A DNA stretch of 45,690 nt. Source: Candidatus Hodarchaeota archaeon (lineage in GTDB: Archaea; Asgardarchaeota; Heimdallarchaeia; Hodarchaeales; Hodarchaeaceae). A program made the translations under genes and the position numbers. The stretch covers positions 1-45,690 of the forward strand of contig JAHQWW010000023.1 of assembly GCA_029856365.1 (NCBI GenBank), written 5' to 3'. Under the pieces are notes generated by a model. That model ran no database searches and was not told the DNA's origin. It was given only the letters and a program-made list of their open reading frames with translations. This document shows positions 1 to 45,690 of the stretch, piece after piece; within the stretch, counting starts at the first letter, position 1, and the number at the start of each line of letters is the position of its first letter.

Positions 1-354
1 GACTTTATTTGCAAAAATAGCCAATGGGATATCCTTCAAATGGTTCATTTTCAGCATACGCCACAGATTGCTTCTAGCCTCAGGATAACGGGCTGGATCA
101 CTTACATCGACCACATAAATCAAACCAGCAGAATTCTTTGTATACATTTCCCAAAGTGCTCTTCTAAACTGTAGCTGTCCACCAAGATCCCATGCTGAGA
201 AAGTAACATCACCTATCTGAATGGTTTCAGCGTTCATACCTATTGTGGGAGTGGTATCCGGTATCCAGCGACCTGTCTTCAATCGTTGGAGCATGGTAGT
301 TTTTCCAGCTCTATCCAATCCTAGGACGCTAATCTTAGCATTTTTTTTCGACAT
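1..354 (-). CDS. Arf-family small GTPase (3' end runs off window; not in ORF track)
   Basis: Manual translation from ATG at 354: MSKKNAKISVLGLDRAGKTTMLQRLKTGRWIPDTTPTIGMNAETIQIGDVTFSAWDLGGQLQFRRALWEMYTKNSAGLIYVVD...IFANKV. Arf-type G1 GLDxAGKT, G2 PTIG, G3 WDLGGQ, start of G4 NK. Confidence 0.93.
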   Translation of the reverse strand, partial: MSKKNAKISVLGLDRAGKTTMLQRLKTGRWIPDTTPTIGMNAETIQIGDVTFSAWDLGGQLQFRRALWEMYTKNSAGLIYVVDVSDPARYPEARSNLWRMLKMNHLKDIPLAIFANKV

Positions 355-553
355 TCTCTATTTTCCCTTTGATATTTTTTAAGAAAAGACAATGACATTT
401 TTACATTAATACTGGTAATTTAAAAGATTAACGATTGCCTAGGGAATTTGTTGTTTATCGTAATAGAGCGGATTTTAAGCTACTCTATAGGTCTGTTAGG
501 AATAGGTACTCATGGTTAGAAGGGAATCAAAGTCTTCAAGGTGAGAAAAAATC

Positions 554-1753
554 TTGGCAAAAACAGGGATTATTTGGTCAGACCAGTATATAAAATATAA
601 TTTAGGAGAAGGGCACCCTATGAATCCTAAACGTTTGATTATACCCTATCAGCTATTCAAAAGTCTAAGTTTATTTGATTTACCTGATTTTCAATTTTTT
701 ACTCCTTCTCCTGCCACAGATTCGGAAATTCTTCTTTTCCATACATTTAATTATCTAAAAACGATGAAAGAATTATCAAAAGCTGGGAAGGGAGTACAAT
801 TGAGACTAGGATTGGGAACGGGAGATTGTCCTGTCTTTCCAGAGATGCACGAGGCTTCTAGTTTAGTTGTTGGAGGGGCACTCGAGGGTGTTAAACGAAT
901 TCAAAGTGGCGATGTACAGCAAGCTTTTGCGCTCCTTGGAGGCTTACATCATGCATTTGCAGAGAAAGCCACAGGATTCTGTTACTATAATGATGTAGTT
1001 ATTTCTATCAAATATCTTCAACAAAAATACGGAATTGAGCGAGTTCTCTATATTGATACTGATGTCCATCATGGAGATGGTGTTTTACAGGCATTTTATG
1101 AGGATAAAAATGTCCTAGGAGTTTCTTTACATGAATCTCCAAGGTTCCTTTTTCCTGGTACTGGATTCACAGACGAAATTGGAAAGGGATTAGGGTTAGG
1201 TTACACAATAAACATTCCACTTTTTCCTGGGACGTGGAATGAGCTGTATATCATGACTTTTGAGAATATCATACCGTGTATCTGGGAAGAATATGATCCT
1301 GAGTTCGTTATTTGGCAATGTGGTGCTGATGGCCATTATCGTGATATTTTAGGACATCTTGCTTTAACAACTGAGTTGTATTCCTACCTTGGTAAACGAA
1401 TAGCTGAATTAAGCCAAGATTGTAGTGCTCAAGGTCGATTATTATTATTGGGGGGGGGTGGTTATACCCCTGATTCTGTTGCCCGTGTTTGGTTGGCGAG
1501 TTTAGTTGGCGTTACCGGAATAACGATACCAACAGACTCTCCTTCCGATTGGATAGACTTCTGTTTACAAAAATATGGCATAGAAGTTAATCCTCACTTG
1601 AAAGATCCACCACTTGATTGGAAGAAGCTTGATGGGTATCCGTTTATTGAAGAAGAGATAATAGAAGCCACCCAACAATCAATAAACTATCTAAAATCGT
1701 TATTAAGACCTGTTCCTGATTGGAAAGCTTGTGAACCTTTCTTCCAAACATAG
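554..1753 (+). CDS. Zn-dependent histone deacetylase-family protein (AcuC/class I-like)
   Basis: Motifs HPMNPKR, GDCPVF, GGLHHA, GFCYYND, DTDVHHGDG, FPGTG, QCGADGH, GGGGY; TTG start. Confidence 0.93.
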   Translation: MAKTGIIWSDQYIKYNLGEGHPMNPKRLIIPYQLFKSLSLFDLPDFQFFTPSPATDSEILLFHTFNYLKTMKELSKAGKGVQLRLGLGTGDCPVFPEMHEASSLVVGGALEGVKRIQSGDVQQAFALLGGLHHAFAEKATGFCYYNDVVISIKYLQQKYGIERVLYIDTDVHHGDGVLQAFYEDKNVLGVSLHESPRFLFPGTGFTDEIGKGLGLGYTINIPLFPGTWNELYIMTFENIIPCIWEEYDPEFVIWQCGADGHYRDILGHLALTTELYSYLGKRIAELSQDCSAQGRLLLLGGGGYTPDSVARVWLASLVGVTGITIPTDSPSDWIDFCLQKYGIEVNPHLKDPPLDWKKLDGYPFIEEEIIEATQQSINYLKSLLRPVPDWKACEPFFQT

Positions 1754-2034
1754 TCTGTTTTAATCTATTACATCAACAAAAAAGATCTTTTTATATTCCA
1801 CTTTTCTCCAATGTATGCGGTCAGATTCACCATTCAAGAATTAATTATAAATAAATTACTTAAAGGAGTACTTAAGGTATATTTTAATTTTAATGTTCCT
1901 TTATATTTAAAAAGGATAAATAGTAACAAGGCATATTTAAGAGAGGATGATCTCCAGAATTACAATCCATGCAATCTTCATAATGTAAATTCCCGTTCAA
2001 AACTCCATGAAATAGGAGGAGGCCTTTATAAAAC

Positions 2035-3255
2035 ATGAATAATAAGAAATCAGTTGATATAATTCGCGATGCGGTGTTTTCATCTTCTATCTTTAAAGAA
2101 GGAGGAGAAAAAACACTCAATCAATCCTATATTCCTAACGAGCTGAAATTTCGAGAAGATAATATTCGAAGAATAAGTCAAAACTTTCGGCCTTTATTTT
2201 TATCGGAAAATAGAGGAATCGAAGGTTTCTCGACCAATATTGCTCTTACTGGGCCAGCTGGTGTAGGAAAAACGGTGACAGCAAGATATACAGTAGATCA
2301 TCTTCAAGTAATGGCCGAACGTCATCACATTAAGCTCTATACTGATTATAAAAATTGTTGGACAACACGTACCAAAACTTCTATTCTTCGCAGTTTTCTT
2401 CGGGATCAATTCGGGGTAGCTAGTCGTGGCTTTAGTGATGAAGAGTCCACAGACATTTTGATTCGACGTTTGAACTCTGAACAGGCATATTTAGTATTAA
2501 TACTAGATGAAGTGAGTGTATTACCTCAAAAAGATATTCGTGGGTTTATTCACCTTCCTGAAGAGTTTGGGGCTGAACACCGCATTTCGATAATAATGAT
2601 AAGTCGCCCTACTGAGTGGAAAGTAACACTTTCCTCAATGGTCTCTCAAAGAATTGCTGACGTGATACAATTTCAGCCATATACTTTAGAAGAGACTAGA
2701 AAAATACTTGATTACCGGGCACATTTAGCTTTCAAAACAACAGCCCTTTCAGAAGACATTCTTGAAATGGTCGCAGAAATTTCTGACCAAACTAAAAACC
2801 TACGTCATGGAATCGAGATTCTATACCGAACGGGCCGTGCAGCAGATCAACAAAGATTAGATGAGCTTACTCCAGAGCTAGTTCGCAGAGCCAAGAATGA
2901 CGTTTTTCCTGAACTACGCGCAGATATCCTAGAAGAGTTAAAAACTCACGAATTATTTGCTGCACTTAGTATTGCAAGACGATTGCACCATAAAGGGATT
3001 ACAGCTACTACTATAGAACATTCATTCAAGAACTACAGGATAATTTGTGAAGAATGGGGTTTACGACCAAATGCTGAAGCCGCGTTCCGAAATTATCTAT
3101 CAACGTTGGAAGCGATCGGGATATTAGGAAAGGTAACGAAGGGGGTAAAGGGTCGAAAAGGGGTTCGTGCGCGCTTAACAATTCATGATGTACCAGCAGC
3201 AGTACTAATTGAACGTATTGAAGTATTTCTATCCAAAAGATTCCAAAAATCATAG
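2035..3255 (+). CDS. cdc6: Orc1/Cdc6 replication initiator (AAA+ ATPase with C-terminal winged helix)
   Basis: N-terminal YIPNELKFRE, Walker A GPAGVGKT, Walker B LILDE, FQPYTLEE, C-terminal wHTH; next to GINS/MCM. Confidence 0.93.
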   Translation: MNNKKSVDIIRDAVFSSSIFKEGGEKTLNQSYIPNELKFREDNIRRISQNFRPLFLSENRGIEGFSTNIALTGPAGVGKTVTARYTVDHLQVMAERHHIKLYTDYKNCWTTRTKTSILRSFLRDQFGVASRGFSDEESTDILIRRLNSEQAYLVLILDEVSVLPQKDIRGFIHLPEEFGAEHRISIIMISRPTEWKVTLSSMVSQRIADVIQFQPYTLEETRKILDYRAHLAFKTTALSEDILEMVAEISDQTKNLRHGIEILYRTGRAADQQRLDELTPELVRRAKNDVFPELRADILEELKTHELFAALSIARRLHHKGITATTIEHSFKNYRIICEEWGLRPNAEAAFRNYLSTLEAIGILGKVTKGVKGRKGVRARLTIHDVPAAVLIERIEVFLSKRFQKS

Positions 3256-3678
3256 TTAAATACCTCATTTAGGCTTGACTATATATTTCATCAAATGTAA
3301 TGCCGAAAATATTCAAAAAAATCAACAAAAAAAATTATATCTGAATTATCAGCAGATTAAATGAAAATTTGTAAGTCTCGATCAAAAAGATAATAATTTT
3401 CGTTCATTACAACCATTAAATGAGATATTGTACAGTCTAGGGAGAGTATTTCTTTTTAATAAGGGAAGAAAGGCCTTTTAACCATGGTACAAAGCTACAT
3501 ACTTGTTGAGAATTCTAAAATTATGCTTAGTATAGGGCCTAAATGAAAACATAGAGGTTAAGAGCTAGATCATAACTGGGTTCTTCCTCAAAACAAACTG
3601 CAATAATAATGGATCATCTGAAATGAAGTAAATAAGTTGAATTCTATTAGGTTTATTGATCTTTAATGAGTATTAGAA

Positions 3679-4269
3679 GTGATAATTTTGTCAAAGGTGC
3701 CTGAATCAACAGACATGGTTTTTAAGCAACTAGAAATGGCAAGTGAGCTAGAAAGGGTACGATTTGAGCTTACAGGAAGCAATATATCCGTGAAATTTCT
3801 CCAGGACTTTTCCGGTTTTTCTTTTGAAAACATAAATATTCCTTTTGCTTCTAAAGGAAGTCAAATTGATGTTCCTTATTTTATTGCAGAAATATTACGG
3901 AAAAAATCAGTGATTGAAGATTTTAGGATGAATTTTCCTATTACTTTGCAGGACTTAGAAGGGGCAGTTCGTAAAGAAGTTCGTGTGGGTGAATTACAAT
4001 CTCTTCACCCATACTTCCATCTCTTAATGCAAGATTTCGTTTTATCAGTGGAAGATAAAGATTCAGAATTTAGTGAATTAGAACAGAAAAGACAAAAGAC
4101 CAAGTATAATCAATTAACTCACGAAAGAATCTCAAAACTTGTAAAAATGACCGATAGTAGAAAGGTTCTTGCTCAGAAGAAAAAAAATCTGACTTCATCG
4201 GAACAAATCTTATTCAAAAAAATCGTTGATTGCATTCAAAACTGGAAAGCTGAATTCATTCAAAAATAG
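3679..4269 (+). CDS. GINS subunit, Gins23-type (B-domain followed by helical A-domain); start may be a later ATG
   Basis: Beta-rich VKFLQDFSGFSFENINIPFASKGSQIDVPYFIAEIL, then LQSLHPYF and ERISKLVK helical part; 9 bp upstream of mcm, the usual archaeal gins23-mcm arrangement. Confidence 0.8.
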   Translation: MIILSKVPESTDMVFKQLEMASELERVRFELTGSNISVKFLQDFSGFSFENINIPFASKGSQIDVPYFIAEILRKKSVIEDFRMNFPITLQDLEGAVRKEVRVGELQSLHPYFHLLMQDFVLSVEDKDSEFSELEQKRQKTKYNQLTHERISKLVKMTDSRKVLAQKKKNLTSSEQILFKKIVDCIQNWKAEFIQK

Positions 4270-4278
4270 GTCGAAGGT

Positions 4279-7200
4279 TTGTATATGGGTTTTCCATTTG
4301 ATTTAAGGGGTAGATTTGAATCATTCATTGAGGAATTTACGGACCAAGATGGACAATTATATTATCAAGAGAAAATTCGTGAAATGGAAACAATAGGAGC
4401 AAGGAGTCTATATCTCTCATATAATGATTTACTTATTCAAGATCCCAAATTAGCCAAGGAGACTCTAGTAAATCCAGAGTTAAGTATCACCGCAGCTGAG
4501 GAGGTATTGCGTTCAAAACTAGTTGAACTAAATCCTGAGTATTTAGAGCGAATAAAACAAGTTCATGTTAGGATTACAAACCTTTCTGAAAAACTCCTGT
4601 TACGCTCTTTAAAAACTGAACATTTAGAAATTCTCACGTGTTTTGAGGGTATTGTCATTGGAGTGACAGACGCTAAGCCTCTATTAATACGAGGCCATTT
4701 TAAATGCGCTTCTTGTGGTGAAAACCAAACTGTTGATTTTCCTGAGGGTATTTACGCCCCCCCATATCAATGTCGTAATGAACATTGCCAACGAAAAGGA
4801 TCCCTACAGCTGCAATTAGATAGGAGTGATTTTATAGATTGGCAAAAGATAACCTTGCAGGAAAAGCCTGAAGAACTCCCACCAGGGCAACTACCCCAAA
4901 GCACGTCCATCCACGTTCTTGATGACTTAGTAGATCACGCCAGACCTGGGGATCGTGTAGAAATAGTAGGAATTCTTAAAGCAAGAGCATCTCGACTTCT
5001 AAAAAGGGGACAATTGGCTACATATGGGAAATTTTTTCACGGAATTTCGATCTCAAGAGAAACCGAGGAATACGTTGATATCGAGATTTCAGAGGAAGAC
5101 GAGTTAAAAATCATCGATCTCTCGAAATCACCATATATTATTGAGAAAATTCGAGATTCGTTAGCTCCTTCCATTTATGGTCATGATTTGGTAAAAGAAG
5201 CAATTGCATCATTATTGTTCGGTGGAAGCCTCAAGATAACTCCTGATGGAATGAAACTGAGAGGGGAATCAAATATACTCATTGTAGGGGATCCTGGAAC
5301 AGGGAAAAGCCAGATTATGAAATTTATATCGCAGTTGGCCCCACGAGCATTGTATACAACAGGGAAGGGAAGCACTGCAGCGGGATTAACCGCGGCGGTG
5401 ATTAGAGATCAAGATACGGGGGAAATTACCCTTGAGGCTGGAGCTTTGGTTCTCGCAGACCAAGGAATCGCGTGTTTAACTGGAGATGCGAGAATCTTAG
5501 TAGAAAACCGTTTAATCAAAATACAAGATCTATTTACAGAGCAAAAAGCATTTGAAACTTTGTCTAATAATGAAATAGTCGAAATTACTGAATTAAACTT
5601 CAATACTATATCTATCAATTCTGAAATAAAATCAATTCCCTCCATTTCATCTCGAATTAGGAGAAAACAGTATGCAGGAAATATTCTAGAATTTACTTTT
5701 AATTCTGGATTTACAATTAAATTAACTCCTGATCATAAGCTATTAAATGGAAATAGTTTAAACTGGAAGGAAGCTGCTGAATTTAAAAAAGGAGAATTTA
5801 TCGTTGCTCCCTTGAAACTTCCTTATAAGATAACTCCAATTTATATTTTCGATATCTTAACTAATAATTGGTTAGTTATCTTAAATAAAAATGAAAAAGA
5901 AGAACTCCGAAAACGTGTGAAAATGAAATATAGAAGTTATAGTGAGTTCAATAAAAAATACAACATAACTAGAGACTTTCTTTCAGGGAGGAGTCAGATC
6001 AAAATTGGAATACTGAGGAAAATATTGAATGAATTTGGTATATACAAAGATTGGAGATTAAAATGCCTAAAATATGGGAGAAAAGCATCTGGGGAAATAT
6101 TAAAAGTCAGTATGATAACACCTGAACTTGCCTATTTTATTGGATTTATTTATGGTGATGGACACGTCAGGATTTCACAAAAAAGGTCCAATGTCCAAAT
6201 AACTCAATCTTTAGTACATAAAACTCAAATTAAAAACATTAAGAATATGTTTTCACGCTTTTCACAAAGGAATCTTGGAGAATATTATAGAAAAACCTCT
6301 GGAGCTATTGGTAAGCAAGAATTTGAGGGAGAAAGCGTCATTCTATATTCTAACTCAAATTTACTTGCTTATATATATAGTTATTTCACTGAAAAGGGGC
6401 TACACAACCTTTTACAATTACCAGACGAATCTCTAAAAGCCTTTATCGCTGGAGGTCTTGATTCAGATGGTTGTGTCTCAATTAAGAAGGGGAAAAAGGG
6501 GGGTAGGGTCTATGAGAATGTTCACGTTGAATTTTTACTTAGTAATGATCAAGACGAAAATGAAACATTTTTACTTGCTTTGAGGAGATTTGATTGTTAT
6601 GCAAAACTTATAAAACATAAGAGTATAGATAGAATTCTAATAACTGGAAGAACTGATGTTAAACAACTTTTAAATACTGTTAAACAGTATTCTGTTAAAA
6701 TAAGAGACATCCCTCTTAGAAAACATATCGTATCCTCGACCAGTGGAAAAATTCCAAGGATTCCCGTAGCATTAGTAAGTTCTAAGATATTAACAAAAGT
6801 TAAAAAAACGATTTTGTTACAAAGAGGTATATATAGTACATTGTATGCTTATAAAAACCAACAATACCAACCTTCTAGGCAACAATTACTTAAAATTAAA
6901 AATCGAGTTAGAGAATATCTGGATGATGAGATTTTAAATCAGATAGATATTTTGACAACTCGTGACTATTTTTTGGATCAAATAATTGAGATTAAAACTC
7001 AGAAATTCACTGGATATGTATATGATTGTTATGTCCCACAACATCATAACTACTTGTGTAATGGGATAATTGTCCATAATTGTATCGATGAGTTCGATAA
7101 AATGCGCGCAGAAGATCGCAGTGCCATCCATGAAGCGATGGAACAGCATTCATATCATCCATCCTTTGAAATTACTTTCTCTAATGGTAAGAAACATCCA

Positions 7201-9540
7201 ATCGGGCAATATGTAGATGAGTTATTTGAACATAACATGGAAAAAATGATTAACGGGGTAAACTGCGAGATTCTACCACTTCAGGATAATATTCATACAG
7301 CCGATTTATTTTCAACGGATTTTAATAGCTTCTTTAATGTAAAACCAAGTCTTGTAAGTCGTCATGAAGCCCCTAAGTATTTCATAAAAATCCGATATTC
7401 AAATGGTAGGGAGGTTCTAGTTACACCAGAACATCCTGTTTTTGTATTTTCTGGTGAATACACTGATGAGGTTCCAGCTGAGCAAGTGAAAGAAGGGGCA
7501 TTCATACCTGCAGTTAGAATAATGGATTTTTACATTGACGAGACGTTAGATACTGTAATAGACCAAGGCCGAAAAAAAGCTAGATTACCTTCACAAATGG
7601 AGGTACCTCTTGCACGATTTTTAGGATTTTTTGCAGCAGAAGGGTATTCCTATAGAGGATCAGCCCTAGAAGTTGGATTAAGCAATACTGATACAAAAAT
7701 TACTTCAGATATGAGAAAATGTATACTAGATACTTTTAATCTTGAACCCATTGACAATATTAAACGGGGACGTGTTCTACGCATTATATCTAAATCTATA
7801 TTTAATTATATGCAAAATAATTTTCCTGAATTGATGAAAAAAAGTTTAGAGAAGCGTATCCCTCATAAAATCTTTATTTCTAATGAAGATAAAAAAATTG
7901 CATTCTTAAATGCTGCATTTCATGGTGATGGGGCCATTGAATCCGAGTCTCTTGCTTATTCAACCTCTTCTAAAAAATTGGCTGAAGATTACCAAGATCT
8001 TCTATTAAGCCTAGGAATTCATACAAGAATAAATTCAAGTGAATATCTCACACGTAAAAATAAAGAGAATAGGACACGTTATAAAGTTTATATTCGAGGA
8101 GACAATTTAGAATCTTTCTCCCAATTAGTTATTCCAGAAGTCAAAACTCCGAAGTTAAAATACTTTTTAGAACGCAGTCTTAAAACCCGAGGACATGATG
8201 TTTTACCATCAGGTGTAGGTTGTATCATTAAACGATGTATGAAGAAATTAGGTATTCCTTATAATGGATATTTCCAACAAGCGTTTAAAGAAAACTGTGG
8301 AATTACTATTCCAGTTATTAACCGTTATTTAAATCTCCTAAGCGCTAGAATTAATGAATTGAGGCTTGAAATACCATCTGTCACAAATATTCGACAGTTT
8401 AGGAATGTTACAAATTATTCTCAGCAAAGATTAGGCAAAATAACTGGAAATACTCGGGGGTCTATTGATTACATTGAAAGGGGGGGTTATATTCTTGAAA
8501 AAAGAAATCAGGTTTTATTGCAAGCGAAACAAGCTGTTATAGAAGAAATTAAAGATGTCCAAAAAGCATTATTGTATATTGAAAAGTTAAAACAGTTTCG
8601 CTGGTTACGGATTAATGATATTCAGCGCATTGGGAATTTTGGTCGAAATAAAACAGAATGGGTCTATGATGTTACTATATCTCCAACAAAGACTTTCATT
8701 AGTCATGGAATCATCCTTCATAATACGATATCTATAGCCAAAGCAGGAATAGTAGCTACCCTTAATGCTCGAACATCAATCCTAGCAGCGGCCAATCCTC
8801 GTAGGGGAAGGTGGAATCCCTTTAAAGCTACTGCAGACAATTTAAATCTTCCTCCAACCATTTTATCTCGCTTTGACTTGATTTTCGTTTTAGAAGATAA
8901 ACCTGATTTAAAGGAAGACCATGATTTAGCTTCCCATATTCTACGGCTTCACAAATCACAAACTCTTTCTACAAGCCCACCAATCGAACAGGATTTACTT
9001 CGTAAGTACATTGCTTATGCGAGACGAGAAATTCGCCCTCGCCTTTCAGATGAGGCCGGAGAACGTCTTTTAGAATATTACAAGGAGCTGCGGCTTTCAA
9101 GCGGGAAGATAGAAGAAGGCCAGCTAGAACCAATAGCCATAACTCCTCGTCAATTGGAATCACTAGTTCGATTAGCAGAAGCGCGAGCTAAAATGCGGCT
9201 AAGTACTGAAGTATCCTACGATGACGCGTCTGGTGCTGTTAATTTGATGAATGCCACGTTGGAGAAATTAGCAAAAGATACTGAAACAGGGAAATTAGAT
9301 ATTGATAAGTATTCTTCTGATATGAGTGCAAGATCAAGACGTCGTTTGGATCAGATTGATGCGTTGATTGATCGAATGTTTGAAGAAGCCGAGGATGAGG
9401 AACCAGTGGCGATTAAGGATATAATTGACAGAGCAGTAGAAGAAGGTCTCAGTAAGAATCAAATAGTGAAAGCTATCGACGAAATGACACGGCGCGGGAT
9501 ATTGTTTGAACCCCAACCAGGATATGTTAAACGGCCATAA
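4279..9540 (+). CDS. mcm: MCM replicative helicase precursor with two inteins (692 aa after splicing)
   Basis: Zn finger CASC...CRNEHC, Walker A GDPGTGKS, GKGSTAAGLTA, Walker B CIDEFDKM, TISIAKAG, AAANP, arginine finger SRFD, ITPRQLESLVRL. Confidence 0.97.
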   Translation: MYMGFPFDLRGRFESFIEEFTDQDGQLYYQEKIREMETIGARSLYLSYNDLLIQDPKLAKETLVNPELSITAAEEVLRSKLVELNPEYLERIKQVHVRITNLSEKLLLRSLKTEHLEILTCFEGIVIGVTDAKPLLIRGHFKCASCGENQTVDFPEGIYAPPYQCRNEHCQRKGSLQLQLDRSDFIDWQKITLQEKPEELPPGQLPQSTSIHVLDDLVDHARPGDRVEIVGILKARASRLLKRGQLATYGKFFHGISISRETEEYVDIEISEEDELKIIDLSKSPYIIEKIRDSLAPSIYGHDLVKEAIASLLFGGSLKITPDGMKLRGESNILIVGDPGTGKSQIMKFISQLAPRALYTTGKGSTAAGLTAAVIRDQDTGEITLEAGALVLADQGIACLTGDARILVENRLIKIQDLFTEQKAFETLSNNEIVEITELNFNTISINSEIKSIPSISSRIRRKQYAGNILEFTFNSGFTIKLTPDHKLLNGNSLNWKEAAEFKKGEFIVAPLKLPYKITPIYIFDILTNNWLVILNKNEKEELRKRVKMKYRSYSEFNKKYNITRDFLSGRSQIKIGILRKILNEFGIYKDWRLKCLKYGRKASGEILKVSMITPELAYFIGFIYGDGHVRISQKRSNVQITQSLVHKTQIKNIKNMFSRFSQRNLGEYYRKTSGAIGKQEFEGESVILYSNSNLLAYIYSYFTEKGLHNLLQLPDESLKAFIAGGLDSDGCVSIKKGKKGGRVYENVHVEFLLSNDQDENETFLLALRRFDCYAKLIKHKSIDRILITGRTDVKQLLNTVKQYSVKIRDIPLRKHIVSSTSGKIPRIPVALVSSKILTKVKKTILLQRGIYSTLYAYKNQQYQPSRQQLLKIKNRVREYLDDEILNQIDILTTRDYFLDQIIEIKTQKFTGYVYDCYVPQHHNYLCNGIIVHNCIDEFDKMRAEDRSAIHEAMEQHSYHPSFEITFSNGKKHPIGQYVDELFEHNMEKMINGVNCEILPLQDNIHTADLFSTDFNSFFNVKPSLVSRHEAPKYFIKIRYSNGREVLVTPEHPVFVFSGEYTDEVPAEQVKEGAFIPAVRIMDFYIDETLDTVIDQGRKKARLPSQMEVPLARFLGFFAAEGYSYRGSALEVGLSNTDTKITSDMRKCILDTFNLEPIDNIKRGRVLRIISKSIFNYMQNNFPELMKKSLEKRIPHKIFISNEDKKIAFLNAAFHGDGAIESESLAYSTSSKKLAEDYQDLLLSLGIHTRINSSEYLTRKNKENRTRYKVYIRGDNLESFSQLVIPEVKTPKLKYFLERSLKTRGHDVLPSGVGCIIKRCMKKLGIPYNGYFQQAFKENCGITIPVINRYLNLLSARINELRLEIPSVTNIRQFRNVTNYSQQRLGKITGNTRGSIDYIERGGYILEKRNQVLLQAKQAVIEEIKDVQKALLYIEKLKQFRWLRINDIQRIGNFGRNKTEWVYDVTISPTKTFISHGIILHNTISIAKAGIVATLNARTSILAAANPRRGRWNPFKATADNLNLPPTILSRFDLIFVLEDKPDLKEDHDLASHILRLHKSQTLSTSPPIEQDLLRKYIAYARREIRPRLSDEAGERLLEYYKELRLSSGKIEEGQLEPIAITPRQLESLVRLAEARAKMRLSTEVSYDDASGAVNLMNATLEKLAKDTETGKLDIDKYSSDMSARSRRRLDQIDALIDRMFEEAEDEEPVAIKDIIDRAVEEGLSKNQIVKAIDEMTRRGILFEPQPGYVKRP
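5473..7080 (+). mobile_element. Intein 1 in MCM (536 aa) with LAGLIDADG homing endonuclease
   Basis: ADQGIA|CLTGDARI...block B LTPDHKL...GIIVHN|CIDEFDKM; endonuclease blocks FIGFIYGDG and FIAGGLDSDG. Confidence 0.95.
7150..8724 (+). mobile_element. Intein 2 in MCM (525 aa, Ser1) with LAGLIDADG endonuclease and HTH insert
   Basis: EAMEQH|SYHPSFEI...VTPEHPV...VYDVTI...GIILHN|TISIAKAG; FLGFFAAEG and FLNAAFHGDG; HTH-like IRQFRNVTNYSQQRLGKITGNTRGSIDYIERG. Confidence 0.93.
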
Positions 9541-9563
9541 AATTGATGTGATCTGGGGTATTT

Positions 9564-12500
9564 ATGCTTATTGAGTCACTTGCTTTAGATGATCGAATTA
9601 AAAGAGTAATTATCGAGAAAGATGGAATCAAAGAACTTTATCCTCCCCAGATAGAGGCTATTAACCAAGGATTATTGACAGGAAAAAACTTTGTTATCTC
9701 CATTCCCACAGCTGCAGGCAAAACATTACTTGCGGAAATGGCAGCTTTAAAGCATGTGATTGAACTTGGTGGAAAAGCCATTTATTTGTGTCCATTACGA
9801 GCGTTAGCATCAGAAAAATTTAATGATCTGAAACGGTTTGAAAATCTAGGAATTCGCGTAGCCATTACTTCTGGTGACTATGATTCCACTGATAGCTATC
9901 TTCCTAGATATGATATTATTGTTTCAACCAATGAAAAAATGGATGCACTTCTACGTCATCAAGTAAGCTGGATAAAGGATCAGGTCAGTCTTGTTATCAT
10001 TGATGAATGTCATTTATTAAATGATCAGCATCGTGGACCTACATTAGAAACTCTAATAGCCCGATTATTGATCGAAAATTCTCACTCTCAAATTATTGCT
10101 TTGAGTGCCACTATCGGAAATGCAGATGAACTGGCTGAATGGTTGAATGCAGAATTAGTTCAAAGCGTTTGGAGACCAGTCCCTTTAAAGGAAGGGGTTT
10201 TCTTTGAGGATCAAATAACTTATTCTGATTTCTCCTCTCGAGAAATACCCTTTCGCCGTAAAGATCAATTGCTTAATATCGCACTCGATTCAGTTCACTC
10301 CCAAGAACAAGTACTCATTTTTAATCCGTCAAGAAGGTCAGCAGTTGCTACAGCAGAAAGAATTGGTAAAAGTATTGAATCACTGATTGAACCAAGAGAA
10401 GCAAAACACTTAAATGACCTTTCCTCTCAAATTGTCCTTAATCTTTCTGACCCTCTTTCTTCAAAGTTAGCTGAAACTATTAAACGCGGAGTCACCTTCC
10501 ATCATGCAGGACTCAATACACGACAACGAGATTTAGTTGAAAAAGCATTCAAAAAAGGATTAATCAAGGTTCTCTGCGCCACACCTACGCTTTCATCTGG
10601 GGTCAATCTTCCTGCGAAGCGTGTTGTCGTTTCTAGTGTTTATAGATACTCAATCGAAGAGGGATCCCATCCTATCAAGACCTTAGAGTACAAACAAATG
10701 TGTTTAACAAAAAATTCAACTATCTTGACTCCCACATCTGATGAAAAGATTCAATCCTTAACCAAAGGTGATGTTGTAATAGGTTACTCTCCAGAAGCCC
10801 AATTAGTGCATGATGAAGTTAATGAAGTATTTGAAAGGACTGCTAAAGAACTATATACTTTAAAATCGTCTCTTGGTGTTGAATTAGTAGGAACTGCGGA
10901 GCATCCCGTTTGGACGCCTTTGGGATGGAGAAAAATATGTGAATTGAAAAATGGGGATCATATTGCTTATCTGAACAGGATAGAGAAAAGAATCAAGATA
11001 ATGCATATGCTTGACCTATTACCAAAAGAGGAAATATACGTACCTAATGCTAAATGGATTTTTGATGATGTGAAAGAGAAAACAAGTTGGGGAAAACACA
11101 AATTAGCAAAATATTTAGGAATAAACAATCCAGGGAGTCTTCATTGTTATAGAAAAGGCTTAAAAGCTACAAAATATCCTTGGATATTGAAACTGAAGGA
11201 TTTACTTAACATTAACAAACAAACGTTATATTCTAGAGTTAAAATTGTGAAAAGTAGATATGGAAATACGTTTAAAGTTGATTATTTAACACCAGAATTC
11301 ATGTGGCTTACTGGATTAACTGCAACAGATGGTAGTATAAGTGCTGTGAAGGACTCAAGAACAGGAAGCCTGACAGCTAGGATCCGTATATTCAATACTA
11401 ATCTAAAGATTCTAACAAAGGCAAAATCAATATTAGAATCATTTAATATAGATGTGGATATTAAAAAAGCACAAGCGCCTAATATCTTTTTAATTGAATT
11501 TGGTAACACCCTATTTGCAAAATTATTATTAAATTGTGGGATTTCATGGGAGAGGAAAACATATAATGTTTTTATACCAGATTTCTTTTATTCTTTGGAC
11601 AAAAAATTACTCTGGGCTTATTTTAGTGGCGTTTTTGATGGTGATGGTAATTTAACAATCCTTAAAGACTTATATCTTAATAGTGTAAGAATCTCTACAG
11701 CAAGTAAGGAATTTGCTATTGGTCTGCATAAACTTCTTTTGCATCTTGGAATTTTAAGTAAGATAACGACCCGATCCATTGATAATAAGACGATTTTACA
11801 TGGAAAAGAAGTACATTTCAAGGCAAAGAATTATATTGTGATTTTTAGGAAGAAGAAGGATTTAATTAAATTTAAAGAAAACGGATCGATTACTAAATGT
11901 GAAATCCCCGAAATAAAATACTCAAACTATCATAATGTCTACAAAAGAGGAGAGACAAAACTTCCTTTTGATTTTATAAAGATAAAAGAAATAAAGAGGA
12001 TTGATAAGAGAATTAAAGTCTATAACATCCAAACTAAAAAAACAAACACATTTTTTGCAAATAACTTCTTAGTTCACAATTGTGGCCGAGCCGGTCGGCC
12101 TCAATTTGACAACGAGGGAGAATCATTATTGTTAGCCAAGCAGCCAAGAGCAGTAAGTTGGTTGATGGATCGCTATATTCTCCGTGATCCAGAAGCTGTG
12201 TACTCAAAATTAGCTTCTAAACCTGCGTTACGTAGATCTATCCTAGGATTAATTGCATCAAAAGTGGTTAGTACTATCCCTGATTTATTATATTTTTTTG
12301 AAAAGACTTTCTACGGTTTTCAATTTGAGGCAGTATTCTTGGAGGGAAAAATCAGGGAGGTTGTTGATCTTTTTATAGTATGGGAAATGATTAGGCCTCT
12401 TGATGCAAATGAAACTCTCGAAGCTACCCTTTATGGTCGTCGTGTTAGTCAGCTCTATTTGGATCCCGAAACCGCAGCAACTATAGTAGAAGGCCTTAAC

Positions 12501-13172
12501 GGAGCTATTCAACAGTCTCGATCAAAAATTCATCCCGTAGCACTGCTTGACCTAATAGTTGGTACCCCTGACATGGTTACATTGTCATTTCGTAAGAGTG
12601 ACTGGAAAACAACAGAGAAAAGATTTGAACGATTCACTTCTAGACTGGTACGAGACGTTCCAGAAGCACACGAGATTGAATATGAGTTTCGTTTGCGTGA
12701 TTTCCGGACAGTTCTTTTCTTATGGGATTGGATAAAAGAATTACCAGTTGAACGAATCATTATGCGGTATAAAATTGGCTCAGGTGACGTTCAGCGAATA
12801 GTGGAAACAGCCACTTGGCTGGTATCTGCAACAGTTGAAATTGCTCATTTAAAGACAAGAAGTAATAAGAAATATCACATCCTAATGAAAGCTGCTCAAT
12901 CTCTAAGTGATAGAGTAAAGTATGGGATCAAAAGCGACGCGGTTAGTCTTACCAGAATTAAAGGAATTGGACGAAAAAGGGCTCGCATTTTGTTAGACCA
13001 TGGGATTCGTGATATAACCAAGTTATTAAACCTCACTGATACCGAATTGAGTCAGTTTCCAGGTTTTGGACCAGAATTGGCAAAAACCACTTTGAAATTA
13101 GCAAAGGAATTAATAGAACCAACTAAGAATGGAAGTAGTCCTGATGTTGGTTTAGAAGACTATATCTTTTAA
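9564..13172 (+). CDS. hel308: Hel308/Ski2-like SF2 DNA helicase precursor with one intein (742 aa after splicing)
   Basis: LYPPQ, PTAAGKT, PLRALASEK, IIDECH, LSAT, WRPVPL, FHHAGL, ATPTLSSGVNLPA, QM|CGRAGRP, C-terminal HhH GIGRKRAR. Confidence 0.95.
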   Translation: MLIESLALDDRIKRVIIEKDGIKELYPPQIEAINQGLLTGKNFVISIPTAAGKTLLAEMAALKHVIELGGKAIYLCPLRALASEKFNDLKRFENLGIRVAITSGDYDSTDSYLPRYDIIVSTNEKMDALLRHQVSWIKDQVSLVIIDECHLLNDQHRGPTLETLIARLLIENSHSQIIALSATIGNADELAEWLNAELVQSVWRPVPLKEGVFFEDQITYSDFSSREIPFRRKDQLLNIALDSVHSQEQVLIFNPSRRSAVATAERIGKSIESLIEPREAKHLNDLSSQIVLNLSDPLSSKLAETIKRGVTFHHAGLNTRQRDLVEKAFKKGLIKVLCATPTLSSGVNLPAKRVVVSSVYRYSIEEGSHPIKTLEYKQMCLTKNSTILTPTSDEKIQSLTKGDVVIGYSPEAQLVHDEVNEVFERTAKELYTLKSSLGVELVGTAEHPVWTPLGWRKICELKNGDHIAYLNRIEKRIKIMHMLDLLPKEEIYVPNAKWIFDDVKEKTSWGKHKLAKYLGINNPGSLHCYRKGLKATKYPWILKLKDLLNINKQTLYSRVKIVKSRYGNTFKVDYLTPEFMWLTGLTATDGSISAVKDSRTGSLTARIRIFNTNLKILTKAKSILESFNIDVDIKKAQAPNIFLIEFGNTLFAKLLLNCGISWERKTYNVFIPDFFYSLDKKLLWAYFSGVFDGDGNLTILKDLYLNSVRISTASKEFAIGLHKLLLHLGILSKITTRSIDNKTILHGKEVHFKAKNYIVIFRKKKDLIKFKENGSITKCEIPEIKYSNYHNVYKRGETKLPFDFIKIKEIKRIDKRIKVYNIQTKKTNTFFANNFLVHNCGRAGRPQFDNEGESLLLAKQPRAVSWLMDRYILRDPEAVYSKLASKPALRRSILGLIASKVVSTIPDLLYFFEKTFYGFQFEAVFLEGKIREVVDLFIVWEMIRPLDANETLEATLYGRRVSQLYLDPETAATIVEGLNGAIQQSRSKIHPVALLDLIVGTPDMVTLSFRKSDWKTTEKRFERFTSRLVRDVPEAHEIEYEFRLRDFRTVLFLWDWIKELPVERIIMRYKIGSGDVQRIVETATWLVSATVEIAHLKTRSNKKYHILMKAAQSLSDRVKYGIKSDAVSLTRIKGIGRKRARILLDHGIRDITKLLNLTDTELSQFPGFGPELAKTTLKLAKELIEPTKNGSSPDVGLEDYIF
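10701..12080 (+). mobile_element. Intein in Hel308 motif VI (460 aa) with LAGLIDADG endonuclease
   Basis: EYKQM|CLTKNSTI...GTAEHPV...VYNIQT...FLVHN|CGRAGRP; LTGLTATDG and FSGVFDGDG. Confidence 0.95.
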
Positions 13173-13297
13173 ATAAAATAATGTCGTCAAACATCTTTTA
13201 CGACTTAGCTGAGAATTTCCATAAGCTTCTTTTTGCTTCTTGAATTCTTAATAATTACCATTATTTGAGTAAATACTCTTACTAGAGGAAGGAATTC

Positions 13298-14461
13298 ATG
13301 TTAGAAAACAATAAGAAACCTGATTTCATGCTTTCAGAGATGTTAGAACAGCCCAAAATTGTTGAGTCAATTTTTAATGATATTAATATAAAGAATATTG
13401 GAAAATTTTTGCTAGAAAGTGATATTGAACGAATCTATTTTACTGGGTCAGGCGATAGCTACTGTGCTGCTTGGTTTGGAGCGTATCTTGGCAATAAATG
13501 GCGTTCTGACCTTGATATGCGGCATTATGCTCCATTTGAATTTGTCAATTATCTCAATCCCCACTATTTAAAAAAGAGCATTGTGATTGGTCTTTCTGTC
13601 TCTGGAAACACTCCACGAGTAGTTGAAGCGCTCCGTTTTGCACATAAACATGGAGCAATAACCATTGGGATCACTGATAATCCACAAGGAAAGATTGCGA
13701 AAGAGGCTGATCTTACACTGTACATCCATTCTTCCCCTCCAGAAACATTAGAAACTTCTACATATGCAACGGAAGGTGCTAAAGAATATACGGGATACCA
13801 TCACGACGTAGCTCAAACTAAAACATATCTAGCAAATCTAGCAGTCCAAAGTAAATTAATAGCACACATTTCGTTACAAAAAGAAGTTAATCTTAATCAA
13901 GTCCAAGAAACATTCCAACTAGTTAAGAAGGTAATGGATCAACGACCAACTTTACTCAAACTAGGTGCCAACCTAGGTAATACAGCTGATAGAATCATTT
14001 TTGTCTCATCAGGGCCTAATGGTCCCACTGGACTATTTGGGGCCTATAAAATGTATGAATTCTCGTTGAATGGATTTGCTTGTGACATAGAGGAATATTG
14101 TCATACTAATTATTTTACAACAACAAAAAATAGTCTTGTCATATTCATAGCCTCTAATTCCTCCTCCTTTAATCGCATAATGGAGATTGAACCAGTGATT
14201 CGAGAAATAATCAACGCTAAAACTGTTGTTTTTATGAGCTCAAATTTTCAGAATACTCTGGATTCGCAATACATTTTTATAGAAACCCCCAAAGAGGAGG
14301 CGTTATCTCCTATGATTTATACCATTCCAATAGAATTTTTTTCTTATTCTATTGCAAGAAGTAAAGGATTCGATACAAACCAATTTCGAGGGGGATTAGA
14401 GACTGAAAAATATGTTTCAGGTTCTTATAAAACTATTAGACAATCAAAAATAAATTATTGA
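13298..14461 (+). CDS. Double SIS-domain sugar-phosphate isomerase/deglycase (GlmS isomerase/FrlB-like)
   Basis: MLSEMLEQP, FTGSGDSY, LSVSGNTPRVVEA, QTKTY, YKMYE, EEYCH; no glutaminase domain. Confidence 0.85.
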   Translation: MLENNKKPDFMLSEMLEQPKIVESIFNDINIKNIGKFLLESDIERIYFTGSGDSYCAAWFGAYLGNKWRSDLDMRHYAPFEFVNYLNPHYLKKSIVIGLSVSGNTPRVVEALRFAHKHGAITIGITDNPQGKIAKEADLTLYIHSSPPETLETSTYATEGAKEYTGYHHDVAQTKTYLANLAVQSKLIAHISLQKEVNLNQVQETFQLVKKVMDQRPTLLKLGANLGNTADRIIFVSSGPNGPTGLFGAYKMYEFSLNGFACDIEEYCHTNYFTTTKNSLVIFIASNSSSFNRIMEIEPVIREIINAKTVVFMSSNFQNTLDSQYIFIETPKEEALSPMIYTIPIEFFSYSIARSKGFDTNQFRGGLETEKYVSGSYKTIRQSKINY

Positions 14462-14487
14462 ATACTCTTTTGGACTCATTTTCAGAT

Positions 14488-15207
14488 TTAACGGTGTTTT
14501 TGAACACCAATTTTCAAACAAGAGTCATAAATGACGCATTGACTGCATCTGGGACTGATTGGAGTACAAATATTTTGCCCCCATCTCACTAAAATGTCAT
14601 TGATTGGTATCCACCATTTTTTGGGTAAAATCTCCCTTAAAATCATTTCAACCCGATCCGCATCATGAAAGACAGGTTTATTGTCATTTTCACCTTTAAT
14701 AGGAACGATACCAATCCGTTGAGTAATACGAGCAACATGAACATCGACACATATCCCTGGTTTGTCAAATCCTTTTGTAATAACTAAATTGGCAGTTTTG
14801 CGGCCAACACCTTTAAAATTCGTCAATTCGTCTAGAGAATCAGGAACTTTACCATTATATTCTTTAATAAGTTTTTTACAAATTTCATGAATTGTCTTTG
14901 CTTTTTGTCGATAAAAACCTACAGAAAAGATGAGTTGTTCAAGTTCTACAAGAGGAATTGCTAGTATTTTAGCGGGGGTATCTGCTCGAGTAAAAAGTAG
15001 CTGACTTGCTTTGTGTGTCAATTCATCTTTCGTTCTTAAACTCAGTATAGTAGCTATCAGTATTAGAAACGGATCTTTGCGAGTTTTAGAAATGCTAGTC
15101 ACTAATGGATCTTTTAGCTCTTTTGTTACCTGTGATAATCTTGTCAAAATAATATCAATTTTTTCAGGGCTTAAAGAAGAATACTTTAGATTCATATTTC
15201 TAACCAT
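14488..15207 (-). CDS. nth: Endonuclease III (HhH-GPD glycosylase with 4Fe-4S cluster)
   Basis: PFLILIATILSLRTKD, GVGRKTA, VDVHV, C-x6-C-x2-C-x5-C (CTPISPRCSQCVIYDSC). Confidence 0.95.
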   Translation of the reverse strand: MVRNMNLKYSSLSPEKIDIILTRLSQVTKELKDPLVTSISKTRKDPFLILIATILSLRTKDELTHKASQLLFTRADTPAKILAIPLVELEQLIFSVGFYRQKAKTIHEICKKLIKEYNGKVPDSLDELTNFKGVGRKTANLVITKGFDKPGICVDVHVARITQRIGIVPIKGENDNKPVFHDADRVEMILREILPKKWWIPINDILVRWGQNICTPISPRCSQCVIYDSCLKIGVQKHR

Positions 15208-15274
15208 ATTTTAAGGATTATTTTCATCGAGTAAAGATATCTGAGGCTGAATTTACTGTTGCTCTATTAAGAAT

Positions 15275-15525
15275 TTGTATTCTAATTTCCTTCGCATACC
15301 AAGAACTTTTTTATCTAAATACGATTCTATTAAACTGAGTGTATTGACAAAGACAAAAAGAAGGATCCTGATAAATTCGAACGGATGTTTGCTGCCCAAT
15401 ATCTTGCTAAATACAATTATTTAAAGAGTAAAAAGCATTTACAGAGAGCTATTATAGAGGATACTGATCCAGAAGTAGTTCATTGCATTCGTAAACTACT
15501 TGAAGATAGAGAAGTTATTTCTTAA
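15275..15525 (+). pseudogene. Probable remnant of a HEAT-repeat (PBS-lyase-like) gene, or a 46-aa small ORF from ATG 15385
   Basis: Frame ending TAA 15523-15525 reads KKDPDKFERMFAAQYLAKYNYLKSKKHLQRAIIEDTDPEVVHCIRKLLEDREVIS (two HEAT-like units). An in-frame stop lies at 15331-15333, and the upstream part (FLSKYDSIKL) is in another frame. Confidence 0.45.
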
Positions 15526-15558
15526 CGGGGTTGGCCAGAAATCTCTTTCCATCGGGTA

Positions 15559-16386
15559 TTACGAGAAATATTCTTTCAGATTTTCCCGAATATGAGAAAA
15601 TCTTTTGATTCCAAAACGCCATTGAAGTCTAAAACTTAACCATCTTTCAGGGATTCCTAGGAATAATTTTTTTTGTAGTTGCCTGAGTACGGAGAGATCT
15701 GAAATAGAGTTTGATATTGCTTGAATAGAAGGAAATTCAGATTCCTTTAGTTGAAATTGTTCGATTGGCTGTGAATGGGGTAATTCTTCAGATAAAAAAA
15801 CTAAAGAATATTTCTTCAAAGTTTTTTTATGATTAGGAGAAACCATTGTCTGGAAAGAAAATAACGGATTCAACGGGGGAGGTATTACACGATCAAGAGT
15901 TCCAAACATTTGAATAAGGTTCATTGGATCTATTTTATGTTGGCTTGTCAATTGGAGTTGCTTCTTACAGAAAATTAGTTCGATTAATTTTGAAGAAATA
16001 GGATAAGGATCCAGTGTTTCAAAATCGTTCAATGTTAGAATGTTATTATCTTCTATATTCATAGACCCATTTATTAATGGTGAGATAAAATATTGGACTG
16101 TTTTCTCATTATAAAAGGAATTATCAATGATTAATGTATGAGTTTTTATTGATTGACGTCCAAAGCGGTCAATTCCATCATCAAAAGTAAAGCGTAAGAC
16201 AACATTTCCAGAAGAATGTTGAAATTTAGTCAAGAAGACTTTATTAAAATCACAGCATTCTTCCTCTGGAATAAATAAAGAGATATTTTGGATTTGGCTT
16301 TGGTGTAATGTGGTAGCTACGACATCGAGTCCCATTTCAGGAGTGTTTCGAACAATTACTTGACGAATTTTCCCCATTCCAGTCAA
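15559..16386 (-). CDS. Hypothetical protein resembling GAP1-N2 + GAP1-M (DENN-like) domains
   Basis: QVIVRN..GLDVVATT; GNVVLRFTFDDGIDRFGRQSIKTHTLII; LIELIF..LQL..IPPPLNPLFSFQT; 14 bp downstream of a GTPase gene. Family call by eye. Confidence 0.6.
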   Translation of the reverse strand: MTGMGKIRQVIVRNTPEMGLDVVATTLHQSQIQNISLFIPEEECCDFNKVFLTKFQHSSGNVVLRFTFDDGIDRFGRQSIKTHTLIIDNSFYNEKTVQYFISPLINGSMNIEDNNILTLNDFETLDPYPISSKLIELIFCKKQLQLTSQHKIDPMNLIQMFGTLDRVIPPPLNPLFSFQTMVSPNHKKTLKKYSLVFLSEELPHSQPIEQFQLKESEFPSIQAISNSISDLSVLRQLQKKLFLGIPERWLSFRLQWRFGIKRFSHIRENLKEYFS

Positions 16387-16400
16387 TTTCCAGCAAATTA

Positions 16401-17027
16401 CTAATACAGGGATTGTTTACATTTTTCAAAAATTGCGTCAATGTCCTCGTAAGGGGATTTATGAACACTAATGAATGCTTCTGCAAATTTAGCGAAAGGA
16501 AAAGTCATTTTGTAGTCTTGAATAACAATATCAAAATCATCTAGAAAAGCACGTGCTTTCTTTTCATCATTATTAATAGTATCCATCTTGTTGATAACAA
16601 AATAGAAGAGCGTTTTCTTTTTTCTTGCTTTTTTATCAGCTTTATCAGGATCTAAGCTTAAACTATCAAGAAAATAGTTAAAAGAATCTTCCATTGCCAC
16701 TCTCTGGCTTTCAACTCCCTGGATAGGATCTAACATAAATAGGATTCCATCAGTCTTGTATTTTCTCATCGCTTCACGCCACTTACGGCGTAGTTTAAAA
16801 TCACCAGGATTATCTACTGCTATCACATTATACTTTCGATATCGTTCAAAGGACAATCTTGATTGTTTACTACTCGACAATAAAGTTATTTTCTTTCTCT
16901 CAACAGTGATATCTAAAGTTCTTTCTGTCGAAGCAGGGTCTTCTCCTTTCAAACGTTTAATTAGACTGGTTTTTCCAACACCAGTATGACCAAGGATTGT
17001 CAGTCGAATGTCTCTATCTAATACCAT
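16401..17027 (-). CDS. Divergent TRAFAC small GTPase (ATG 17027 preferred over GTG 17042)
   Basis: G1 GHTGVGKT, G2 ERT, G3 DNPGD, DGILFMLDPIQ, G4 NKMD, G5-like ISVH. Confidence 0.88.
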   Translation of the reverse strand: MVLDRDIRLTILGHTGVGKTSLIKRLKGEDPASTERTLDITVERKKITLLSSSKQSRLSFERYRKYNVIAVDNPGDFKLRRKWREAMRKYKTDGILFMLDPIQGVESQRVAMEDSFNYFLDSLSLDPDKADKKARKKKTLFYFVINKMDTINNDEKKARAFLDDFDIVIQDYKMTFPFAKFAEAFISVHKSPYEDIDAIFEKCKQSLY

Positions 17028-17687
17028 AATTAAATTTCCCACATAATTTTCTCACCCTTGCGAGAAGCAACACAGGAGATGAAGTTTCATCAAAAAGAAT
17101 AGGTTTAATGAGTGGTTTATAAGAATAACTTTTCAGTAAGCTACCTCTGGATTGGCTGCAACTAGTTAAAGAACTCTTATCGATATGCAACTTGAGCATC
17201 TTTGTTTCACCACTGAACCTACCGAACACCAAGAAGAAAGTATAGAAATGGTCATTTGCACAGCAAGACGATTATAGACATAATATTACAGTATTAGACA
17301 ATCACATCTGGTTATCCGAAATATAGAGAATTTTTTTCACAGTAAAAGATCATATTCGGCCATAAAAAACATGGATCTTTTTTTTCTCATTGCTTTAAGT
17401 TAAGATACGGCTGACTGAAGTTAAACTATTTAAGCTCGAATTTACTGAAACTTAAACAATCTTCCAAAGAAAGTATTTACAATAAAAAGAATTATTGTAA
17501 TTTTTAGGCATATATAAAAAACATAGGTGTCTTTTCGTGACAAAAATTGTATCGAATCCTCATGTATATTTGTTTAGCTGGTTTTTCTACAAAAAAATAC
17601 TTTTAGGGAACTTACCCCTATTTTCTTCATGAACATACCTAACTTCACCCAGTCTTAAGGATTTTTGATATTGTGAGGCAAAGGTTC

Positions 17688-17729
17688 AATTCGAATTTCT
17701 CGCAAAAAAATTCGAAATTCTCGCAAAAA
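17688..17729. repeat. Tandem 21-bp direct repeat (1 mismatch), candidate transcription-factor site
   Basis: AATTCGAATTTCTCGCAAAAA (17688-17708) followed by AATTCGAAATTCTCGCAAAAA (17709-17729). Confidence 0.85.
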
Positions 17730-17730
17730 T

Positions 17731-17746
17731 AAAAACCTTAATAAAT
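17731..17746 (+). promoter_or_regulatory. Putative BRE/TATA promoter of the 17863 gene
   Basis: AAAAACCTTAATAAAT: A-rich BRE-like tract plus TATA-like TTAATAAA, next to the tandem repeat; GGAGG RBS before ATG 17863. Confidence 0.45.
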
Positions 17747-17862
17747 GCATAGCAATCCAAATTGTTTGTAAATGAGATTTGCTAATCTTAGCGGCTCAAA
17801 ACATAAGAAACCCCTTCAAATCAAAATGAAAATTAGAATAATTAGCGGAGGATATTAGATAA

Positions 17863-18282
17863 ATGTCTGCTGTTACAATCGCAAAAATGATTCAGCTTCA
17901 AGAGTCAAAACCGATTTCCCTTCCTGCTGACTTTCTTGAAACCTTACGCCCCAAGGATGTTGAAGAAAGTTCTGCTGTAATGATCCTTGCTCCTTCGACA
18001 AAAATCATTCGGATTATTCCCACTAAAAGTCCTGAAGTTGTTAAAGTTGCTATAGAAATCGGTGAGCTATCACCTGACTTTTTGCAAGAGTTAGGTGTTG
18101 TCTTTATGAGAAGTAAAATAAAGACCCTTTACAGCACAGGACTGTGTTTCACTCAAGATAGTTGTACCTATGAAGGTTACTTAGACTCCAGTGACTTGAC
18201 AATCTCACAAGAACAGCTGAAAGATGAGCTGGCGGAAATTAAAGGCGTAAGTAAGGTAGATATAACTACCCTTGTAGCTTAA
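17863..18282 (+). CDS. AbrB-like N-terminus plus ACT-like domain protein
   Basis: PISLPADFLETL resembles a swapped-hairpin motif; VVKVAIEIGELSPDFLQELGVVF...LKDELAEIKGVSKVDI fits an ACT beta-alpha-beta-beta-alpha-beta pattern; good RBS. Confidence 0.6.
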   Translation: MSAVTIAKMIQLQESKPISLPADFLETLRPKDVEESSAVMILAPSTKIIRIIPTKSPEVVKVAIEIGELSPDFLQELGVVFMRSKIKTLYSTGLCFTQDSCTYEGYLDSSDLTISQEQLKDELAEIKGVSKVDITTLVA

Positions 18283-18287
18283 CTTCC

Positions 18288-18313
18288 TTTTTGACTCATT
18301 TTTTTCTTTTTTT
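18288..18313 (+). terminator. Archaeal oligo-T terminator after the 17863 gene
   Basis: TTTTTGACTCATTTTTTTCTTTTTTT starting 6 bp after the stop. Confidence 0.55.
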
Positions 18314-18615
18314 CGCTGAACTCATCTCGAATTTAAGAGGCAAAACCCACTTCTCATTATAGGGTCTTCTATTTTTTTAAAATACATTTGTCGATTTTTT
18401 CTACTGAAAGAATCTCAACTAGAAATATCAAAGAGATAAACAATACCATTAAATGGCTATAATCTATTAAATATTCTATTTATTCAAGTTTAGTTCATCA
18501 TCTTTATAAAAGAAAAAATAAAAACTGTGGGTTATACAAGAGCCCCAATAGACAGTTCCTATTCAAGAGCTCCATTAACCGCTTCCTGTCGTTAAATAAC
18601 TATTCTACGAGGAAG

Positions 18616-19296
18616 ATGAATCATAATATGACCTTAGCTTCTGATGACAGAGAGATTAGCCTCCTGTTACACCCTCTTCGAAGAAAAATATATTCGATCC
18701 TTGCGGAAAATCCTGGTTCATATTTTTTTGATTTAGCAAAATATCTAGAACTACCTCAAGGCACTCTAAATTGGCATTTGAAGCGCTTAGAGGAAGATCA
18801 TCTTATTAAATCACTGAAATATGCAGGAAAACGGATATACTATCCTGCAGGACTTCGATCAGCAGAAGCAGAACGTATATTTGCCGTTTTAAGGCCAAAG
18901 ACAGCTAATAAAATCTTTAACTATGTACTAAACAATCCAGGTGCTTTTCAGAGCCAAATTGCTCAAGGAATCACTCCGTCAGTTCATCATGATACAGTTA
19001 GGTATCATCTAAATAGACTAGAAAATGTAGATCTGATAACAACCAGGCGTAGTGGTCGTAAAGTTCAAATATTTCCTGGACAAATGGCCGAGAATTTACA
19101 AGATGGTTCTTTAACTGCAATCTCTGATTCTTATGTTCGCTTCTTATTAGAAAAATTACGTGAAGGATGTTTGCATCCTGAAATCATATTGCAGAGTAAA
19201 AAACAACTAGTTTTGAGGATTGAGTGTCCGAATGGTGAAGATATGATGCTTAATCTCAGAATGAGTGACTGGGTAATTCTCACCCCAGAGAGTTGA
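18616..19296 (+). CDS. Tandem winged-HTH transcription regulator (ArsR/COG3398-like)
   Basis: Two repeats: RRKIYSILAENPG..LAKYL..GTLNWHLKRLE and KIFNYVLNNPG..IAQGI..TVRYHLNRLE. Confidence 0.85.
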   Translation: MNHNMTLASDDREISLLLHPLRRKIYSILAENPGSYFFDLAKYLELPQGTLNWHLKRLEEDHLIKSLKYAGKRIYYPAGLRSAEAERIFAVLRPKTANKIFNYVLNNPGAFQSQIAQGITPSVHHDTVRYHLNRLENVDLITTRRSGRKVQIFPGQMAENLQDGSLTAISDSYVRFLLEKLREGCLHPEIILQSKKQLVLRIECPNGEDMMLNLRMSDWVILTPES

Positions 19297-19399
19297 TGTA
19301 AGTCTATTATTACTTCCATAATGTTATTATTAACTCCTATTTCCCTTCAATAACAATGAAAATGATTTCAAGTTATTAATAATCAAGGAAATATATTGT

Positions 19400-20662
19400 A
19401 TGGTATCAAAATTTGATTCTAAGGAGTATGCAAAAAAAAGGTTATTTAGCCTCTGTTCAAAATATATCCCTAAAGACCAATTAAAGATTAATACAGGAAG
19501 AAAAGGGTATCGCTTGGGAGAAAGCACCATTGAATTAATAAATCGGTCTAAAGCAATAGTTAATCGTGCGGAAAAATCAAACGAAACAATCCCAGAATCT
19601 ACTGCGAATATATTTAGATATGGAACAATCTGTCAAGAGATTTTTGAAAACCTGGGTTTATATCAGGTAATTTCTCAATTAAAGTCACGATCTCGAAGAG
19701 GATACCGAAAAGAACTTGAAGTTGTGGATTTTGATTTAAGAAAGATTGAGTTGGAATTCAAGAAAAGTGCGAATCCTCCAGTAAAATGCCAGAAAGACAT
19801 GAAATTTATCCGAAATGTTAAGAAATCATATCTAAAAATGCTTAATGATGAAAAATTTTCTCTTATTCTTAAGGATATCAACAAAAATCAAGAACTTTTT
19901 GTTGTCGAAGACTCGGATGGAAAAAATTTTTTTGATTCTCTCTTTCGATTATTAAATGCCTTGGCAAAAAAAAGTACAGAGAAGAAAGAACATGAAATCT
20001 TGCTTGAACAGAAACAAAAAGAAATAGCAAAATTAAATTCTAGTTTAGCAGAATTAAAAGCAGAATTACCACGTAAAAAACGTCAAATTGAACTTTACAG
20101 AGAGAAAAGCGGAATTTTAAAAATTATAAGTAAAAAGGAGCTACTTTTCTTAGATCCAGATTTGTCGCTATTTCTAAAAATTCTAACTACAAGTTTAGAA
20201 CGTTACATGAAGATGATTGAAAGACGTGAAAGCCGTAATTTAGAACAAAAAGAAGATTTTTTGGGATTGATCCTGGAACCAACAAGGTTTCAAGGACTAA
20301 ACGAGGAATTATGGCGACAAATCGTTTTTATCATTGAAACTCATGGTTTCGAATTATTAAGTGGAAAGAATTGGTTCAAGTTTGAAGATCCAAGCGAGTT
20401 ACGACAATTTGTTGTTCAAAAAGACATTTTAGAAAAATTCGCTCAACTACGAAAACTTGAGAAAGAGCTTGATGAAATCGAGGCAAAGATGCAGAAAGAT
20501 CCTCAATATTTCCAAGCTCAAAACTCAATTCAGGATTTTGATGAAAAAGGATCTATAATCGCTAAGCTAGAAAAGGAAATTCCTGAAATACAAGAAAAAA
20601 TTTTTTCCCTTTCACAAGAAGTGGAAGAAGAAAAAGTTAAAATCCTCCAATTTTTATCCTAA
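19400..20662 (+). CDS. Hypothetical coiled-coil protein
   Basis: 420-aa ORF, K/E-rich heptads in the middle and C-terminal parts; no recognisable catalytic motif. Confidence 0.8.
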   Translation: MVSKFDSKEYAKKRLFSLCSKYIPKDQLKINTGRKGYRLGESTIELINRSKAIVNRAEKSNETIPESTANIFRYGTICQEIFENLGLYQVISQLKSRSRRGYRKELEVVDFDLRKIELEFKKSANPPVKCQKDMKFIRNVKKSYLKMLNDEKFSLILKDINKNQELFVVEDSDGKNFFDSLFRLLNALAKKSTEKKEHEILLEQKQKEIAKLNSSLAELKAELPRKKRQIELYREKSGILKIISKKELLFLDPDLSLFLKILTTSLERYMKMIERRESRNLEQKEDFLGLILEPTRFQGLNEELWRQIVFIIETHGFELLSGKNWFKFEDPSELRQFVVQKDILEKFAQLRKLEKELDEIEAKMQKDPQYFQAQNSIQDFDEKGSIIAKLEKEIPEIQEKIFSLSQEVEEEKVKILQFLS

Positions 20663-21477
20663 ATAGACCCTAAAATTTGTGTAAGAACTTCAGAAGCTAT
20701 TGTCTTTCTAACTCGGTTTGCGGATAATTCGTCTGTTTTTTGGCCAATCTCTTCTTTGCTCAAACCTTCAATTTCCCCACGAACACGTATCCTTTCAATT
20801 TTTGTTTCAAGGTCTCTTGCTTCTTTTTGAAGATCTACAAGCCAACGTCGTGCTTTTCGCTCCTCGATTGCTACCTTCTGCTGAACGGAAGCTAATTCTG
20901 AAGAGTATTCATCCCGAAGAGAAGAATACACCTCATTAGAAACAGCTTGAGCCCTCTTTTTCTCTTCCATCTTTTCGAGGCGTTTTTGCCATTTTTTCTC
21001 GTCTTCAACCAAGGTTTCAAGCTCCAAAGGCTGAGTTTGAATTGTCTTTTGTTCCTCTTGAAGTGTAACAACTTTAGATTGAATCTTTTCGATCATTTCT
21101 GTGGACTCACCTTCATCAATAAGACCAATCTCAACTTTCTTAGTTAGCTCATCAATTTCTTCAAGTAAATCTTTTAATTCGGTCTTGATTTGATCTTTTC
21201 TCTTTCGGGCATAGAGAATGTCAACAATGTCATCAGGAATTCTTTCGATTACTTCAGCTGGAGGAGAGACCGTCTTTCTCGTAGGTGCGGGAGGAGCACT
21301 TAGAGAAGGGGAAGGAGGTTTAGGAATTGGAGCTGTACTTTGTGATTTTTTTATAGGGGAACCACAAAATCGACAAAACCGAGCAGTTACGCTAATTTCT
21401 TTCCCACAATTTGTACAATAGGTGTGTGACATGCTATGATCCTTCTCAGATTTATAAACGTCTATGGTAAGGGACAC
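20659..21477 (-). CDS. Zinc-ribbon + Pro-rich linker + CdvA-like coiled-coil protein (start may be the later ATG, MSHTYC)
   Basis: CTNCG..FCRFCG; PIPKPPSPSLSAPPAP; KRLEKMEEKK..VSNEVYSSLRDEY and ERIRVRGEIEGLSKEE resemble CdvA coiled-coil repeats. Confidence 0.65.
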   Translation of the reverse strand: MSLTIDVYKSEKDHSMSHTYCTNCGKEISVTARFCRFCGSPIKKSQSTAPIPKPPSPSLSAPPAPTRKTVSPPAEVIERIPDDIVDILYARKRKDQIKTELKDLLEEIDELTKKVEIGLIDEGESTEMIEKIQSKVVTLQEEQKTIQTQPLELETLVEDEKKWQKRLEKMEEKKRAQAVSNEVYSSLRDEYSSELASVQQKVAIEERKARRWLVDLQKEARDLETKIERIRVRGEIEGLSKEEIGQKTDELSANRVRKTIASEVLTQILGSI

Positions 21478-21673
21478 AGTTCCAACCTTTAAAAGACTTC
21501 ATATCGGTGGTTCATAATTGTTGACCTGCGATCAAATGCGTAATAACTACCTCTAAATAGCTTAAAATGTTTATTTATTATAAATATTCATTTTCAGAGG
21601 AAAATGTGACCATTTTGAGGTGTTGTAGAACTTTCCCTGCTTCAAAATTACATATGTGTGAAGAGAAGAGAAA

Positions 21674-21778
21674 TGGACCGAGTGGGATTTGGACCCACGA
21701 CCTCCTGCATTCAGGATTGATACTCAATAGAGCACAATTTGCCAAGCAGGCGCTACTACCAAGCTGAGCTATCGGCCC
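21674..21778 (-). tRNA. tRNA-Ala(GGC) with a 30-nt intron at 37/38 (intron 21710-21739); CCA not encoded
   Basis: Acceptor GGGCCGA/TCGGTCC+A with G3:U70 Ala identity pair; anticodon arm CCTGC-TTGGCA|T-GCAGG; T arm GTGGG-TCCAAAT-CCCAC; intron folds as a hairpin (ATTG/CAAT, TGCTC/GAGTA). Confidence 0.93.
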
Positions 21779-22225
21779 GACATTTTCAGCAAGAACATCA
21801 AGCCTGTTGTGGGATTGTAACCAGATATAATTGTAACCCTTGATTATTTGAAGTTATTTTATTCTTATCTAATTTTTACTAATAAACCATCATTGGCTTG
21901 TCAAGTGACTTCTAAGAGCATACACCACTCTAGGACATTGTTATGGCCAAGAACTGTAATAATAACCAATTATATTTTCACAAGATTCGAAGCAAGATAA
22001 TTAACTTTATAAATTTTTAAAAAACTTCTGATTAAGGGTAATTTTTAAAAACTAAGATGTTTACATCGCTCTATAATGGAGTTTAATGATCCAATAAAGG
22101 TGGAAAATTCTCATGAATTATATCCACGAATAGTTATTAAATAAGCATAAAGATGTTTCAATCGTAAATCTTTAGAAGTCATTACGGATCTATATCAGCC
22201 TAGAAGATTCTAAAAGGCCTTTTTT

Positions 22226-22807
22226 ATGGATGGAAAATGGATGATGACTGAAATTCGAATTCTAAGCCGGGGAGGACAGGGTGGAGTAACAGCTGCGAAA
22301 GTACTGGCATATAGTGGCCACCTTGGTGGAAAATTCGTCCAAGCAATCCCCAAATATGGTGCTGAACGCAAAGGTGCGCCTATTTTTGCAGATGTACGAA
22401 TTGCTGATAAACATGTGAAAACACATGCCCCAGTAATTACAGGAAATACCCACAGCTGGATTGTGTTAGAATCCTCATTAGTTGAAACAATGCCACTCGA
22501 TGATATAACTCCTGGAACAATTATCGTAATTAATTCAAAGGAGATTCCTCCTGCTCTAAAAGAAAAGAAAAGCCTAAAAATTGGTAAAGTCGATGCTGTT
22601 GATATTGCTCGAGAATGTGGATTGATCAAATCAGGAACTATGATGGTTAGTGCAACAATGTTGGGAGCTTGGATCAAAGCCACAGGATTGATCAGCCTAG
22701 AAGAACTTATTGCTGCTATTAAACATCAATTTGGAGAAGGAGAGTTAGCTGAGGCCAATATTCGATCGATAAGAATGGCCTATGAAAGATTTGAATTTGT
22801 TAATTAA
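22226..22807 (+). CDS. porG: Pyruvate/2-ketoisovalerate:ferredoxin oxidoreductase gamma subunit
   Basis: EIRILSRGGQGGVTAA, YGAERKGAP. Confidence 0.92.
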   Translation: MDGKWMMTEIRILSRGGQGGVTAAKVLAYSGHLGGKFVQAIPKYGAERKGAPIFADVRIADKHVKTHAPVITGNTHSWIVLESSLVETMPLDDITPGTIIVINSKEIPPALKEKKSLKIGKVDAVDIARECGLIKSGTMMVSATMLGAWIKATGLISLEELIAAIKHQFGEGELAEANIRSIRMAYERFEFVN

Positions 22808-22821
22808 AAGAGGTTACGTCA

Positions 22822-23106
22822 ATGGACAACGAAAGCGAAATGAAAGATCCCGTTTTGCCATTAGGCAGACCTACGGTGGGATCTGCCCCAGGTCCAGGTA
22901 CAACTGGTGATTGGCGAACAAGTAAGCCTATTTTCTTTGAAGAACAGTGTACTAAATGTTATCAATGCTGGTTGTATTGTCCTGAAGGCACTATTCGTGT
23001 TGATGCCAAAGGAGAATATCCCTATATTGATTATGTTTATTGTAAGGGTTGTGGGGTATGTGTACATGTCTGCCCTCAAGATGCGCTAAAAATGGAGAAA
23101 GAATAG
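22822..23106 (+). CDS. porD: Oxidoreductase delta subunit (2x[4Fe-4S] ferredoxin-like)
   Basis: TGDWRTSKP, CTKCYQCWLYCPE, YCKGCGVCVHVCP. Confidence 0.93.
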   Translation: MDNESEMKDPVLPLGRPTVGSAPGPGTTGDWRTSKPIFFEEQCTKCYQCWLYCPEGTIRVDAKGEYPYIDYVYCKGCGVCVHVCPQDALKMEKE

Positions 23107-24255
23107 GTGAGAAAAGTGGTACAAACAATGAAAAACCCTAATGTTCAATTATTGACTGGAAATGCTGCTGTAGCAACAGCAGCCAAACTAGCAAGACCAA
23201 AAGTTATCCCAGCTTACCCTATTACTCCTCAAACACTTATTGTTGAGACTATATCAGGAATGATTGCACGGGGAGAGTTTGATTGTGATTTTGTGAACGT
23301 AGAAAGTGAACATAGTGCAATGGGTGCTGCTATTGGTGCTTCATTAGGAGGTGTTCGAACTTTTACTGCAACTAGTGCCCACGGCCTTCTTTACATGGGT
23401 GAATTGGTATGGTGGGCTGGAGTGACACGGGTTCCAATTGTAATGCCAGTAGTGAACCGTTCCCTGAATCCTTGGAATATATGGCCAGATCATCAAGATT
23501 CAATGACTTTTAGGGATGCGGGGTGGATCCAATTTTATGCAAAGAACAATCAAGAAGTGTTAGACCTGACCCTCTGTGCATTCAAAATTGCTGAACATCA
23601 TAAGGTGTGGATGCCAGTTATGATCTGTTTGGATGGGTTCATCCTGAGTCATACATCAGCTCAGGTAGAAATTCCAACCCAAGAAGAAGTTGATGAATTT
23701 CTTCCTCCCTTCAAACCACTTGCAATGTTAGATCCTGATGATCCTTTCGCCCATGGATCCCTTACTGATTCTAAAGGTATTTGGGAGCAAAGAATGTCGT
23801 TAATTGATGGATTTAATAATGCGCGAGTTATTATCCCTAAAGTTTTCCATGAGTATTATGAAAAATTCGGAAGACTCAGCAAAGAAATGATTGAAATTGT
23901 AGGTGATATTAACGACGCCAACGTTGCTATCGTTGCAATTGGAACTTTAGGGGAAGAAGCTGAACAATCATTGGAAGTTTTGAATAAGAGAGGTATTAAA
24001 GCTGTTGTTATTCGACCACGTGTTATTCGGCCATTTCCAAAAAAAGAATTAATTGCAGCTTTGAGAAAAGTACCAAAACTCTTAGTAATTGATAGGGCTG
24101 TTTCGTTTGGCAATGCTGGCCAGCTTGCGATTGAAATTCAAGCCGAATTGTACGCAAATAAGGTAGATATTGAATTTCACCAAATTATCCGAGGTCTAGG
24201 AGGAATGGATGTTACATACATGGATATCGCTTCTGAAGTAGGAAAAATCATGTAA
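23107..24255 (+). CDS. porA: Oxidoreductase alpha subunit (start possibly ATG 23128)
   Basis: AYPITPQT, VESEHSA, TATSAHGL, DGFILSH. Confidence 0.93.
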   Translation: MRKVVQTMKNPNVQLLTGNAAVATAAKLARPKVIPAYPITPQTLIVETISGMIARGEFDCDFVNVESEHSAMGAAIGASLGGVRTFTATSAHGLLYMGELVWWAGVTRVPIVMPVVNRSLNPWNIWPDHQDSMTFRDAGWIQFYAKNNQEVLDLTLCAFKIAEHHKVWMPVMICLDGFILSHTSAQVEIPTQEEVDEFLPPFKPLAMLDPDDPFAHGSLTDSKGIWEQRMSLIDGFNNARVIIPKVFHEYYEKFGRLSKEMIEIVGDINDANVAIVAIGTLGEEAEQSLEVLNKRGIKAVVIRPRVIRPFPKKELIAALRKVPKLLVIDRAVSFGNAGQLAIEIQAELYANKVDIEFHQIIRGLGGMDVTYMDIASEVGKIM

Positions 24256-25158
24256 TTGAGGAATGAAGCAATGAGTGTCAAGATAAAAGAGATGTTAGAT
24301 CGACCAGAAGTTTTATTAAGAGGAAATTTTGCATGTGCCGGCTGTGGCCTTTCTATTGCATATCGTACTGCTATATCAGCGTTAGAGCGCCCTATTGTTG
24401 TGATTCCCGCTTGTTGCGCTTCTGTTATCCAGAGCCTCCATCCCCACGTCACCTATAATGTTCCTACTTTGAATATTGCATTTGCAGCTCATGCTAGCGC
24501 TGCTTCTGGGATTTCAAGGGCTAAAAAAAGGAGAGGAGAGAAAGTGACAACTGTAGTTTGGTCTGGAGACGGAGGAACCTATGATATTGGTGTAGCTACT
24601 TGGTCTGGAGCAGCAGAAAGAAATGAGGATATCCTCCACTTTTGTTACGATAATGGTTTCTATAGTAATACCGGCGCTCAACGAAGCGGGGCTACTCCTC
24701 GAGGTGCATCTACAACCACTACTCCGACAGGTAAACAAGAGAAGAGAAAAAGTATTACTCGTATTATGGCTGCTCATGATGTGCCCTATATTGCAACTGC
24801 ATCCATTGGTTATCCTCGAGACCTGTATACTAAAGCTAAAAAAGCTGGAAACATGGAAGGATACCGATTCATTCTAATAGATGCTCCATGTCCTACCGGT
24901 TGGAATTCAGATCCCGCTATTACTCCAGAACTTGGTAAATTATCTGTACAAACAGGATATTTTCCACTTTATGAAGTTGAAAATGGGAAACTTACCTTCA
25001 GTAAACGTGGTATGAAGTACCGTGATCCCGACAAAAGACTCCCCCTAGAAGAGTACCTAGATAGACAAGGGCGTTTCAAAAAGATGACTCTCGTACAAAT
25101 AGAAGAACTTAAGAAAGATCTCCAGTTTGAATGGGATATGCTCTTGAGAATGGAATGA
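24256..25158 (+). CDS. porB: Oxidoreductase beta subunit (TPP-binding; start possibly ATG 24271)
   Basis: ACAGCG, GDGGTYDIG, YDNGFYSNTGAQRS, PCPTGW. Confidence 0.93.
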   Translation: MRNEAMSVKIKEMLDRPEVLLRGNFACAGCGLSIAYRTAISALERPIVVIPACCASVIQSLHPHVTYNVPTLNIAFAAHASAASGISRAKKRRGEKVTTVVWSGDGGTYDIGVATWSGAAERNEDILHFCYDNGFYSNTGAQRSGATPRGASTTTTPTGKQEKRKSITRIMAAHDVPYIATASIGYPRDLYTKAKKAGNMEGYRFILIDAPCPTGWNSDPAITPELGKLSVQTGYFPLYEVENGKLTFSKRGMKYRDPDKRLPLEEYLDRQGRFKKMTLVQIEELKKDLQFEWDMLLRME

Positions 25159-25313
25159 GTACATCAATAGAAACCCTTCATTCCCCTAATATTACTTTTA
25201 AAAAAGACTTCACGATGTAAGGTTCCTCTTGTTAATACTCAAGCACAATAATGTGAAATCCCATATAGGCAAAGGAGATAAGTCTTACTATCACCACTAC
25301 AATGAAATCTGTT

Positions 25314-26924
25314 CTAAAGCCGTTTTCCCATAAAAACCCCATCAATTTTAAATCCTAATTTACGATAGTAATCTCTAACTCCTAAACCAGATGTAACAAG
25401 GATTTTCTTAAATCCTCTTTCAATAGTGATCTCTTCTGCAAGGGCAATCAGTTTTTGGCCTATTCCACGGTGCTGCCATTCGAGCTCTTTAGGACTTCTG
25501 CCAATTCCAACAAGTTTCCCATAAACATGAAGTTCTCGTATGATCGTTGCTTGTGGATCGAGTGTTTCAGAACGGAATGCATATGATGATGGCTCTCGAA
25601 GACGTAAAAACCCGATTAAAGTTTCCTTATCTACCGTATCAAAGGAAATAAAGTGTTCAATACCATCAGAAGCTGAATATTGAATAGTGTGGTACTCTTT
25701 TTCCTTTTCAATCCATGATGTGTCCCTTAGATTTGTTTGATGACCAACTTCTCTACAACGGATACAAGAGCATTTCTCGCCACGCCTTATTAGTATATCC
25801 CTTGCTTTTTCTCTCAAATTTCCCGATTGTACACCCTCTAGTATCAGATATGCAGGGATATCACGCTGAATACGCTGGATACGTACAAAAGGAGGAGTAA
25901 TTGCTTTGATTGTGGCCATTACTCTTACAACTTCTTCTGCGTTATATGGAAGGTAATTTCCATTTTCCCATAAATCAAATAAACGTGTATTAGCGAGAAC
26001 CAATGTAGGATAGATTTTAATAGCATCAGGAATATATCTTGAATCTGTGTAGAGCTTTTCAAACATAGATATATCTTCTTCGGGGGATTGAAAGAGATTT
26101 GGCATCATATGAACAGTGATTTTTAGTCCTCCATCCCTAGCATAACGGATTGCTTTTACAACGTCTTCTAAAGTGTGATGTCGTTGTATAAACTGTAGAA
26201 TCTTGTCAGAGAGAGTCTGTACCCCAATTTCACAGATTGTTCCCCCTAGTTCTAGGATCCTGTTAACATACGTTTCCGTGCAGTAATCAGGCCTGGTTTC
26301 AAAAGTGATACCAACATTGCGATAAATGCTAGTTTCAGCGCTTTGTTGCGCTCCTTTCAGACTCATTGATGTCTTTCCTGTGATTCCATCTAAACATTCC
26401 TTTACAAAATATTCTTGATATTCTAAGGGCGTTGCTAGAAATGTTCCGCCCATTATTACAAGATGGACCTTATCTAGTGGATGGCCAATACTTTTAAGTT
26501 GTTTTAGTCTAGCTTGTACTTGTTTTTTTGGAATGAAGTCATTTTGGGCCCCTCTCATTGCTGCAGGTTCCTTCCCTGTGTAGGATTTTGGTGCTCCATT
26601 AACCTCAGGACAATAAATGCAATTACCTGGACAGGGTGAGGGTTTCGTCATCACTGCGACAACAGCGATCCCACTAATTGTTCTTACTTTACGAATTTGC
26701 AGAAATTGCGTTAAATAATCTTTTTCATATTCTGTAAAATCTTCTGAAGTGAGAATAAACTCGATAATCTCCGAATTTCGAACAAATCGTTGTAATCCAT
26801 ACTGTTTTGCAATGTTTCGTTTGAGACTTTCAAGTTTTGATTTAGTTGGAGCTGGTTCATTTACTAGTGTTCGGGTAAGATCGTTTAAGGCTTTAAATAA
26901 TATATTTTGAGACAAAGGGGGCAC
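25314..26924 (-). CDS. elp3: Elongator Elp3 (radical SAM + GNAT; tRNA U34 carboxymethylation)
   Basis: RTISGIAVVAVMTKP, CPGNCIYCP, KSYTG, MGGTF, ETRPD, KIYPTLV, RIQRDIP, IRELHVYG, QHRGIG. Confidence 0.96.
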   Translation of the reverse strand: MPPLSQNILFKALNDLTRTLVNEPAPTKSKLESLKRNIAKQYGLQRFVRNSEIIEFILTSEDFTEYEKDYLTQFLQIRKVRTISGIAVVAVMTKPSPCPGNCIYCPEVNGAPKSYTGKEPAAMRGAQNDFIPKKQVQARLKQLKSIGHPLDKVHLVIMGGTFLATPLEYQEYFVKECLDGITGKTSMSLKGAQQSAETSIYRNVGITFETRPDYCTETYVNRILELGGTICEIGVQTLSDKILQFIQRHHTLEDVVKAIRYARDGGLKITVHMMPNLFQSPEEDISMFEKLYTDSRYIPDAIKIYPTLVLANTRLFDLWENGNYLPYNAEEVVRVMATIKAITPPFVRIQRIQRDIPAYLILEGVQSGNLREKARDILIRRGEKCSCIRCREVGHQTNLRDTSWIEKEKEYHTIQYSASDGIEHFISFDTVDKETLIGFLRLREPSSYAFRSETLDPQATIIRELHVYGKLVGIGRSPKELEWQHRGIGQKLIALAEEITIERGFKKILVTSGLGVRDYYRKLGFKIDGVFMGKRL

Positions 26925-26943
26925 AATTGCATGCTCCTTTTAA

Positions 26944-27984
26944 CTAACCAGGGGTGAACGCGGGTAATGAGATGATTAAGGTGCCTACAGATATAATTGT
27001 GTGAACCAGAAGAATAATGATTACATTCTTCCGTTCCCTAATTTTTAGAAAATATGGAAAGAACCAGTATACAGTATACGGACATGGGACAACAATGTTA
27101 CCTTCGTCGTCTACTGTAGCTAGCTTTGCGCTTTGATGAGTAAGAAGATACAGAAAGAATAATAAAAAATTCACGAAGTGTAATCCAAAAAGTCCTGGTG
27201 CTAACCGATCCATGTTGCCAATGATCAGAGCGACGATGATTCCTGTTCCTAGAGTTAGAGTTCCTGTATCACCAGCTAGGATTTTTGCAGGAAACCAGTT
27301 GAATCTTAGTAAAACTAGAAAACCACCAAGTAATGAGGTCACAAAAAGAGTCACAATGGGATTACCTACAAAAAGTGCTGTAATTAGAATTATAGAGAGG
27401 GAAATTGTTCCATTCCCAACTTCTAATCCGTTAAACCCAGCAAGCATATTAAAAGAATTGAATGCAAAATTTACAGCTAAAGGAATTATAATAAGACTAT
27501 AAAGATTGATATATCCAATTGGATAAGGAAGATTAATTAAGTTACCAAAATCAATGATTCCTAGGAATCCAAGGTTTATACTACTTTCACCAACTTTCAA
27601 GGCCATTAAAGGGATTGCTGGTAAGAAGCCCAATAATATTTTGTCACGCCATCGAATTTTAAAAACATCATCTAAAAATCCGATTAACCCAGCAATTACA
27701 ACACTCAAAAGTCCCGCTAAGAGGGGTTCGAATATTTCTTCCTCAAAATTTGGAGTGATATTTTCCCAAATAAATACTATGATGAGAATAGTAAAGATGA
27801 ATCCCAGTAATGGTGCTAATCCTCCCGCTTCGGTGATTGTAGGCTTATTTGGTTTATGAACATCAACTGTTGTAATTCCCCGTTTCATGGAGGAATTAAT
27901 TACCCATGGGATGAGAACACGCGTTATTATAGCGGAAATAATTAGCGCCAGGACGGCGGTAACAAGTATTTCTAATGTTAACAT
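26944..27984 (-). CDS. UDP-GlcNAc:dolichyl-phosphate GlcNAc-1-P transferase (AglH/Alg7, GT4/MraY family)
   Basis: Polytopic membrane protein; DVHKP..EAGG, GFLDD, NSFNMLAGFNGLE, FNWFPAKILAGDTG. Confidence 0.9.
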   Translation of the reverse strand: MLTLEILVTAVLALIISAIITRVLIPWVINSSMKRGITTVDVHKPNKPTITEAGGLAPLLGFIFTILIIVFIWENITPNFEEEIFEPLLAGLLSVVIAGLIGFLDDVFKIRWRDKILLGFLPAIPLMALKVGESSINLGFLGIIDFGNLINLPYPIGYINLYSLIIIPLAVNFAFNSFNMLAGFNGLEVGNGTISLSIILITALFVGNPIVTLFVTSLLGGFLVLLRFNWFPAKILAGDTGTLTLGTGIIVALIIGNMDRLAPGLFGLHFVNFLLFFLYLLTHQSAKLATVDDEGNIVVPCPYTVYWFFPYFLKIRERKNVIIILLVHTIISVGTLIISLPAFTPG

Positions 27985-28087
27985 TATGAATTAGCTAAAA
28001 AAAGAATGAATTAAAAGGATATAACTAAGGACAACCCAATAGATTTAGAAGGAGAACTCAGTATTTCTGATTTACGGAGTTGTAATC

Positions 28088-29104
28088 ATGCGATGTATCA
28101 TACCTGCTGCGGGGAAAGGAACTAGATTACGGCCACATACCAACACAAAGCCAAAAGCCCTTTTTCCCTTAGGAAATAAGCCCTTAATCTCCCACATATT
28201 AGATAATATTATTGAAGCAAATATTAAAGATATAATTATTATTGTAGGTTATGAAAAAGATAAGTTAATAGAGTACATCGAATCTAATTATGAAAAAATT
28301 TGTAATTATACTTTCATAGAACAAACAAGTCGTAGAGGTTTAGGCCATGCGATATATACCGCTGCAGATTTCCTAGATGGTGAACCTGTACTAATCACCC
28401 TTGGAGATAGTCTTTATGAGAATTCATTTTCTCTAATGCTTGCTGAGTTTGATAAATTTCCCAATTGGACGGGAGCAATCACTGTTAAGTCAGTTTCCAA
28501 TCCTCAAGCTTATGGTATCGTAACCACCCATGATGATTCTAATATAGTAAAACAATTAGTAGAAAAACCTGAGAATCCAACCTCATCGCTAGCGATCACT
28601 GGGGTTTACATGATACGGGACTCTTTACAGTTAAAATACGCGTTACAAGAACTAGTCACTTCTAATCAAGTTGGAAAGGGAGGAGAATTGCAATTAACCG
28701 ATGCTCTTCAAATTATGGTAAATAAAGATTTAATTCTTGGGTCAATCGACTCTGGTAGATGGTTTGACTGTGGCAAAAAAGAAGCCCTTTTAGCAGCTCA
28801 CACATTTGTTTTAGACAGAAATGAGCTATCCTCAATTGAGGGCGAGTTGGATAATACAGTGGTAATTTCTCCAGTCGCGATCCAAGAGGACAATCACATC
28901 TCAAACTCGATTATAGGTCCTTATGTAAGTATTGATAAAGGTACTATTGTTGAAAAATCAATTATTTCCTATTCAATAGTTGGCAGTGGTTCCCGTATTT
29001 ATAATACGAATATTCATGACTCTCTTATTGGTGATAAGGTCGAATTGGTCGGAAAGGGATATGATTTAAACATTGGTGATTACTCAAAGGTCCAGTTGTT
29101 TTAA
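28088..29104 (+). CDS. Sugar-1-phosphate nucleotidyltransferase (long-form glucose-1-P thymidylyltransferase-like)
   Basis: IPAAGKGTRLRPHT..KPK, GLGHA, LGD, EKP, GELQLTDA, WFDCG, C-terminal beta-helix. Confidence 0.9.
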   Translation: MRCIIPAAGKGTRLRPHTNTKPKALFPLGNKPLISHILDNIIEANIKDIIIIVGYEKDKLIEYIESNYEKICNYTFIEQTSRRGLGHAIYTAADFLDGEPVLITLGDSLYENSFSLMLAEFDKFPNWTGAITVKSVSNPQAYGIVTTHDDSNIVKQLVEKPENPTSSLAITGVYMIRDSLQLKYALQELVTSNQVGKGGELQLTDALQIMVNKDLILGSIDSGRWFDCGKKEALLAAHTFVLDRNELSSIEGELDNTVVISPVAIQEDNHISNSIIGPYVSIDKGTIVEKSIISYSIVGSGSRIYNTNIHDSLIGDKVELVGKGYDLNIGDYSKVQLF

Positions 29105-29114
29105 AGGAGAGCAG

Positions 29115-29417
29115 ATGGTGGTAAATCGTACTATTCAGGATTTTCAAAAGCTAATGTTCATTCTCTATGGAGAACGAGATCAGAAAAGAGGTATAGAAAA
29201 AAGCTTGATGTGGTTACAGACAGAAATTGGGGAACTTTTAGAAGCTTATTTAAAAGATGATCAAAAATCTTTGCAAGAAGAGGTAGCTGATGTGTTTGCA
29301 TGGCTTTGCTCTGTTTGTAATCTTCTTAATATCGATATTGAAAATGCTGCCTGGAAAAAATACCCTTTTTATTGCCCTAAATGTGGCGTCAGTCCGTGTG
29401 AATGCCAGTCCTTATAA
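29115..29417 (+). CDS. MazG-like nucleotide pyrophosphohydrolase with C-terminal Cys cluster
   Basis: EIGEL, EEVADVFAWL, KKYPFYCPKCGVSPCEC; AGGAG RBS before ATG 29115. Confidence 0.88.
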   Translation: MVVNRTIQDFQKLMFILYGERDQKRGIEKSLMWLQTEIGELLEAYLKDDQKSLQEEVADVFAWLCSVCNLLNIDIENAAWKKYPFYCPKCGVSPCECQSL

Positions 29418-29479
29418 AAATATAGCCTAAAATAAGTTTATTATACATTCTGAGAATGAATACGGGGACTTTCTAGTAA

Positions 29480-30211
29480 CTAATTTTGTGAGGTCTCATA
29501 ATTTTTTTGTTTTAAATCGTATTCTTCTCGAGTCATAATGCATCTTGCAGGTGTTCCCATCATAACATGTCCACTAGGGACATCTTTAGTTATGATAGAG
29601 CCAGCTGCAATGACTGCTCCCTCTCCAATAGTTATTCCTGCAAGTATGATAGCTCCGATCCCAATAATTGCATTATCTTCTACTATAGTTGTTACTAATC
29701 TGCTACTTACAGGATATAAATCATTTGCAAATCGTACACCTGGTCCAAGAAAAATATTGTCTCCCAGTACTATTTTAGGGGGAATAAAATTGTTCGATTG
29801 TATTCGGACTTTCTTTCCAATCACTACACCACTATCAAGGACTGTGCTGCTTCCAATGATGCTCCCAGAACCGATTTGACAATTTTCTCTAATAATAACA
29901 TTTGTTCCTGTTTCTACGTGGTCTTCTAACAAAGATGTTTCATATATAGTCGTAAAGGGTCTAATATGATTATTTTCGCCAATTATGGAGCCTGTGGAAA
30001 TTTGGTCATATAAGTATTCGATAGGTAATTGTATCTCACTTTTTAGGGTTATTTGGTTTGTTTTCGCTCTCGTAGGATATCCTATAACAACAAAAGAGTC
30101 AATAATTGAATTTTTTTTGATTTTTGAGGGTCCATATATACAGGTGGTTTTTGAAACAAATGAAGATTCCATAAGTGCATTTTTAGATTGAAATCCTTGA
30201 TTGTTAGGCAT
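29480..30211 (-). CDS. Hexapeptide-repeat (left-handed beta-helix) acyltransferase
   Basis: IG..-type repeats, FLGPGVRFANDLYP, IGEGAVIAAGSIITKDVP..GTPAR. Confidence 0.9.
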   Translation of the reverse strand: MPNNQGFQSKNALMESSFVSKTTCIYGPSKIKKNSIIDSFVVIGYPTRAKTNQITLKSEIQLPIEYLYDQISTGSIIGENNHIRPFTTIYETSLLEDHVETGTNVIIRENCQIGSGSIIGSSTVLDSGVVIGKKVRIQSNNFIPPKIVLGDNIFLGPGVRFANDLYPVSSRLVTTIVEDNAIIGIGAIILAGITIGEGAVIAAGSIITKDVPSGHVMMGTPARCIMTREEYDLKQKNYETSQN

Positions 30212-30213
30212 AT

Positions 30214-30495
30214 TTAAGCCTTCATTTTATTTGAATTCTCTGTATTTTGAGTATGATTTTTCTCTGTGATTTGGACGGAAGAATTGACTGATGAAGATTC
30301 AGGAGGTAGAAAAATATATACTATAATAGATAATCCTATAACCACAAAAAAGAATAATAGCCCTAATGAACCTCCGAAGATATTAAATGGTAGTAATGGT
30401 GAGAAAATAAAAATTACAAAGGTTATAATTGTAGCACCTAAAAATGCAATGCTGATTCCTCGAAACAACTTACTCAACAATATTAGTTTCTCCAT
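30214..30495 (-). CDS. Small two-TM membrane protein
   Basis: Two hydrophobic segments and a polar tail; fills the gap between nadC and the acyltransferase in a same-strand run. Confidence 0.65.
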   Translation of the reverse strand: MEKLILLSKLFRGISIAFLGATIITFVIFIFSPLLPFNIFGGSLGLLFFFVVIGLSIIVYIFLPPESSSVNSSVQITEKNHTQNTENSNKMKA

Positions 30496-31369
30496 TACGG
30501 GTTGATGAAATAACCTTCAAGATTTTTAGGGAAAAATCAATGGCTTTGACAGAGTGAGTAAGACTTCCTAGGGAAATAACATCTATACCAGGAATAAGGT
30601 ACATATCTATGTTCTGCTCAGAGATTCCTCCACTAACTTCTATGAGTGGACGGGTTTGTGGTGATTCTTGCCGTACAATCTCAATTGCTGCCTGGATGTC
30701 ATTAATGGAAAAATTATCTAACATAATTATATCTGGAGATAATTTCAGAGCTTTTTTCAATTCAGATAGATTCTCTACCTCAATATCGACTTTTTTTGTA
30801 AAAGAAGTCTTATTTTTTGACTGATTGAAAATTGCAGGAATGGCCTCCTCTCCAAGTAAAATTAGATGGTTTTCTTTAATCAAGACACTATCAGATAAAT
30901 TCCATCGGTGGGGATCTCCTCCTCCGATTTTAACTGCATATTTTTCAAAATACCGAAATCCTGGTGTTGTTTTCCGTGTGGAAGCGATTATTATGTCTTG
31001 ACTAGAATTCTTTACTTTATCAACAAGCTTTCGTGTTTGAGTAGCAATTCCTGAAAGATGCATCAATAGATTTAGGATTGTGCGTTCTGAGACAAGAATT
31101 GCTCTACTAAGGCCACTTAACTGTAGGATAACATCTGCCTTTCTAATAATATCTCCATCTTTAAATAAACTTGAAACTTCAACATTTAATGATTCCAAGA
31201 GGATTTTGGCAAAATCTAATCCACAAAGAACTCCCTCTTGATTAGAGACTAAATTTGCATGAACAGGTATATTTGGGACTAATTCACTAGTAATATCTCC
31301 ATATTCCATATCCTCTTGGAGGAATTGAAGGAGTTTCTGTTCCAATAATTTTGTGGGTTTAAATGACAT
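30470..31369 (-). CDS. nadC: Quinolinate phosphoribosyltransferase
   Basis: EDMEYGDITS, ERTILN, STRKTTPG, HRWNLSD, IKENH, IEVE, IMLDN, EVSGGI. Confidence 0.96.
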   Translation of the reverse strand: MSFKPTKLLEQKLLQFLQEDMEYGDITSELVPNIPVHANLVSNQEGVLCGLDFAKILLESLNVEVSSLFKDGDIIRKADVILQLSGLSRAILVSERTILNLLMHLSGIATQTRKLVDKVKNSSQDIIIASTRKTTPGFRYFEKYAVKIGGGDPHRWNLSDSVLIKENHLILLGEEAIPAIFNQSKNKTSFTKKVDIEVENLSELKKALKLSPDIIMLDNFSINDIQAAIEIVRQESPQTRPLIEVSGGISEQNIDMYLIPGIDVISLGSLTHSVKAIDFSLKILKVISSTRNGETNIVE

Positions 31370-31386
31370 GAGGAGAATTCCTTTTC

Positions 31387-32304
31387 TTATTCTGAGAGCT
31401 CTAGCATTCGCTCAATTGGTAAACGTGCTTTCTTAGCAATATTAGGCGGGATATAAATTCGATATTGTTCCTTTAGAAGTGAAAGATATAGATTATAAAT
31501 TGTAATCTGCTTTTGCTGGATACAGATAGCGTCCTTTCGAGCAGGAATGAACATTTTCGTGGGAAAATTTGATCTTAAACGATCTACTAGTCCATTTTCG
31601 GTTGCAATAATGAATTTTTCTGATGAGGAGTTGGCAGCTTCTTTTAACATTCTGCTAGTTGAACAGATCTTATTAGCAATCTTTTGAACAGAAGGACTAA
31701 CTTCTGGATGGGCTAGAATTTCCGCTTCAGGATATCTAACTATTAATTTCTTAATATCCGAAGGAATAAACTTTCGGTGAACGTAACAATACCCAATTTT
31801 TGGAAAAGGAATGATTTTAATTTCAGGGATTTGTTGTTGGATGTAATAAGCAAGATTTCGGTCAGGTCCAACCAGAACTTGTTTTTCATCAAGATTCTTT
31901 ATTATTTTAACAGCATTTCCTGAAGTAATACAAATATCTGCCATAGCTTTAGTTTCAGCGGTGGTATTCACATACACTGCAATAGTAGTATTCGGGTACA
32001 GAGTTCGATACCGTTTCATTTTCGTAGGTGATAGCATATGTGCCATAGGGCATTTTGCCATGGAGGATGGAATTAATACTTTTTTTTGGGGATTTAAAAT
32101 AGCAGCAGTTTCTGCCATGAACTCGGCACCTGCAAATACAATGATAGAATTGTCTGTGAATTTTGCTTTTCGAGCTAACTCAAAACTATCACCTATAAAA
32201 TCCCCAAGTTCTTGAATCTTGGAATCTTGATAGTTGTGTACTAGTAGAAGAGCATTACGTTCCTTTTTAAGCGATGTTATGTCTTCAACAATATCTTTAG
32301 ACAA
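31387..32304 (-). CDS. nadA: Quinolinate synthase
   Basis: VHNYQ, GDSFELA, FMAETA, CPMA, YVNTTA, CYVH, AHPE, third Cys in AICIQQK. Confidence 0.96.
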   Translation of the reverse strand: MSKDIVEDITSLKKERNALLLVHNYQDSKIQELGDFIGDSFELARKAKFTDNSIIVFAGAEFMAETAAILNPQKKVLIPSSMAKCPMAHMLSPTKMKRYRTLYPNTTIAVYVNTTAETKAMADICITSGNAVKIIKNLDEKQVLVGPDRNLAYYIQQQIPEIKIIPFPKIGYCYVHRKFIPSDIKKLIVRYPEAEILAHPEVSPSVQKIANKICSTSRMLKEAANSSSEKFIIATENGLVDRLRSNFPTKMFIPARKDAICIQQKQITIYNLYLSLLKEQYRIYIPPNIAKKARLPIERMLELSE

Positions 32305-32493
32305 TTCAATTCTCTCTAAGAAAACCTATTTCGTATTTTCATATTTTTAGAATGGGATTACAATTAAAGAGTAGAAAAATAAAATTTTGCTAAAAGAAGT
32401 TTAGTTTATCAACGAGGAAAGGGATTTGGAAAGAGAAAATATAAATTTCCAAAAGTGTGTTTCGTTTTCTTGAAAAATTGAGGTTAAAATGTA

Positions 32494-33180
32494 ATGAAAG
32501 TAGTATGTCTTGTCTCAGGAGGTAAAGATTCCATTTTAGCTTTATGGCTTGCATTGCATCAATTTGAGGTAATATCAATTCTCACCGTTATTTCTTCATG
32601 CTTTGAAAGTTTGCTTTTTCACATTCCAAACAGTCAATATGTGGCTATAATTGCTGATATGTTGGAGGTTCCACATCAGATTATTATGATCGATAGTTGT
32701 AATGTAGAAGAAGAAATAAACGCTTTGAAGGCTGTTTTGACTGAATCTGGTGCAGAAGCGGTTATTACAGGGGGTATTCGTTCAGAATTCCAGCGTTTTA
32801 AGTTCAATCGTGCAGCTTATCTTGCCAACATGAAATGCTTTTCCCCTTTATGGAGGGTATCTCCTAAGTTTTTATTATCCGAACTAATAGGAAATAACTT
32901 CAATGTTATTATTTCTTCTGTTTCTGGTATGGCCTTAAAAAGAGAATTACTTGGGAAAAAAATTACTCCCGACTTATTAAAAGAACTTCAACAAGCTGTT
33001 CCTGAATCAGAATTATCAATGATTGGTGAGGGAGGAGAATTCGAATCTTTCGTTTTAGATGCTCCTTTTTTTCCAGCATGTATAGATATTCTCGAATCAA
33101 AGGTTCATTGGGATGAATATCGAGAGGAAGGGTATTTGGAGATCATCAAAATACATTGTAGGTCGAAAAATATTTCTTAA
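32494..33180 (+). CDS. Diphthine-ammonia ligase (Dph6, PP-loop)
   Basis: SGGKDS, GGIRSEFQ, PLW, GEGGEFESFVLDAPFF. Confidence 0.92.
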   Translation: MKVVCLVSGGKDSILALWLALHQFEVISILTVISSCFESLLFHIPNSQYVAIIADMLEVPHQIIMIDSCNVEEEINALKAVLTESGAEAVITGGIRSEFQRFKFNRAAYLANMKCFSPLWRVSPKFLLSELIGNNFNVIISSVSGMALKRELLGKKITPDLLKELQQAVPESELSMIGEGGEFESFVLDAPFFPACIDILESKVHWDEYREEGYLEIIKIHCRSKNIS

Positions 33181-33472
33181 AGCAATCGTTTCTTCAAAGA
33201 TATCTAAGTCTGAAGTTTATAACTTTTCAATCCTAAAGAAAAAAAATATTGATGATAAACCTCTGAAAGGCCACTAAATTCGCAGAGGGCATGTTATTAT
33301 GTCTATAGATTGGAATACTAGGAGACGGGAGTTAAATTGACCGGAAATACGACAAAGATTTCAGCAATGGGCTTTTCTGCCATTCCGGACGGTCTTCAGC
33401 ATCATTGCTACGGGTAGACCTCTGCTGACCGATATAATAGCAGCCTTCGCCGAGAATTTCCTTTAGCCTTTC

Positions 33473-35413
33473 TTACCATCTCGAAAATCCTATACCACAG
33501 ATTTCAGAAACATATAATAGAAATAAGGCTATCTCTTCCATTTCTTGGTTATTATCGGAAGTTACAAAAACCACACCATCTCCATGTTTGAGAGGAGACA
33601 TTAAATGGGAGATAATTTCATTCTGAGCTTTTCCAAGAGTCCAAAGTTCCTCTTGTTCAACTTGGCTGCGAATTTCCATTTCTTTAATGAAGTTTCGAAA
33701 TTTCGTAGGGATTTTTTCTTTAATATATTCTCTTTTAGGGGGAATAATTAAGATTGAACCTTCTTTAGGAATCTCAAATATGCTCGAAAGTTTTTGTAAC
33801 TCCATTTCAACTTGTGTAAGATACTCTACAATGCTTAACCATAATAATGCTTTGATAGTCATCTGTTGTTTCTCAACAGGCCCTATTAGTGAAACATGAT
33901 TTTCTCTTAAGTGAGTTTCTCCTCCGATTCTGATTGAAAGATCCTCTAAAGAACCTCTCAAAGCAGATAAGCGATCAAGAACTGTGTAAATATGGATTAC
34001 AAAATGGCCATCCATTTCCCGAAAAAGCCTGATAGTAATGCTAGATTCTTGGAATGGTAAATTTTGAGTTTCTGGTATATTAATTTGGTAAGGGGCAGTA
34101 TCAAATATCAAAGGAATTGAATCAAAACGATATTCAAAACCACTTCTTCTTATTTCATCTAAACGTGCTAAAACATCACTATCAACAGGTTTTATTGGTA
34201 TGGTCTCGATAGGTTTGGTAATTATTCCTTGTATTTCTTCCGGAATTGCATCAGGTTCTGCTACTAACTCTAATGATGTGTCTAATTCAATTTCTTTTTG
34301 TTGAAATCTAGGGTGTGCTTCTTCAGATACTTTCATTGGAGATTCAATAGATAAGCTTTCAATATCAGCAGTAACAGTAGGAACTAAAGGTTCTTTGAGA
34401 ATAGGAGTCTTCTCCATTGCAGGGACCTTTTTAATAACAGTTGGACCCTTGGAAACAAGAGGTTTTTTAATAACAGGAACCTTTTCAACCATGGGAGTAG
34501 TAGAAGCTAATTCTCGGAGTTTTTGCATGAGAGGAGTTGACATTGTAACAATAATATCTCTACCAGGTTGAAGGACGGTTGACAATAGAATCTCTCTGCG
34601 AATAAAATCATCCTCAGACCGAGGAAGAAGAGAAATCGATTGAGCAATTTCTTGCGCCTCTTTGTTTGAAATAAATTCCCTCATTTTAGCTGCATTCGAT
34701 TGATTACCAAAAACACGACCAATGACGTCATAAATTCGCTCATCAGGATAAGCAGAAAAGTAAAACTTGTGGGGCGAGTCCATACCAAATAGAAGGACGT
34801 TTTTATTATCTTCCACTCCAAGAAGAGGTACAAAAGAAAGGATTCTATTGGTTTGAGATTTTTGAATGATGTCTTGAAGCTCTAATGGTTTATTAGGATC
34901 CACAAAATGTAAATTTGAGGCAATCCGCTGAATTCCAAGCTGCATATCGTGAGCAAAAGCAGTCAATATAACAAGAGCAGCTAGTATTCCTTCTGAAGAT
35001 CGTGGAACCACAAAAAGCGAATTTTCTGGTGAAGAAAGTATCTGGTAGAAACAATCTAATTGACTGTTTTTAGCATCTTCAATATTACCTTTTAAAAATT
35101 CCTCTAACATACGTAAAACAATACTCATAGCGGGGATGACTTGTCTAGCACTCCGTTCGATAGGAATTAAAACAATAGCAACTAATTGATAATCTTTTAT
35201 TTTCTGAGAGAACAAAAAAATCATGCGATGTTTTTCAAAACGAATGAAATGAATTTGTTCTCCTTTCATAATCCTTTCAGAAAATAGGGTGAGTACTTGA
35301 GTTACTGTTGCACTGATCTTTGAGTGCTTCGTTAGGAGTCCCTGACCAGAGCTAAAAACAATCCTGTTTTGGTGGATCACAAGAATGTCATTTGAAGTCT
35401 CTTGACTAAGCAT
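33473..35413 (-). CDS. Hypothetical protein: N-terminal longin-like domain, possible DENN-like alpha/beta region, low-complexity linker, C-terminal domain
   Basis: Longin-like pattern DILVIHQ-RIVFS...VLTLFSERIMKGEQIHFIRFEKHRMIF..LVAIVLI; P/K/E-rich middle. Fold call by eye. Confidence 0.6.
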   Translation of the reverse strand: MLSQETSNDILVIHQNRIVFSSGQGLLTKHSKISATVTQVLTLFSERIMKGEQIHFIRFEKHRMIFLFSQKIKDYQLVAIVLIPIERSARQVIPAMSIVLRMLEEFLKGNIEDAKNSQLDCFYQILSSPENSLFVVPRSSEGILAALVILTAFAHDMQLGIQRIASNLHFVDPNKPLELQDIIQKSQTNRILSFVPLLGVEDNKNVLLFGMDSPHKFYFSAYPDERIYDVIGRVFGNQSNAAKMREFISNKEAQEIAQSISLLPRSEDDFIRREILLSTVLQPGRDIIVTMSTPLMQKLRELASTTPMVEKVPVIKKPLVSKGPTVIKKVPAMEKTPILKEPLVPTVTADIESLSIESPMKVSEEAHPRFQQKEIELDTSLELVAEPDAIPEEIQGIITKPIETIPIKPVDSDVLARLDEIRRSGFEYRFDSIPLIFDTAPYQINIPETQNLPFQESSITIRLFREMDGHFVIHIYTVLDRLSALRGSLEDLSIRIGGETHLRENHVSLIGPVEKQQMTIKALLWLSIVEYLTQVEMELQKLSSIFEIPKEGSILIIPPKREYIKEKIPTKFRNFIKEMEIRSQVEQEELWTLGKAQNEIISHLMSPLKHGDGVVFVTSDNNQEMEEIALFLLYVSEICGIGFSRW

Positions 35414-35461
35414 ACTTATCCATTCTTTCTTCCTTATGATATTATTATTAAAGTTTCAGAT

Positions 35462-36097
35462 TCACAATATACTTCCCAAAATAGTCTTAATATCAATATT
35501 TCCTTTCCGAAGAAGAATGGGATTCAATGGATCAGTAAGATCAACCACGGTAGAAGGGGGGTTCTCTGGTAATCTTCCTGCATCTATCCAAAGGTCGATT
35601 TCATCTGAAGGTAGTTCGTGAAAAACTGATGGAAGATCGTATTTCGGTTTTGAACCTGATCTATTAGCAGAGGTTCCAATGATTGGAATATTAACTTTTT
35701 CAATAATTTTTAACAGTATCTTATGTTTAGGAACACGAAACGCAATTTTTTGTGGATCTTTCATGTTTAGAAATGAAGATAATGTCTGAGAAGCCCGAGA
35801 ATCACAATTTAAAACTGCTGTGAGCCCACCAGGCCAAACTTTTGATAATAACTTTTGAGTTCCTGCTGATATCTCTGTATATTCTGACACCATAGTTTTT
35901 GTGATAAGAAGACTGAGTGGATTATCAAGGTGTCTTGATTTGATATCATATATTCGTTTAATGTTTCTATCATTCCACCTTAATCCAACCGTTCCTAACC
36001 CGTAACTCGTGTCCGTTGGGAAAACAATAATTGATCCCTTTTGAAACTCTCTCATGGCGATTGAAATAACATTTGGATTCGTTATAGAGATTCTCAC
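35462..36097 (-). CDS. tsaC: L-threonylcarbamoyladenylate synthase, short TsaC/YrdC form
   Basis: FPTDTSYGL, IYDIKSR, WPGGLT, AFRVP, GTSANRSG, PSTVVD; no C-terminal SUA5 domain. Confidence 0.92.
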   Translation of the reverse strand: MRISITNPNVISIAMREFQKGSIIVFPTDTSYGLGTVGLRWNDRNIKRIYDIKSRHLDNPLSLLITKTMVSEYTEISAGTQKLLSKVWPGGLTAVLNCDSRASQTLSSFLNMKDPQKIAFRVPKHKILLKIIEKVNIPIIGTSANRSGSKPKYDLPSVFHELPSDEIDLWIDAGRLPENPPSTVVDLTDPLNPILLRKGNIDIKTILGSIL

Positions 36098-36230
36098 AGG
36101 GTTGATTTCTCCTTGATGAATGGCATAGATAACATAAAGAAAGGAAGGAGCTTGCTTAAGGAAAAAATAGAAAAACGAGACAACATCATTGTTGTTCTAG
36201 TTATTTTAAGAGAGATATAATTATCTTTCA

Positions 36231-36983
36231 TCAACTTTGTTGCTTCATCATCTGAATAATAATTTCACGAATTAGACTTTCAACAGATTTGATAACACGG
36301 GTAACACTTAACGGTCTAACTTCTTTTTTTAACCTTCCATTCGCATCTACAATCATACTTCGGTCACTTTTTGAGAGAAGTGCTTTTAAATCATCCCTCG
36401 CTTCCAGGCATGACACTTCAACTATTCTAACGGCTGCATCTCGAAGACTCGTTGTAACTCCTGATTCACTTAATAATTTTCCTACTTCTAGTGATGAAAT
36501 TCGTTGTTCCCTAGGAAGGTCCATCTTATTTAGCATAATGTGATAAGGTAATGCGCCACTAGCTAGTTTATCACCAGCAAGAGTATTGATTTCCTGTAAA
36601 GAGAATTTATTTTCTTCCCATCGAGATTTTTCAGAGTCAACAACGACAATTAAACCATGTGCCCCACGTAGAACGACTTTTCGTTGCCCAGCATGTCGTT
36701 CTTGACCAGGAACAGTAAAGAGATGGTATTTCAGTATTGGCAATCCAGCTGCGGTTTTTCCTACGCCAAAAATCGCCTGATCGAAAAACAACGTCCGACC
36801 TGTGGGATCTTCTAATTTTAAAAATTTATAGACATTCTCAGGATCTTCAAGACTCTTTAATACTTTTGTAATAGTGAGTGCAGTAGTTTTCCCTGCAAGT
36901 GTAGGCCCCCAGAAAACTATTTTGACTACTGGAACCCCTTGATGGTCTCTCTTTATGACTTCAAAGTTAGAATTTGCCTGCAT
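36231..36983 (-). CDS. MglA-family small GTPase
   Basis: KIVFWGPTLAGKTT, GRTLFFD, HLFTVPGQ (MglA-type G3 TxxG), VLRGAHGLIVVVDS, NKMD. Confidence 0.88.
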   Translation of the reverse strand: MQANSNFEVIKRDHQGVPVVKIVFWGPTLAGKTTALTITKVLKSLEDPENVYKFLKLEDPTGRTLFFDQAIFGVGKTAAGLPILKYHLFTVPGQERHAGQRKVVLRGAHGLIVVVDSEKSRWEENKFSLQEINTLAGDKLASGALPYHIMLNKMDLPREQRISSLEVGKLLSESGVTTSLRDAAVRIVEVSCLEARDDLKALLSKSDRSMIVDANGRLKKEVRPLSVTRVIKSVESLIREIIIQMMKQQS

Positions 36984-37021
36984 TGTTCATCCCTGCGATT
37001 TTCATTTGTTGTAAATGACAA

Positions 37022-37558
37022 TTAAGTGTTATTTGGTTGTTTCTGTTGTAAAACATGCCTCGTTAAACCAACAAATATTTCCTGAATCTCTTCTCCGCCT
37101 AATTTAGCAGAAGTTTCATAATAAGTCATGTTGTAGGTTTTAGCCAATGTGTTAGCTTCATCGGTAGATATTTGGCGTTCATCTTCTTTATCTTTCTTAT
37201 TTCCAGCCAAAGCTATCGGAACCGAAGCGTCAGGAATGTGTTTCCGAAATTCCGCCAACCAATCAGGAATAGCTACAAATGATGTTCTTTCGTCTAAAGC
37301 AAACATGATAAGGCAAGCAGAAGCACCTCGATAATAACTTGGTCGTAATTTGCCAAAAAACTCTTGGCCCGCTGTATCAACAAGGATTAACTTGACATTA
37401 TTGCCATCTATTTGGATTGTTTTGGTTGTAATGTCCACTCCGAGTGTAGGTAAATAGTTCGTTGTAAACTTTCCTTCTGCAAATCTCCTTATGAGTGAGG
37501 TTTTTCCTACACTACCTGATCCGATGGCGCAAATTTTGAGTAAATATTCGTCGGGCAC
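37022..37558 (-). CDS. Rab-like small GTPase
   Basis: GSGSVGKT, YLPTLGVD, DTAGQE, YYRGA, GNKKD, ETSAK; GTG start. Confidence 0.94.
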   Translation of the reverse strand: MPDEYLLKICAIGSGSVGKTSLIRRFAEGKFTTNYLPTLGVDITTKTIQIDGNNVKLILVDTAGQEFFGKLRPSYYRGASACLIMFALDERTSFVAIPDWLAEFRKHIPDASVPIALAGNKKDKEDERQISTDEANTLAKTYNMTYYETSAKLGGEEIQEIFVGLTRHVLQQKQPNNT

Positions 37559-37580
37559 TTTAGGTTCTCCAAATAATCAG

Positions 37581-38483
37581 TTAAATTCCCATCTTCGATA
37601 AATCTTGGAGAGATTTTCGCATGTCCTCAATGAATTCTTCTCTCTCTGAGCGTGTCTTTTTCCTAAGAAGTTCAGTAAATATTACCCTTCCATCTTCAAT
37701 AAAAAGTCTAACTTGATAATCTGATGCGGGAAAAATTCCCGAGGGGAGGTCATCCATCGGCTCCAATTTTACAACATCTTTAGAAAAAAGAGCTAAATGC
37801 TCTTTAATTACGGAAAAGACCAAGTTGCCTATAATGATGATTTCACGCTCCATATTATCAGGCATTTCTAGATCCTTAAGTTTTGTAGATACTTCTTCTA
37901 GAGTAGTTGGTGTGATAGTCTTAATGGGTGCTGTAACTACTACTTCAGTTTCTTTCACAACTTTTGGTGCCGGAGCTGGTTTTGGAGCTGGTGTGGGGGT
38001 TGATACAGGGGTTGATGCTCGAGCCGGGGCTGGTGCAGGGGTTGGTGTGCGAGCTGGTGTGGGGGTTGGTGTGCGAGCTGGCATGGGGGTCGATGTGCGA
38101 GCTGGTGCACGAGCTGGTGCGGGGGCTGGTTTTGGAGCTGATATTTCTGGTACTGAGGTTGTAGGTGCTGCTACTTCTCTTTCCTCGGGTTTTGCACCAA
38201 ATATTGCAAGGAAATCAGCCCCTTCCAATCCTGGATCAAGGCTTTCTATTCGATAGACCATTCCATACTTTTCTTGCCGCATTTGTTGTGCTGCTTTTGC
38301 TGATATGAATTTTCTCCTTACAGGTGCTTTCTCACCTTTCCAAATGAATATTTTACGCGAATCTTCATCAACAATAATGAAAACATTGTCATCAGCAAGA
38401 TCTGCCATCGAAGAAAGAGATGCGGGAGTTAAAGTGCCATCATCTTCTACAGACCATTTTTTAATATATTCAGAATCACTCAA
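37581..38483 (-). CDS. Single-domain gelsolin-like protein with Pro/Thr/Ala-rich linker and C-terminal domain (Asgard 1DGelX-like)
   Basis: DDNVFIIVDEDSRKIFIWKGEKAPVRRKFISAKAAQQM...FLAIF is a gelsolin repeat; PARTPTPT linker; globular C-terminus. Confidence 0.85.
   Translation of the reverse strand: MSDSEYIKKWSVEDDGTLTPASLSSMADLADDNVFIIVDEDSRKIFIWKGEKAPVRRKFISAKAAQQMRQEKYGMVYRIESLDPGLEGADFLAIFGAKPEEREVAAPTTSVPEISAPKPAPAPARAPARTSTPMPARTPTPTPARTPTPAPAPARASTPVSTPTPAPKPAPAPKVVKETEVVVTAPIKTITPTTLEEVSTKLKDLEMPDNMEREIIIIGNLVFSVIKEHLALFSKDVVKLEPMDDLPSGIFPASDYQVRLFIEDGRVIFTELLRKKTRSEREEFIEDMRKSLQDLSKMGI
37964..38140 (-). repeat. Imperfect coding tandem repeats (~24-bp unit, PARTPTPx)
   Basis: GGGGTTGGTGTGCGAGCTGGTGTG-like unit repeated about three times, flanked by APKPAPAP copies. 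Confidence 0.85.
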
Positions 38484-38527
38484 GGTATATCAACACTCTG
38501 TACCAATTACGATTTTATAAAGCTTGA

Positions 38528-38601
38528 TAGTTCATGCTAGTTAAATATGTTGTTATAATTGTTATAATTGCTAGTTCTTGCTAGTTAAATATGTTGTTAT
38601 A
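38528..38601. repeat. Two 30-bp direct repeats (period 44 bp, 1 mismatch) in a divergent intergenic region
   Basis: TAGTTCATGCTAGTTAAATATGTTGTTATA (38528-38557) and TAGTTCTTGCTAGTTAAATATGTTGTTATA (38572-38601). Confidence 0.88.
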
Positions 38602-38741
38602 TTTATTATAATCTGGTGGCACACAACCAAAACTCAAAAATAAGTATCTATTCATTTTTTGGAAGCAATCTTTTTTTAAAATTACTCAAGGTTTTAAAAT
38701 TCACTAAGCTCATTAAAATCTAAAACTATAGGAGAATAAAA

Positions 38742-39572
38742 ATGATAAAAGATCCTTGGTTGGAAAGAGGATTGGTTGAACTCCAGCAAAGTCACTGGTT
38801 TGATGGTTTTCAAATGTTGCAAGGAGCTATTCGAAGAGCATTTCGCTATGGTGATCCTGATCGTGCTAAAATGGTAATTTCTAAGGCTATACCTCTTTTT
38901 GCTTCAGGAAATCAGGCAAAATTGGCTTGTGATCTAGTACTTGCTCTTATAATGGGTATCAGTCGAAAAATAAACGAAAGAGTATATGTTGAATTAATCC
39001 CAATTACATTAGTAAATTTAAGATTAGCTTCTCTTGAAAATTGCGTTCAGACTGTCTGTAATCAGATAATAATAGAAAAGGTTTTTCAGAGGTCAGAATT
39101 CCTTTCACACTTACATGATTTAATTCTTGAAGCTAATTTCAATCCTAATGTAGTTTCTGATCTCTATTTTTGTTATGCAGGATTATTATGTAACAAAAAG
39201 GATTTTGTAGCATGCTTTGAAACCTTATACTCTTGGAGTCAAGAATCTTCATTTCTCTCCCCAAAAATGAGAGCATATTTGACCCTGGCTGAAATTAATG
39301 CTTATGAAATAGAAGATTGTGGGAAGTATCTTCAAATGGGAGAGACAGTAGTTTTGTCAGAATCCGACACAGATAGTTATCTTGAAATTGCAAATAGAAT
39401 ATTCGGCGCAGTACAAACATCAGATAATTCTGAATTCTATTCTACAATAGCTGATTACTCTGATTTGATTAATGCCAAAAAAGATGGGTTATTAAAAGCA
39501 TTATGTGATGGAATCTCTGAAATTTTGAATAATAAATCCAGTTCTGGACTTTTGTCATTGTTTAAATCCTAA
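38742..39572 (+). CDS. Alpha-solenoid protein resembling eukaryotic Get4/TRC35 (alternatively a SNAP/TPR-like solenoid)
   Basis: WFDGFQM..IRR..RA..LFASGNQAKLACDL at the N-terminus; DLYFCYAGLLCNKKDF in the middle; YLEIANRIFGAVQTSDNSEFYSTIADY..D..CDGI..SSSGLL at the C-terminus; AGGAG RBS. Confidence 0.6.
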   Translation: MIKDPWLERGLVELQQSHWFDGFQMLQGAIRRAFRYGDPDRAKMVISKAIPLFASGNQAKLACDLVLALIMGISRKINERVYVELIPITLVNLRLASLENCVQTVCNQIIIEKVFQRSEFLSHLHDLILEANFNPNVVSDLYFCYAGLLCNKKDFVACFETLYSWSQESSFLSPKMRAYLTLAEINAYEIEDCGKYLQMGETVVLSESDTDSYLEIANRIFGAVQTSDNSEFYSTIADYSDLINAKKDGLLKALCDGISEILNNKSSSGLLSLFKS

Positions 39573-40085
39573 AATTATCGCAAGAACTTCTTTGACTGCA
39601 TCTTTTCCTGTTTTTGCCGTCAGAATTTGAACTTTAGAACTTTGATGATCAATAAACCCGCGTTCACCAATCTTTTGACTCCAACCAGAAATCGAACTTA
39701 TACAAACAATTGGCTTTTGATAAATCCACGCAAATGTTATCTCTGTCAATGTACCTGCGCCTCCTCCACATGCAATCACGCCATCGCTAGCTAAGGGGAC
39801 GATAGCATTACGGGCTTGATTCATTAGTGTGGGAATTCTTATAGTGAGATATTCATTCACTTCAGGATCAGTTTCATTCGTTGGAAGTATCCCAACAGAA
39901 ATTCCACCTATATCATGTACTCCCTTACATGCTGCTTCCATGACTCCTCCCCGTCCACCGCAGATAAGAATTGCCTTTGATTGTGCAATTTCCTTACCAA
40001 TTTCATAACTAATATCATACTGGGCCTTGGATCGGATTTGTGAATCACCAATGACACCAATCTGAATTTTTTTTCCAATTACCAT
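39555..40085 (-). CDS. LOG/TIGR00725-family Rossmann-fold nucleotide-binding protein
   Basis: IGVIG, CGGRGGVMEAACKG, VGILP, ARNAIV, GGGAGTLTEI. Confidence 0.9.
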   Translation of the reverse strand: MVIGKKIQIGVIGDSQIRSKAQYDISYEIGKEIAQSKAILICGGRGGVMEAACKGVHDIGGISVGILPTNETDPEVNEYLTIRIPTLMNQARNAIVPLASDGVIACGGGAGTLTEITFAWIYQKPIVCISSISGWSQKIGERGFIDHQSSKVQILTAKTGKDAVKEVLAIILGFKQ

Positions 40086-40660
40086 TACTTTATTTTCCAG
40101 AATTCTTTTTTTCCTTTTAACGAAGGAACAATTTGCTTATAGGCATTATTAAACTGAATCTGTAGAGATTTGGGATTAAGATGATCTAAAAAAACCGCAA
40201 GGGAACTAACTTCAGAATGTGGTTGATTCGAAATTGCTATATTCCAATCTGCATATTGGAATATTTTGCTAGGGATTTTCTTTCCCCCAACCACAACTAA
40301 CAAGTTCTCTAGTCCTTTTTTCATATTGGCAAAGTCTTTTGATTTCTCAAAAATAGATAGATTTTCTCCATACATTGTAAGATGTATAATTTTATTGTCA
40401 CTATTCCTCCTCCATTGCTCTATGAAAGTCCTCCATTTATCATAGGAAATCATTTCCAGACAAAAATTTCCTCCCCATTCCAAATTAACTTGGCGAATTG
40501 TGGCGAGGAGTTTTTTATCTTCATCCCCAGCAATAATTATTTTGACCGCTCCAAAAGCTCGAGCTACAAGAGCTAGGTGAGTAGTAATCCTCTTATCACG
40601 ATTAATCCGATGACCAATTCGAAGAATAGTGACCAATCGTAGGTCGCTCTCATATTTCAT
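40085..40660 (-). CDS. trm56: tRNA (cytidine-56-2'-O)-methyltransferase (SPOUT)
   Basis: LRIGHR..RDKRITTHLALVARAFGA, WGGNF, HLTMYG, NQPHSEVSSLAVFLD. Confidence 0.95.
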   Translation of the reverse strand: MKYESDLRLVTILRIGHRINRDKRITTHLALVARAFGAVKIIIAGDEDKKLLATIRQVNLEWGGNFCLEMISYDKWRTFIEQWRRNSDNKIIHLTMYGENLSIFEKSKDFANMKKGLENLLVVVGGKKIPSKIFQYADWNIAISNQPHSEVSSLAVFLDHLNPKSLQIQFNNAYKQIVPSLKGKKEFWKIK

Positions 40661-41215
40661 TTATTTTGCTTGCATCAAAAATATACGGATATTATGAGCC
40701 AATTCATTGAAGGATTCATCAACATTTTCACCTGTTTTAGCTGAAGTCTCCAAGTAGGGAATGTTACAATTGAATTGGAATTTTTTCTTGAGGTCTTCAG
40801 CGAATTCCAGAGCTTCATCTTTAGTGACGCAATCATCCTCTTCCTCTCTTAAATCCACTTTATTTCCTAAGACAGCGACGGGCATTGCTCCTCGGCCAGA
40901 GTTTTTGAATAGCTCTTCGATCCAGGCGTTTAAATTGTCGAAAGAATCTCGTCGAGTAATATCAAATACTAATAATCCTCCATGGGAGCCTTTGTAATAA
41001 AGTTCTCTGACACTATTGAATCGTGGTTGTCCTGCAAGATCCCAGATTTGAAATTTAACGTCTTTTTCCCCTTCTTCCGTCATTATTCTTGTTTTTTTTA
41101 CAGCAAAGTCTGCGCCAATCGTCATCACGTACCCACTAGAAAATTGTTTGCCTAAATACCGCTCACGTAAAGCAGTTTTTCCCACTGCTCCGTCACCTAG
41201 CAAACAAACTTTCAT
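40661..41215 (-). CDS. Rab-like small GTPase
   Basis: GDGAVGKT, YVMTIGADF, IWDLAGQPRF, YYKG, GNKVD, ETSAKTGENV. Confidence 0.94.
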   Translation of the reverse strand: MKVCLLGDGAVGKTALRERYLGKQFSSGYVMTIGADFAVKKTRIMTEEGEKDVKFQIWDLAGQPRFNSVRELYYKGSHGGLLVFDITRRDSFDNLNAWIEELFKNSGRGAMPVAVLGNKVDLREEEDDCVTKDEALEFAEDLKKKFQFNCNIPYLETSAKTGENVDESFNELAHNIRIFLMQAK

Positions 41216-41937
41216 AAGTAGCAGATGGTGTCAGCTCCTATTCGCATTTGTCTTGTGGCTTAAAGAAATCGTGTGGTTTTCTAATTATAAGGTTGGAAAT
41301 TAGATACTTAAATACTTGCTATGAGCTCTTATTTTCAGTTTTCTTTTAAACACTTCCAAATTGTCCAAGCAACTTAAGAGTGTTCATCAATATAATTAAA
41401 ATTCTTGTTTTATCTCTGATTTTATGAAAGCAAATTATCCTTCTACTGATAAAAACTAAAAGTTTGGATATATCTTCTTCAAACAATATTTCTAAAGATT
41501 ATTGCTAATTGTAAAGAGATAACAAAAATGATTAATAATTGGCATCGGAATATTTTATGTTCTTAATGACAACATCTAGAGAGATTTCAAGATAATATTT
41601 TAGGATAAACAGGAAAATATTAATTTTCACTAAACAATAAATGCAATTTTTCTTAATAGTACTATAGGATTCTTTAATTTACATTGAAAGGAAATACGAA
41701 ACCAAATTAGTAGTGCACGGGAAAGTTAAGTTTTGAACTATATTTTCTAGCATTTCATTAAAGCATCTACTTTCTTTTGAGTTAGGGTGAAAGAAAAATA
41801 AAGAATGTTTTATATCATTTAAATGAAAAAAATATTAGAGTTCTAAATATTCTCTGAAAATTTGCAGTAAAAAAACTCCATTGATATATTTAAACAAAAA
41901 GATCATTTTCATATAGAACGATTGGAAAGTAAGGATA

Positions 41938-44220
41938 ATGGTCGGACTGAAGATATCTTCAGAAGAAATCAAGGAAATTATCCCAATACTTGGGTTAACC
42001 GATGATGATCAAGGGAAAGTCTATTTAAGTCTGCTTTCTTTTGGGATGGCAACTCTAGGCCAGATTAGTTTGCTTTCAGGATTAGATTATATAAAAACAC
42101 AAGAAGCTCTCCATATTTTAGTAGGTAGTAAACTTGCAAAAAGAATTCCAGGAAAAGTTGGACGATATGTAGCCTTGGAACCATTTTTAAAAGCTTTTTT
42201 TCTCGCCTATGATCCAATCACTCTGGTTAACATCCGTAAAGAAGCTTCAGGTGCTTTTCAGATTCAAGTGAAGCAAATTGCTGATATTTTTACTGAAGCA
42301 ATAGAGGCTTTTCAAAAACATACAGCGGGACTAGAAAATGACTTCTCACAAGGTTTAGATCCAATTAAACTGAACTTAGACAAGCATACTGATAATTTTC
42401 GCCAAATAATCGAATCTTCCGAAAAAAATATGCTAATTAATATCGGAGAACTTAAGAACGAGACTCAGCTGTTAATAAAGCAAACAAAAAAACTTAATGA
42501 AGAAATTACTAAAGTTAATCTTGAAAAAATAAAGACTATCCCTGACATTCTCGATCCTTACACTCCCAAAGTTACACAGAAATTAAAAACAACAACTAAT
42601 ATAATTGATAAAGATCTTGAAAGACTTAGGATGGACAGTAAGACTAACCTTGAATTATTAAGAACCAATATTGATGAGGAAATAACAGAATATTCAGAGG
42701 AAATCGAGGGAATTCTTGATCAATTTGAAACTAATCGTTCTGAAGAGCAAAATAATTTCGATAGAAAAATTGGAAAAGTAAGTTTACTGTTAGACAATCT
42801 TCGGTCAAATGCGATTCAAAAAAAGTCTAAATTCCTTGAAATTAGACAAGGATACAAAGATATTGATGAAGTGGTGAAGGATCTATTTACTGAAATCGTT
42901 AACCGACTTAATAATATGGAATCATCATTAGCTAACTCAATAAATGATATACAGAGTAGAAAATTATTCAAAGGAAAGGATGAATTCATTTCTAACCTGA
43001 TACGATTAGATGGAGACAGAAAAGCGATTCAACAAATTTTTAAAGAAAATTTAATGATATTGGAAAAGGTTGCTAGTTTGAATAGTACTTTGAATGAAAC
43101 AGAGAACGTTATTGTTCAAGCAACTGAGACTGGTTTGACCGAAGTGCAGAAAATATTAGATGAAGAGGTTCAGCTCCTTTCACACGACTTGCAAGATATT
43201 AAACTTAAGATTGGCACTGATTTTAGAAATTTGATCCAAGTCTATCTAAACAAAAGAAAAAAAGATATAAAAGCAAAAATAGGGGATGTAGAAACTGTAT
43301 TTGATCAAAAAATTAACGACTTTAATGAACAGGTGGATAAAATTACTGATAAATTCTCTAATGAAATTTCGAATTTAATTCAACATACTGCTGAAGAGTT
43401 TGAGGTTAATCTGGAATCCTATTTTAAGAATGTAGAAACCTTCGATGTAAGTATAAACACTTTTAATGACATTTTAAATAAAACTGACGAGCTAGGCGAA
43501 CAATCTAGCAATAAATTAAAAATTATATTAGATCAGATCACTGATCTTGAAAGAACTTTTAGTTTATTCATCTCTGGAATGAATACTATCGTAACAAGTT
43601 TTGCAGATGCTCAATTGGAAAATTTTAGTTCCACATTGGATAAAACTGATGAAATTATAAATACTCGGGTTGTTAAAATTGAACAGCAACTCGAACAAGA
43701 GATATCTGCTTTAACGTTTTCTATAAAAGAAATGAAACAAAAGCTTGACAAAATTACTGAACTGTCCAGATTGGTTGGTATTTCGGAAGTTGAATCTTCG
43801 TTACTTTCCAGTGACTTAGTTGTTGGAGAAACAGCTATAATAATGATGCTAAGAGACTTAACATTACGTGCTAAATCCTCTTTGACGATTTTGATGCCTC
43901 GTCCAGAACTTCAGACATTAATGGTAGCCTCTAAATTACCAATGAAGACTCGAGTGATTATCATTGGTGATTTTACCAAGGTTCCTGAGTCAACACTAAA
44001 GAAAATCTTATCTTCAGCTAATCTTAGATTAAAACAATTAGATACTATAGATTTCTGGGGGTGTATTCGTGATGCAGAGGAGCTATTGGTTTGTCCAGAG
44101 CCCAAACATCCCGACAAAGAAGGACTCATTGGGGTAATTACCACAAACGAAAACCTTGTTGAGCTGTTTTCGCAAGAACTAATGACTTATACGACACGTA
44201 GTCGTGAAATTCTGTTCTAG
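41938..44220 (+). CDS. TrmB-like wHTH + ~520-aa coiled-coil/helical rod + C-terminal PLD-like (TrmB-C) domain
   Basis: LGLTDDDQGKVYLSLL..ATLGQISLLSGL...RYVALEP (TrmB-type wHTH); long heptad region; GETAI..LRDLTLRAKSSLTILMP...CIRDAEELLV...GVITTNENLV without an HxK motif. Confidence 0.72.
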   Translation: MVGLKISSEEIKEIIPILGLTDDDQGKVYLSLLSFGMATLGQISLLSGLDYIKTQEALHILVGSKLAKRIPGKVGRYVALEPFLKAFFLAYDPITLVNIRKEASGAFQIQVKQIADIFTEAIEAFQKHTAGLENDFSQGLDPIKLNLDKHTDNFRQIIESSEKNMLINIGELKNETQLLIKQTKKLNEEITKVNLEKIKTIPDILDPYTPKVTQKLKTTTNIIDKDLERLRMDSKTNLELLRTNIDEEITEYSEEIEGILDQFETNRSEEQNNFDRKIGKVSLLLDNLRSNAIQKKSKFLEIRQGYKDIDEVVKDLFTEIVNRLNNMESSLANSINDIQSRKLFKGKDEFISNLIRLDGDRKAIQQIFKENLMILEKVASLNSTLNETENVIVQATETGLTEVQKILDEEVQLLSHDLQDIKLKIGTDFRNLIQVYLNKRKKDIKAKIGDVETVFDQKINDFNEQVDKITDKFSNEISNLIQHTAEEFEVNLESYFKNVETFDVSINTFNDILNKTDELGEQSSNKLKIILDQITDLERTFSLFISGMNTIVTSFADAQLENFSSTLDKTDEIINTRVVKIEQQLEQEISALTFSIKEMKQKLDKITELSRLVGISEVESSLLSSDLVVGETAIIMMLRDLTLRAKSSLTILMPRPELQTLMVASKLPMKTRVIIIGDFTKVPESTLKKILSSANLRLKQLDTIDFWGCIRDAEELLVCPEPKHPDKEGLIGVITTNENLVELFSQELMTYTTRSREILF

Positions 44221-44271
44221 AATCTGAATAACTCTTCTATTACAATGTAAATTTCGCTAAAAATTTCACAA

Positions 44272-45042
44272 CTAAAGCTTTTTACGGGTTGCAGCAAAAA
44301 TTGATTGTTTTAATGTTTGATCATCTGTAGGTATACGCTTAGTCATCAGAATTTCGATATCACCATTTCTAACAAGAAAATCAACACGTCCAGCAGAATA
44401 TTCTATAGAATAATGATTATCCTTTTGGGTAATATACACATCACCTGTTTTTGTAAGGGCAATTATAAAACGACCTGCAATACTTTCAGCATCATCAGCA
44501 ATGTCTTCTGTTCTTTCTATTGTTTCATCAGATAAAGGTTCTTGATAAATTTCTTGTTTAATTTCTGGCTGTGTGGAGAGTGTAGTGTCAGAAACTGATG
44601 ATTCTTGAGTCAAAAAGGAAGAAACATATTCTGGTTCATAAGTCAAAAAGGAAGGAACGTATTCTGGCTCTGTTTCCTCCTCCATGATTTGATTGGGAGT
44701 CTCAACAACGGTAATGGGTCTTTCTAACGAGTATTTATGTCCTTCTTGAAGGAGAACATCAGGAATAACCTCTTCCTTAATGATTTCAACTTCAAATCCC
44801 ATACCGATTCTTATTTGCCTTTTAGGAATTATAAAACCACTTTTGGCGATAGATTGAACACGACGCTCTATTATTTTTTTGGTAACTAATGAAAAATGCC
44901 GAGGGATTTGGACGGTTATTTTCTCGGTGTTTTCATCAATAACTAATACAGCTTCATCCTCTGAATGGCGAATTTTAGTGTCAGAAACAGTAAAATCATC
45001 AGTTCTCCAGATACAAGTGAGTACAATGTTCCTTTCACTCAT
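44272..45042 (-). CDS. Hypothetical protein with a degenerate gelsolin-like N-terminal domain and acidic linker
   Basis: EAVLVIDENTEKITVQIPRHFSLVTKKIIERRVQSIAK parallels NVFIIVDEDSRKIFIWKGEKAPVRRKFISAKAAQQMRQ of the 37581 gene. Confidence 0.55.
   Translation of the reverse strand: MSERNIVLTCIWRTDDFTVSDTKIRHSEDEAVLVIDENTEKITVQIPRHFSLVTKKIIERRVQSIAKSGFIIPKRQIRIGMGFEVEIIKEEVIPDVLLQEGHKYSLERPITVVETPNQIMEEETEPEYVPSFLTYEPEYVSSFLTQESSVSDTTLSTQPEIKQEIYQEPLSDETIERTEDIADDAESIAGRFIIALTKTGDVYITQKDNHYSIEYSAGRVDFLVRNGDIEILMTKRIPTDDQTLKQSIFAATRKKL
44608..44670 (-). repeat. 33-bp-period coding duplication (EPEYVPSFLT / EPEYVSSFLT)
   Basis: AGTCAAAAAGGAAGAAACATATTCTGGTTC (44608-44637) and AGTCAAAAAGGAAGGAACGTATTCTGGCTC (44641-44670). 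Confidence 0.85.
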
Positions 45043-45054
45043 AACTGAGGCTCC

Positions 45055-45690
45055 TCAATCTTCGTCCTCATCTCGGAGAATTTTTAGCGCTTCTCGCAAA
45101 GATAAAGACAGCATGTCGTCTTCTTCCTTATCACCAGTTTCGTCCTTCTGTAAAAGCATACTTGTTAATGATGGCGTAGGTTCAACCACTTCCTCACTTG
45201 GACGGTCAAGACCACTTGTTTTTAATGCTTCATTAAGAGCTTGAAATTCATCTGGTGGTGGAGGTATACTAGGTTTACTTGGTTCGGGGGTGACTTCGGG
45301 TGTATATGTGGGTGTAGGAGTAGGGGTTGGTTCAGGTACGGGGGTCGGTTCAGCTACAGGTGTCGGTTCAGGTACTGGGGTTGGTTTAGGTATAGGGGTC
45401 GGTTCAGCTATAGGGGTTGGTTCAGGTATAGGGGTCGGTTCAGTCATAGGTGTGGGCTGGTGTTTGGGGGCAGGTTCTGCAAGCATTTCTTCTAATGGAG
45501 AAATAGGTTCAACCTCTTCTGTAATCGGTTCTGTTTCTTGAAGTAATTCTTCTAATGGAGAAATAGGCTTCTCTTCAGGTGCAATTCTTGCTGAAAGGCT
45601 GGCACTAGTACTCTTTAGAAATTGAGTGAATTTTAGATCATCTTTAAGTGTTAGATATTGCTTTTTTGCCAATCGAGCCATATCACGTAC
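45055..45690 (-). CDS. C-terminal part of a Pro/Thr/Glu-repeat protein (frame open to window end; start probably outside)
   Basis: No stop between 45690 and ATG 45681; duplicated PISPLEE, (P/A)EPTP(I/V) tandem, acidic end with helix LSLSLREALKILRDEDED. Confidence 0.8.
   Translation of the reverse strand, partial: VRDMARLAKKQYLTLKDDLKFTQFLKSTSASLSARIAPEEKPISPLEELLQETEPITEEVEPISPLEEMLAEPAPKHQPTPMTEPTPIPEPTPIAEPTPIPKPTPVPEPTPVAEPTPVPEPTPTPTPTYTPEVTPEPSKPSIPPPPDEFQALNEALKTSGLDRPSEEVVEPTPSLTSMLLQKDETGDKEEDDMLSLSLREALKILRDEDED
45315..45460 (-). repeat. 18-bp coding tandem repeat, about 7-8 copies of xEPTP(I/V)
   Basis: GGGGTCGGTTCAGCTATA / GGGGTTGGTTCAGGTATA-type units without spacers. Confidence 0.9.

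Follow-up and report, generated by a model that had tools for sequence, protein, structure and literature searches.

A two-gene module of a small GTPase and a GAP1-like protein of the longin-DENN fold in Hodarchaeales

Introduction

Does a pair of adjacent genes in a Hodarchaeales genome, encoding a small GTPase and a DENN-like protein, represent a conflict system of the bacterial type or a molecular switch with its own regulator, and how is it related to the longin-DENN proteins of eukaryotes? In the membrane traffic and nutrient signalling of eukaryotes, the latter act as regulators of Rab, Arf, and Rag GTPases. Their origin is a question in eukaryogenesis, and Hodarchaeales are the Asgard order placed nearest to eukaryotes. 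The pair is located in a 45,690-nt stretch of genomic DNA (hereafter, the window). Asgard operons combining a GTPase and a DENN protein were predicted by Liu et al. (bioRxiv 10.1101/2020.10.19.343400; later Nature 2021), who proposed a role as guanine-nucleotide exchange factor (GEF). Since the adjacency of DENN and small GTPase genes in Asgard archaea is already published, an archaeal ancestor of DENN regulators is no new proposal, and the pair described here refines a known idea rather than representing a new kind of system.

Organization of the locus

Both genes are located on the reverse strand. For the GTPase gene (positions 16401–17027), translation starting at the ATG at 17027 gives 208 aa (start MVLDRD), while the longest form of its open reading frame (16401–17042) encodes 213 aa from the GTG at 17042. 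The downstream gene (15559–16377), coding for a GAP1-like protein of the longin-DENN fold, hereafter the partner, has its ATG at 16377 and a product of 272 aa (start MGKIRQ), and its longest form (15559–16386) gives 275 aa from a TTG. Since the internal ATGs correspond to the start of the homologues, the 208-aa and 272-aa versions are likely the true genes. The spacer between them (16378–16400) is 23 nt long if counted from the ATG and 14 nt from the TTG, which implies co-transcription; comparably tight spacing was found in the related loci L001–L004, L005, and L006. The first-pass annotation of this DNA, which described two genes on one strand, 14 nt apart, behind a long upstream gap, agrees with the list of reading frames, and all the motifs that it quoted (DNPGD, DGILFMLDPIQ, GNVVLRFTFDDGIDRFGRQSIKTHTLII, and PLFSFQT) were found. 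Both reading frames are genuine genes, as indicated by the numbers of homologues (67 for the partner at E ≤ 0.01 and 128 for the GTPase at E ≤ 0.001) and by the confident structure prediction obtained for each. The names under which the homologues are recorded put the organism in Hodarchaeales/Heimdallarchaeia.

Ahead of the GTPase gene, a non-coding region (17028–17862) spans 820–835 nt, up to a conserved, divergently oriented gene on the opposite strand that starts at 17863 and encodes 139 aa. Two blocks of this region are conserved in the genus, one by the GTPase start (17032–17138) and one by the divergent gene (17570–17862), with 74–84% identity in blastn comparisons with related loci. 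The conserved upstream sequence had no match in Rfam, showed no covariation supporting an RNA structure, and had a folding z-score of −1.46, so that a structured RNA is not supported. The possibility that the 139-aa product is a Roadblock protein found no support either, as it neither matched Pfam nor resembled Roadblock proteins; no Roadblock gene adjoining the pair was found in the window neighbourhood.

The GTPase

Judging from its motifs, the first protein is a divergent small TRAFAC GTPase with complete G1 (GHTGVGKT, 16968–16991), G3 (DNPGD, 16800–16814), and G4 (NKMD, 16581–16592) elements, the NKxD motif predicting specificity for guanine. None of the 37 aligned members of the family deviates in the G motifs or at Asp76. 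The annotated absence of the catalytic Gln was thereby confirmed, an invariant Asp occupying its place in all 37 members, and weak intrinsic GTP hydrolysis would therefore be expected. The structure model is confident, with strand β1 beginning at residue 8. By structure the protein is nearest to Arf/Sar GTPases; a sequence match to that family, an N-terminal amphipathic helix, and a Gln or His after DxxG were not found. Weak matches to SRPRB were obtained in the Pfam hmmscan search and to LeoA in PADLOC (E 0.0012). Orthologues share 76–93% identity. The lone paralogue in the genome is on a different contig (C18), and the gene beside it, examined as a possible DENN-like partner, was rejected since its product had neither a Pfam nor an hhalign match.

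The first-pass annotation had also likened this protein to the companion TRAFAC GTPases of bacterial GTPase-centred conflict systems and had named DO-GTPase among the profiles to be searched; assignment to the DO-GTPases failed in all tests. DO-GTPases have a conserved Glu in Walker B, often contain Zn ribbons, and often occur in two copies. The G3 element of the window protein, DNPGD-F, has Asp and no Glu, and with β1 at residue 8 of a 208-aa protein the model would leave no space for a Zn ribbon. Neither the Pfam DO-GTPase1 nor the DO-GTPase2 model was matched at E ≤ 10 (hmmscan), and an HMM built from Asgard DO-type GTPases did not recover the window gene from the genome. An hhalign comparison with the same Asgard GTPases gave 57%, a value to be read against the 71% of a Ras-family control, which was thus no worse. 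Therefore, DO-GTPase identity is unsupported by hmmscan, hhalign, or the genome HMM search.

Fold and conservation of the partner protein

The AF2 model of the partner (pLDDT 91.3, pTM 0.90) consists of two globular domains plus terminal helices only. Residues 1–123 (16009–16377) form an N-terminal longin-like domain resembling GAP1-N, and residues 124–272 (15562–16008) form a second alpha/beta domain with C-terminal helices, resembling the DENN core and GAP1-M. Structure prediction and structural search, proposed in the first-pass annotation as a check, matched folds of both the DENN and GAP1 types, and the suggested likeness to DENN was borne out by the succession of a longin-like N lobe and a DENN alpha/beta lobe. 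The best solved matches were DENND1A/B, folliculin, DENND10, and C9orf72-SMCR8, the closest over the whole length being the Rab35-bound GEF domains of DENND1A/B. Sequence identity to the eukaryotic longin-DENN proteins is 8–11%. The partner had no matches in Pfam, NCBIfam, or PADLOC, none to the uDENN, DENN, dDENN, or Folliculin models at E ≤ 10, and nothing relevant was found in profile searches against PDB sequences. A genome search with PF02141 gave a weak match at another locus and not at the partner gene.

The family has the signature DDGxDxFGRxxIKTHxL in the first domain, and the conserved motifs DRxIPP and FSFQT in the second. In the widened family only Q6, G16, R74, P100, and P166 are invariant, of which Q6, G16, and R74 belong to the longin-like domain and P166 to the DRxIPP motif. 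According to the AlphaFold model, Gly16 (codon at 16330–16332) precedes strand β2 and Arg74 (codon at 16156–16158) is in the β4–β5 loop; since the β1–β2 and β4–β5 loops share one edge of the longin sheet, these residues are presumably neighbours. About 25 of the 67 orthologues carry a C-terminal KOW domain of ~55 residues, which is absent from the window copy. The genome (84% complete) contains one gene of this family, and no second longin-DENN gene adjoins it.

Relationship of the partner to the GAP1 family

The GAP1 domains were described by Kaur, Burroughs, Iyer, and Aravind (2020, PMC7159879) in bacterial conflict systems, where a DO-GTPase is combined with a protein of GAP1-N2, GAP1-M, and GAP1-C domains; a relationship of GAP1 to DENN or longin proteins is not mentioned there. 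The structural neighbours of the partner in the ESM Atlas were clusters with GAP1-N1/N2 and GAP1-M (TM 0.62–0.75, the top match extending over 260 residues), and the same GAP1 families were its nearest neighbours by language-model features (scores 0.94–0.95). Profile-profile comparison linked the partner family to Asgard proteins of the GAP1-N2 type (hhalign 97.1%, E 6.5e-11, 193 columns). Two of these scored 29.0 and 25.2 bits, above the Pfam GAP1-N2 cut-off of 24 bits, and the GTPase adjoining one of them (locus L043) reached 27.9 bits with DO-GTPase2, above the cut-off of 27 bits. The Pfam-positive Asgard GAP1-N2 proteins and the partner family have the D-x-F-G-R...H-x-L signature in common.

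Direct searches with the GAP1 models gave a different picture. The partner matched none of them at E ≤ 10 (hmmscan), its gene was not matched in six-frame genome searches with PF20013, PF20012, and PF20014, and GAP1-M was matched by 1 of 33 family members (E 0.015). A word-indexed search with the widened partner alignment reached no bacterial GAP1 protein, and the partner had no match to GAP1-C, so the three-domain N, M, C architecture was not found. Of the proposed GAP1-N2/GAP1-M identity, then, the part concerning fold, language-model features, and profile-profile homology stood, while a direct match to the Pfam models did not appear. The assignment of the partner as a remote member of the GAP1 superfamily (GAP1-N plus GAP1-M) is largely supported.

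The Asgard GAP1-N2 proteins are encoded in operons of families f22 and f24 (loci L042, L043, and L048–L050) that comprise a Roadblock-like gene, a DO-GTPase2-type GTPase, the GAP1-N2 protein, and a 472-aa protein. These data provide sequence-level evidence that the proteins of the Asgard "DENN" operons belong to the GAP1 family and their GTPases to the DO-GTPases; neither identification was found in the literature searched. Should this link be correct, systems so far described as two separate sets would merge into one family.

Distribution and genomic context

The two protein families have the same distribution over three Heimdallarchaeial families, with counts of 17/21 and 20/21 genomes in the family to which the window belongs (f1), 1/1 and 1/1 in f3, and 27/31 and 27/31 in f4. 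Nearly nothing was found in the other ~345 Asgard genomes, where the partner gave one partial match, in f2, and the GTPase gave none. The two genes are adjacent in Hodarchaeales and three further lineages, as seen in the comparison of synteny across Asgard genomes that the first-pass annotation had proposed. Within the genus the GTPase gene precedes the partner gene, as it does at L005, at L006, and in an ENA contig whose neighbouring genes differ. In f3 and f4 the two genes do not share an operon, and thus linkage is not obligatory. The genes downstream of the f3 and f4 GTPases were inspected as potential divergent partners and rejected, since they encode a receiver-domain protein and a CxxCxxCC protein.

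In the window the pair is surrounded by genes for MCM, Hel308, a SIS protein, endonuclease III, an HTH regulator, and a coiled-coil protein, and this order is kept in several species. The neighbourhood and the common distribution of both families agree with the earlier description of a minimal, effector-less, cognate pair. They also bear on a possible anti-virus or conflict function, in which the two genes would be a minimal counterpart of the bacterial DO-GTPase/GAP1 systems; the homology of the partner to GAP1 and the matching gene order could be cited in its favour. Nothing at the locus suggests such a system: a third component, effectors, and a mobile neighbourhood were not found, and the neighbours include no effector, FNIII, GASH, or EAD component. 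PADLOC gave no match for the partner and only a weak one, to LeoA (E 0.0012), for the GTPase, which is not a DO-GTPase. Moreover, the partner is single-copy in stable housekeeping surroundings common across species, and a GTPase identity of 76–93% is unlike that of a fast-diversifying mobile defence gene. We consider a defence function very improbable.

Possible role of the partner

The partner probably binds the GTPase directly and would control its nucleotide cycle. In the interpretation that we favour and regard as reasonably probable, the genes encode a cognate switch and regulator, the regulator being most likely a GTPase-activating protein (GAP) that would insert Arg74 into the GTPase active site, and the module being a housekeeping derivative of an Asgard operon. 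Arg74 would act by analogy with the arginine of the longin-domain GAPs FLCN, NPRL2, and SMCR8. In longin GAPs the catalytic arginine finger is located in the longin domain beside a GP motif before strand 2 (PMC12290439). The FLCN-type longin protein of the same genome has a comparable layout, with GP before strand 2 and F-x-I-x-D-x-x-A-R-G ~70 residues further on. In the partner family the residue after Gly16 is Leu or Tyr and not Pro, so the eukaryotic GP motif is not present as such. An hhalign comparison of the partner family with the FLCN-like protein of the genome gave no alignment, so that it is topology, together with a pattern recognized by eye, that would equate Arg74 with the arginine finger of FLCN. 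The eukaryotic longin GAPs are heterodimers of two longin-DENN proteins, whereas this genome encodes a single copy of the partner family.

The longin-DENN fold is common to GEFs and GAPs and so cannot discriminate between them. A GEF, the role towards which the first-pass annotation leaned, acting as DENND1 does on Rab35 would grip the switches with its DENN core and open the nucleotide pocket. The whole-length similarity to the DENND1A/B GEF domains bound to Rab35, the presence of a second domain with its own conserved motifs (DRxIPP with the invariant P166, and FSFQT), and the role put forward by Liu et al. for the Asgard GTPase-DENN module are consistent with this activity. However, three of the five invariant residues (Q6, G16, and R74) and the DxFGR...HxL signature are all in the longin domain, and the combination of an invariant loop Arg with a Gln-less GTPase would be more expected of a GAP and its substrate. 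The DENND1 longin domain is not known to contact the GTPase. The conserved residues thus point more towards a GAP than a GEF, and exchange activity seems unlikely.

Alternatively, the partner could be a non-catalytic effector or platform that recognizes the GTPase in one of its nucleotide states and couples it to another machine. The SRX longin domain binds SR-beta, and Roadblock/longin platforms bind GTPases likewise. The KOW domain of ~25 of the 67 orthologues is a typical adaptor and a possible coupling route, the GTPase has weak SRPRB matches, and for GAP1 in its own systems a coordinating role as third component, not an enzymatic one, was proposed. Against this, the window copy lacks KOW or any other adaptor domain, and the invariant Arg and Gly, located in neighbouring loops, look more like a catalytic site than a simple surface for binding, which makes this role quite improbable.

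Returning to the GAP reading, the module would be a single-copy, vertically inherited housekeeping derivative of the Asgard Roadblock/DO-GTPase/GAP1 ("DENN") operon. The Roadblock gene and the fourth gene would have been lost, and the GTPase would have diverged beyond recognition as a DO-GTPase. More broadly, and rather doubtfully, bacterial GAP1, the "DENN" of the Asgard operons, and eukaryotic DENND, FLCN-FNIP, and C9orf72-SMCR8 proteins may constitute one superfamily, with the Hodarchaeales pair as a domesticated offshoot that has an Arf/Sar-like GTPase and a longin Arg ancestral to the finger of FLCN, SMCR8, and NPRL2. If so, the pair would be a living intermediate for the rise of eukaryotic DENN-type regulation of small GTPases. 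The very small size of the two proteins (208 and 272 aa) and the single copy of the partner make them a handy model for addressing whether archaeal DENN-fold proteins act as GAPs or GEFs and whether the conserved Arg of the partner is catalytic.

Comparison with known systems

Like the bacterial DO-GTPase/GAP1 systems, the window has the regulator gene directly downstream of the GTPase gene, and the partner resembles bacterial GAP1-N plus GAP1-M in fold, language-model features, profile-level homology, and the D-x-F-G-R...H-x-L signature. Unlike them, the window contains no GAP1-C, FNIII/GASH, effector, mobility gene, or paralogous second GTPase in the operon; its context is housekeeping, and its GTPase fails the DO-GTPase tests. 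With eukaryotic DENND1A/B (a Rab35 GEF), folliculin-FNIP, C9orf72-SMCR8, and DENND10 the partner shares a longin domain plus a DENN core, which in those proteins act on small GTPases, but it is far smaller (272 aa), stands alone, and lacks dDENN or other extensions.

In the f22/f24 operons the order is likewise GTPase then partner, the partner families are homologous (hhalign 97.1%), and, as in the window pair, the GTPase is far better conserved than the partner. Their GTPases have DxxGGE and TKND and match Pfam DO-GTPase1/2, whereas the window GTPase, with DNPGD and NKMD, matches neither model, and the operons comprise four genes instead of two. The operons of Liu et al. also place a non-Rag small GTPase beside a protein of the longin-DENN fold in a proposed GTPase-regulator module, and in the relative L005 the pair is directly followed by a Roadblock gene and preceded by a Ras-family GTPase. 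The window pair differs in lacking an adjoining Roadblock (LAMTOR1-like) gene and in a partner missed by the Pfam DENN models. The published operon was attributed to "most Asgard", while the window family is detectable by sequence only in three or four Heimdallarchaeial families. The gene family of the window is probably that of Liu et al., and the pair is a stripped-down variant of the published Asgard GTPase-DENN operons, linking GAP1 to DENN.

Organization of the gene pair

Two minus-strand ORFs, 14 nt apart when read from their listed starts, encode a divergent small GTPase (16401..17042, 213 aa from GTG) and, directly downstream, its putative partner (15559..16386, 275 aa from TTG). These are exactly the positions proposed by the first-pass annotation, and all motifs it quoted for the two proteins were found in the sequence. 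Since the homologues start at internal ATGs, the probable minus-strand genes are shorter, 16401..17027 (208 aa) and 15559..16377 (272 aa), with 23 nt between them. The long gap noted upstream of the pair was confirmed: no credible ORF was found in the 820–835 nt up to the nearest upstream gene, which starts at 17863 on the plus strand, opposite to the pair.

A non-coding block of ~290 nt (17570–17862), next to a divergent 139-aa gene, is 71%–84% identical across the genus, which matches or exceeds the amino acid identity of the partner in the same species. Its features are an A/T-rich segment resembling a TATA box, a pair of direct repeats GCGAGAA(T/A)TTCGAATT whose core is palindromic, and a hairpin with a T-run (17604–17620), and it is probably a shared promoter/operator region; neither an Rfam match nor covariation support for an RNA structure was found in it. 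A small ORF on the plus strand (15385–15525) abuts the partner's stop codon. It is 46 aa long in the window and 71–84 aa in the syntenic loci L001 and L003, with 50%–54% identity in related loci; the window copy may lack part of the N terminus or begin at an unusual start. The Hel308/Ski2-type helicase ORF (9564–13172, plus strand) encodes 1,202 aa versus 742–747 aa in the syntenic loci L001–L003, and the additional ~460 residues resemble an intein carrying a homing-endonuclease-like insert.

Fold of the partner protein

The partner had no matches in Pfam, NCBIfam, or PADLOC. Its 67 homologues are 47%–99% identical, and the named ones all come from Hodarch/Heimdall-type archaea. Going by the names of the homologues, the organism belongs to Hodarchaeales/Heimdallarchaeia within the Asgard archaea. 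The structure was modeled on P0003, a 272-aa cluster representative 99% identical to the window's protein. The model was confident (pLDDT 91.3, pTM 0.90) and comprised a longin-like N domain (residues 1–123) followed by a second, alpha/beta domain that ends in helices. The best Foldseek match in PDB was DENND1B-Rab35 (E 1.2e-6); other top matches were DENND1A, folliculin, DENND10, C9orf72-SMCR8, and the Lst4 longin domain, in agreement with the DENN likeness suggested earlier from sequence patterns. Every named structure neighbor in the ESM Atlas carried GAP1-N1, GAP1-N2, or GAP1-M (TM 0.62–0.75 across 229–260 residues), and language-model features retrieved the same GAP1 families with scores of 0.94–0.95.

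An extra C-terminal KOW domain (~55 residues) is present in about 25 of the 67 orthologues, including L002:6001-6996 and L003:6001-6978, and is missing from the window copy. It hints at a tie to ribosomes or the transcription machinery, and such fusions also hint that the partner could be a non-catalytic adaptor.

Homology to GAP1 proteins

An exhaustive profile search yielded 31 representatives of the partner family, including distant relatives of 250–330 aa; only Q6, G16, R74, P100, and P166 were invariant in the widened alignment. Searched against 399 Asgard genomes, the widened profile gave weak matches in other families, which led to conserved four-gene operons in families f22 and f24 (loci L042, L043, and L048–L050). 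The first gene encodes a ~180–213-aa protein, of which the L043 copy (179 aa) weakly matches Roadblock (E 0.024) and the L042 and L050 copies match nothing in Pfam. It is followed by genes for a 230-aa GTPase matching Pfam DO-GTPase1/2, a 330-aa protein, and a 472-aa protein. Two of the 330-aa proteins passed the Pfam GAP1-N2 cut-off (29.0 and 25.2 bits versus 24), one of them also scoring 26.9 with GAP1-N1, and one operon GTPase passed that of DO-GTPase2 (27.9 versus 27).

Profile-profile comparison aligned the partner family with the 330-aa proteins over 193 columns covering both domains (97.1% probability, E 6.5e-11), and a 903-aa Asgard protein matched the partner family and also, weakly but in the right order, GAP1-N2 and then GAP1-M. 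Therefore, the partner is a homologue of GAP1-N plus GAP1-M, though a remote one. The partner family and the Pfam-positive GAP1-N2 set share the signature D-x-F-G-R...H-x-L. The GAP1-N2/GAP1-M assignment of the first-pass annotation thus holds through profile-profile homology and the ESM Atlas, but not as a direct Pfam match, which neither the protein scan nor whole-genome searches returned for the partner itself.

Classification of the GTPase

The GTPase had been considered a companion of the conflict-system type, but DO-GTPase identity found no support in the tests run. Its hhalign probability against Asgard DO-type GTPases (57%) did not exceed that for a Ras-family control (71%), and an HMM of the DO-type proteins did not pick it out among the ORFs of its own genome. 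Specific likeness is limited to the segment after switch II (GILFMLDP versus GYIFLIEP). The only paralogue in the genome (contig C18, 105543–106208, minus strand, 223 aa, 57% identity) has a ~13-residue insertion after G4 and occurs in almost every genome of the genus; it adjoins uvrB and has no DENN-like neighbor.

Synteny and distribution

Within the genus, the whole block is syntenic (MCM, Hel308, SIS protein, endonuclease III, the pair, the 139-aa gene, an HTH regulator, and a 420-aa coiled-coil protein), so adjacency of the pair there proves little. Three far more distant partner homologues (22%–24% identity) in other contexts are each immediately preceded by a gene of the same GTPase family as in the window: in L005, where a separate Ras-family GTPase gene lies upstream and a Roadblock gene downstream, in L006, and on an ENA contig. 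In family f3, the two genes are on opposite strands with ~1 kb between them, and in f4 they are unlinked. There, the unlinked relative of the partner always forms a divergent pair with a TPR-repeat protein (L021:3867-4922, L023:5748-6779).

Both families were surveyed at set thresholds in the 399 genomes. The partner and the GTPase occur, respectively, in 17 and 20 of the 21 genomes of the organism's own family, in the single f3 genome, and in 27 of 31 f4 genomes each. At these thresholds, the ~345 remaining genomes contain neither, except for one partial partner match in f2 (1 of 2 genomes). The two families are thus distributed alike, which reflects few independent events because the genomes are related. 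The partner diverges much faster than the GTPase: on shared contigs, GTPase/partner identities to the window's proteins were 86/72%, 90/68%, 83/52%, and 79/48%.

The earlier description of a minimal, effector-less pair fits the neighborhood, with two genes and no effector nearby; nothing in the locus suggests a conflict system. The pair is unlikely to be a defense system because, besides the lack of effectors, the partner is single-copy and has no PADLOC match, the GTPase gave only a weak LeoA match (E 0.0012), and the neighborhood is stable and of housekeeping type.

Possible mode of action

The locus encodes a guanine-nucleotide switch without the catalytic Gln alongside a protein whose fold is that of both eukaryotic GEFs (DENND1) and eukaryotic GAPs (FLCN, SMCR8). 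We favor the partner as a GAP for the GTPase, a direction of regulation that we infer from the position of conserved residues and from a folliculin-type protein of the same genome. The longin domain contains the family signature and three of the five residues that are invariant (Q6, G16, and R74); G16 immediately precedes strand 2, and R74 is located in the beta4-beta5 loop. In a longin sheet, these two loops share an edge. The FLCN-type protein has a similar layout, with GP before strand 2 and F-x-I-x-D-x-x-A-R-G ~70 residues on. However, G16 is not followed by Pro, no second longin-DENN subunit was found, and hhalign did not align the partner family to this protein. The best full-length match among solved structures is a GEF, and the partner may instead be a GEF for the GTPase.

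The FLCN-type protein is 443 aa long, scores 29.9 bits with Pfam Folliculin, and has a GP motif and an ARG segment. It is encoded in a cluster on contig C9 (~51200–55000; L041:3247-6982, minus strand) that also specifies a 164-aa Roadblock-like protein, a 98-aa Zn-ribbon protein, and a 461-aa protein that had no matches. This cluster has no adjacent GTPase and is a separate FLCN-like system.

Comparison with known systems

The eukaryotic signature proteins reported for Asgard archaea include DENN domains. An operon "conserved in most Asgard archaea" was predicted by Liu et al. (bioRxiv 2020, 10.1101/2020.10.19.343400); it encodes a Roadblock protein resembling LAMTOR1, a Rab-like GTPase that differs from Rag, and a DENN protein, and the authors proposed a GEF role for it. 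DO-GTPase/GAP1 systems were defined by Kaur et al. 2020 (PMC7159879), who described the pair as being without close relatives elsewhere and mentioned neither DENN nor longin. No published GAP1-DENN link was found in the literature searched, the coverage of which was incomplete, and this bridge may be the new part. The f22 and f24 operons fit the "Roadblock-GTPase-DENN" operon; if this reading holds, that operon would be equated with the DO-GTPase/GAP1 systems.

Of the original proposal, the pair itself is confirmed and the GAP1/DENN nature of the partner is supported; a DO-type GTPase and a conflict-system setting are not supported. The window's module is thus a reduced variant of an already published kind of Asgard GTPase-DENN module: it consists of two genes, lacks a Roadblock gene, and has a GTPase no longer recognizable as DO-type, and in a sister clade the partner is fused to a KOW domain.

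Follow-up and report, generated by a model that had tools for sequence, protein, structure and literature searches.

The locus described here raises the question of whether a gelsolin gene adjoining the genes of two small GTPases marks a functional link between GTPase switching and actin regulation, and how many of its neighbours belong to that link. The cluster lies at positions 33473-38483 of JAHQWW010000023.1:1-45690 (assembly GCA_029856365.1) from Candidatus Hodarchaeota archaeon (Hodarchaeales, Asgard); this whole stretch of 45,690 nucleotides is referred to as the window. An earlier note had interpreted the cluster as a five-gene signalling operon in the order gelsolin, Rab, MglA, tsaC and longin/DENN-like. 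The gene order supports a link between a GelX-type gelsolin and a GTPase system; it does not support a five-gene signalling operon.

Organization of the cluster

The minus strand, on which all features are given below, carries five open reading frames of 300, 178, 250, 211 and 646 amino acids in transcription order (gel, rab, mglA, tsaC and p646). The gaps between them are exactly 22, 38, 133 and 48 nt. The coordinates, gaps and co-orientation of the earlier note were reproduced, and its naming of the first three genes as gelsolin, Rab and MglA was borne out by domain, profile and fold matches. Co-orientation combined with short gaps holds for gel-rab-mglA only. This part of the proposed operon is tight. 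Because the gaps are only 22 and 38 nt, there is no room for a promoter within gel-rab-mglA here. In the orthologous loci of family f1 the gel-rab and rab-mglA gaps measure 0-29 and 4-78 nt, and in genome G022 of family f2 they measure 29 and 134 nt. The gap that follows mglA (36098..36230) is T-rich (TTTTTCTATTTTTT), with runs of 5-7 T in this position in 9 of 17 measurable loci of the genus, a set that contains the present window. The T-rich stretch 3' of mglA is likely the end of the gel-rab-mglA transcription unit, with a putative terminator role. As judged from these sequence features, gel-rab-mglA most likely forms one transcription unit in Hodarchaeales.

The intergenic region upstream of gel (38484..38741, 25% GC) is shared with a divergent gene at 38742. 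It contains the TATA-like TTTATAAAA approximately 35 nt upstream of the TTG start of gel, a presumptive promoter element. A repeat search also found two exact copies of AACATATTTAACTAGCA (38535-38551 and 38579-38595) in this region, a number reached in 0 of 100 shuffles.

Conservation of gene order

The order gel-rab-mglA-tsaC-p646 is present at 15 loci of the genus and on one more distant contig. The shorter order gel-rab-mglA is kept in Hodarchaeales only, in family f1 and in one of the two f2 genomes; G022 has retained these three genes and is missing tsaC, and G023 has retained gel-rab only. The gel-rab pair is kept at every Hodarchaeales locus that neither a contig end nor a scaffold gap interrupts. 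At GelX-B loci of other Heimdallarchaeia a Rab-like gene lies within 1.2 kb in 23 of 24 cases and is immediately adjacent in 22; these 24 loci represent seven genera of three families, and many of them, which belong to a single genus (g8), are not independent. Synteny, which had been named as a check on the operon, thus extends far beyond the genus for the gel-rab adjacency, but not for the linkage of mglA.

Such a pair might be an inherited neighbourhood without function, the result of slow rearrangement and dozens of GTPase genes, with GelX acting on actin independently. Within the genus a block of about 20 kb, with its housekeeping genes, is indeed collinear, and the genome contains at least 58 Ras-superfamily matches, which raise the chance of adjacency, so that a lone gelsolin-GTPase pair in one genome is unremarkable. 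When Hodarchaeales are compared with the other Heimdall families, however, gel and rab are the only two of the 17 window genes that remain together, and none of the other 15 recurs at the non-Hodarchaeales GelX-B loci. The element that is above chance is this conservation of gel-rab in other lineages. Around the four other gelsolin loci of the genome found by Pfam, no GTPase gene was found within about 7 kb. Orientation can be read both ways: most pairs outside Hodarchaeales are convergent and therefore not co-transcribed, as inheritance without function would allow, yet the pair survives in convergent, co-directional and divergent arrangements. A survey of MK-D1 (PMC10933270), where GTPase genes as a rule do not share operons with the genes of their regulators, also fits a neighbourhood without function.

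The subfamily tree of the Rabs speaks against it. All five tested GelX-B-adjacent Rabs and the window Rab fall into one clade (support 92/96), apart from 29 other Ras paralogues of the genome. The Hodarchaeales gelsolin groups with the Heimdall GelX-B sequences with support 97/88, and its placement with the sister subfamily GelX-A was not rejected in the AU test (p 0.25). In other Asgard lineages, a Roadblock/LC7 gene follows GelX-A in 18 of 20 loci, which also argues against mere inheritance; in Heimdall GelX-A loci it follows in 5 of 11. Roadblock genes encode a GTPase-regulator fold. The parallel suggests that small-GTPase machinery is a partner of GelX proteins throughout the family. Taken with the evidence on both sides, inheritance without function is rather unlikely.

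tsaC and the 646-aa protein

The fourth gene (35462..36097) encodes a TsaC/Sua5-type L-threonylcarbamoyladenylate synthase of 211 aa (TIGR00057, 144.9 bits against a cut-off of 123.2). Its identity in the earlier note was confirmed, but not its membership of a signalling unit: it is the only stand-alone PF01300 gene of the genome, it is preceded by the T-rich gap, and in the f2 cluster it is absent, its place taken by a protease gene and an ORF. tsaC is a housekeeping tRNA-modification passenger that is unrelated to the unit and stands between mglA and p646 only in family f1.

The last gene, p646 (33473..35413), encodes a Hodarchaeales-specific protein of 646 aa, which was studied with a predicted model (pLDDT 77.7) and fold searches. 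Its homologues amount to 32 representatives among 1.84 billion proteins, and no Pfam family match was found. The model comprises a longin domain (residues 1-110, 35084-35413), a DHH-like lobe (residues 112-309, 34487-35080), a disordered insert (residues 306-406), a DHHA1-like lobe (residues 410-537, 33803-34186) and a small alpha/beta domain (residues 551-646, 33476-33763). The N-terminus has the strand/helix order bbabbba. Its VIA matches have middling Z values: 8.6 for zeta-COP (TM 0.64 in Atlas), 8.1-8.2 for sigma-adaptins, 7.9 for MglB (rmsd 2.7 across 97 residues) and 7.1-7.5 for Mon1, Ccz1 and Fuzzy. The DHH lobe matches GAN/RecJ (5ghr_C) moderately (Z 8.5, rmsd 4.6 over 178 residues), as does the DHHA1 lobe its own family (TM 0.71, rmsd 3.0 over 125 residues). 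Pfam searches at E values up to 0.1 gave neither DHH nor DHHA1, and neither a DxD nor a DHH triad was found among the conserved columns; PRSSEG stands at the position of motif I, and of the catalytic motifs (DxD, DHH, GGGH) GGETH is the sole remnant. The protein is probably not a canonical DHH enzyme, judging from these motifs. Of the label longin/DENN-like, the longin-type fold at the N-terminus stands. The DENN part was not reproduced; p646 is probably not a DENN protein, with DHH/DHHA1 matched instead by its middle and C-terminal parts.

A single operon of five genes, with tsaC inside the unit and a last protein acting as longin/DENN GEF for the Rab, is improbable on these results. The genes are co-oriented with short gaps, their order is kept throughout family f1, and the longin fold of p646 resembles uDENN and the tri-longin GEFs Mon1, Ccz1 and Fuzzy. 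The T-rich gap 3' of mglA and the replacement of tsaC in f2 nevertheless divide the five genes, and no DENN chain was among the best 50 matches of either VIA search, or in the Foldseek and Atlas results, when the full-chain model was queried. The linkage of p646 itself is order-specific and loose: its homologue lies 3.7 kb from the cluster in G022 and adjoins the gene of ribosomal protein S12 in G023.

The GelX gelsolin

The first gene (37581..38483) encodes a protein of 300 aa that is a GelX-type gelsolin by profile and fold and is placed in subfamily GelX-B by the tree. The product contains a single N-terminal gelsolin-homology domain (residues 6-96, 38196..38468; pLDDT of the predicted model about 90), a Pro/Thr/Ala-rich linker (residues about 100-190, 37914..38186; pLDDT below 50, columns poorly conserved) and a C-terminal X domain (residues about 195-297, 37593..37901), modelled as a helix, five strands and a helix. 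The linker varies in length among homologues and is predicted to be disordered. By Pfam the gelsolin match is borderline (E 1.3e-3, 19 bits against a cut-off of 21), and by family profile it reaches 5.2e-14 to Thor ProGel (7c2f_B). The fold of the domain matches actin-bound Thor ProGel (7c2f) in VIA with Z 16.3 and rmsd 1.2 A over 88/88 residues.

A profile of the X domain (A3) matches 363 of 399 Asgard genomes, and in 20 of 20 diverse Asgard loci the matches are ORFs of approximately 280-340 aa that also carry an N-terminal gelsolin domain. No Pfam family match to the X domain was found, the VIA fold search gave a single, weak match, to a Cache domain (Z 5.0), and neither a fold match nor homology to Roadblock could be recognised. 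The protein is of the GelX/1DGelX type, assigned by architecture and by the Asgard X-domain profile, and for Thor 1DGelX by its description. GelX was described in L. ossiferum in a study that also co-precipitated gelsolins with Lokiactin (10.1101/2025.11.30.690169). Like the Asgard proteins Thor 1DGelX and L. ossiferum B35_GelX, the gene product combines, in about 300 aa, one N-terminal gelsolin domain with an X domain at the C-terminus, the two joined by a long disordered linker. The published Asgard X domain was predicted as coiled coil or disordered, whereas here it models as a compact helix-five-strand-helix unit. GelX-B is a Heimdallarchaeia-specific branch whose gene adjoins that of a Rab-like GTPase, not of Roadblock; actin severing was assayed for Thor 1DGelX, whereas the GelX-B branch is known from sequences and models.

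The gelsolin-like domain of Sec23 supplies an arginine finger for Sar1. A reading in which GelX, by analogy, regulates the neighbouring GTPase or serves as its effector through the gelsolin-like domain, with no link to actin, is very improbable: Arg56 is invariant and Arg57 nearly so in the alignment, at the start of the long helix, but the VIA matches place the domain far nearer the actin-bound gelsolins of Asgard archaea and eukaryotes (mostly Z 12-16.3, range 9-16) than Sec23/24 (Z 6.3-9.6), and actin binding and severing in vitro are reported for Thor 1DGelX (PMC7444086).

The two GTPases

The second gene (37022..37558) encodes a small GTPase of 178 aa, identified by Pfam (Ras/Rab family, 3.7e-49), PDB matches and the subfamily tree. 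Its best PDB relatives are Rab23, Rab43, Rab27 and Rab30 at about 1e-34, and Thor Rab matches at 2e-30. The catalytic Gln is retained (DTAGQE). No C-terminal prenylation Cys was found in the tail (...LQQKQPNNT), and the protein is therefore termed Rab-like.

The third gene (36231..36983) encodes an MglA-family GTPase of 250 aa and is the best-conserved gene of the cluster, with 81-97% identity inside the genus. Its PDB sequence matches are MglA proteins only (1e-19 to 3e-16). TVPGQ and GRTLFFD align with TVPGQ and DRTLFFD of M. xanthus MglA; Thr replaces Asp in G3 (TxxGQ), and the switch-I arginine is present. TVPGQ and the aligned arginine are shared with the MglA-MglB switch of Myxococcus and Thermus, from which the gene differs in having no adjoining Roadblock gene and about 80 extra residues in a C-terminal extension. 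No Roadblock (MglB) match was found in the window; the genome has 10 such matches, all of them on other contigs, and a separate short MglA paralogue lies between two Roadblock genes elsewhere in the genome (contig C91). The sole roadblock/longin-superfamily domain near the third gene is the N-terminus of the 646-aa protein.

Proposed function of the locus

The preferred reading, to which a probability of roughly one half is given, is a layered locus with GTPase switching of GelX. Its old core would be a GelX-type gelsolin and a dedicated Rab-like GTPase of one subfamily, kept as a pair across Heimdallarchaeia. In Hodarchaeales both genes run in one direction, with the MglA-family GTPase gene behind them (gel-rab-mglA) and p646 nearby as a candidate GTPase-binding partner. 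The GTP-bound Rab-like protein would bind GelX, probably via the X domain, and this binding may place or switch the severing or capping of actin by GelX. A second, polarity-type switch might come from the MglA-like GTPase, perhaps with p646 contributing its longin domain in the manner of MglB. More tentatively, the X domain could be a docking module for small-GTPase machinery, for Roadblock in GelX-A and for the Rab-like protein in GelX-B, with GelX as the effector that places severing; Hodarchaeales would then have added an MglA-type polarity switch to the GelX system.

If true, this docking reading would provide the first case in a prokaryote of an actin regulator controlled by small GTPases, and one that predates eukaryotes. 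The locus is an unproven lead, drawn from sequence comparison, towards GTPase switches over actin before eukaryotes arose. The Rho, Rac and Arf pathways of eukaryotes follow a like logic, with an actin-remodelling protein tied to a GTPase switch. Unlike in Rho-family control, the GTPases here are Rab-like and MglA-like, and the coupling is suggested by gene order. A Roadblock (LAMTOR1-like)-Rab-like-DENN operon of Asgard archaea (10.1101/2020.10.19.343400) is likewise conserved and likewise combines a Rab-like GTPase with the Roadblock/longin superfold. That operon has DENN and no gelsolin, whereas the present locus has a gelsolin partner and a longin plus DHH/DHHA1-like protein; a gelsolin neighbourhood is absent from the main text of that paper, by Liu et al. 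In L. ossiferum, an ARF-type GTPase was co-precipitated with Lokiactin and gelsolins (PMC13716822).

Organization of the gene cluster

The window is contig C171 of an assembly of 4.24 Mb that is 84% complete. Five genes lie on its minus strand: gel (37581-38483, 300 aa), which encodes a GelX-type gelsolin, i.e., a gelsolin domain followed by a disordered linker and a C-terminal X domain; rab (37022-37558, 178 aa), a Rab-like GTPase; mglA (36231-36983, 250 aa), an MglA-family GTPase; tsaC (35462-36097, 211 aa), TsaC; and p646 (33473-35413), a 646-aa protein with longin and DHH/DHHA1-like parts. The co-orientation of the five genes and the gaps of 22, 38, 133 and 48 nt reported in the earlier note agree exactly with the minus-strand open reading frames. 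The gel product has near relatives that carry Hodarchaeales, Hodarchaeota or Heimdallarchaeota MAG labels, which places the organism in the Hodarchaeales.

The rab product is a Ras-family GTPase by Pfam (3.7e-49), its nearest solved structures are Rabs (~1e-34), and the catalytic Gln is present in DTAGQE. Because the C-terminus contains no Cys, the protein is named "Rab-like". PDB matches of the mglA product are exclusively MglA proteins (1e-19 to 3e-16). Its sequence shows two motifs characteristic of MglA, TVPGQ and GRTLFFD, and is extended by ~80 residues at the C-terminus. The tsaC product scores 144.9 bits with the TsaC equivalog model, above the cut-off of 123.2. Of the two PF01300 matches in the genome, tsaC alone is a stand-alone gene; the second is part of an 820-aa ORF.

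Two further MglA settings were observed. On contig C91 of the window's genome (52568-54415, L042), a short MglA paralogue (~195 aa) has Roadblock/LC7 genes on both sides, the canonical MglA-MglB-like layout, which is also seen in family f7 (L027, L045). Outside the Hodarchaeales, a separate conserved neighbourhood (L033:5326-8747, L034:7965-11376 and six further loci of families f3, f5 and f6) contains genes for a 250-aa MglA-type protein, a ~230-aa NERD/Mrr-like protein and a ~590-aa coiled-coil protein with weak crescentin-rod matches, in this order and all on the same strand.

The 22- and 38-nt gaps contain the Shine-Dalgarno-like motifs GGAG and AGGGA and are too short to accommodate a promoter. 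The gel start is preceded at ~35 nt by a TATA-like TTTATAAAA. The 133-nt gap after mglA includes TTTTTCTATTTTTT; in about half of the genus loci, this gap has runs of 5-7 T. Judged from these elements, the arrangement fits one transcription unit of gel, rab and mglA that would end in this T-rich gap; tsaC and p646 would then have transcripts of their own or be reached by read-through. A scan for sigma-70 promoters and intrinsic terminators gave counts equal to those in shuffles, such a scan not being meaningful for an archaeon. The 17-mer AACATATTTAACTAGCA was found in two exact copies on the minus strand (38535-38551 and 38579-38595, 44 nt apart), within the divergent promoter region between gel and the gene at 38742; none of 100 shuffles reached two matches. 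This repeat may be a regulator binding site.

GelX genes and their neighbours in Asgard archaea

A profile of the X domain matches 363 of 399 Asgard genomes. At all 20 loci taken from 11 other families, the match is an ORF of ~250-340 aa with gelsolin and X domains. In 18 cases the next gene downstream is a co-directional Roadblock/LC7 gene of ~130 aa (Pfam, 8e-12), and an adjacent Rab- or MglA-like gene occurs in 0 of the 20. Heimdallarchaeia other than Hodarchaeales carry two paralogues belonging to sister subfamilies, GelX-A (~300 aa) and GelX-B (~210-270 aa). A Roadblock gene is adjacent to GelX-A in 5 of 11 of these loci. GelX-B was examined in 24 loci from seven genera of the Heimdall families f3, f4 and f5: a Rab-like gene is located within 1.2 kb in 23 and directly adjoins in 22. 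Convergent pairs overlapping by 4 nt predominate; some others are co-directional, and a single pair is divergent. Among the 17 window genes, gel and rab alone recur at these loci. Linkage of mglA outside the Hodarchaeales was considered and rejected, since the best MglA homologues of the other Heimdall families (40-48% identity) lack gel, rab and p646 homologues in their vicinity.

In the GelX tree, proteins of the Hodarchaeales join GelX-B (support 97/88). The AU test does not reject alternative placements, among them one with GelX-A (p 0.25). In the Ras tree, which included 33 Ras paralogues of the window's genome, the five GelX-B-adjacent Rabs tested fall into the clade of the window Rab (support 92/96), together with the Hodarchaeales orthologues of rab and four paralogues from its own genome. 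A genome-wide ORF search found the X domain in the window gene only, and GelX-A was not found in this genome. An orthologue of the GelX-A-type Roadblock is present (C190:5745-6179, L109; 146 bits to the family profile), with no GelX gene beside it.

The genome contains at least 58 Ras-superfamily matches and eight gelsolin-N-like ORFs. Four further gelsolin loci of this genome, those that Pfam detects, lack a GTPase within ~7 kb. One gelsolin-GTPase adjacency alone would therefore be unremarkable. Within the genus, a block of ~20 kb around the cluster, including NAD and diphthamide genes, is equally collinear, and conservation of gene order at this level is not discriminating. The neighbouring genes could accordingly be inherited synteny without function. 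Two observations argue instead for a functional tie, namely the persistence of the gel-rab pair across families and orientations and the pairing of the sister subfamily with Roadblock, and synteny alone is rather unlikely as an explanation.

Two further sequences were noted in connection with GelX. The 256-aa protein at 44272-45042, earlier flagged as a second cryptic gelsolin, matches neither the GelX N-domain nor the X-domain profile at E up to 1e-3 in the genome-wide ORF search; in family f31, three loci have weak homologues of it at a distance of ~4 kb from GelX. G019, a genome of the window's genus with 9% contamination, contains a second GelX-like ORF of shorter length (234 aa; L108:754-1458), with no Rab or Roadblock gene within the 5.5 kb examined.

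Conservation in Hodarchaeales and the p646 protein

The order gel-rab-mglA-tsaC-p646 is found in 15 loci of the genus and on one more distant contig. Compared with the window proteins, the identity of their counterparts in the genus is 81-97% for mglA, 70-90% for rab, 56-90% for gel, 50-81% for p646 and 42-84% for tsaC. In the second Hodarchaeales family, f2, genome G022 has gel, rab and mglA as neighbours, followed by an uncharacterised ORF, an S8 protease gene and the p646 homologue; this cluster contains no tsaC. Genome G023 of the same family has kept gel-rab, with the next genes on the opposite strand, mglA on a separate small contig and the p646 homologue adjoining the gene for ribosomal protein S12. 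An apparent loss of gel-rab-mglA in genome G015 is not evidence of absence, because a scaffold gap of 100 N sits exactly at the site. With the identities of the five genes established, conservation of the cluster is layered: checked across Heimdallarchaeia and Hodarchaeales, synteny holds for gel-rab in several families and for mglA in the Hodarchaeales only (the window's family and one of two f2 genomes), while p646 is loosely linked within this order and tsaC belongs to the cluster in the window's family only. The tsaC gene is a passenger in the cluster.

The p646 protein has no Pfam family and merely 32 representatives among 1.84 billion proteins; with the window protein as query, homologues are confined to the window's own family and f2. 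Its model (pLDDT 77.7) begins with a domain of longin topology, matching zeta-COP (Z 8.6; TM 0.64 in the Atlas), sigma-adaptins (Z 8.1-8.2), MglB (Z 7.9), and Mon1, Ccz1 and Fuzzy (Z 7.1-7.5). A DHH-like lobe (residues 112-309; 5ghr_C, Z 8.5, rmsd 4.6 Å over 178 residues) is separated by a disordered insert of 100 residues from a DHHA1-like lobe (410-537; TM 0.71, rmsd 3.0 Å), and the C-terminus is formed by a small alpha/beta domain (551-646) resembling the T4 PNK kinase domain (Z 8.1). The DHH catalytic motifs are unconserved. As all Z values are middling, the predicted domain calls besides longin and DHHA1 are tentative. The former label of this gene, DENN-like, was not reproduced: the 50 rows listed by each of two VIA searches contain no DENN chain, nor do the Foldseek and Atlas lists.

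A full five-gene operon that couples two GTPase switches to actin, as proposed in the earlier note, and has a DENN GEF as its last member would agree with the collinearity in the genus; with tsaC a passenger and no DENN chain among the matches listed for p646, it is improbable, and the part that stands is the persistent gelsolin-GTPase gene link. A paralogue of p646 (C22:2917-4614, L026; 565 aa, ~45% identity across the first 300 residues) is present in the window's genome; a GTPase gene was not detected in the 13.8 kb examined around it. Such a second copy is carried by the majority of genomes in the genus.

Predicted structure of the GelX protein and its proposed role

The gelsolin domain of gel is borderline by Pfam alone (E 1.3e-3; 19 bits vs. 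a cut-off of 21). The gel family profile retrieves Thor ProGel at 5e-14 and the 2DGels of Thor, Heimdall and Loki at 1e-9 to 1e-13. In the AlphaFold model, residues 6-96 form an N-terminal domain predicted with confidence, ~100-190 a disordered linker rich in Pro, Thr and Ala, and ~195-297 a compact domain at the C-terminus (a helix, five strands and a helix); as modelled, the architecture is of the 1DGelX/GelX type. Superposition of the N-domain on Thor ProGel in its actin-bound form (7c2f) gives Z 16.3 and an rmsd of 1.2 Å, with 88/88 residues aligned. A Sec23-like, GTPase-directed role of this domain is very improbable, the matches to Sec23/24 gelsolin-like domains reaching merely Z 6.3-9.6 vs. 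mostly 12-16 (range 9-16) for actin-binding gelsolin-family domains. The 1DGelX of Thor binds rabbit actin with a Kd of ~8 µM and severs filaments independently of Ca (PMC7444086); GelX is also known from L. ossiferum (10.1101/2025.11.30.690169). For the X domain, Pfam returned no family, profile-profile comparison with Roadblock gave a probability of 1%, and fold searches gave no clear match (only a Cache-like one at Z 5.0, because the gelsolin domain crowds the match lists). A protein-atlas feature search with the X domain gave uninformative scores of ~0.8 to unnamed Asgard clusters.

As read from gene order and predicted folds only, the genomic link of an actin-regulator family to small-GTPase machinery is real and persistent. 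GelX-B would work with the adjoining Rab-like GTPase and, in the simplest case, act as an effector that docks via the X domain. The MglA-type switch would be a Hodarchaeales addition, and the longin domain of p646 may serve in an MglB-like role.

Asgard archaea use an actin cytoskeleton for movement and shape change. The pairing of GelX singles out candidate proteins: for most Asgard lineages Roadblock, for Heimdallarchaeia a single Rab-like subfamily, and for Hodarchaeales an MglA-type GTPase in addition. Since a cultured Hodarchaeales strain (M. peptidophilum HC1) exists, whether GTPase control of actin predates eukaryotes is a directly testable question. Actin-based motility was reported for that strain, and gelsolins and an ARF-type GTPase co-precipitate with Lokiactin (2026 Nature paper, PMC13716822). 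In published surveys, gene order rarely pairs Asgard GTPases with partners; most Asgard eukaryotic signature genes lie outside conserved neighbourhoods (Liu et al., 10.1101/2020.10.19.343400), and MK-D1 GTPases are generally outside operons with Roadblock or longin genes (Tran et al., PMC10933270). The Asgard Roadblock/Rab-like/DENN operon of Liu et al. differs in having no gelsolin. A literature search found no paper reporting a gelsolin-Roadblock or gelsolin-Rab neighbourhood.

Other features of the window

A Ras-family GTPase gene (40661-41215) is located near the gene for a TrmB-HTH/coiled-coil protein (41938-44220), and this neighbourhood is kept in the genus. G022 contains a rearranged version (L022:14569-15135 and 15297-16310), in which the GTPase is 60% identical and adjoins a shorter TrmB-like ORF. 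The two genes may form another conserved GTPase-partner pair. On the minus strand, an Rfam tRNA match of 47 bits spans 105 nt (21674-21778), which ARAGORN does not report; an archaeal tRNA gene with an intron is the probable explanation.

Follow-up and report, generated by a model that had tools for sequence, protein, structure and literature searches.

A fast-evolving archaeal protein family with probable remote homology to the Get3 adaptor Get4/TRC35

Introduction

Does an Asgard archaeon carry a relative of Get4? In eukaryotes, Get4/TRC35 is an adaptor that makes the Get3 ATPase ready to receive tail-anchored membrane proteins. Archaea are known to have Get3 and Oxa1-type insertases, and to our knowledge the pre-targeting complex of Get4, Get5 and Sgt2 is regarded as a eukaryotic invention. 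The question is raised by one open reading frame in a stretch of 45,690 nucleotides from a Hodarchaeales genome, here called the window. A sequence-only reading of this DNA took the product of the frame for a possible Get4 homolog, on the grounds of matching residue spacing in three segments, placed it in a proto-GET pathway, and named alpha-SNAP as the main alternative for the C-terminal segment.

Results

The gene and its surroundings

The coordinates of the gene and of the parts of its product are collected in Table 1. The annotated start is supported by the AGGAG ahead of the ATG. The ORF is a real gene, since it has 42 homologs, occurs as a single copy in all 22 genomes that GTDB assigns to its genus (this assembly included; HMM of the archaeal family alignment, A1) and lies in conserved synteny. 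The homologs are 47–98% identical and every one is annotated as hypothetical; public records label these relatives Heimdallarchaeota or Hodarchaeales.

Table 1. Positions in the window of the Get4-like gene, its ribosome-binding signal and the parts of its predicted product.
Feature	Coordinates	Strand	Remarks
Get4-like gene	38742..39572	+	ATG start; 276 aa plus stop; monocistronic
Shine-Dalgarno-like AGGAG	38730..38734	+	7 nt ahead of ATG; read directly
N-terminal domain, residues 1–133	38742..39140	+	seven predicted helices; putative counterpart of the Get3-binding N-terminal domain of Get4
alpha1-alpha2 patch, residues 5–35	38754..38846	+	conserved W6, G10, W19-F20-D21-G22, Q24, G28, A29, R32
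C-terminal domain, residues 134–266	39141..39539	+	most conserved helices (173–197 and 239–266) co-linear with the Get4 region of the Get5/Bag6-binding groove
C-terminal tail, residues 267–276	39540..39569	+	low pLDDT; amphipathic motif G269-L270-x-S272-L273-F274

The window has a G+C content of 32–40%, and its genes for aTrm56, a gelsolin-like protein and GTPases of the Ras/Arf type are in keeping with an Asgard archaeon. Every one, or almost every one, of the 21 congeners keeps the order of the neighbours, with the gelsolin-like and Ras-like genes upstream on the other strand and the SLOG and aTrm56 genes downstream and converging; the gelsolin-like match is absent at two congener loci. The Get4-like protein evolves faster than the proteins of its neighbours, with identities of 34–78% versus 51–95%. 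The gelsolin-like gene is oriented divergently from the Get4-like gene. The SLOG gene converges on it, and the two 3′ ends share 18 bp (39555–39572). An operon of the Get4-like gene with the gelsolin and GTPase genes is ruled out by their opposite strand. The Get3 gene is not linked to the Get4-like gene.

Several features of the neighbourhood are recorded in their own right. The divergent gelsolin-like and Get4-like genes are separated by 258 bp, and this spacer holds a perfect 22-bp direct repeat (GCTAGTTAAATATGTTGTTATA) at 38536–38557 and 38580–38601, the starts being 44 bp apart. The two copies may each bind a regulator. The gene at 37581–38483 (minus strand) encodes 300 residues with a weak N-terminal gelsolin-repeat match (E 0.0013, under the Pfam cut-off); a long linker rich in Pro, Ala and Thr leads from there to a C-terminal domain that belongs to no Pfam family. 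This gene is the first of a row in one orientation, the others being a Ras-like GTPase (37022–37558) and an Arf/MglA-like GTPase (36231–36983). On the other side, a SLOG/LOG-like gene (39555–40085), aTrm56 (40085–40660) and a second Ras-like GTPase (40661–41215) follow on the minus strand with no gaps between them. After a gap of about 720 bp, a gene at 41938–44220 (plus strand) encodes 760 residues with an N-terminal TrmB-type wHTH (E 1.8e-5) and then several hundred coiled-coil-like residues.

Profile searches find GET4

GET4 is Pfam family PF04190 (formerly DUF410), represented in the PDB by 2WPV, 3LKU, 3LPZ, 4PWX, 5BWK, 6AU8, 7RU9 and 9NS5. Pfam was silent on the Get4-like protein (P0001) and on all 41 family members. 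Neither GET4 nor SNAP matched it at E<=1, and no GET4 or SNAP match at E<=10 was obtained for 41 family members searched as single sequences. The gathering threshold of PF04190 was not reached, and a six-frame search of the genome with this model gave nothing at the locus. The HMM of A2, an alignment of the eukaryotic GET4 clade around P0059, did not recover P0001 among all ORFs of the genome, and P0001 as a single sequence aligned to A2 by hhalign with an E-value of 0.024 only.

Family profiles, in contrast to single-sequence Pfam searches, favored GET4 over SNAP. Against 177,635 PDB sequences, the A1 HMM gave just three matches at E<=10, and all three are yeast Get4. HMMER placed family positions 7 to about 70 on yeast Get4 17 to about 80 without a gap (WFDGFQ..GA..R versus YYEAHQ..TI..R), reproducing the ungapped N-terminal register first drawn from the Get4 consensus. 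With A3, a broader archaeal alignment of 28 sequences, the best eight PDB matches were yeast Get4 and human TRC35 (E 0.004–0.026), followed by designed helical repeats. SNAP chains were absent from both of these searches at E<=10.

A search of 1.8 billion protein representatives with the A1 HMM returned 20 matches in total. Seventeen of them (P0021–P0057; E<=1.1e-6) score as the family itself, and the three weakest (P0058, P0059 and P0060) lie near E 1e-4. P0058 is a repetitive Ig-like (HYR) protein matched in short stretches only and was taken as spurious, while P0060 is a divergent relative of the family. P0059, a eukaryotic protein from EukProt, matched over profile positions 13–245 (E 3.2e-4) and is the sole one of the 20 with a named family, namely Pfam GET4 at 4.4e-32. 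Widening the eukaryotic GET4 alignment brought back the same protist clade only.

Alignment of profile to profile extended the resemblance over the whole protein. hhalign of A1 with A2 gave 78% (E 1.8e-5), which became 96% (E 2.9e-9) when the two most divergent archaeal sequences were left out; the full archaeal sets (A3, 28 sequences) gave 97.5–97.7% (E 2–6e-12). From N- to C-terminus, 255–268 columns were aligned co-linearly, that is, the homology to bona fide GET4 proteins at the profile level spans the full length. The real scores were 86–89, compared with 17 for reversed sequences (E 0.14–0.19) and 11–22 for 15 column-shuffled controls (E 0.04–0.83); the Get4 resemblance therefore stands above chance. 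Identity to eukaryotic GET4 is 13–17%. In a feature search of the ESM Atlas, 23 of the 30 nearest clusters belong to PF04190, the best at 0.95 with 223 of 256 features shared. The first SNAP cluster appears at rank 14 (0.85), under 13 GET4 clusters. Profile searches gave no sign of membership in SNAP (PF14938).

Conserved positions and the surfaces of Get4

The three strings quoted in the sequence-only reading are all present in the translation (residues 17–65, 141–155 and 214–271), and the correspondences drawn for the middle and the C-terminus were recovered by hhalign and by A7, a joint alignment of archaeal and eukaryotic rows. In A7, R32 is invariant, and Q24, L182, L251 and G269 occur in at least 90% of the rows. 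The archaeal W19-F20-D21-G22-x-Q24...G28-A29..R32 corresponds to Y-Y-E-A/G-x-Q......R of GET4. The motif for Get3 binding had been described as diverged, and rightly so: it is WFDGFQ versus YYEAHQ, with three of the six positions (the first Y, A and H) counting as different. D64 was aligned with D74 of yeast Get4 when the A1 HMM was run on the PDB, a residue that we take to be a regulatory contact with Get3.

Conservation in the archaeal family peaks at alpha1-alpha2, at helices 173–197 (YLTLAEINAYEIE.CGKYL) and 239–266 (DGLLKALCDGISEI), which are the best-conserved helices of the C-terminal domain, and at the tail. Helix 173–197 has the strongest conservation (mean entropy 0.53) and lies in the C-terminal rather than the N-terminal domain. 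The conserved helices of the C-terminal domain suggest that it holds some partner. The tail, G-L-(F/L)-S-L-F, is among the best-conserved parts of the family and is aligned with the end of eukaryotic GET4, GGL(I/F)GN(L/I)(L/M)SLL. Two hallmarks of Get4 are, as judged from the alignments, held in common: the alpha1-alpha2 motif, in which one Arg is invariant, and the amphipathic tail GLFSLF at the C-terminus.

It was reported for yeast and metazoan complexes only that the C-terminal amphipathic helix of Get4 completes a lid over the client chamber of Get3 (PMC12506534). A conserved pocket in the C-terminal domain of Get4 binds the N-terminus of Get5 or Bag6 (bioRxiv 10.1101/154351). The archaeal hot spots appear to parallel the three functional surfaces of Get4 described in these studies.

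Fold of the whole protein and of its N-terminal domain

The protein had been read as all-helical, and the AlphaFold2 model, computed from a 41-sequence alignment, agrees: it has 15 helices and a mean pLDDT of 90.6, with a disordered loop at 198–207 and a low-confidence tail at 267–276. Its predicted shape is an alpha-solenoid within the range of 14–16 helices, with separable N- and C-terminal domains.

Comparison of the whole model does not decide between Get4 and SNAP. In Foldseek the best E-value belongs to Get4 (9ns5_B, 6.5e-4), with Sec17, TRC35 and PCI proteins close behind, and a shape search of the Atlas with the full model returned generic TPR proteins only. The whole-model structural Z is highest for alpha-SNAP/Sec17 (about 13), at an rmsd of the Sec17 alignments of about 7 Å; at this level SNAP had been correctly singled out as the main structural rival.

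Since the whole model was indecisive, residues 1–133 were folded alone (pLDDT 96). Foldseek with this domain placed Get4/TRC35 in eight of the first 12 rows and Sec17 at rank 25, with weak E-values of at least 0.07. In an unbiased VIA-align search of 48,161 chains, three Get4 representatives, aligned in register, ranked 11th or better, and Sec17 was absent from the top 50; unrelated solenoids lie within one Z unit of Get4 at the level of this domain. The drop of Sec17 to rank 25 indicates that the SNAP likeness of the model is one of overall curvature, and that the N-terminal domain prefers Get4. A fold search had been proposed as a check on the Get4 assignment; it failed to discriminate with the whole model and spoke for Get4 with the N-terminal domain.

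Distribution

Outside the genus, the A1 HMM found the family in neither of two sister-family genomes; among about 376 other Asgard genomes, a single one matched (G396, E 1e-7). P0060 and the ORF of G396, both very divergent, served to build a second profile, A6. It finds a member in the sister family (G079, ORF L067:1498-2370:-), whose C-terminal end is GGLFPLF, and matches the Get4-like proteins of the genus in return. The three divergent sequences (P0060, G396 and G079) match A1 with 97.6% (E 3.5e-12). The family thus predates the genus and evolves fast. It is currently detectable mainly in Hodarchaeales-type genomes.

Get3, insertase and other partners

A single-domain Get3/ArsA homolog is present in 20 of the 21 congeners and in 372 of 399 Asgard genomes. 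The Get3 of this lineage (PF02374, E about 1e-83) has about 317 residues and carries CxxC and QELYSEF motifs as well as a Met-rich segment. The present assembly, which is 84% complete, lacks it. Orthologs of the two genes that flank Get3 in congeners lie at contig ends here, one at the end of contig C38 (about 4022–4672 of 4673) and one on C91 (about 74375–74862, less than 280 bp from the end). The Get3 gene of this genome is thus placed in an assembly gap by its flanking genes. Loss of the gene was considered and ruled out, as the locus falls between two contig ends.

The EMC3/TMCO1 (DUF106) insertase of the Oxa1 superfamily was found in all five genomes tested. CHD5 (Get1/WRB) was not detected, a weak negative because the same search matched none of the control genomes either. 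No Sgt2/SGTA dimerisation domain (SGTA_dimer) was found in five genomes of the genus. The search for partners that had been suggested for this locus thus succeeded for Get3, although in congeners rather than in this assembly, and failed for the Sgt2 dimerisation domain. At the equivalent of yeast K69 and in the region after CxxC, Get3 of genomes that carry the Get4-like gene was set beside Get3 of genomes that lack it; the differences do not lend themselves to a clear interpretation. Candidate clients may exist, because Heimdallarchaeota are reported to have SNARE-like tail-anchored proteins (bioRxiv 10.1101/810531).

In addition to the Get3-like gene, two congeners have two further ArsA-family genes in tandem (G070:C25:12094-14060 and G058:C84:33899-35868; E 1e-55 to 1e-69). 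The pair may represent a split two-domain ArsA arsenite-pump ATPase.

Discussion

PDB profiles, the profile search of 1.8 billion proteins, hhalign with its controls, the language-model neighbors and the N-terminal fold search agree in pointing to Get4/TRC35 and not to SNAP, as first proposed. The 276-residue protein is very probably a genuine remote homolog of Get4/TRC35. It resembles Get4 in length (276 versus about 290–330 residues), in its two-domain alpha-solenoid of about 15 predicted helices with an end-to-end profile alignment, in the aromatic-aromatic-acidic-x-x-Gln of alpha2 followed by the invariant Arg, in the Asp at the position of yeast D74, in the Gly-Leu-rich amphipathic tail behind a flexible linker, and in the co-occurrence of a Get3 homolog. 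It differs in its low identity, which leaves it under the Pfam threshold, in WFDGFQ replacing YYEAHQ, in the lack of the fungal beta-hairpin, where the archaeal protein has the disordered loop 198–207, in the lack of a detected Sgt2 dimerisation domain in the five genomes, and in its occurrence in archaea, confined to one Hodarchaeales-type lineage and a few very divergent relatives.

Overall, we lean towards reading the protein as a very divergent archaeal member of Get4/TRC35, a two-domain TPR-like alpha-solenoid that serves as a Get3 adaptor. That it acts on Get3 is somewhat more likely than not. If it works as Get4 does, the N-terminal domain would use its conserved alpha1-alpha2 face to dock on the closed Get3 dimer in the ATP-bound state, and the conserved amphipathic GLFSLF tail would add to the lid above the client groove of Get3. 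The conserved helices of the C-terminal domain would hold an upstream partner that hands over tail-anchored proteins, and the loaded Get3 would bring them to a membrane with the Oxa1-superfamily (DUF106/EMC3-type) insertase. These steps, from the binding of Get3 and the regulation of its ATPase to the transfer of clients, are extrapolated from the eukaryotic system, as are the identity of the partner and the proto-GET pathway as a whole.

Homology to Get4 could be combined with a task other than work on Get3. A genuine homolog that is instead a scaffold for a different client, such as a chaperone or quality-control factor, or for a partner of its conserved C-terminal domain and tail, would account for the diverged Get3-contacting motif and for conservation that is strongest in helix 173–197 of the C-terminal domain and not in the N-terminal one; it would also fit the fact that Get3 is nearly universal in Asgard archaea, whereas the Get4-like family is limited to one lineage. 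However, Q24, R32 and G269-L270 are common to eukaryotic GET4 and belong to the two segments through which yeast Get4 contacts Get3, and no alternative partner was found, so we regard such a departure from Get3 as unlikely.

If the protein were not a Get4 homolog at all, it might be a lineage-specific TPR-like scaffold whose Get4 likeness is convergent or at the level of the TPR clan, possibly working with the neighboring gelsolin-like and small-GTPase genes. This is improbable: the profile searches give GET4 alone, end to end and with clean negative controls, not TPR families in general, the Get4-like gene and the gelsolin operon are read in divergent directions, and the synteny extends within close relatives only and equally covers unrelated housekeeping genes (aTrm56 and SLOG). 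Compared with generic TPR and PCI solenoids (Rpn7, CSN1, eIF3a and HAP40), the protein has neither a PCI winged-helix domain nor profile similarity, and it has no canonical TPR consensus (no Pfam TPR match). Very improbable is an adaptor of the alpha-SNAP/Sec17 type (PF14938; PDB 1QQE and 9CRU) that connects an AAA+ ATPase with the SNARE-like tail-anchored proteins known from Heimdallarchaeia. Such proteins are of similar size and TPR-like solenoid curvature and give the best whole-model Z, but they differ from the archaeal protein in showing no sequence-profile signal, in leaving its N-terminal domain unmatched and in having no Get4-type terminal motifs. The absence of SNAP chains from either PDB profile search, their place under the GET4 clusters in the Atlas, the fall of Sec17 in both N-terminal searches and the large rmsd of its alignments all speak against it.

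No link between Get4 and Asgard archaea was found in the literature, of which our coverage was incomplete and included Eme et al. 2023, with its supplements, and a 2026 Nature paper on Asgard contributions. The family appears to be new as an archaeal, sub-threshold branch of GET4, and a prior description is possible.

One tentative history is that a Get4-type adaptor for Get3 was already present in the Asgard lineage ancestral to eukaryotes and was passed on by vertical descent. Pre-targeting in the GET pathway, in which ATP-bound Get3 is primed to take over its client, would then predate LECA; it would at first have relied on an insertase of the Oxa1 type, ahead of the Get1/2, Get5 and Sgt2 modules, surviving mainly in Hodarchaeales-type archaea as fast-evolving descendants. 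We hold this as a possibility short of a leaning.

The Get3-priming step, supposedly confined to eukaryotes, may thus be older than eukaryotes. If this is true, a eukaryotic signature protein would be added to a lineage that is often placed nearest to eukaryotes, and the regulated loading of Get3 would be older than the ER. A minimal two-component system of Get3 and the Get4-like protein would then be available in which to study the job of Get4 in the absence of Get5 and Sgt2.
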